Shown one piece after another: positions 1-32,000 of a stretch of 32,000 nt of DNA. The DNA lies in contig NZ_JHUX01000003.1 in NCBI RefSeq assembly GCF_000619845.1, positions 1,150,064 to 1,182,063 on the forward strand. Direction: 5' to 3'. The notes under the pieces are model-generated. The model was not told where the DNA came from. It worked only from the letters and a program-made list of their open reading frames with translations, and did no database searches. Each line of letters starts with the position of its first letter. The stretch's first letter is position 1. This stretch comes from Alkanindiges illinoisensis DSM 15370 (GTDB taxonomy: Bacteria; Pseudomonadota; Gammaproteobacteria; Pseudomonadales; Moraxellaceae). The translations under genes were made by a program, and so were the position numbers.

Positions 1-37
1 TGTCCGTACTTAATGATGCCTGCAAGGGAGAACTGCA

Positions 38-2257
38 ATGAGCGAGACTTCTCAACTGGTGATGGATCAGGCCGTAGAATCACTGCTGGATCGTGTTCCC
101 AATCCTTGTGTAGGCGAAGAACTAAGCCGGGTGGAAGGCCCACTTAAAGTGAGTGGCTGGGCAACTTATGCGGCTGAATATACGTTTGATGGTGAAGCAT
201 TGCATGGTTATCTGGTGAGTGCCAGCATTGCCAAAGGTACAGTGGAATCCATTGATGAGAGCAGCGCAACTGCAATTGATGGCGTGGTGGCTGTTATCAC
301 TGACTTTAAGGCGTTTATTCGCAACTCGCAGCAGGGCGGTGAGAAAAAAGCACCCACGCAGGGGGTTAAGGAAATTTCCTACTTTGGTCAGCCGATTGCA
401 CTGGTGGTGGCAACCTCGTTTGAGGCAGCGCGTGAAGGCGCAGCAGCCCTTAAAGTGCACTATACCCATGAACAGGGCGCATTTGACTTTATTGCCGAGC
501 TTGGCAAGCGTGAACCGATTACTTCTGGCAATGACAAGCCCGAGCATAAAAACAACCCGGATGAAGGCTTGGCCACTGCAGCAGTTAAGGTAGATTCCAT
601 TTATATAACGCCTAGCCAGAACAGTGCTGCCATGGAACCGCATGCCACCATTGCCGAGTGGGATGGCGATCAGCTTATCCTGCACTGCTCCATGCAAATG
701 CTATCATCCTGCAAGCAGCAGATTTGTGATGCTTTGGGTTTAAAACCGGATAATGTCCGCCTGATTTCACGTTATGTGGGTGGCGGGTTTGGTTCCAAAC
801 TGGGTATCTCGCCCGAATCGATTGCTGCTGCAATTGCTGCCAAACAGCTTCAGCGCCGCATTAAAGTGGTGATGCACCGGATTCAGGTATTTGAAAGTAC
901 TGTGCGTCGTACCAATACCCATCAGCGCGTGGCACTGGGCGCTGATCATAATGGACGCATTCATACCATAATCCATAACACGATTTGCACCAATTTGCCC
1001 GGTGAAACATTTTTTGAGCCCACGGCTATTTCCACCCATTTTGCCTATAGCGGCCAAAACCGGGAAGTTAAATATGAAATGGTGCGCATGAATCAGGTAT
1101 TAGCAGGTTCCATGCGCGCACCCGGTGAAGCAGTGGGCATGCTGGCGCTGGAATGTGCGATGGATGAACTGGCCGAAAAACTGGACATGGACCCGGTAGA
1201 GTTGCGCAAACTCAATGACCCGGCCATAGACCCCAGTAAGGGACTTCCCTTTTCTACCCGCAAACTAACTGACACACTGGATTATGGTGCCAAACATTTT
1301 GGCTGGGAAAAACGGCATAAACAACCAGCCAGCCAGCGTGAAGGTGACTGGCTGATAGGCATGGGCATGGCTTCGGCCACCCGCAGCAACCAGCTTAAGG
1401 CATCGGCGGCGCGCGTGACCCTGACACCGGATGCAAAGGCCGTTGTTGAAACGGATATGACCGATATTGGTACTGGCACTTATACCGTGTTAACCCAGAT
1501 TGCCGCTGACATGCTGGGGTTACCTGTATCGCAGGTTGACGTTCGGCTGGGCGATACCGATTTTCCACCGGCTGCCGGTTCAGGTGGTAGCGTTGGCGCC
1601 TGTAGCTCGGGTAGCTCGGTTTATCTGGCCTGTCAAGAAATTCGTGCAACACTGGCAAAAGCGCTGGGTGTTGAAGAAGACAACTTAACCCTGCAAGCCG
1701 GACAAGCCAGCGGCAATGGCATGAGCAAGGCAATTTCCGAACTGATTCAGGAAAATATTGTGGCCATGGGCCAGATTGAACCCGGCAAAACCAGCAAGGA
1801 ATACACTCAGGCCAGTTATGGGGCACATTTTGCCGAAGTGGCCGTTAATGTGGTGACAGGTGAAACCCGGATTCGCCGCATGCTGGGCGTGTTTGCAGCC
1901 GGACGCATTCTCAATGAAAAAACTGCACGCTCGCAATGTTATGGCGGTATGATTTTTGGCATTGGTGCAGCACTCATGGAAGAACTCCTGCATGACCCGC
2001 ACAATGGCCGTCTGGTCAATCATGACCTTGCAGAGTATCACGTGCCGGTCAATGCGGACATTCCTCCGATTGATGTGGTGTTTTTGCCCGAACGTGACCC
2101 TTATGCCAACCCTCTGCATGCCAAGGGCTTGGGCGAACTGGGGATTTCTGGCGCAGGTGCGGCGATTGCCAATGCGATTTATAACGCAACCGGTATCCGC
2201 ATTTATGACTATCCGCTCACACTGGACAAGCTGCTTGATCAGCTTCCTGCCATTTAA
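38..2257 (+). CDS. paoC: Xanthine dehydrogenase/aldehyde oxidoreductase family, molybdopterin-binding large subunit (PaoC/YagR-like)
   Basis: 739-aa ORF with a GGGAGA Shine-Dalgarno a few nt before ATG38. Family motifs present: MEPHA, GGGFGSK, VETDMTDIGTGTYT, AAGSGGS, KTARSQ and C-terminal DYPLTLDKLLDQLP. Collinear, from memory, with E. coli PaoC. The small 2Fe-2S and FAD subunits would lie upstream of the window. Confidence 0.85.
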   Translation: MSETSQLVMDQAVESLLDRVPNPCVGEELSRVEGPLKVSGWATYAAEYTFDGEALHGYLVSASIAKGTVESIDESSATAIDGVVAVITDFKAFIRNSQQGGEKKAPTQGVKEISYFGQPIALVVATSFEAAREGAAALKVHYTHEQGAFDFIAELGKREPITSGNDKPEHKNNPDEGLATAAVKVDSIYITPSQNSAAMEPHATIAEWDGDQLILHCSMQMLSSCKQQICDALGLKPDNVRLISRYVGGGFGSKLGISPESIAAAIAAKQLQRRIKVVMHRIQVFESTVRRTNTHQRVALGADHNGRIHTIIHNTICTNLPGETFFEPTAISTHFAYSGQNREVKYEMVRMNQVLAGSMRAPGEAVGMLALECAMDELAEKLDMDPVELRKLNDPAIDPSKGLPFSTRKLTDTLDYGAKHFGWEKRHKQPASQREGDWLIGMGMASATRSNQLKASAARVTLTPDAKAVVETDMTDIGTGTYTVLTQIAADMLGLPVSQVDVRLGDTDFPPAAGSGGSVGACSSGSSVYLACQEIRATLAKALGVEEDNLTLQAGQASGNGMSKAISELIQENIVAMGQIEPGKTSKEYTQASYGAHFAEVAVNVVTGETRIRRMLGVFAAGRILNEKTARSQCYGGMIFGIGAALMEELLHDPHNGRLVNHDLAEYHVPVNADIPPIDVVFLPERDPYANPLHAKGLGELGISGAGAAIANAIYNATGIRIYDYPLTLDKLLDQLPAI

Positions 2258-2292
2258 GTGCTTACTTCATTTCAAGCCAAAGGAGTAATGCC

Positions 2293-3555
2293 ATGAGCCA
2301 GTTGACTGCCCTGCTTCATGCCATTGATCAGGCACAGCGCCAGCAGGATGATGCTGTCATGGCCACAGTAGTGCAGGTGGAAGGCTCGGCCTACCGGCGT
2401 CCCGGTGCCCGTATGCTGATCTGGTCACATGGTCAGCCTGTGGGCACGATTAGCGGCGGCTGCCTTGAAAACGAAGCCTGTAAAAAAGCCCAGTGGCTGA
2501 CCCGAAATGCCCAGCCAGCATTACAGCGTTATCATACTGGTCATGCCGATTTTTACACTGATCCTGATGCTTATGCCAAAACTCAGGGTGTTCATGATCA
2601 TCATGGAAATGACATTGAAGCTGATGACGATGAAGCCCTTGCTTTTGGGCTAGGTTGCAATGGCACAGTCAGCGTTTTGTTTGAACGCCTGAATAGCCCA
2701 GCCATGCTTGCTGTTAGCCAGTTATTGCGTCATGTGCAGGCCAGTCACCGTGCTGGCGTGATTGCTACTGTCATTAGCACTCAGCCAAGCACTGGTAAAG
2801 AAACCAGCTTGCAACTGGGCGACCGTTTGCTGCTTGATCCAGTACAGCATGAATTACGCTGGATTATCCAAACCAATAGTCCAGTTGATAGCAACCTACA
2901 TCAAACGCTGCATAACGATGTGATTTTTACCCTCACCCGGCAAAAAAGCCTGCATCAGACCTATCAAACGGCACAGGGTAGTATTCAGGTATTTCTGGAA
3001 TACGTGGCCCCGCCCAACCGGCTGGTGATTTTTGGAGCAGGTCACGATGCGCAGCCACTGGTGAGCATGGCAAAAATGCAGGGCTGGCATGTGAGCGTGA
3101 TTGACAGCAGGCCGCACTTTGCCCGTAGGGAACGCTTTATGGACGCTGACCATGTGCGCTGTATTGACTTAAAAGCTGTTGATTTAAAGGACACAGCTGC
3201 TTTGGCTGAATTAACCAATCTCACCAATGGTGCGGCAGTTGCCATTATGAGTCATAGTCTGGCGCAGGATCGTCAGTGGTTAAAACAAATGTTGCTCAAT
3301 CCACCACGTTATATTGGCCAGCTTGGGCCGCGTTACCGCACCGAACGCCTAATTGCCGAAATTCAGCAAAGTTTGTCTGACCCTACCCAGATTGACCAAG
3401 GTCTGGAAGCCTTACATTACCCGATTGGACTGGATATTGGCGGTGATACGCCCGAAGCCATTGCATTGGCAATTATGGCAGAAATTACGGCTACCCTGAA
3501 CCAGCGTAGCGGCAAAATGTTAAAACAGCGTGACTTATCCATTCATGCTGAATAA
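2293..3555 (+). CDS. XdhC/CoxI-family molybdenum cofactor insertion chaperone (PaoD-like)
   Basis: 420-aa ORF with an AAGGAG SD. The N-terminal XdhC_CoxI-type segment is ATVVQVEGSAYRRPGARM...GTISGGCLE. The C-terminal Rossmann-like segment is RLVIFGAGHDAQPLV. It lies directly downstream of the molybdoenzyme gene. Confidence 0.85.
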   Translation: MSQLTALLHAIDQAQRQQDDAVMATVVQVEGSAYRRPGARMLIWSHGQPVGTISGGCLENEACKKAQWLTRNAQPALQRYHTGHADFYTDPDAYAKTQGVHDHHGNDIEADDDEALAFGLGCNGTVSVLFERLNSPAMLAVSQLLRHVQASHRAGVIATVISTQPSTGKETSLQLGDRLLLDPVQHELRWIIQTNSPVDSNLHQTLHNDVIFTLTRQKSLHQTYQTAQGSIQVFLEYVAPPNRLVIFGAGHDAQPLVSMAKMQGWHVSVIDSRPHFARRERFMDADHVRCIDLKAVDLKDTAALAELTNLTNGAAVAIMSHSLAQDRQWLKQMLLNPPRYIGQLGPRYRTERLIAEIQQSLSDPTQIDQGLEALHYPIGLDIGGDTPEAIALAIMAEITATLNQRSGKMLKQRDLSIHAE

Positions 3556-4195
3556 CCAGTTTTCCCAACATGCAGAAACACAAATTTCAACCAATACAGA
3601 TGTTTTACCTCATCTGGCAGTGTTAATTCTGGCAGCTGGTTTAAGCCGCCGTTTAGGACAACCCAAGCAATTATTACTAAAAAATGGTAAGCCGCTGGTT
3701 CGTCATGTGGCCGAACTTGCAATTTCCTTAAATCCACAATGCGTTATGGTCGTTGCTAATCACACCGTGGAGATTTCTTCTTTGCTTGAAGATTTGCCCA
3801 TCCAGCTTGTACTCAACCCGCAAGCCGATACAGGCATGGCAAGCTCATTACAGACGGGTGCCCTCTGTCTAAACAACCATCATGGGCAAGTATTGATTGT
3901 TGGGATTGATCAGCCCTTGCTGGATGCAGCTTATTTGCAGCGAATGGTTCAGCAAAATATCCAGTATCCGGACATGAATATCGTGAGCCAATATAGTGAC
4001 ACCATCGGCATTCCTGCCATCGTGCAGCCAGAATTATTGCAGCAAAGTGAGAGTTTGGCAGGTGATAGCGGCCTAAAAAAACTGCTGATGCAGCAACCTG
4101 ATAAAATAATAAAAATGCCTGCCCCCCAGCTTGCCTTCGATATTGATACCCCTGAGGCATTGCAGCATACCCGGCAAAATGGCTGGATTGATTAA
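3545..4195 (+). CDS. MobA-like NTP transferase (molybdenum cofactor cytidylyltransferase MocA-like)
   Basis: N-terminal LAVLILAAGLSRRLGQPKQLL nucleotide-binding loop typical of the MobA/MocA family. ATG 3545 overlaps the xdhC stop by 11 nt; the ORF-track start at 3530 is GTG. The context with PaoC/XdhC fits MCD cofactor synthesis. Confidence 0.75.
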   Translation: MLNNQFSQHAETQISTNTDVLPHLAVLILAAGLSRRLGQPKQLLLKNGKPLVRHVAELAISLNPQCVMVVANHTVEISSLLEDLPIQLVLNPQADTGMASSLQTGALCLNNHHGQVLIVGIDQPLLDAAYLQRMVQQNIQYPDMNIVSQYSDTIGIPAIVQPELLQQSESLAGDSGLKKLLMQQPDKIIKMPAPQLAFDIDTPEALQHTRQNGWID

Positions 4196-4219
4196 ACGCT
4201 TATCTACTTACTAATTTTT

Positions 4220-4684
4220 CTATAGCAACACTTTATGCATCAATGCATTGGACAAGGCAATACCACGTACCACGGGCATTTGCTGCTGCACAATGAAAAA
4301 ACCGAAATGCTGAAAAAATGGTTGCGCGCTAATACTGACATTTGAGGTTAGCAGTGGCATGCGATTCAGCCCTGCCTGTTTCAATAAATGCTGCATTAAA
4401 TATGCACCAACGCCTTGTCGGGGGAACTGTGCGGATACAAAAAACTGGTCGATATAGCCATTGTCCTGCAAATCAGCAAAGGCAACAGGCTGGCCTTGTT
4501 GCTCTACCACAAAAGGCTTGTTTTTAATAAGACGCGCTGTCCATGCGTGCTCGTCATAATCAAGCGGCGCCCAAGCATTGCACTGCTCAGCACTATAATC
4601 CCTGCTGGCAACCTGATGCACTGCCTCATAAAAGATAGTGTACAAAGCCTGTGCATCAGCGGGCTGAAAGTCACGAATTTTCAT
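4220..4684 (-). CDS. GNAT family N-acetyltransferase
   Basis: 154-aa ORF with the acetyl-CoA-binding motif A, FVSAQFPRQGVGAYLMQHLL (R/Q-x-x-G-x-G/A), and overall GNAT length. Confidence 0.8.
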   Translation of the reverse strand: MKIRDFQPADAQALYTIFYEAVHQVASRDYSAEQCNAWAPLDYDEHAWTARLIKNKPFVVEQQGQPVAFADLQDNGYIDQFFVSAQFPRQGVGAYLMQHLLKQAGLNRMPLLTSNVSISAQPFFQHFGFFIVQQQMPVVRGIALSNALMHKVLL

Positions 4685-4733
4685 AGGTTTTAATCACTGC
4701 CCTAAAAGCCATTTTGGATAATTTAAATATAGT

Positions 4734-5063
4734 TTAATCAACTCTTTTCGTTCCTATTTTCAAGTTCCATATGACGTTGCAATGTTTGCATTTTGCCATC
4801 CAGATTTGCTGCGTATTATTTTTTTGAGTAGTCGTTGGGCCGCCACAATTGGGGCAAATTATATGAAAAAGCTGATAATAGCCATAACCCAGAATAAATA
4901 CAGTGAAAACACCAAAGCCAACCGCAAGCGTCCAACCCAGCATAATATAGTGATGTTTAAGGCTATATAAACTGCTTACAAACAAACCCGTATCAATGAG
5001 CCATGCCCAAATAAACAAGCGCTGAAAATTTGCAGCAAAGCTGGGATGATCTTGTATAGTCAT
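4734..5063 (-). CDS. Hypothetical membrane protein: two TM helices plus a C-terminal CxxC...CxxC zinc ribbon (cassette gene C)
   Basis: 109-aa ORF with hydrophobic segments LFIWAWLIDTGLFVSSLYSL and IMLGWTLAVGFGVFTVFILGYGYY, followed by CPNCGG-(17 aa)-CKHCN. Its ATG overlaps the upstream gene's TGA (ATGA at 5060-5063). The gene is AT-rich relative to its neighbours. Confidence 0.6.
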   Translation of the reverse strand: MTIQDHPSFAANFQRLFIWAWLIDTGLFVSSLYSLKHHYIMLGWTLAVGFGVFTVFILGYGYYQLFHIICPNCGGPTTTQKNNTQQIWMAKCKHCNVIWNLKIGTKRVD

Positions 5064-5449
5064 AATAGAGTGATCCAGCTTTTATAATCCATGGGATTGA
5101 TCTTAAAAACTTCTACAGGTCTTACTGCCGTATAAGACACCCACTGGTCTGGGGCAATTAGTTGAAATGAGGTTGAAGGTAACTTGTAAATATAACCAAT
5201 TTTTTGCCAGTCAATTAAAGTGTCTTTTAACTGGATAATCGGTGGATTCATATCAGTATTCACTGAAAACACGGCAGTATCAGATTGAGCTGTTAAACTA
5301 AGCGCAAAGGCAACCGCTAACTCATAGCGTGCGACTGCATAAACAGCACTTTCATTGTCACCTGCCCCGCTAAAGCCGGTTGCCTGAGTAGGTTTTAATA
5401 CCTCAAGCTGTTTGGGCGAACCATGATAAAGATAATCCGGCTTTTGCAT
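5060..5449 (-). CDS. Hypothetical soluble protein with an N-terminal YLYHGSP motif (cassette gene B)
   Basis: An ORF open from GTG 5488. I prefer ATG 5449 (129 aa, MQKPDYLYHGSP...) because it leaves a 22-nt spacer after gene A and does not rely on a GTG lacking an SD. No TM segments. Translationally coupled to gene C. Confidence 0.55.
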   Translation of the reverse strand: MQKPDYLYHGSPKQLEVLKPTQATGFSGAGDNESAVYAVARYELAVAFALSLTAQSDTAVFSVNTDMNPPIIQLKDTLIDWQKIGYIYKLPSTSFQLIAPDQWVSYTAVRPVEVFKINPMDYKSWITLL

Positions 5450-5471
5450 ATTAACTTCTACACACTGATCC

Positions 5472-5966
5472 TTAGAGATCACTAACACGAATTTGACTAA
5501 AGCGCTTTAGCCCCAGCACGCCACATATCAAACCAAAGAGCCAGATATAAACTTCGAGCCAGTTCTTTAAAGGGTCTTTATCAATGATCGCTAATTCTGG
5601 TTGATCGGCTGCATAAATCACAGGCACAGTCGCCTGCAAATGCTGAATGTCATGGCCAAAATGATCGATAAACCGGACAGGTTTTTTATCTACTATAAAT
5701 TCAACGATTGGCAATTGTGTGGTGACAACCCTGCCGCCTGTACTACTGTGCTGATGCCAGCTTGTTGGCTGATACCCCACAATAATACCTTGCGTTACAG
5801 CGTCATTAACCCAGAGCGGATAAATGCGTTTGATCGCATGCGTTAAACCAATTGCACAAAAAATCAGGCATGCCAAGGACAAATACTTGAGTACTCTCAA
5901 GATGATCTGAAACAGCTTTTGGGGTTGATCAACAATAGACCGTAAGGAAGCGTAAAGGTCAGCCAT
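5472..5966 (-). CDS. Hypothetical membrane protein, DUF3592-like architecture: TM, beta-rich domain, TM (cassette gene A)
   Basis: 164 aa from ATG 5966; the ORF-track start at 6038 is TTG and lies upstream of the putative promoter. TM1 is LSLACLIFCAIGLTHAI and TM2 is WLEVYIWLFGLICGVLGL. They flank GIIVGYQP...LPIVEFIVDKKPVRF...VPVIYAADQPELAII, which matches my recollection of the DUF3592 pattern. Confidence 0.6.
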   Translation of the reverse strand: MADLYASLRSIVDQPQKLFQIILRVLKYLSLACLIFCAIGLTHAIKRIYPLWVNDAVTQGIIVGYQPTSWHQHSSTGGRVVTTQLPIVEFIVDKKPVRFIDHFGHDIQHLQATVPVIYAADQPELAIIDKDPLKNWLEVYIWLFGLICGVLGLKRFSQIRVSDL

Positions 5967-5975
5967 GCAATAACC

Positions 5976-6015
5976 TGCTGTTATAATTTTAATCCTGGCA
6001 AAAATTATAACAGCA
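5976..6015. promoter_or_regulatory. 15-bp perfect inverted repeat (TGCTGTTATAATTTT / AAAATTATAACAGCA, 10-nt spacer) carrying a TGnTATAAT extended -10 element on each strand
   Basis: Read directly: 5976-5990 is the reverse complement of 6001-6015. On the minus strand the right arm reads TGCTGTTATAAT about 40 nt upstream of the gene A ATG (5966). No U-run follows, so it is not a canonical intrinsic terminator for xerC. Confidence 0.55.
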
Positions 6016-6079
6016 AGCTCATTACCATAAGCTGCCAATTATTTTGATTTTTCAAAAAAATCTTAGGTATGGCTGTGCT

Positions 6080-7054
6080 TTAGGATGATTTCTTGCGCGC
6101 CCGTGGATGGGCACTGTCATAGACTTTGGCCAGATGCGCAAAATCCAGATGGGTATAAATTTGCGTGGTGCTAATGTCGGCATGGCCTAGCAACTCCTGC
6201 ACCGCACGCAAATCACCACTACTGGCCAGCAAATGCGATGCAAAACAATGCCGCAACAAATGCGGATGCAAATGCTGACTAATGCCAGCCCGTTCAGCCT
6301 GCAAACTTACTCGGCGTTCAATCTGACGGGTGCTCAAGCCCTTACCAGAACGCTCACTTACAAAAATCGCATCCTCTTCAGGTGCAACCCAGCTATTGCG
6401 TAATTGCAGCCAGGCTTGCAGCGCTTCAATGGCCTTGCTACCCACTGGCACCACGCGGGTTTTATTGCCCTTACCAACAACAGACACCAGCCCACGCGCC
6501 AGATCCAGTTGCGTTAAAGTCAGTTTGGCCAGCTCAGACAAGCGCAAACCACTGCTGTAAAACAGCTCCAGAATGGCTTTATCCCGACACCACAGTTGTG
6601 CATCACGCTCCTTTTCTGGTGCTACCTGATCCAGAATCTGCGGCATGATTTCCGCATCCAGCATACCGGGCAACGGCCGGTTAGGCCGCTGAATGGCAAA
6701 ATCAAGGGCAAAATTTTGCGCAATAATTTCCTGCTCAACCAGCCAGTCGGCAAAGCTGCGTACCGCTGATAGCTCGCGTTGCAGGCTGCTGCTGGAAATG
6801 CGGTCTACTTCAATGCGCTGGGCAGCAAACTGGCGCAAGGTATGATGCGTGACTTGCTGTAAGGCAACGGATTTACAGGACAAAAATACCGTAAATTGCA
6901 ACAGGTCACGCTGATAGGCTTTTCGCGTATGAAAAGACAGGTTCATGCGGATTAAGGCTTGCATCCATTGCTGCACAAGCTCCGACAGATTGTCCTGTAC
7001 AGAAGAATTTTCAGGCTGATCTGTTTCTGAAAAACTTAAATCCTGCTGGGTCAC
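6080..7054 (-). CDS. xerC: Tyrosine recombinase XerC
   Basis: 324-aa ORF with the tyrosine-recombinase catalytic signature: GLRLSEL (Arg), HLLRHCFASHLL (H-x-x-R) and LLGHADISTTQIYTHL (His/Tyr). It sits in the conserved position downstream of dapF. Confidence 0.9.
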   Translation of the reverse strand: MTQQDLSFSETDQPENSSVQDNLSELVQQWMQALIRMNLSFHTRKAYQRDLLQFTVFLSCKSVALQQVTHHTLRQFAAQRIEVDRISSSSLQRELSAVRSFADWLVEQEIIAQNFALDFAIQRPNRPLPGMLDAEIMPQILDQVAPEKERDAQLWCRDKAILELFYSSGLRLSELAKLTLTQLDLARGLVSVVGKGNKTRVVPVGSKAIEALQAWLQLRNSWVAPEEDAIFVSERSGKGLSTRQIERRVSLQAERAGISQHLHPHLLRHCFASHLLASSGDLRAVQELLGHADISTTQIYTHLDFAHLAKVYDSAHPRARKKSS

Positions 7055-7171
7055 TCAGTTATCCTTAAAAAAGCCCTGTTACGAAACTATAAAGAATCCC
7101 TCTTGCAAAGCAGTGTCTATCATCCCACTGGCCAAAAGAAATTATAAGAGTTTCGCAAGAAATCTAGAGAA

Positions 7172-8047
7172 TTACTGCTCCTCGTTTTGCTCAGGAACAT
7201 AGAAGTCATAGGGATTAAAAGTGCCTTCAAAGGTGGTTGCTGTTGGCCCTGTCATCCATACTACTTCATTGGGTTGCCACTGGATTAATAAAGGGCCGCC
7301 CGCCAGATAAACACGAACTTCCGGGTCAAGCAGGCCACGGCGAATCCCGCTCACTGCTGCTGCACAGGCGCCAGTACCACAGGCCAGTGTTTCGCCCACG
7401 CCACGCTCAAACACCCGTAGGCGCACCTCGCCCCGGTTAATAATCTGCATAAAGCCCACATTCACCCGTTGCGGAAAACGCGCATGCGATTCCAGCGCTG
7501 GCCCAAGTTTTTCGACAGGTGCTGTCAATACATCATCCACCAGCAGCACCGCATGCGGATTGCCCATATTCACCACGTCCAGCGCTACCGTTTGACCCAA
7601 TACATCTACTGCATAGCTATCTGGCAACTGCTCGCTCTGTTTTTCAACTTTAAACGGAATATCGTCCGGCAAAAAACGCGGCTCACCCATATTGACGCGC
7701 ACCCAGGCATTGCTGTTAATTTCCGGCTCGACCACACCACTGTTGGTTTCGACCCGGATTTTGGCTTTTTTGGTTAAGTGACGTTCATGCACAAAGCGGG
7801 CAAAACAGCGCACGCCATTGCCACACTGCTCTACTTCCGATCCATCGGCATTAAAAATACGGTATTTAAAATCCACATCGGGCCGCTCAGGAGCTTCCAC
7901 AATCAGCATCTGGTCAAAGCCGATGCCAAAATTGCGGTGTGCCAACCGGCGAATTAGCTCAGGATGCAGCGGCATGCGCTGGGTGACCAGATCGATCACC
8001 ATAAAGTCATTGCCCAGACCATGCATCTTGCTAAATTGAATCCGCAT
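7172..8047 (-). CDS. dapF: Diaminopimelate epimerase
   Basis: [20 protein letters not shown]-terminus. Catalytic Cys motifs are CGNGVRCF and ACGTGACA. The start was refined to ATG 8047, which has a GGAG SD about 10 nt upstream; the ORF-track start at 8074 adds 9 unlikely residues. Confidence 0.95.
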
Positions 8048-8092
8048 TATGTTCTCCGTTTGGTATTGCCGCATTCATTCTTTAAAAAGCCG

Positions 8093-9340
8093 TTATTCAG
8101 GCAGGCAGCTTTCCAGTTGCCACAGGTCTTGCAGGGTTTCACGCTGACGCACCACATGCACGTCACTGCCATCGACCATGATTTCAGCCGCACGCGGGCG
8201 AGTGTTGTAGTTACTGCTCATCACAAAACCATATGCCCCGGCACCCATCACGGCCAGCACATCGCCTTCCTGCAAGGATAGCTCTCGCTCTTTACCTAAA
8301 AAATCCCCGGTTTCACAAATGGAACCCACCAGATCCCACTGCTTGCTATCTTGCTCGCGTGGTGCTGCAACCGGCACAATATTCATCCAGGCCTGATATA
8401 GCGACGGACGGATCAGGTCATTCATGGCTGCATCGATCACCGCAAAATTACGGTGCGCGGTAGGCTTTAGCAAATCCACAGTCGTCAGCAACACTCCGGC
8501 ATTGGCACTAATCGCGCGGCCTGGTTCCATATATACTTTCAGGCCCAGCTTGGTTAATGCAGGTTGCAGGCTTTTAGCATATTCGGCAGGTGTTGGCGGG
8601 GTTTCATCGTTATAGCGCACGCCAAGACCGCCGCCAATATCAATATGCTTAAGGTGAATACCCTGCGCTTTCAACTGTTCAATCATTTGTATGATTTTGT
8701 CCAGCGCGTCCACAAAAGGCTGGGTGGTGGTGAGCTGCGAACCAATATGGCAATCAATGCCAACCACATCCAGACCTTGCAGGCTGGCAGCATATTGATA
8801 GGTGTCATACACGGTGTCGCTGGGCACGCCAAACTTGTTTTCTTTGAGACCCGTGGAAATATACGGATGAGTTTGCGCATCCACATCAGGATTAACCCGT
8901 AAGGACACTGGCGCCTTTACGCCCAGACGCTGTGCTACGCCGTCAATGCGGGCCAGTTCGGCATAGGATTCTACATTAAAACAGGCAATACCGACTTTGA
9001 GCGCTTGTTCAATTTCACCTTCAGTTTTACCAAGGCCAGAAAAAACCACCTTGGCCGGATTGCCACCTGCAGCAAGTACACGCGCCAGCTCGCCACCACT
9101 GACAATATCAAAGCCTGCACCCAGACGCGCCAGAACATTCAACACCCCAATATTGGAGTTGGCCTTGACCGCAAAACACACCTGATGGTCAATAAAGGCG
9201 AACGCTTTATCAAAGGCTGTATAGTGCTGCTCGAGGGCAGCCCGTGAATAAACATATAGCGGGGTGCCGTGGGCTTTTGCAATTTCTGCCAGTGATACCT
9301 GCTCGGCATGCAAAATGCCTGCAATACGCTCAAAACTCAT
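8093..9340 (-). CDS. lysA: Diaminopimelate decarboxylase
   Basis: 415-aa ORF with PLP-Lys motif CFAVKANSN, HIDIGGGLG, EPGRAI and GSICETGD, typical of the Orn/DAP/Arg decarboxylase family 2. Adjacent to dapF. Confidence 0.95.
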   Translation of the reverse strand: MSFERIAGILHAEQVSLAEIAKAHGTPLYVYSRAALEQHYTAFDKAFAFIDHQVCFAVKANSNIGVLNVLARLGAGFDIVSGGELARVLAAGGNPAKVVFSGLGKTEGEIEQALKVGIACFNVESYAELARIDGVAQRLGVKAPVSLRVNPDVDAQTHPYISTGLKENKFGVPSDTVYDTYQYAASLQGLDVVGIDCHIGSQLTTTQPFVDALDKIIQMIEQLKAQGIHLKHIDIGGGLGVRYNDETPPTPAEYAKSLQPALTKLGLKVYMEPGRAISANAGVLLTTVDLLKPTAHRNFAVIDAAMNDLIRPSLYQAWMNIVPVAAPREQDSKQWDLVGSICETGDFLGKERELSLQEGDVLAVMGAGAYGFVMSSNYNTRPRAAEIMVDGSDVHVVRQRETLQDLWQLESCLPE

Positions 9341-9422
9341 GAGTTACCTATTATTTCTAAAAAACGAAAGGATAAAATACTTAAAAGCCGACAGCTAAAA
9401 ATCATGCATTAAAATGAAGATA

Positions 9423-9644
9423 TTAATTGGTGACTGCAGTGCCCGGCTCATCTGAAAAATCAGTTTGCGGATTAGGCTGCACTTCGCCATTGGCCTTTTT
9501 CGGCTTAATCAAATAAATGGCTTTGCTGTCTTTGGCAGCATGATCAGAAGGCAGGATCAAAGGCCCTTTTTGCCCACAGGCGGCCAGCCCAAGAGCTGTC
9601 AGGCAAAGCAAGGCAACGGAAAAGTCATAAAAGCCCAGGCGCAT
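9423..9644 (-). CDS. lptM: Small lipoprotein LptM (YifL/LppL family)
   Basis: 73-aa ORF with a signal peptide and lipobox LGLAAC, followed by the conserved GQKGPLILP motif. It sits in the conserved position upstream of lysA-dapF. Confidence 0.8.
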   Translation of the reverse strand: MRLGFYDFSVALLCLTALGLAACGQKGPLILPSDHAAKDSKAIYLIKPKKANGEVQPNPQTDFSDEPGTAVTN

Positions 9645-10093
9645 GATTATTCCTTAAAATAATTCTAAAATTGCGCAGTAGTATAACCCAAGCAAAATCC
9701 ATAGATACGGTTTTTCAGCAAACTCGCACTTGGAGCTGTTTGGCAGTATGTCATCTATCTGGCACTAATCACCTATAACCTTGGTAAAACATGTTTATCT
9801 CTCCAGAATTTTTTTATTAACAGAGCTCGTGCTTTCATAAAATAACCAAACTTACAGAGTTTGACAGGGAAAGCGCACTTTATTGACTGAAAAGCCGGGC
9901 CAGTTCTTTTAAAACTATGATGCACCGTATTGGCAACGCACAGAATTTAATCAAATTAATGACTGGTTTTAAGGCAAGAATTCACTGAATTAGCGTTATC
10001 ACAACCTTTTTAGACCAACCCGATTATGCCCAGGTATTTGCCTTGTCAACCACTTCAGGACAGCAGGCCGAACCCAGGTACAGGAGTAGCACA

Positions 10094-11623
10094 ATGCACG
10101 ATTCAAATGGCGCAACCACCTCACTGTGGCAGGATATTCAGCCGCCCATTTCGGCCAATGGCCAGCAAGCCCCTGACATGACCGTTGATGTCTGTATTGT
10201 CGGTGCCGGGATTAGTGGTCTATCGGTGGCTTATATGCTGAGCCAGGCCGGCAAGAAAGTGGTGGTACTGGATGATGACCCGATTGGCGGTACGATGACT
10301 TCACGTACCACAGCGCATTTGTTTAGCGCACTGGATGACCGTTTTTACAAGCTGGAACGCCTTTTTGGTGAAACTGGGAGCCAGCTTGCTGCAGAGAGTC
10401 ATACCCGCGCCATTGATAAAATCGAAGAAATTGTGCTGCACGAAAACATTGACTGCGAATTTAAACGTGTTGATGGCTATCTTTTTTCCCATACCACTCA
10501 GGATAGCCATGAGCTGGATAAAGAACTTGAGGCAGCACAACGCGCCGGTTTTACCGATGCACAAAAAGTTGATTTTCCGCCACAGCAGCCACAACTTGGC
10601 CCGGCCATTTGCTTTCCACGTCAGGGACAATTTCAGCCGCTGGCTTATGTAGCCGGACTGGCAAAGGCCATTCAGGCCAAAGGTGGACTTTTATATGATG
10701 GCACCCATGTCAGCAAGGTACAGGATGATGCCAGCGAGCCTTATGTCGAAACTTCACACGGCAGTACCATCAAGGCCAGCCAGATTGTTATTGCAACCAA
10801 TAGCCCCATGCACAGTGCCGAGTTTTCAATTAAGCAAGCCCAGTATATGACCTATGCAATTGGCCTGCGCATTCCGCCGGAATCTTACCTGCCTACCCTG
10901 TACTGGGATACTGCGCATAATTATCACTATATCCGCTGTGCTTCCAGCAAACAGGGACATGACGATATTCTGATTGTTGGTGGTGAAGATCACAAGGTTG
11001 GACATGATACCAATACCGATGAGCATTTTGCCGCACTGGAGCAATGGACACGCCAGCATTTTCCATTCGTACAGGAAAAAGTCTATGAATGGTCGGGTGA
11101 AGTGATTGAGCCTATGGATGCGCTGGGTTATATCGGCCTGACGCCACGCCAGAAATCGGTCTACATGATTACGGCAGATTCCGGGCATGGCATGACTCAT
11201 GCCACCATCGGCGGCTTGCTGATTACCGATTTGATTCTGGGACGTGAAAATCCGTGGGCTGAACTATATGATCCTTCACGCCGTACCCTGCATCCGCAAT
11301 CCATTGGCTCCATGCTTAAGGAAGACATCACCGCCAATCTGGCCTATGCAGACTATCTCACCCCGGCCAGCATCAAATCTCCTGATGAGCTGTCCAATGG
11401 CCAGGGTGCCATTATGCAGGACGGGCTGCGCAAGATTGCGGTGTACAAGGATGAACAAGGCGAAGTCCATAAATGCAGTGCAGTCTGTACGCACTGGAAA
11501 GGTTTGGTGCGCTGGAATGACGCCGAAAAAACCTGGGACTGTCCCGTACATGGCTCGCGCTTTAATGCCTGTGGCAAGCTAATCCAAGGCCCAGCCAATA
11601 AAGACCTTGATCCGGTTGAGTAG
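10094..11623 (+). CDS. FAD-dependent oxidoreductase fused to a C-terminal Rieske [2Fe-2S] domain
   Basis: DVCIVGAGISGLSVAYML dinucleotide-binding fold at the N-terminus. The C-terminal Rieske ligands are CTHWKG...CPVHGSRF. The start was refined to ATG 10094, which has an AGGAG SD 7 nt upstream; the track start at 10043 is TTG. Confidence 0.85.
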   Translation: MHDSNGATTSLWQDIQPPISANGQQAPDMTVDVCIVGAGISGLSVAYMLSQAGKKVVVLDDDPIGGTMTSRTTAHLFSALDDRFYKLERLFGETGSQLAAESHTRAIDKIEEIVLHENIDCEFKRVDGYLFSHTTQDSHELDKELEAAQRAGFTDAQKVDFPPQQPQLGPAICFPRQGQFQPLAYVAGLAKAIQAKGGLLYDGTHVSKVQDDASEPYVETSHGSTIKASQIVIATNSPMHSAEFSIKQAQYMTYAIGLRIPPESYLPTLYWDTAHNYHYIRCASSKQGHDDILIVGGEDHKVGHDTNTDEHFAALEQWTRQHFPFVQEKVYEWSGEVIEPMDALGYIGLTPRQKSVYMITADSGHGMTHATIGGLLITDLILGRENPWAELYDPSRRTLHPQSIGSMLKEDITANLAYADYLTPASIKSPDELSNGQGAIMQDGLRKIAVYKDEQGEVHKCSAVCTHWKGLVRWNDAEKTWDCPVHGSRFNACGKLIQGPANKDLDPVE

Positions 11624-11685
11624 TTTTTCGGATTGAATATTTTTTCAGGCAAACAATCAGCCAGTCAAAATTAATAGCTGTAAAT

Positions 11686-11718
11686 CAAAAAGCCAGCCAG
11701 TCCATCTGCTGGCTTTTT
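11686..11718. terminator. Rho-independent terminator after the FAD/Rieske gene
   Basis: AGCCAGCCAG-tccat-CTGCTGGCT hairpin (9 bp with one bulge), flanked by an A-run and followed by TTTTT. Confidence 0.75.
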
Positions 11719-11838
11719 AACAGTTGAAAATTCATTACTTCTAAAAATTCATCGCTGCTCAATTGCACGTGAACTATGCTATAACAACCAAGATTTTCAA
11801 TTAAAATACTACTCAGGTCAGGGACAACAAGGATTGTT

Positions 11839-12777
11839 ATGTCTAGCAAAATTAGATCAACCCAAGTCAGGTCTACCGATAATCAATCTGGCAAGCACAG
11901 CAAGAAAAAAACCATCTTAAGCCGCTTACTAAATCAACCAGAGCGCAGTTGGTATACACCCGTTGCAAAATCTGCAAACAGCACGCTGGAAATTTTGTAT
12001 CTGGGCACAGCAGGTTTTGTGCTGAAAAGTCAGAACCGGATTATCGCGCTTGATCCCTATATCAGCCGCCCTTCACTGTGGCAATCTTTGAGCCAGCCTT
12101 TAGTGCCAAATACCGCCCTGATTGAACAGCTTATTCCTGAAGCCGATGACGTGTTGATTGGCCACGCGCATTATGACCATATTCTGGATGCGCCGCAGCT
12201 TTGCCGCTCTACCGGGGCACGCCTGATTGGTTCGACGGCTACCATCATGGTTGGGCGTGCAGCAGGCTTGCCCGAAGCACAACTGGTCGAAACCCAGGGC
12301 CATGAAATAATTGAATCTGGGAGCTGGCAGGTTCGTGGCCTGCCATCCATTCATGGCAAGGCTGCATTTGGACGCATTCCGCTGCCGGGCGACATGACCG
12401 AGCCACCGCCGTGGCCGCCCCGGTTTTATCAGCTCAAGCATGGACTGGTTTTAAACTGGCTGGTGGATACCGGTAACCTCAAGGTCGTGCATATTGATTC
12501 TGCCGATTTTATTGAAGAAGAACTGGCAGGCGTACAGGCAGATATTGTGTGCCTGTGTGCAATTGGCCGTCATTATCGCCCCAATTATGTGAAGGATGTA
12601 GTGCGCCTGCTACAACCCAAGTGGATTATTCCCTGCCACTGGGACAGCATGGTTACGCCAATCCATGACACGCCAGACCTGCTGCCACAAGTCGATATGC
12701 CGGGCATGATTGAGGAAATCCGGGCTGCTGGCTGTGAACCAGTGGTGATGCCCATTTTAGGTAAGGCCTGGTTTTAA
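11839..12777 (+). CDS. MBL-fold metallo-hydrolase
   Basis: 312-aa ORF with an AGGA SD 5 nt upstream and the metallo-beta-lactamase motif GHAHYDH (HxHxDH). It has a basic Ser/Lys-rich N-terminal extension. Confidence 0.8.
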   Translation: MSSKIRSTQVRSTDNQSGKHSKKKTILSRLLNQPERSWYTPVAKSANSTLEILYLGTAGFVLKSQNRIIALDPYISRPSLWQSLSQPLVPNTALIEQLIPEADDVLIGHAHYDHILDAPQLCRSTGARLIGSTATIMVGRAAGLPEAQLVETQGHEIIESGSWQVRGLPSIHGKAAFGRIPLPGDMTEPPPWPPRFYQLKHGLVLNWLVDTGNLKVVHIDSADFIEEELAGVQADIVCLCAIGRHYRPNYVKDVVRLLQPKWIIPCHWDSMVTPIHDTPDLLPQVDMPGMIEEIRAAGCEPVVMPILGKAWF

Positions 12778-12814
12778 ACAGCGTTACGTTACTACTTTGC
12801 AATTACATGCATTC

Positions 12815-12837
12815 AAAAGCCAGAATTACGCTGGTTT
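12815..12837. terminator. Weak hairpin/terminator between the MBL gene and the DUF1348-like gene (copy 1 of a repeated 22-mer)
   Basis: AAGCCAG-aattacg-CTGGTTT stem (includes one G-U pair) with T-rich sequence after it. It is 20/22 identical to the hairpin at 13480-13501. Confidence 0.45.
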
Positions 12838-12873
12838 GATTATTTAATTCAAAACAAGTTTCAGTTTAAAGGC

Positions 12874-13365
12874 TTATAGGCCCAGTGCTGATAAACCGGG
12901 ATGATCATCAGGGCGGCGTCCCAGCGGCCAGTGAAACTTGCGTTCATTCTCATTAATGGGCAAATCATTGATGCTGGCGTAGCGCTTTGTCATCAAGCCA
13001 TTTTCATCAAATTCCCAGTTTTCATTGCCATACGAGCGAAACCAGTTGCCGGAGTCATCATGCCACTCATAGGCGTAGCGCACCGCAATCCGGTGATCAG
13101 TAAACGCCCACAACTCCTTGATCAGCCGGTATTCCAGTTCCTTGGCCCATTTGCGCTCCAGAAACCGACGTGCATCTTCACGGTTATGGATAAACTCGGC
13201 ACGATTACGCCACTGGGTATCTAAACTATAAGCCAGTGCCACTTTGGCAGCATCGCGACTGTTCCAGCCATCTTCTGCCATGCGCACTTTCTGAATAGCG
13301 GTTTCAAAGTTAAACGGAGGCAAAGGATGGCGAATTTCTTCTGGTAGCTGCATGGTTTTTCTCAT
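12874..13365 (-). CDS. DUF1348-like (NTF2-like superfamily) protein
   Basis: 163-aa [26 protein letters not shown]...WRNRAEF...[10 protein letters not shown]...[33 protein letters not shown] matches my recollection of the DUF1348 family pattern. The start could also be the internal Met at 13353. Confidence 0.7.
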
Positions 13366-13482
13366 TTGGATTTGGTTTTATATCACTGTGTTTATTAGAT
13401 TAACTTTCTTATGAAGTCAAATCTTGAATGATTAAATAAAAATTAATAGCAAAATAATTAAACCATTTTTATTCCAATAAAA

Positions 13483-13501
13483 AGCCAGCATTACGCTGGC
13501 T
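13483..13501 (-). terminator. Rho-independent terminator of cycA (copy 2 of the repeated 22-mer)
   Basis: AGCCAGC-attac-GCTGGCT, a perfect 7-bp stem. On the minus strand it is followed by TTTTTATT. A second hairpin (TGCACATT-catgc-AATGTGCA, 13515-13535) lies immediately after the cycA stop. Confidence 0.75.
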
Positions 13502-13551
13502 CTTGGAATTCCATTGCACATTCATGCAATGTGCATCACTTCAATCTAGCA

Positions 13552-14958
13552 CTAAACCTGCTTGCGTTTCATCACCAGATAACCAATGGCCAGAACCACC
13601 AGCCAGACCGGGCTAACAATAAGCGACTGCCGCGTGTCTGGTTCCAGAATCAGGATAAACACGGTAAAAATAAAAAATGCAATCACGGCATAGCACATGG
13701 CAACGCCGCCGGGCATCTTGAATTTAGAGGCTGCATGCAACTGCGGACGGGTCTTACGATACTTGATGTATGACAGCAGCACAATAATCCACACACAAAT
13801 AAACAAAATGGTGGATAGCGTTGTTACCAGCGTAAATGCAGTGATGGTATTGGGCACAAAATATTGCAGCAATGCGCCAGACATAATCAGCACACAGGAA
13901 AAGATCAGGCCATTGGCAGGCACAGCCACACTGGACAAACGCTCAAAAAAGCTGGGCGCTTGCTTGTCTTTTGCCAAACCAAACAACATGCGACTGGTAG
14001 AAAAAATACCGCTATTCATCGATGACATGACTGACGACAACACCACCAGATTCATGACAATCGCCGCCACCGGAATACCCGCCAGCAGGAACAATTCCAC
14101 AAACGGGCTTTTGTCCGGCACCACTGAACGCCATGGCGTCACCGACATTACCACCACCAGCGACAATACATAAAACAGGATCACCCGAATAGGAATGGAG
14201 TTAATTGCCTTAGGCAGGTTCTTTTCCGGGTCTTTGGTTTCTGCTGCTGTGGTCCCAACCAGTTCAATCCCTACAAAGGCAAAAATGGCAATCTGGAACC
14301 CAGCCAGAAAACCTTTTAAGCCATTGGGGAACATACCGCCATCTGTCCACAAATTGGACAGGGACGCCACCGAACCACTAGGCGAGGTAAAGGCGGTAAG
14401 CACCATATAAAGCCCGGCGCAAATTAGCGCAACAATGGCAACAATCTTGATCAGGGCAAACCAGAACTCAACTTCACCAAACAGCTTAACGGTGAGCAGA
14501 TTCAGTCCCATTAAAAACAGCACACAGCCTGCACTAATGGCTGCACCACCCAGCGGGGTAAACTGCGTGCCCTCCGGTAGCCAGAAGGTCAGGTAATTGA
14601 CAATGGCAGTCAGGTCTGCAATACAAATCGATACCCAGCACAGCCAATAGGTCCAACCGGTAAAAAACCCAGCCCATGGTCCTAACAGATCATACGCCAT
14701 ATCCACAAATGACTTATATTGCAGATTGGACAGCAACAATTCGCCCAGTGCCCTCATCACGAAGAACACCATCAGGCCAATGATCATGTAAATAAAAATA
14801 ATGGATGGGCCAGCAAGGCTAATGGTTTTGCCTGAACCCATAAACAGGCCGGTACCAATCGCGCCACCAATTGCAATCAGCTGTAAATGACGGTTCTGTA
14901 ATTTACGCTGCAAATGGTCTGGCGATGACTGACTCACGGCATCATCGTTTGACATCAT
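13552..14958 (-). CDS. cycA: D-serine/D-alanine/glycine APC-family transporter
   Basis: 468-aa polytopic ORF. NRHLQLIAIGGAIGTGLFMGSGKTISLAGPSIIFIYMIIG, ...FVGIELVGTTAAETKDPEKNLPKAINSIPIR and further blocks are near-collinear with E. coli CycA as I remember it. Confidence 0.85.
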   Translation of the reverse strand: MMSNDDAVSQSSPDHLQRKLQNRHLQLIAIGGAIGTGLFMGSGKTISLAGPSIIFIYMIIGLMVFFVMRALGELLLSNLQYKSFVDMAYDLLGPWAGFFTGWTYWLCWVSICIADLTAIVNYLTFWLPEGTQFTPLGGAAISAGCVLFLMGLNLLTVKLFGEVEFWFALIKIVAIVALICAGLYMVLTAFTSPSGSVASLSNLWTDGGMFPNGLKGFLAGFQIAIFAFVGIELVGTTAAETKDPEKNLPKAINSIPIRVILFYVLSLVVVMSVTPWRSVVPDKSPFVELFLLAGIPVAAIVMNLVVLSSVMSSMNSGIFSTSRMLFGLAKDKQAPSFFERLSSVAVPANGLIFSCVLIMSGALLQYFVPNTITAFTLVTTLSTILFICVWIIVLLSYIKYRKTRPQLHAASKFKMPGGVAMCYAVIAFFIFTVFILILEPDTRQSLIVSPVWLVVLAIGYLVMKRKQV

Positions 14959-15281
14959 GAAAAATTTCCCTAATTTTGTTGTGCCTTACCCAAGCAAAAT
15001 ATATTCCTGAATGACAGCCTGCTGAAAAACAGCCCATGGTTTTTTATCACCACTGTAATGCTGGCGCTTGCAGATCCCTCATGGTTGTAAGGCAAAAATA
15101 AGCCTGTCCATTTAACAATGAAGTGCCCGGCGATACAACCTGCCATACGATACATTGCTTAATTTTATCGCGGGGTTACTCCATCAAAACACGTCAGATC
15201 ACGACGCATTTTGCATTAAAATCCATTTTTGCAGATTAAAACCCGCTAAAATAAGCCTCATTTATTAAAACAACGGACACA

Positions 15282-16676
15282 ATGAGCAAAGTCAAAACCC
15301 AGTACGCTTGCCAGCAATGTGGCACGATTCATCCCAAATGGTCTGGCCAGTGCAGCGATTGTGGCGAATGGAACTGTCTGGTTGAAAGCAAGCCAGAAGC
15401 GGCCTCAACCCACCGTGCCAAAGCGGGCATCGTGGCGGGCGGCTATGCAGGTCAGGCCAGTAGCGTCACCAAGCTCAACAAAATCAGCATGGCACGTGAA
15501 ACCCGGCTAAGCACTGGCATTGGTGAGTTTGACCGGGTACTGGGCGGCGGGCTGGTCACAGGCTCAGTGGTACTGATTGGCGGTGATCCGGGCATTGGCA
15601 AGTCCACCATTCTGCTGCAAACCATGACACATATGGCAGAACAGGCTGGTGAAGGCACTCGTGCGCTGTATGTGACGGGTGAAGAGTCACTGTCACAGGT
15701 AGCCTTGCGTGCCCAGCGTCTGGACTTGCCTACCCATCAATTAAGTGTGATGGCCGAAACCTGTGTAGAAACCATCTGCGCTACACTGGCGCAGGAAAAA
15801 CCTGCTGTTGCCGTGCTGGATTCCATTCAAACCCTGTATACCGAAAGCCTGCAATCTGCACCGGGTGGCGTGGCGCAAATCCGTGAATCGGCTGCTCTGC
15901 TCACCCGCTATGCCAAAAATTCCGGCACTGCCCTGTTTCTGGTCGGCCATGTCACCAAGGAAGGTGCACTGGCGGGGCCGCGTGTGCTGGAACACATGGT
16001 GGATTGCGTCCTGTATTTTGAAGGTGAATCTGACTCACGTTTTCGAATGATTCGTGCGGTCAAAAACCGTTTTGGTGCAGTGAATGAACTGGGCGTGTTT
16101 GCCATGACGGATCGAGGCTTGCGTGAAGTACCCAATCCCTCAGCCATTTTTTTAAGCCGTTATGATGAAGCCATTCCCGGCAGTATTGTGATGGTAAGCC
16201 GTGAAGGCACCCGTCCGCTACTGGTGGAAGTTCAGGCGCTGGTGGATGATGCCCATGCCCAGCCACGCCGTGTTGCACTGGGTCTGGACCAGAACCGACT
16301 TGCCATGCTGCTGGCCGTGATGCACCGGCACGGTGGCGTGCAAACCACGGGTCAGGATGTGTTTGTCAACGTGGTGGGTGGGGTCAAGGTCATGGAAACT
16401 GGTTCTGACCTTGCCGTACTGCTGGCTGTTGCTTCCAGTTTACGCGGTAAGGCCTTGCCACAGCATCTGGCCGTGTTTGGCGAAGTGGGCCTGTCCGGTG
16501 AAATCCGTCCGGTGCCTAACGGTCAGGAACGCCTGCGTGAAGCAGTCAAACATGGCTTTAAAACTGCTATTGTGCCGCGTGCCAATATGCCACAGCAAGC
16601 GATTAAAGGCCTTAACGTCATTGCGGTTGGCCGCCTGCATGAAGCACTGGATGCCGCCCTGCAAATGGACAGCTAG
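15282..16676 (+). CDS. radA: DNA repair protein RadA (Sms)
   Basis: N-terminal zinc ribbon CQQCG...CSDCGEWN, Walker A GGDPGIGKST, the RadA-specific KNRFG motif, and a C-terminal Lon-protease-like domain. Confidence 0.95.
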   Translation: MSKVKTQYACQQCGTIHPKWSGQCSDCGEWNCLVESKPEAASTHRAKAGIVAGGYAGQASSVTKLNKISMARETRLSTGIGEFDRVLGGGLVTGSVVLIGGDPGIGKSTILLQTMTHMAEQAGEGTRALYVTGEESLSQVALRAQRLDLPTHQLSVMAETCVETICATLAQEKPAVAVLDSIQTLYTESLQSAPGGVAQIRESAALLTRYAKNSGTALFLVGHVTKEGALAGPRVLEHMVDCVLYFEGESDSRFRMIRAVKNRFGAVNELGVFAMTDRGLREVPNPSAIFLSRYDEAIPGSIVMVSREGTRPLLVEVQALVDDAHAQPRRVALGLDQNRLAMLLAVMHRHGGVQTTGQDVFVNVVGGVKVMETGSDLAVLLAVASSLRGKALPQHLAVFGEVGLSGEIRPVPNGQERLREAVKHGFKTAIVPRANMPQQAIKGLNVIAVGRLHEALDAALQMDS

Positions 16677-16906
16677 TTTTGTTGTTTTTGTTACCAGCGC
16701 CTGCCTAATGGGTTATCTGCCAAGGCTTAAGCCAGGATTTAAAACTTTCTTAATTGTGTGATATTTCATTGCTTTTAAGGCTGGCTTAATGCACTTCAAC
16801 AACAATTCCAAACAGAGTATTTGCTTGAAATTAGGCAGCAAACACTACATTAATGGTTTATCACTTGATGATTTAAACTTGATAATCTAAAAGCAGGAAA
16901 TTGCAG

Positions 16907-17911
16907 ATGCAAATCAATAAGCGTGGTGTCGTGGCAGCGTTGATGATGACGACTTTGGTTTTGTCACCGCTTGCTGAAGCAAAACGGATGGGCGGTGGTA
17001 AAAGTTATGGCATGAGCCGTAGCCATAACAGTAGCTCATCGTCTTCTTACAATCAGGGTTATAACCAGAACCGTCAAACTGCTGCGCCTGTGCAACAGGG
17101 TACTGTCCAGCCACAGCGCTCTGGCCCCGGTGTAGGTACAATGGTTGCTGCGGGTGTGGCAGGTGCTGCGGTTGGTGCCGTGGCTGCTAATGCTCTAGCT
17201 AATGATAATGACCCGGCCACCTCTCGTGATGCAGCAGCTTCTCCTGATGCAGCAACAGCGCAACAGCAAAATGCACAGGCAGCACAAGCTGAACAAAAAA
17301 GCAGTTTTAGCTGGCTGTGGATCGCCATTCTGGCCATTGGTGCATTTTTCCTGTTTAGACGCTTGTCTGCAAAAAAAGCATCTGCTAATGGCAACCCCTT
17401 TGCCCCTAATAGTGCCGGGCCATTTGGTCGCACCAATGTAGCGCCATCACCTACCTCGCGTCCATTCTCTACCGGCGGTGATAATACCAATATCTTTGGT
17501 CAAAGCGTGGGTACAGCAGCAGGTGGTGCATATAGTTCCAGTGGACAGCAACTGCCTGATGGGACTGAACCTGCAGCATTTTTGCGTCAGGCGCGTGCCA
17601 AGTTCCTGCACCTGCAATCCATGAATAGCAGCAGCAATATTGAAGAAGTGCGTCGCTACTTTACACCTGATATGTATGCTGCGGTGCGCAATGAAATTCT
17701 GTCCAATGATGATCTGGCTGAGTTCCCGCAACTCAACGCACAAGTTGTGGACAGTGGCACTGAAAATGGCCAGTACTTTGCCAGCGTGCAATTTAGTGGA
17801 ACAGTCAGTGAAACCTTAAATGCGCAGGCTGTACCGTTTAGCGAAACCTGGCACTTTGTGAAGCCTGCCAATAGCAGCGAATGGCTGGTAGCGGGTATTC
17901 AGCAAAACTAA
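16907..17911 (+). CDS. Tim44-like domain-containing membrane protein
   Basis: Signal peptide, then a Ser/Gln/Ala-rich low-complexity region, then a TM (FSWLWIAILAIGAFFLF), then a C-terminal Tim44-like domain (FLRQARAKFLHLQ...VRRYFTPDMY...WHFVKP...WLVAGIQQ). The start was refined to ATG 16907 (AGGA SD); the track start at 16901 is TTG. Confidence 0.75.
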   Translation: MQINKRGVVAALMMTTLVLSPLAEAKRMGGGKSYGMSRSHNSSSSSSYNQGYNQNRQTAAPVQQGTVQPQRSGPGVGTMVAAGVAGAAVGAVAANALANDNDPATSRDAAASPDAATAQQQNAQAAQAEQKSSFSWLWIAILAIGAFFLFRRLSAKKASANGNPFAPNSAGPFGRTNVAPSPTSRPFSTGGDNTNIFGQSVGTAAGGAYSSSGQQLPDGTEPAAFLRQARAKFLHLQSMNSSSNIEEVRRYFTPDMYAAVRNEILSNDDLAEFPQLNAQVVDSGTENGQYFASVQFSGTVSETLNAQAVPFSETWHFVKPANSSEWLVAGIQQN

Positions 17912-17941
17912 TTTTAACGTTGTTGTGCCCCTGCAATAAGA

Positions 17942-17970
17942 AACCTTCTGTTTAACTCAGGAGGTTTTTT
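17942..17970 (+). terminator. Rho-independent terminator of the Tim44-like gene
   Basis: AACCTTCTG-tttaact-CAGGAGGTT (9 bp, one G-U pair) followed by TTTTTT. Confidence 0.75.
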
Positions 17971-17988
17971 ATTGGATAAAAATCAGGA

Positions 17989-18570
17989 TTAAATTGTTTT
18001 GGCCCATATACCAAGATCAGCAACATAATAGGTATGCGTATCGGCTACTTCAAAGTTATAAACTATGCAGGTATAGGGCTGTCCGTGATCCTTATACCAG
18101 CCAAGATAAGTTTCCCGATAAGGTACTCCAGTGTCACGTTGTCGCATCACACCCGGGGTTAAATCCACATCAACAATGCTTACGCCTTCATCATCTCCAT
18201 ATTCATTAAAGCGAATAGTCCAGCCACTTAAGTCACAGGGGAAATGATAAATAGGACGGGCTGCGGTAAACATTCCTCCCCCATTGTCATAAAGTTTAGC
18301 TAATCGTCCATCAGCAAGCTCAAAGGAATCACTCTCTCTTAGGTCCTCAGCCTGATCCAGCACTTCTTTCAAGATGCATTTAACTAGGCGTACAGGCTCA
18401 TTGTCCGTTTTAACTGTTCTGACCACAGGCTTGTAAACTTGCGCCCCAATACCATTTTCAGGTTTGGACAAGACCCTATCGCCAACTTCTATCTGTTCAA
18501 TGGGGACTAAACCTTGATCAGTATGAACCAGTGTCCCTGATGCAAAACCACTTTCTATTTCTAATGTCAT
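17989..18570 (-). CDS. Stand-alone Hint (PT-HINT/bacterial intein-like) domain protein with degenerate catalytic termini
   Basis: 193-aa ORF. The N-terminal block GFASGTLVHTDQGLVPIEQIEVGDRVLS corresponds to Hint block A. The C-terminal block VYNFEVADTHTYYVADLGIWAKTI corresponds to Hint blocks F/G. An in-frame TGA lies 18 codons upstream of the ATG, so there is no N-extein, and the stop falls 2 codons after the Hint end. The gene is AT-rich relative to its neighbours. Confidence 0.7.
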   Translation of the reverse strand: MTLEIESGFASGTLVHTDQGLVPIEQIEVGDRVLSKPENGIGAQVYKPVVRTVKTDNEPVRLVKCILKEVLDQAEDLRESDSFELADGRLAKLYDNGGGMFTAARPIYHFPCDLSGWTIRFNEYGDDEGVSIVDVDLTPGVMRQRDTGVPYRETYLGWYKDHGQPYTCIVYNFEVADTHTYYVADLGIWAKTI

Positions 18571-18602
18571 GTCTTTATCTCTCTTGTCAATTTTAAAGTA
18601 AT

Positions 18603-18631
18603 AAAAAAGCCCTCACGATGAGAGCTTTTTT
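18603..18631. terminator. Rho-independent (bidirectional-looking) terminator downstream of purA
   Basis: AGCCCTC-acgat-GAGAGCT stem (one mismatch) flanked by an A6 run and a T6 run. It lies 18 nt after the purA stop on the minus strand. Confidence 0.7.
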
Positions 18632-18648
18632 AAATTCACAGCTTCAAA

Positions 18649-20022
<1,374 letters not shown>

Positions 20023-20054
20023 CTAACGTTAAAATTAGCCTTGAAAACTCATGC

Positions 20055-21218
20055 TTAAACGGACTGACGCTGCCATGTCGCCCCATCATGGACCAGACGC
20101 TGACTGGCACGACTTTGCTGGTCCTGTTCATTCAATGCCTGAATCACCACAAAACCATCCTGACGTGCCTGCTCAATGGCAGCCTGCAAGTCAGGTTCCT
20201 TGCCCAGTGGAGCCAGCATTACCGGTGTATCACTGGCTGGATTAGCCTGTGCCAGTACGTACAAATCACAGCTAAAACCGGTTGCCGCACGCTCACGGCC
20301 AAAGGCGATACCAATGCCATCATAACGTCCACCCTGTGCCAGTGGCACAGCACGGTTTGGGCCATAAACCGCAAACATCAGCCCGGTATGGTAGTGATAA
20401 CCACGCAATTCTGCGGCATCCACGCCAACATTAATCGTAGACCAGTACTGCTGAACATGCGCCTGTGCCTGTTCCAGCGCATTCAGTGCCTGTTGCAGGG
20501 TTTGGTCAGCCAGTACCTGTGCAGACAACTGCTGCTTCAAGATAGTCAAATCATTGCCATAACGGCCCAGCGCATAAAAATCCTGTCCCAGATTCAGCGT
20601 CTGGGTATATTCAGCCAGTTCAGGAATTGCCTTGCGCTGATATAAATCGGTAAGTTCTGCTTCCTGCGTATCGCTCAGGCCAGCGATGCGTGCCAGATTT
20701 CTAAAAATACCCACATGACCCAGATCCAGATGCAGGTTGTGTTCAAAGCCTGCCTGTTGAAGCAGAGTCAGCATCAGGTCTGCCATTTCCAGATCAGCTT
20801 CCAGTCCTTTGCAGCCAAACAGTTCAGCACCCAGTTGCAACGGAGTGCGGGACGCCGACAAACCCTGTGGCCGGGTATGCAATACTGTAGCGGCATAGCA
20901 ATAACGGGCAATGCCTTCAACCGGTCTGACATGCGCGTCAATGCGGGCAACCTGTGGGGTAATGTCAGCACGAACACCCAGCAAACGACCTGAAATCTGG
21001 TCGATGAGTTTGAAGGTCACCAGATCAAGGTCACTGGTGTTGCGGTTTAGCAGGGATAAGGATTCGACGTATTCAATAAATGGCGTGTAAACCAGTTCAT
21101 AACCACGGCTGGCCAGAGAATCAAGTAAACGACGACGAAGCTGTTCAATCACTTGCGCCTGTTCTGGCAGCACATCAGCCACCCCATCAGGCAATAACCA
21201 AGTTTCTGAAACTGGCAT
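20055..21218 (-). CDS. hisZ: ATP phosphoribosyltransferase regulatory subunit HisZ
   Basis: 387-aa HisRS-paralog-like ORF (WLLPDGVADVLPEQA...GYELVYTPFIEYVESL...) that lacks an anticodon-binding domain. It sits in the conserved position immediately upstream of purA. Confidence 0.85.
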   Translation of the reverse strand: MPVSETWLLPDGVADVLPEQAQVIEQLRRRLLDSLASRGYELVYTPFIEYVESLSLLNRNTSDLDLVTFKLIDQISGRLLGVRADITPQVARIDAHVRPVEGIARYCYAATVLHTRPQGLSASRTPLQLGAELFGCKGLEADLEMADLMLTLLQQAGFEHNLHLDLGHVGIFRNLARIAGLSDTQEAELTDLYQRKAIPELAEYTQTLNLGQDFYALGRYGNDLTILKQQLSAQVLADQTLQQALNALEQAQAHVQQYWSTINVGVDAAELRGYHYHTGLMFAVYGPNRAVPLAQGGRYDGIGIAFGRERAATGFSCDLYVLAQANPASDTPVMLAPLGKEPDLQAAIEQARQDGFVVIQALNEQDQQSRASQRLVHDGATWQRQSV

Positions 21219-21270
21219 GGTAAAACCTATTTGATAGTTGGGTTAATGCCAAAAAGTGGCATCCCACACG

Positions 21271-21294
21271 AAAAAAAATCGGGCTATTTCCCGA
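21271..21294 (-). terminator. Probable terminator downstream of the epd/gap gene
   Basis: On the minus strand, TCGGG-aaatag-CCCGA followed by T8. The stem is short (5 bp), so confidence is moderate. Confidence 0.5.
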
Positions 21295-21399
21295 CGTCGG
21301 CAAGTCTAGCACGAAGCAAAAATGGTTGCACGCCTGTCTGCCGGGCAAACCAGCGAAAAATGGACAAATGACGCACAAACCGGCCTTTGAGCCATTAAA

Positions 21400-22485
21400 T
21401 CAGCATTGAACCGGATTGCTGCTTAAGGCCGTGCACAAATCCAGCAAGCGATTGGCATAGCCCCACTCATTGTCATACCAAGCCAGTACCTTGGCCTGCC
21501 TGCCTACTACAATGGTTTGCAAGCTATCCACTACTAATGAATATGGCTGGTGGTTAAAGTCACTGGACACCAGCGGCTGGTCAGTGACATCCATAATATT
21601 GGCATACTGGTTTTGCGCAGCATCCATAAACAATTGATTAATGGCGTGCGCATCTGCCGGATTTTTCATTACAAATGACAGGTCAATGGCAGCCACATTG
21701 ATGGTTGGCACCCGAATGGAATAGCCATCAATACGATTTTCCATATGTGGCAATACCCGCTTTAGGGCACCTAGCGCACTGGAGGTGGTTGGGATAATAT
21801 TGTAACCCGATGCCCGTGCCCGGCGCGGATCACGATGGGCATGATCGAGCACCGCCTGATCAGTCGTAACTGCATGAATTTCGGTCATTAATGCCGATTC
21901 AATGCCAAAAGCATCATCCAGTAATTTCACCAGTGGCACCAGTGCCTGCGTGGTACACGACACACTGGAAATGACCCGGTCTGTTGGCAAAATATCCTGC
22001 TCATTAATCCCAAAAACCACTGCAGCATCCACGGTATCAAATGGGGCTGCACCAATAATGACGCGCCCTGCTCCTGCCTGCAAATGCCCGGAAGCCCCAG
22101 CGCGGGAACGGAACAGCCCGGTGCACTCCAGCACAATATCAATAGCAAGTGCCTGCCATGGTAACTGTGCGGGTTCAGCCATTTTAAGAATCTTGATATG
22201 ACGACTAATGCCATCTTTGCTGACCTGCAAAAAGCTCGTTTCACCCTCAGTACCATCATCTTCAGTAACAATCGCTACCTGTGCATTGAAACGCCCATGC
22301 GTACTGTCAAAACGCAAGAGGTGTGCCAGCATTTCCGGTTCAGCAATGTCATTAATGGCTATAATATTGACCTGCGGCCACAGTTCTTCTTCAATCCAGG
22401 CACGCAGCACATTACGGCCAATGCGTCCAAACCCATTGATGGCAATATTTAAGGCAGAAGAATGACTCACAGACAGGCTCAGCAT
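21400..22485 (-). CDS. epd: Erythrose-4-phosphate / glyceraldehyde-3-phosphate dehydrogenase family protein (Epd-like)
   Basis: INGFGRIGRNVLRA NAD-binding fold, catalytic SCTTQ, and RVPTINVAAIDLS, which resembles the Epd INVTAIDLS more than the GAPDH NVSVVDL (from memory). It lies near tkt and metK, as in Pseudomonas. The start codon is uncertain: there is no clear SD, and an in-frame GTG lies 5 codons in. Confidence 0.75.
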   Translation of the reverse strand: MLSLSVSHSSALNIAINGFGRIGRNVLRAWIEEELWPQVNIIAINDIAEPEMLAHLLRFDSTHGRFNAQVAIVTEDDGTEGETSFLQVSKDGISRHIKILKMAEPAQLPWQALAIDIVLECTGLFRSRAGASGHLQAGAGRVIIGAAPFDTVDAAVVFGINEQDILPTDRVISSVSCTTQALVPLVKLLDDAFGIESALMTEIHAVTTDQAVLDHAHRDPRRARASGYNIIPTTSSALGALKRVLPHMENRIDGYSIRVPTINVAAIDLSFVMKNPADAHAINQLFMDAAQNQYANIMDVTDQPLVSSDFNHQPYSLVVDSLQTIVVGRQAKVLAWYDNEWGYANRLLDLCTALSSNPVQC

Positions 22486-22563
22486 GGCAAAACAGGCGAT
22501 ATAGTTTAGCGCATATCACTGGTAAAAAAAGTTTCCGGGCATTTTTCATGAAAAAAACATGAA

Positions 22564-22577
22564 TTGAATCGATTCAA
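22564..22577. promoter_or_regulatory. Perfect 14-bp palindrome TTGAATCGATTCAA in the epd / DUF4124 divergent intergenic region (candidate LacI-family-type operator)
   Basis: Read directly. It has a central CG and TGAAxCGxTTCA-like half sites and lies 79 bp upstream of the epd ORF start. A second palindrome, TTTTTCATGAAAAA, lies at 22542-22555. Confidence 0.35.
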
Positions 22578-22707
22578 GCGATTACAAAATCCGTTTCTCA
22601 AAATTTTTACTTAAAAAATGCGGATTTTTTGTACATTCACTTAACAATTATGTCGACTACGTCTATACTTTTAAAAATCAAGGACGTGACTTCTGACGAT
22701 ATAAATT

Positions 22708-23427
22708 ATGGCTAAGCTCTTTAAAGTTTTTGCATTTTCTACTTTAGCGCTTTCTTTTGAGGTGCTTTCGCTTCAGGCTGCTTATGCCGAAGATACCATT
22801 TACACTTGGACTGATGAGCAGGAATCATTAACCAATTATGGTGGTATTCCGCCAGAGGAAGAACTGGGTTCCGACGCTGTTAAAGTGATTGACCTGCAAA
22901 AAGGTATTACCACCAAGGTTGATTTTCCAGCCCGTGCAGTGGATGCAGCCGCTGAAAAAAACAAACAGCAGCTTAAGCCACCTGCTGGCTATCCTGCGGC
23001 AGCTATTTCCGCAATAAATCCCAATGCTCCTACGGAAGCAGCTACGCCTGCAACCAGCAGTGCTCCTAAAATGCTGGGTTCTTCAACGCCTGTACCGCCT
23101 CCTAGCAATACCGATCAAGCTAAACCTGCTGCACAGTCCGGCATGTTGGCCTCAGGCAAAGCCAGTTCGTTTATTAATGAGGAAGAAGCCAAAAAGCTGA
23201 GTGAACAGGAAAATAAACTGGAAGAACAGGCCAAAAGTGCACGCCGTATTGCCCTTGAAAAACGACGTGATGAAATGAAAGCGCTGGCAGAACGTGTGCG
23301 TAATGGTGCAGCATCACGACAGGAAATTGCAGCCCTGATGACCTATCGCCAGACAGCCTCTTTTGGTGAAGCCCGTAGCGCACTGGCACGGCCTAAAACA
23401 GCTAAAAAAGTTGAGCTAAATGATTAA
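22708..23427 (+). CDS. Secreted DUF4124-like protein with Pro/Ala-rich linker and charged coiled-coil C-terminus
   Basis: Signal peptide (FAFSTLALSFEVLSLQAAYA), followed by TIYTWTDEQESLTNYGGIPP, which resembles the DUF4124 Y-x-W-x-D...PP motif. Confidence 0.65.
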   Translation: MAKLFKVFAFSTLALSFEVLSLQAAYAEDTIYTWTDEQESLTNYGGIPPEEELGSDAVKVIDLQKGITTKVDFPARAVDAAAEKNKQQLKPPAGYPAAAISAINPNAPTEAATPATSSAPKMLGSSTPVPPPSNTDQAKPAAQSGMLASGKASSFINEEEAKKLSEQENKLEEQAKSARRIALEKRRDEMKALAERVRNGAASRQEIAALMTYRQTASFGEARSALARPKTAKKVELND

Positions 23428-23495
23428 ATTTTAATATCAATAAAATAGGATTTAGGCGTCAGTTTTGATCCGGTTTATTGATGCAGTTACAGCAT

Positions 23496-23526
23496 AAAAA
23501 ATGCCTCCTGTGTGGAGGCATTTTTT
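23496..23526. terminator. Bidirectional Rho-independent terminator between the DUF4124-like gene and tkt
   Basis: ATGCCTCC-tgtgt-GGAGGCAT, a perfect 8-bp stem flanked by A5 and T6 runs between convergent genes. Confidence 0.85.
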
Positions 23527-23551
23527 ATATTAATCACTTGCAGAAGATGAA

Positions 23552-25543
23552 TTATCGCGCAACCAGTTCTTCTACCGCAGCAACAACTGCATCCGTGGTA
23601 ATACCGAAATACTTGAACAAGTCTTTGGCCGGGGCAGACTCACCAAAAGTACTCATACCAATCACCTTGCCATCCAGGCCTACAAATTTCCACCAGTAGT
23701 CCACGTGCGATGCTTCAACGGCAACACGCGCGCGGATATTGGCTGGTAATACCGATTCACGATAGGCGGCATCCTGACGCATGAATTCTTCAGCACATGG
23801 CATGGATACCACACGCACGCCTGAAAGCTGGCTATAGGCCTGCATTGCCAAGTCAACTTCAGAACCTGTTGCAATAATAATAGCTTTAAGTTCACCCTGC
23901 TCTGCTGCCAGTACATAGCCGCCTTTGGCAGCATCCGTAATTTGCGTTTCAGTGCGGGTTAAATGCGGCAGGTTTTGACGGGAGAACACCAATGCAGTTG
24001 GGCCATCCTTACGTTCAAGCGCTGATTTCCAGGCAATTGCCGATTCAACGGTATCCGCTGGACGCCAGGTATTCAGGTTTGGCGTACCACGCAAAGACGC
24101 AAGTTGCTCAATCGGCTGGTGAGTTGGGCCATCTTCACCCAAACCAATTGAATCATGCGTATAGACATGGATTACGCGCTGTTTCATCAATGCGCCCATA
24201 CGAACGGCATTACGGGCATATTCCATAAAAATCAGGAACGTGGCCACATAAGGAATAAAGCCACCATGCAATGCAATCCCGTTGGCAATTGCTGTCATAC
24301 CAAATTCGCGCACACCATAGTGAATATAGTTGCCTGCCGGATTGTCCTGAATACCTTCACAGCCCTTCCAGATGGTGAGGTTAGAGCCAGCGAGGTCAGC
24401 CGAACCACCCAATAATTCTGGTAACTGTGGTCCGAATGCCTGTAGTGCATTTTGGCTGGCCTTACGGCTGGCAATGGTTTCTGCCTTACTATTCACATCA
24501 CGAATATACTGGTCGGCTTTAGCGGCAAAATCAGCAGGCAAGTCACCATTTAAACGGCGCTGTAACTCAGCCGCCAGTTCTGGATACTTGGCTTTATAAT
24601 TCTCAAACAGCGTGTTCCATTCATTTTCCTGAATGATTCCCTTTGGGCGTGCATCCCAGGCGTCATAGACATCCGCTGGAATTACAAAAGGTTCATCGGT
24701 CCAGGTCAGGGTATCGCGTACCAGTTCAATTTCCGAAGCACCCAGCGGCGCACCGTGGCATTCTTCTTTACCCTGTTTGTTAGGTGAACCCAGACCAATG
24801 ACGGTTTTACAGATAATCAGGCTTGGGCGCTTGGTTTCTGCCTGTGCAGCCACGGTCGCCGCATGCAGCGCTTCGGTGTCGTGACCATCTACTTTTACTA
24901 CATGCCAGCCATAGGCTTCAAAGCGCTTTTGCGTATCGTCGCTAAACCAGCCTTCTACTTCACCATCAATGGAAATGCCGTTGTCATCATAATAAGCAAT
25001 CAGCTTGCCCAATTGCAGTGTACCCGCCAGCGAGCAGACTTCATGCGAAATCCCTTCCATTAGGCAACCATCACCCATAAAGCAATAGGTGAAGTGATCC
25101 ACGACATTCAAGCCATCACGGTTAAACTGCGCGGCCAGTGTTTTTTCAGCAATGGCAAAACCCACTGCATTGGCAATGCCCTGACCCAGTGGCCCGGTCG
25201 TGGTTTCAACCCCAGCGGTGTAGCCATATTCCGGATGGCCCGGTGTTTTGCTATGCAACTGGCGGAACTGTTTGAGATCATCAACAGAAACATCGTAGCC
25301 AGACAGATGTAATAAGGCATATTGCAGCATGGAGCCATGGCCATTGGACAACACGAAACGGTCACGGTTTGGCCAGTTAGGATTACTTGGGTTATGGCGC
25401 AAAAATTGACGCCACAGCACTTCAGCAATTTCTGCCATGCCCATCGGCGCGCCTGGATGACCGGAATTTGCCTGTTGAACAGCGTCTACGGCCAGCACAC
25501 GAATGGCATTGGCAAGGCGGCGTTCATTGAGTGGTGTTGTCAT
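23552..25543 (-). CDS. tkt: Transketolase
   Basis: ThDP motifs [12 protein letters not shown] and [12 protein letters not shown], and a length of 663 aa from ATG 25543 ([15 protein letters not shown]...). The track start at 25594 adds 17 unlikely residues. Confidence 0.95.
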
Positions 25544-25859
25544 GAGCCAGTTTCCCGAATAACTAAATGAAGGACTTGAGTAAAACCTGAACAAGCAAGC
25601 TTCAGTCTGTTTTTAAAACCAGTGCAAAAAACCAGTTTGATAAAAACAGCACCGAAAAAAGATGGGCGTATTGTCCTAAAAATCAGGTGCAGGGTAAAGC
25701 AAAGAATGCTTTTTTATTAAAGTCAGGTGACGTGATGGCATCAGGCTGAATTTTTATTGCGATAAAATCAAGCATTTTTCATGCAAGATATGCTAGTCCA
25801 AAGCCTTAAGTCGCGTTAACATAGCCGCCATCTTTAACTTCTTATTTTCTGGAACATTC

Positions 25860-27026
25860 ATGCGCGAATACGCTGTCTTTACGTCAGAATCGGTCAGTGA
25901 AGGCCACCCAGATAAGATGGCAGACCAAATCAGTGATGCCATTCTTGATGCAATCTTACAACAAGACCAATATGCCCGTGTTGCCTGTGAAACACTGGTA
26001 AAAACCGGTGCCGTGGTACTGGCAGGTGAAATTACCACCACTGCCAACATTGATTTTGAAAAAATCGTGCGTGATACCGTCAATGACATTGGCTATAATC
26101 ACAGTGACTTGGGCTTTGACGGCTCAACCTGTGCGGTTATTAACATGCTGGGCAAGCAGTCCCCTGAAATTGCGCAGGGCGTAGATCGCCAAAAGCCTGA
26201 AGATCAGGGCGCTGGTGATCAGGGCCTGATGTTTGGCTATGCCAGCCATGAAACTGATGTCTTGATGCCAGCGCCGATTTGCTATGCGCATCGTCTGGTT
26301 GAAAAACAGTCTGAACTGCGCCGTAATGGTAAGCTGGCTTGGTTACGTCCTGATGCTAAAAGTCAGGTAACTTTCCATTATGAAGATGGCAAACCTGCCC
26401 GTGTTGATGCAGTAGTTTTATCTACCCAGCATGATCCCTCCATTAGTCAGGCTGACCTAAAAGAAGCCGTCATTGAAGAAATCGTGAAGGCCGTATTACC
26501 AGCCGAAATGCTGCATGCAGCCACCAAGTTTCACATCAACCCAACTGGCAAGTTTGTGATTGGCGGGCCAGTCGGTGATTGTGGTTTAACGGGTCGCAAG
26601 ATTATTGTTGATACTTATGGCGGCATGGCTCGTCATGGTGGTGGCGCGTTTTCCGGTAAAGACCCTTCCAAGGTTGACCGCTCAGCAGCGTATGCAGGCC
26701 GTTATGTGGCCAAAAATATTGTGGCAGCTGGCCTTGCCGATAAATGTGAAATTCAGGTGAGCTATGCAATTGGTGTAGCAGAACCAACCTCTATTTCCAT
26801 TAATACCTTTGGTAGCGGCAAAATTGACGATGAGCAAATTATTGCCCTGATTCGTGAACATTTTGACCTGCGTCCCTATGGCATTACCCGCATGCTGAAC
26901 CTGATTCAGCCGATGTACCAGAAAACTGCAAGTTTTGGTCATTTTGGCCGCCATGGTTCTGATAATTCATTTACCTGGGAAAAAACTGACAAGGCAGAAT
27001 TGCTGAAAAAAGCGGCTGGCCTGTAA
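25860..27026 (+). CDS. metK: S-adenosylmethionine synthetase
   Basis: [37 protein letters not shown] and [19 protein letters not shown] signature motifs. 388 aa. Confidence 0.97.
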
Positions 27027-27056
27027 TTCAGTTCTAAGCGTCGTATCGGTTCTAAC

Positions 27057-27100
27057 ATAAAAAAGCCGCGCAACCTTCAAAGAAAATAGCGCGGCTTTTT
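27057..27100. terminator. Bidirectional Rho-independent terminator between metK and the acidic-protein gene
   Basis: AGCCGCGC-(17-nt loop)-GCGCGGCT, a perfect 8-bp GC-rich stem flanked by A-run and T-run. Confidence 0.8.
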
Positions 27101-27125
27101 ATGTGGCTGTAATTTTGACTTGTAA

Positions 27126-27542
27126 TTACATATCCTGTGCTGGCACTTCCCCGGCAACATTGGCTTCGGGTAAGGCGGAGCGATCCTCATCTTCCCGCGC
27201 CGTAGGACTTGGAGTGGAGGTGGCAAGGCCCGTGATTTCTTCCAGCTCTTCTTCATTGGTATCAATCAGGTCATCAATATCCATTTCTTCCAGCCCGCCA
27301 ACCGGATCATTGGCAACGGTTTCATCATAACCCGCATCAGTGGAATCTGGGGCAGCATTACTGTTTGCACCACGATCTGCATTATTTGATTCAGAATTGT
27401 CACGGTTATTGACGGTAAATTCTGGTGGGATATCAGTTAATGCACTGTCCTGACCTTTAGCATCCTGAAGGATATCCTGTTTGGCATCATGTTCTGCCTG
27501 CTGGTTTTTATTGGCTGAATTCGTTTGATTTGAATTTGTCAT
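27126..27542 (-). CDS. Hypothetical highly acidic, low-complexity (probably disordered) protein
   Basis: 138-aa ORF with a GGAG SD upstream. Composition is dominated by D/E/N/S/T/A, for example EEMDIDDLIDTNEEELEEI. I recognise no motifs. The coding call rests on ORF length, the SD and the flanking terminator. Confidence 0.5.
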   Translation of the reverse strand: MTNSNQTNSANKNQQAEHDAKQDILQDAKGQDSALTDIPPEFTVNNRDNSESNNADRGANSNAAPDSTDAGYDETVANDPVGGLEEMDIDDLIDTNEEELEEITGLATSTPSPTAREDEDRSALPEANVAGEVPAQDM

Positions 27543-27972
27543 TGACCTACTCCGAAATTTTGAGATAGGTCTAAACTAATATTTTTATGAATAAGTGATA
27601 AGACAAGAATTGCGACGATGAGACGGGTTTATGTAAGCATGATTACGTTGTGTAAAATATATCAGAAAATTTAAGTGAAGAAATTATTCTAATAATTAGA
27701 CTATTAATTTGGAATTTCTTTAGTCAAAGTTTTCCGAACTATGTATGAGAATTTCTCATCATTAACATCGATTGATTAAAATTTTTTCTATTTTTATTAA
27801 GAGAAATGAAATTTGGGCTACAAGCATAATTTAAATCATGAAATTGTACATTGTCATCTTCTCAACCACACACCCGAAAAATTTCAAAAGTGCCAAATGA
27901 CTCTTCAGTTAAAGTTAACATTTACAGCAAAGACAGGGATAAGCCATTGTTGACTTTCTCTACTATTGGTTA

Positions 27973-28182
27973 TTATCGATCTTCTATCTCCTGCTTTATA
28001 TTATCCGGTAACCATTCCCACACTACATGATAGTAAATTTGTTTTAGTTCAGGATAAATCTTTATAGCAAAATCATTAACCTCACTATAATGATAAGGCT
28101 GATGAAAAAATTCATTCATTTTTTCGATGAGGTTATACACTCGCTTTATTTCCTCAACATTTACCTCAACTTTAGCCGACAT
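27973..28182 (-). CDS. Hypothetical small protein (69 aa) in an AT-rich islet
   Basis: ATG 28182 is preceded by a strong AAGGTGA SD 5-6 nt upstream; the track start at 28260 is GTG with no SD. The product is MSAKVEVNVEEIKRVYNLIEKMNEFFHQPYHYSEVNDFAIKIYPELKQIYYHVVWEWLPDNIKQEIEDR. I recognise no family. Confidence 0.5.
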   Translation of the reverse strand: MSAKVEVNVEEIKRVYNLIEKMNEFFHQPYHYSEVNDFAIKIYPELKQIYYHVVWEWLPDNIKQEIEDR

Positions 28183-28285
28183 AGATTTCACCTTATAAAA
28201 ATTTGAGCTTTGATTTCCCTTAAGCTTATCATTTATAAAATCGTTCTGATGCGATACCACATTACTTTTTCAATTCATTAACTAT

Positions 28286-28314
28286 AAAAAAAGCCTGCAT
28301 CAGCAAGCTTTTTC
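28286..28314 (-). terminator. Rho-independent terminator of rapA
   Basis: AAGCCTGC-atca-GCAAGCTT stem (one mismatch). On the minus strand it is followed by TTTTTTAT, 18 nt after the rapA stop. Confidence 0.7.
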
Positions 28315-28331
28315 TTTAAAATTTTAACAAC

Positions 28332-31172
28332 CTACTTCATGGCGACCATTACCCGAATGGAATCCGGCACCAGTGAGAGCTGCTCCAGCAACTGTACGCC
28401 CTGTGCCTGCTGTTCTTTCAGGCGCTCCAGTTCATCTTCACGAATGCTGGGGTTATGCTCTTTCAGATAAGTCAGGCGATCAATTTCCTGTTGCAAACGA
28501 TCATTATAACGCTTACGTGCGGTTTCACTAAAGCTTTGCACTTGTGCCTTGGCCAGTTGCTCGGCCTGCTTGTAGCGCTCTTCAATGACTTCGCGGCGCA
28601 GTTTTACTACCTGACGCGCATTGTTCATATCCAGACGATGCACATACGGATGCAGCATGGCAGAATTAATCTTGGCGGACAAATCCTGTCCATTTTCATT
28701 CAGCAATACCCGAATAAGCTGTTGCGGCAAACTGGCAGCCAGATTCAGTACTTTGGGTGCAATCACTTCTACCCGAAACCACATTTCCAGCATCAGGCTA
28801 CCTTGTGGAATTGCCGCGCTTTTCAGCACTGTAACACTGGTATTACCAAACGACTGGGTATGTACCATTTCAAAGATGCTGTTGGTAAACGGATGTTCCA
28901 GCGTAATATACTGGGCATCTTCCCGGTGCTGCGCCTGCTCACGCGAGAAGGTGGCCGTCATGCCCTCTTCATCCAGCAACAAACCTTCCACCTGCATCTG
29001 ATCAGAAGGGCGGATAATCAGCGTACCATCACTTTGTTCTTCATAGTCAATATTGGTGGCTGCCAGAAAGCGTGTCATAAAGTCAGGTAATGGATTTTGC
29101 TCATCCTGATCTTCCAGCGCCTTGACAATCCGTGCAGCGACTTTGGGCCGGCAGGAATTAAATTCCAGCAGACGGTCACGCCCAGCCTGTAATTCATCTT
29201 CCAGCGCCACACGCTCGCTGTTCACCTGTTCCAGCAGGTCTTCAAACATTTGTCCTTGATCACTCAACAGACAATCTTTTAATTCAACAATATGATTTTC
29301 CTGCAAGGTTTGCGCAGTTGGTGAAATATTGCTGAAAATATTCAAGGCTTCGTTGTACCAGCGGAACATGCGCTCCTGAGCAGTACCCACAAAATAGGGC
29401 ACATGAATCCGTATGCGGTTTTGCTGGCCAATACGATCCAGACGTCCAATCCGTTGTTCCAGCACATCAGGGTTGGCAGGCAGATCAAATAAAATCAGGT
29501 CACTGGCAAACTGGAAGTTACGGCCTTCCGAGCCAATTTCCGAACACAGCAGGATTTGTGCACCATAGCCTTCTTCAGCAAAATACGCTGCGGCCTGATC
29601 ACGTTCCAGCAGGCTCATACCCTCATGGAACATGGCCGTACGAATGCCGCCATGAATACGTAATGCAGTTTCCAGTGATTCTACCACTGGACCACTACGG
29701 GCAATCAGCAGCACTTTTTTGTGTTTTAAATCTTTGCGCAGAATATCCATCAGCCATGGCAGGCGTGCATCATGTTCCATCCACGAGCCATCCAGCATGG
29801 TTTCTTCAAACCACATTTGTTCACGCAGTTTGCCAGTCAACGGCCAGTGCTCAGGTGCAGGTAGTGCTGCTGGAATGCAGTCACGACCCGGAAAACCGGA
29901 AATGGCCTCCCGGGTATTGCGGAACAAAATCCGGCCTGTGCCGTGACGGTCTAGCAGTTCATTAATGGCACGATAGCGCGCCTCACTATCCTGCTCCACT
30001 TCATGGCCGAGCAGCTCAACCAGAACCTCTTGATGCTGTTCATTTAATGGCTCATCAGACATAAGCACTTCAGCAATTTGTGCAGTCTGGCTGTATTGCG
30101 CTTCTTCTTCCAGAAAATGATCCAGCGTGTCAAAGCGCTGTGGGTCCAGCAAACGCAAACGGGCAAAATGGCTATCTACACCCAGTTGCTCCGGGGTTGC
30201 TGTCAGCAATAAGACACCCGGCGTTTGATTGGCAAATTCTTCAACTAAATCATAGCGGTCATTGCCAATACCTTCACCTGTTTCCGGGTCTTCATGCCAG
30301 GTTAAATGGTGCGCCTCGTCAATCACCAGCAAGTCAAAGCCAGCATCCAAAGCCTGCTGTTTGAGGTCTTCGTGATCCAGCAGCAAATCAATGCTGGCAA
30401 TGATGCATTGCTCGGTTAAAAATGGATTGGCATCTTCATCGTGTTCTTTGATCGATGCAGTGCGCGTCAGGTCAAACAGGGAAAATTGCAGATTGAAACG
30501 GCGGCGCATTTCAATCATCCACTGGTACTGCAAGGAATCCGGCACCAGAATTAAAATGCGTTCGCTACGCCCGGTTTGCAGTTGCTGATGAATAATCAGG
30601 CCAGCTTCAATGGTTTTACCAAGACCGACTTCATCGGCAAGCAACACACGCGGTGCCAGACGGCGGCCCACTTCATGGGCAATATATAACTGGTGGGGAA
30701 TCAAGCCAACACGTGGGCCAAGTAAGCCACGCAACGGACTAATCGCCATACGGCTTTGCATGAGCAAGGCTTCAATGCGCAAGTCATACCATTCTTTGGA
30801 TTCAATCTGGCTGGCCAGCAAACGATCCAGCGGACGCGCCAGCTGGATATTGGCACCCAGCCGGGTTTCATTCATGCTTTTACGCTGTTCACCTGCTGGG
30901 CAAACCACGTCATAACGAATGACGCCACGTACATTTTCAACGCCTTCAACCTGCCATTCCTGCCCTTCCTGATCGGTAAACCAGTCACCCTGCTTAAACA
31001 GGATACGGGATAGCGGCGCATTGGCCCGGGCATACACGCGCGTTTCATCGCTTTTGGGGAATAAAATGCTAATGGTACGTTCATCGACATCGACCAAAAC
31101 GCCTAAGCCAAGTTCTGACTCTGTGTCTGATAACCAACGTTGTCCAATGGCAAAATCTTGCAATTCATTCAC
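28332..31172 (-). CDS. rapA: RNA polymerase-associated SWI2/SNF2 ATPase RapA (HepA)
   Basis: The N-terminus FAIGQRWLSDTESELGLGVLV is near-identical to the E. coli RapA N-terminus as I remember it. Helicase motifs are ADEVGLGKT (Walker A) and LLVIDEAHHL (DEAH). 946 aa. Confidence 0.95.
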   Translation of the reverse strand: MNELQDFAIGQRWLSDTESELGLGVLVDVDERTISILFPKSDETRVYARANAPLSRILFKQGDWFTDQEGQEWQVEGVENVRGVIRYDVVCPAGEQRKSMNETRLGANIQLARPLDRLLASQIESKEWYDLRIEALLMQSRMAISPLRGLLGPRVGLIPHQLYIAHEVGRRLAPRVLLADEVGLGKTIEAGLIIHQQLQTGRSERILILVPDSLQYQWMIEMRRRFNLQFSLFDLTRTASIKEHDEDANPFLTEQCIIASIDLLLDHEDLKQQALDAGFDLLVIDEAHHLTWHEDPETGEGIGNDRYDLVEEFANQTPGVLLLTATPEQLGVDSHFARLRLLDPQRFDTLDHFLEEEAQYSQTAQIAEVLMSDEPLNEQHQEVLVELLGHEVEQDSEARYRAINELLDRHGTGRILFRNTREAISGFPGRDCIPAALPAPEHWPLTGKLREQMWFEETMLDGSWMEHDARLPWLMDILRKDLKHKKVLLIARSGPVVESLETALRIHGGIRTAMFHEGMSLLERDQAAAYFAEEGYGAQILLCSEIGSEGRNFQFASDLILFDLPANPDVLEQRIGRLDRIGQQNRIRIHVPYFVGTAQERMFRWYNEALNIFSNISPTAQTLQENHIVELKDCLLSDQGQMFEDLLEQVNSERVALEDELQAGRDRLLEFNSCRPKVAARIVKALEDQDEQNPLPDFMTRFLAATNIDYEEQSDGTLIIRPSDQMQVEGLLLDEEGMTATFSREQAQHREDAQYITLEHPFTNSIFEMVHTQSFGNTSVTVLKSAAIPQGSLMLEMWFRVEVIAPKVLNLAASLPQQLIRVLLNENGQDLSAKINSAMLHPYVHRLDMNNARQVVKLRREVIEERYKQAEQLAKAQVQSFSETARKRYNDRLQQEIDRLTYLKEHNPSIREDELERLKEQQAQGVQLLEQLSLVPDSIRVMVAMK

Positions 31173-31358
31173 CTTATCGTTTGCAATTATTACAGCACAC
31201 GTATTTACTGCCCAATGATTTGAAGCCCAAATCGTGCGGCGCGCATTCTCTCATATCTGCTGTGCGTTGTGCTTGAGTTTTTGTATAAAACTCACCCGTA
31301 AAGCTGTTTTATAAACTATTCCTGCGGGAAAGACAGACAAAAGCAACAAGTCAGTTGA

Positions 31359-32000
31359 TTAAAATGGTGCTGGACAGAAAAAATTCAACTTGTCGCCTGT
31401 TACGGGATGAAAAAAAGACAACTGTTCAGCATGCAAACATAAGCGTGGCATCAGCTGACATGACTGTTCATCAGCATACAGTTCATCACCGACAATGGCA
31501 TGTCCCAGATACTGCATGTGTACCCGCAACTGATGGGAGCGCCCGGTAATAGGTGTTAATTTTACCCGGGTAACTGGCTGGTTATTAATTTCAAACTGCT
31601 CAACTGCCTGCCAGTGTGTCAAGGCAGGTTTATGATAAGCAGGATCAGCAATGTGTAAGGGTGGACGGGTTGGATCATAATTAACTGGCACATCCACACT
31701 ACCCTCACCCGTTAAATGTCCACTCACCAGCGCATGATACTGTTTGTCAGTTTGGCGGTTTTGAAACTGCTTGGAGATATGGCTTTGCGCTGCTTTATTT
31801 AAGGCAAACACTAGAATACCTGAAGTATCACGGTCTAGACGGTGAATGAGTAAGGCATTGGGTTCTTCTACAAGCAAACGGTTAATGACGCAATCGCTCA
31901 GATCGCCTTTGCCCGGTACACTGAGCAATCCAGCAGGTTTGTTGATAACAATAAAATGTTCATCGCGGTGGATGAGCGTTTGCTGTAAAAAATTGGGCAT
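31359..32000 (-). CDS. rluA: RluA-family pseudouridine synthase (reaches the window edge; N-terminus may be incomplete)
   Basis: Motifs IVINKPAGLLSVPGKG, the catalytic HRLDRDTSG and PITGRSHQLRVHM are collinear with E. coli RluA from memory. The ATG coincides with base 32000, so the true start cannot be verified. Confidence 0.8.
   Translation of the reverse strand: MPNFLQQTLIHRDEHFIVINKPAGLLSVPGKGDLSDCVINRLLVEEPNALLIHRLDRDTSGILVFALNKAAQSHISKQFQNRQTDKQYHALVSGHLTGEGSVDVPVNYDPTRPPLHIADPAYHKPALTHWQAVEQFEINNQPVTRVKLTPITGRSHQLRVHMQYLGHAIVGDELYADEQSCQLMPRLCLHAEQLSFFHPVTGDKLNFFCPAPF

Follow-up and report, generated by a model that had tools for sequence, protein, structure and literature searches.

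At the junction between a xerC-type recombinase gene and a GNAT acetyltransferase gene in Alkanindiges illinoisensis (Moraxellaceae), three small genes, here called A, B, and C, lie close together on the minus strand. The question raised by this locus is whether the three genes form one system, as was proposed by a sequence-only reading that took them for a horizontally acquired cassette, and what the product of the central gene, B, may do. The analysis covered the whole 32,000-nt stretch of A. illinoisensis DNA with the A-B-C islet (hereafter the window), the corresponding loci of other Alkanindiges, and homologs of the islet genes outside the genus.

Gene content of the xerC/GNAT junction

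The three reading frames were all present in the ORF listing (Table 1), as were the 22 nt between the stop codon of A and the ATG of B and the ATGA in which the stop of B and the start of C overlap. For the start of B gene callers take a GTG at 5488, which yields a protein of 142 aa; the ATG at 5449 agrees with the N-termini of the B homologs of the outgroup. Two hydrophobic segments each were recovered in A (maxima 2.19 and 1.77) and C (1.64 and 1.96) and none in B (Kyte-Doolittle, 17-residue), as the sequence-only reading had described.

Table 1. Coordinates of the islet genes, the upstream inverted repeat, and the flanking genes in the window.
Feature	Coordinates	Strand	Description
xerC-type tyrosine recombinase	6080..7054	-	Phage_integrase and Phage_int_SAM_1; conserved upstream flank (dapF-xerC), outside the islet
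Inverted repeat	5976..6015	.	Perfect 15-nt arms on either side of a 10-nt spacer; 10 nt 5' of the A start codon
Gene A	5472..5966	-	164 aa, ATG; beta-rich DUF3592-like domain between two hydrophobic segments, one at each terminus
Gene B	5060..5449	-	129-aa soluble protein from ATG; family distantly related to DUF6886, predicted ART-like fold
Gene C	4734..5063	-	109 aa; hydrophobic segments at about 16-32 and 40-62; C-terminal CPNC-x18-CKHC zinc ribbon
GNAT acetyltransferase	4220..4684	-	Acetyltransf_10, PRK09831-like (Pfam and NCBIfam); 49 nt after C

The block had been called AT-rich on a comparison with lysA and purA. The dip in GC content is real (cassette, 41.2%; A, 43.4%; B, 40.8%; C, 38.5%) but smaller than claimed, since the window has 48.0% and lysA 51.7% rather than 55-58%, so that the contrast (about 41% against 48-52%) amounts to only about 7-10 points; GC3 is equally low in other genes of the window. 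Flanking direct repeats or another insertion signature around the cassette were looked for and none was found. The lptM-lysA-dapF-xerC run upstream occurs in the same order in three of the related loci (L001, L002, and L024). The islet is bordered by lysA-dapF-xerC on one side and by the GNAT gene and a molybdenum-hydroxylase maturation cluster on the other, and these flanks do not bear out a defence-island setting.

The palindrome reported upstream of A proved to be real, its arms (5976-5990 and 6001-6015) being 100% complementary; the 32 kb contain just two other perfect inverted repeats whose arms reach 12 nt or more, three in all where Markov shuffles lead one to expect 0.03. On the minus strand its upstream arm contains TGTTATAAT (6012-6004), which corresponds to an extended -10 (TGnTATAAT). 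A consensus promoter scan gave no -35/-10 pair at the palindrome, and an Rfam search gave no family for it. The promoter reading therefore draws on the extended -10 only. L011 and L006, which have A, also have the palindrome, though with one arm mismatch that is not compensated; where A is missing, so is the palindrome. It is a candidate promoter/operator for A-B-C(-GNAT) and, with the embedded extended -10, would likely serve the A-type islet in this role.

The likeness of A to DUF3592 was recovered as a weak match (E 9e-4; 20.3 bits, below the cut-off of 25.3) that covers positions 1-82 of the 84 in the Pfam model, and a 91%-identical ortholog carries the NCBI label "DUF3592 domain-containing protein". 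A shares with DUF3592 membrane proteins an N-terminal TM segment, a beta-rich domain, and a C-terminal TM segment, but it falls below the Pfam cut-off, and the B-C pair can do without it. LXG toxins, too, have DUF3592 proteins of unclear function as neighbors (PMC12482557), whereas the locus of A has no toxin bearing a trafficking domain. In the word-indexed homolog search, homologs of A were confined to A. illinoisensis-type loci and those of C to Alkanindiges. The zinc ribbon described for C (CPNC...CKHC) is present, with weak matches to many zinc-ribbon models, and both Cys pairs are retained in L009, L011, and L012. DUF2614/PRK02935 (YgzB-type) proteins have the same build, a CxxC...CxxC ribbon after two TM segments, and gave weak matches across the TM region and the ribbon of C (E 0.054 and 0.0095); the score of C is, however, far under the cut-off (15.8 vs 108 bits) and its homologs were seen only in the one genus.

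Arrangement and age of the islet

The sequence-only reading, which described the three genes as packed into one unit, had named a failure to stay neighbors in other genomes as a finding that would refute it. A, B, and C were not co-conserved among relatives and the proposal of a three-gene system is therefore given up. The same xerC/GNAT junction holds three arrangements across Alkanindiges and is variable, as had been supposed. Besides the arrangement of the window, A is swapped in L004, L009, L012, L024, and L025 (A. hydrocarboniclasticus and related metagenomic contigs) for a 364-aa soluble orphan, unrelated to A, that fills its position in these sister Alkanindiges and has no relative in Pfam, PADLOC, or the PDB. 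A third lineage (L001-L003) lacks A and C, and just a B with a TAG stop at codon 8 lies between xerC and GNAT. B is also broken in some Alkanindiges genomes with intact C, and a frameshift in B segregates in H1, L024, and L027. A sequencing error was rejected as the source of the H1 frameshift, since two more, independent assemblies carry the same 97-aa allele. Relatives have an IS1595 element and a further inverted-repeat element at this junction, and the flanking sequences place a recombination breakpoint at the islet.

B was present at this junction in every Alkanindiges locus recovered with readable flanks, and the ATGA overlap of B and C was retained in L004, L009, and L011. Outside the genus B was the only part of the islet found. 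Its closest homologs there (35-53% identity) are solitary among unrelated housekeeping or small-enzyme genes, and A-like or C-like neighbors were seen in none of ten outgroup loci (L013-L022; six B homologs) nor on the Acinetobacter contig L023, a small sample. By these sequence comparisons the locus is a genus-specific accessory islet of Alkanindiges and not a conserved three-gene system. B is its constant element, coupled to C wherever C occurs, the two forming a conserved, putatively translationally coupled pair within the genus, and the first gene is interchangeable (DUF3592-like A, the unrelated 364-aa soluble protein, or nothing). For genome scanning this is a caution, as a tidy AT-rich cassette of overlapping membrane, soluble, and membrane proteins broke up once sister genomes were compared.

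All three genes were under purifying selection (dN/dS about 0.11-0.25: A, 0.24; B, 0.11-0.24; C, 0.15-0.23; neighboring GNAT, 0.12), which indicates that A, B, and C are real genes. The synonymous divergence from the H1-type loci was 0.69-0.76 for B and C and 0.79-0.85 for the flanking GNAT gene, and the ATGA overlap was conserved across this dS of about 0.7. A recent gain by horizontal acquisition was rejected, since B is found at the same junction in each recovered locus with readable flanks and the divergence of B and C tracks that of the flanks between the window and the H1-type loci. The B allele of L001 has a dS of about 1.4 from other alleles, with flanks at 0.1-0.5, and its dN/dS is 0.14 up to the recent stop codon. 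The loss of function of B in two lineages (L001-L003; H1, L024, and L027) is consistent with a gene that is dispensable or costly, and toxins show it too.

Wherever an Alkanindiges contig extends far enough to show the downstream side, the GNAT gene is found there as the constant neighbor of B. A scan for terminator-like sites gave none between C and GNAT, and in L001-L003, where C is missing, B and GNAT are 6 nt apart. Outside the genus a GNAT gene lies directly 3' of the B homolog of L016, and B-GNAT fusions exist in both orders (P0036 and P0058). Fusions of the B family were to NUDIX (three), GNAT (two), an ANT(9)/AadA-like nucleotidyltransferase, a P-loop kinase-like domain, and wHTH; for a further fusion, to HD, the HD match was weak (E 0.0058, below the cut-off). 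GNAT may therefore be considered a possible operon or functional partner of B, with the qualification that GNAT genes are very common and adjacency alone is weak evidence for such a link.

Family, motifs, and predicted fold of B

The word-indexed search with A, B, and C gave Alkanindiges sequences alone, and the B family became visible only by an exhaustive HMMER search, in which it comprised 240 clusters at E<=1e-3. Two metagenome scans found nothing and a tblastn search of B against a plasmid collection gave no match; "phage" matches to B were discarded as sequence of a mislabelled Acinetobacter chromosome contig. The family consists of uncharacterized small proteins that are distant relatives of Pfam DUF6886 (PF21820), for which a literature search found no mention. 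DUF6886 was matched by 31 of 50 B-family members at E<=10 and by five at E<=0.01 (best E 1.8e-7), and one of these matches covers model positions 1-123, which makes it a relative at the sequence level. The B of the window, in contrast, reaches 13.4 bits (E 0.058) at model positions 89-123 of 164, below the gathering cut-off of 27 bits, and its family falls about 40 residues short of the length of the model; the relation is at the superfamily level only. Weak Pfam matches were also obtained to DUF3990 (6/50) and ART-PolyVal (2/50), of which the former has been named a member of the ART clan and the latter taken as a known ART domain set (PMC7955679).

The idea that B resembles Arr and other H-Y-[EDQ] ARTs was drawn from its motifs ahead of any structure search: LYHGS (residues 7-11), VYAV (36-39), GYIY (85-88), F95, Q96, and Q102-W103. 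H-Y-[EDQ] ARTs hold NAD+ with HG[ST] on strand 1 and Y-A-[TS] on strand 2. In the model of B, LYHGS ends strand 6-11, in agreement with H-G-[ST], and VYAV lies inside strand 34-39, in agreement with Y-x-[AST]; HGS and Y-[FL]-[AST] are both tabulated as PARP motifs (PMC7955679). The corresponding columns are well occupied among the 50 family members (H9, 49/50; G10, 49/50; S11, 45/50; Y37, 46/50 with F in the other four; A38, 47/50; T/S39, 35/50), the family consensus being AVYA[TS] where the window's B reads VYAV, and F95 is invariant (50/50). There are two candidates for the third catalytic residue, namely position 96, where strand 96-99 begins (E in 24/50 and Q in 8/50, Q in the window), and Q102, with which strand 102-105 opens (Q in 46/50, E in 4/50). 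The Alkanindiges clade has Q96 and A99 in place of the consensus E and D, so that its B could be a family member with weak catalysis or none.

The AlphaFold model of B had a pLDDT of 94.5, compared with 37 when just five close sequences were supplied. In a Foldseek search of 350,542 PDB chains with the B model, ranks 1-3 were taken by the Arr structures 2hw2, 9iaf, and 9iba (probability 0.96, 0.66, and 0.63; TM-scores of 0.38-0.44), and PARP16 followed at rank 24. These matches had E 0.07-0.3 and TM-scores of 0.36-0.44 overall, i.e., below significance; the best of them, 2hw2, had a TM-score of 0.44 and E 0.07. In the BFVD two matches were significant (E 1e-5 and 6e-5), though without a name, and four of its top 26 were annotated as ARTs (Rifampin ART, PARP catalytic domain, ART-PolyVal, and PARP). 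In the one pre-specified hhalign comparison, of B with Arr-2, GYIY...F-[EQ] of B came to lie opposite GYIY...F-E-D-D of Arr, with F95-Q96 opposite F-E-D-D (P 0.003, probability 10%; not significant); across the comparisons of the B family with Arr-2 the probability was 7-10%, likewise not significant. The Pfam model Arr-ms matched none of the 50 B-family members even at E<=10, and profile searches of PDB sequences with alignments of 50 and 99 sequences found neither Arr nor any ART. The structural matches thus point consistently, below formal significance against solved ARTs, to an ART-like fold of B, with Arr as the apparent closest solved structure and a statistically weak link to it.

B and Arr (Arr-ms; 2HW2, 9IAF, 9IBA) have several features in common: Arr is a single-domain ART of ~130-150 aa without accessory domains; an HG[ST] motif lies close to its N-terminus, the core strand that comes next carries an aromatic Y-x-[ST], and F-[EQ] comes after a GY[IL]Y strand; and its gene is typically solitary, as are those of the B homologs. 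They differ in that B has no significant sequence similarity to Arr, lacks the D-D-P-N segment, and is encoded at a locus where nothing points to rifamycins as substrate. B looks like a small enzyme, as the sequence-only reading had supposed.

Putative function and competing explanations

We lean towards the reading that B is a stand-alone, Arr-like protein of the ART fold that is translationally coupled to the genus-specific membrane zinc-ribbon protein C in an old, recombining accessory islet. B would bind NAD+ and move ADP-ribose onto a target. On the model of Arr, the likeliest target would be a small molecule or xenobiotic and not a host macromolecule. The solitary homologs, the fusion partners, and the adjacent GNAT gene (here and in L016) argue for a small molecule. 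A defence or mobile element is disfavored, since A and B fell with confidence into none of the PADLOC, PHROG, or NCBIfam families and B had no counterpart among the plasmids. B may work together with the downstream GNAT, and C (two TM segments and a cytoplasmic zinc ribbon) and A would be lineage-specific membrane partners that perhaps tether or regulate B. If the ~240 clusters of the B family are active ARTs, they would represent a second family of minimal, Arr-sized ARTs, and DUF6886-type proteins would gain a first functional hypothesis. Arr is a clinically relevant enzyme that inactivates the antibiotic rifampicin, and a sister family would therefore be a reasonable place to seek unrecognized modification of small molecules or antibiotics; pointers to such a role are the fusions to GNAT, ANT-like, kinase-like, and NUDIX domains and the fact that the genes are usually alone.

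A toxin/immunity function of the B-C pair, of the abortive-infection or TA-like kind, is in our judgment unlikely. B would here ADP-ribosylate a host macromolecule, with C as membrane neutralizer or trigger and the first gene as sensor or accessory. The ART fold is a common toxin fold (DarT, ParT, Tre1), and B-C has in common with DarT-DarG, ParT-ParS, and Tre1-Tri1 a variable locus at which the gene of a small protein, putatively of the ART fold in the case of B, is tightly coupled to a single partner gene; the partner of B is, however, a 2-TM zinc-ribbon protein and not a macrodomain, Xre-type, or ARH-type antitoxin, and the locus has neither a macrodomain nor a DNA-binding antitoxin. The conserved 4-nt overlap of B and C points to stoichiometric co-expression, and within Alkanindiges an intact B was not seen on any contig showing C to be absent, the B of L001-L003 being broken. 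Outside the genus, in contrast, B homologs are solitary, so that B-family proteins are not as a rule toxic on their own, and neither C nor A was found there, the B-C pair being confined to one genus. The two independent loss-of-function events in B, together with an AT-rich, variable locus with divergent alleles such as the L001 B (dS about 1.4 vs 0.1-0.5 in the flanks), would suit a toxin. Against this, the neighborhood is one of housekeeping genes and not a defence island, and the fusion partners of B are small-molecule or nucleotide enzymes and not trafficking or sensor domains. The sequence-only reading had found no named toxin-antitoxin or defence family for A, B, or C, and the searches agreed: scans of the three proteins against Pfam, NCBIfam, PHROGs, and PADLOC gave sub-threshold matches only, and PADLOC (PADLOC-DB 2.0) had no match for A, C, the 364-aa protein, GNAT, or the B homologs and one chance-level GajB match for B (E 0.039, 10.2 bits).

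An equally improbable account is that A, B, and C have no joint function and are unrelated, lineage-specific accessory genes in a recombination-prone intergenic slot, B being a degenerate ART-fold protein, e.g., a ligand-binding remnant. The exchange of the first gene, the occasional absence of C, and the repeated inactivation of B fit this account, as do the residues Q96 and A99 of the Alkanindiges clade, the recombination breakpoint, and the IS1595 and inverted-repeat elements at the junction in relatives. Purifying selection on the three genes is, however, as strong as on GNAT, the B of the window still has the H, G, S, and Y of its motifs, B and C stay coupled through ATGA in different species, and even the L001 allele stands at dN/dS 0.14 until its recent stop. 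Least probable, and very doubtful, is that B and C are an undescribed pair of an ART toxin and a membrane zinc-ribbon immunity or trigger protein with an interchangeable upstream specificity gene, ancient alleles recombining at xerC/GNAT, and recurrent inactivation of the toxin; the B-C locus would then be a small polymorphic conflict locus private to Alkanindiges.

Gene content and arrangements at the xerC/GNAT junction

The three ORFs A, B and C, in which the sequence-only reading had seen a candidate undescribed three-gene system, apparently horizontally acquired and possibly a conflict module, were recovered on the minus strand between xerC and a GNAT gene (Table), with 22 nt between the A stop codon and the B ATG and an ATGA overlap of the B stop and C start codons; B and C are translationally coupled. 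Two hydrophobic segments each in A and C and none in B were likewise confirmed, as was the CPNC-x18-CKHC terminus of C, which gave only weak zinc-ribbon matches, and A matched the Pfam model DUF3592 below threshold. All three were considered real, constrained genes because dN/dS values from codon-level ortholog comparison were low (A, 0.24; B, 0.11-0.24; C, 0.15-0.23; neighboring GNAT gene, 0.12).

Table. Genes at the xerC/GNAT junction of the window and their counterparts in related loci (L numbers).
Feature	Location	Strand	Remark
xerC	6080-7054	-	Flank of A-B-C block
A	5472-5966	-	ORF of the sequence-only reading
B	5060-5449	-	ORF of the sequence-only reading
C	4734-5063	-	ORF of the sequence-only reading
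GNAT gene	4220-4684	-	Other flank of A-B-C block
Arrangement 1	L006, L011		A-B-C, as in the window
Arrangement 2	L004, L005, L009, L010, L012, L024-L026		364-aa soluble orphan replacing A, then B-C
Arrangement 3	L001-L003		B only, abutting GNAT gene; codon 8 TAT to TAG
364-aa protein gene	L004 2460-3554; L012 6821-7915; also L024, L025		Stands in for A in sister species
97-aa frameshifted B allele	L012 8195-8200 (H1 genome); L024 3560-3853; L027 87-380

Related loci were drawn from Alkanindiges illinoisensis NFYY 23406, A. hydrocarboniclasticus H1 and metagenomic assemblies; A and C were 100% identical to NCBI proteins of A. illinoisensis. Since the loci reaching xerC showed three arrangements of the junction (Table), B is the constant element of this variable gene block (islet), B-C a conserved coupled pair and A optional. 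A, B and C are thus not co-conserved neighbors, which speaks against a three-gene system. The 364-aa protein had no relative in Pfam, PADLOC or PDB sequences.

L004 (1709-2432) and L005 carry an IS1595-family insertion in the islet, on the upstream side of the 364-aa gene; in L004, xerC is seen beyond it. The element encodes a 221-aa DDE_Tnp_IS1595 transposase and has 18-nt terminal inverted repeats (ggctctagactagcagag / ctctgctagtctagagcc). Shortly before A, the contig of NFYY 23406 breaks off within a short inverted-repeat element (L011 1-100; aggactagag...ctctagtcct) and does not include xerC, a hint that this junction, too, carries a repeat or IS. The region downstream of the GNAT gene (window 38-4195) holds, on the opposite strand, the end of a molybdenum-hydroxylase cluster, with genes for a MobA-like NTP transferase, an XdhC/CoxI-type maturation protein and a 739-aa large subunit; it was kept in all Alkanindiges loci long enough to reach that far.

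Age, recombination and possible regulation of the islet

Between the window and the H1-type loci the dS of B (0.76) and C (0.69) was comparable to that of the flanking genes (GNAT, 0.79-0.85; mobA and xdhC, 0.63-0.75), so the islet is an old resident and not a recent import, and no flanking direct repeats, tRNA-type signature or Rfam element was found around it. The dip in GC content is real and modest (cassette 41.2%, window 48.0%, lysA 51.7%), not about 15 points as first estimated. Two other genes in the window (17989-18570, GC3 0.34; 22708-23427, GC3 0.35) have GC3 values as low as the cassette, and low GC3 is therefore not peculiar to the A-B-C block.

Comparison of window positions 2293-9340 with L001, L011 and L012 revealed mosaic flanks: L001 was near L012 on the dapF/xerC side (dS 0.10-0.15) and near L011 on the GNAT/mobA/xdhC side (dS 0.11-0.29), where L012 was distant (0.8-0.9). 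The L001 B allele had diverged far beyond either flank (dS about 1.4 to all the other alleles, with dN/dS still 0.14). Mosaic flanks and this divergence together identify the junction as a recombination boundary with divergent alleles.

In the H1 lineage a GC to TTT change frameshifts B to a 97-aa allele, which occurred in H1, one JGI contig and one Logan assembly, the latter two being independent metagenome assemblies. Because it recurs across assemblies beside intact, otherwise identical alleles (L009, L010, L025 and L026), the frameshift was considered a real, segregating loss of function.

The palindrome upstream of A proved to be a perfect 15-nt inverted repeat (arms 5976-5990 and 6001-6015, 10-nt spacer); three perfect repeats of this kind (arms of at least 12 nt) occurred in the 32 kb, compared with 0.03 in shuffles. 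Its coding strand contains TGTTATAAT, an extended -10; a scan for consensus -35/-10 elements gave no match there, so a promoter/operator function is putative. The other two repeats (23494-23528, arms ATAAAAAATGCCTCC/GGAGGCATTTTTTAT; 27060-27100, arms AAAAAGCCGCGC/GCGCGGCTTTTT) look like bidirectional intrinsic terminators.

Family and fold of B

A word-indexed search with B found relatives in Alkanindiges only, and an exhaustive HMMER profile search yielded 240 clusters (E<=1e-3), mostly of 125-160 aa. Near-invariant in the family alignment were LYHGS, P-x-QA, AVYA[TS], FAL and GYLY; it also showed one invariant Phe and a Q/E-W motif. From these motifs alone an Arr-like H-Y-[EDQ] ADP-ribosyltransferase (ART) was hypothesized, Arr being rifampin ART. 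Pfam DUF6886 (PF21820) was matched weakly by 31 of 50 members (best 1.8e-7); a few matched DUF3990, named as an ART-clan family, and ART-PolyVal, taken as one known ART domain set (PMC7955679).

The AlphaFold model of B from 50 sequences (pLDDT 94.5) had Arr structures (2HW2, 9IAF, 9IBA) as its best three of 350,542 PDB chains, with PARP16 lower, although statistics against solved ARTs were weak (E 0.07, TM 0.44). In BFVD two matches were significant, both unnamed, and further matches were annotated as Rifampin ART, PARP catalytic domain, ART-PolyVal and PARP. At the sequence level B was not connected to Arr, with no HMMER match and an hhalign probability of 7-10%; the one pre-specified pairwise alignment did pair GYIY...F-Q of B with GYIY...F-E-D-D of Arr. 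Membership of B in the Arr family was thus not adopted; Arr is the nearest solved relative by structure match.

B carries the motifs of an ART-type NAD+ pocket, its predicted fold is ART-like, and its assignment to the ART superfamily is made with good, if not complete, confidence. Its family consists of uncharacterized, DUF6886-related, minimal proteins with a predicted ART fold, here in an old, recombining, genus-specific islet. DUF6886 was not mentioned in the literature searched, and this ART assignment may therefore be unreported.

Genomic context and putative function

The closest outgroup homologs of B (35-53% identity) were solitary genes beside unrelated neighbors (including MAPEG/GATase, HAD/GrpB/GNAT, metG/rnfA-like, GFA-like and fadH), with no A-like or C-like gene adjacent. 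Fusion partners were NUDIX (three), GNAT (two, in both orders), an ANT(9)/AadA-like nucleotidyltransferase, a P-loop kinase-like domain, a LexA/MarR-type wHTH, DUF402, an MA peptidase and a weak HD match below the cut-off (E 0.0058). A GNAT gene followed B in every Alkanindiges arrangement reaching the downstream flank and in L016; this adjacency is weak evidence by itself, since GNAT genes are abundant. Such a context fits an enzyme that modifies small molecules or nucleotides and not a toxin, whether secreted or abortive.

On balance we lean slightly towards a mechanism in which B would bind NAD+ and, like Arr, ADP-ribosylate a small molecule or xenobiotic, perhaps acting together with the GNAT encoded downstream; C would tether or modulate B at the membrane and the palindrome with its extended -10 would control the A-type islet. 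The main alternative, a toxin/immunity pair, would accommodate the ART fold, the coupling of B and C, the recurrent inactivation of B, the divergent alleles and, within the genus, the lack of an intact B on contigs showing C missing; the solitary homologs elsewhere and the missing defense context make it improbable. The original observation was largely correct, but an undescribed three-gene conflict system was not supported.

The third catalytic residue has two candidates, position 96 (E or Q) and Q102, and in the Alkanindiges clade Q96 and A99 stand in place of the consensus E and D of the family. That A, B and C lack a joint function and that Alkanindiges B is catalytically degenerate was likewise judged unlikely.

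PADLOC returned no match and the plasmid collection contained no B homolog. Records of B homologs in phage were rejected as mislabeled Acinetobacter chromosome contigs: L023 (CAKLQF020000021.1, 'Acinetobacter phage MD-2021a') carries fadH, nlpA, tRNA-Ser and a solitary B homolog (37% identity), and looks like a bacterial chromosome contig rather than a phage.
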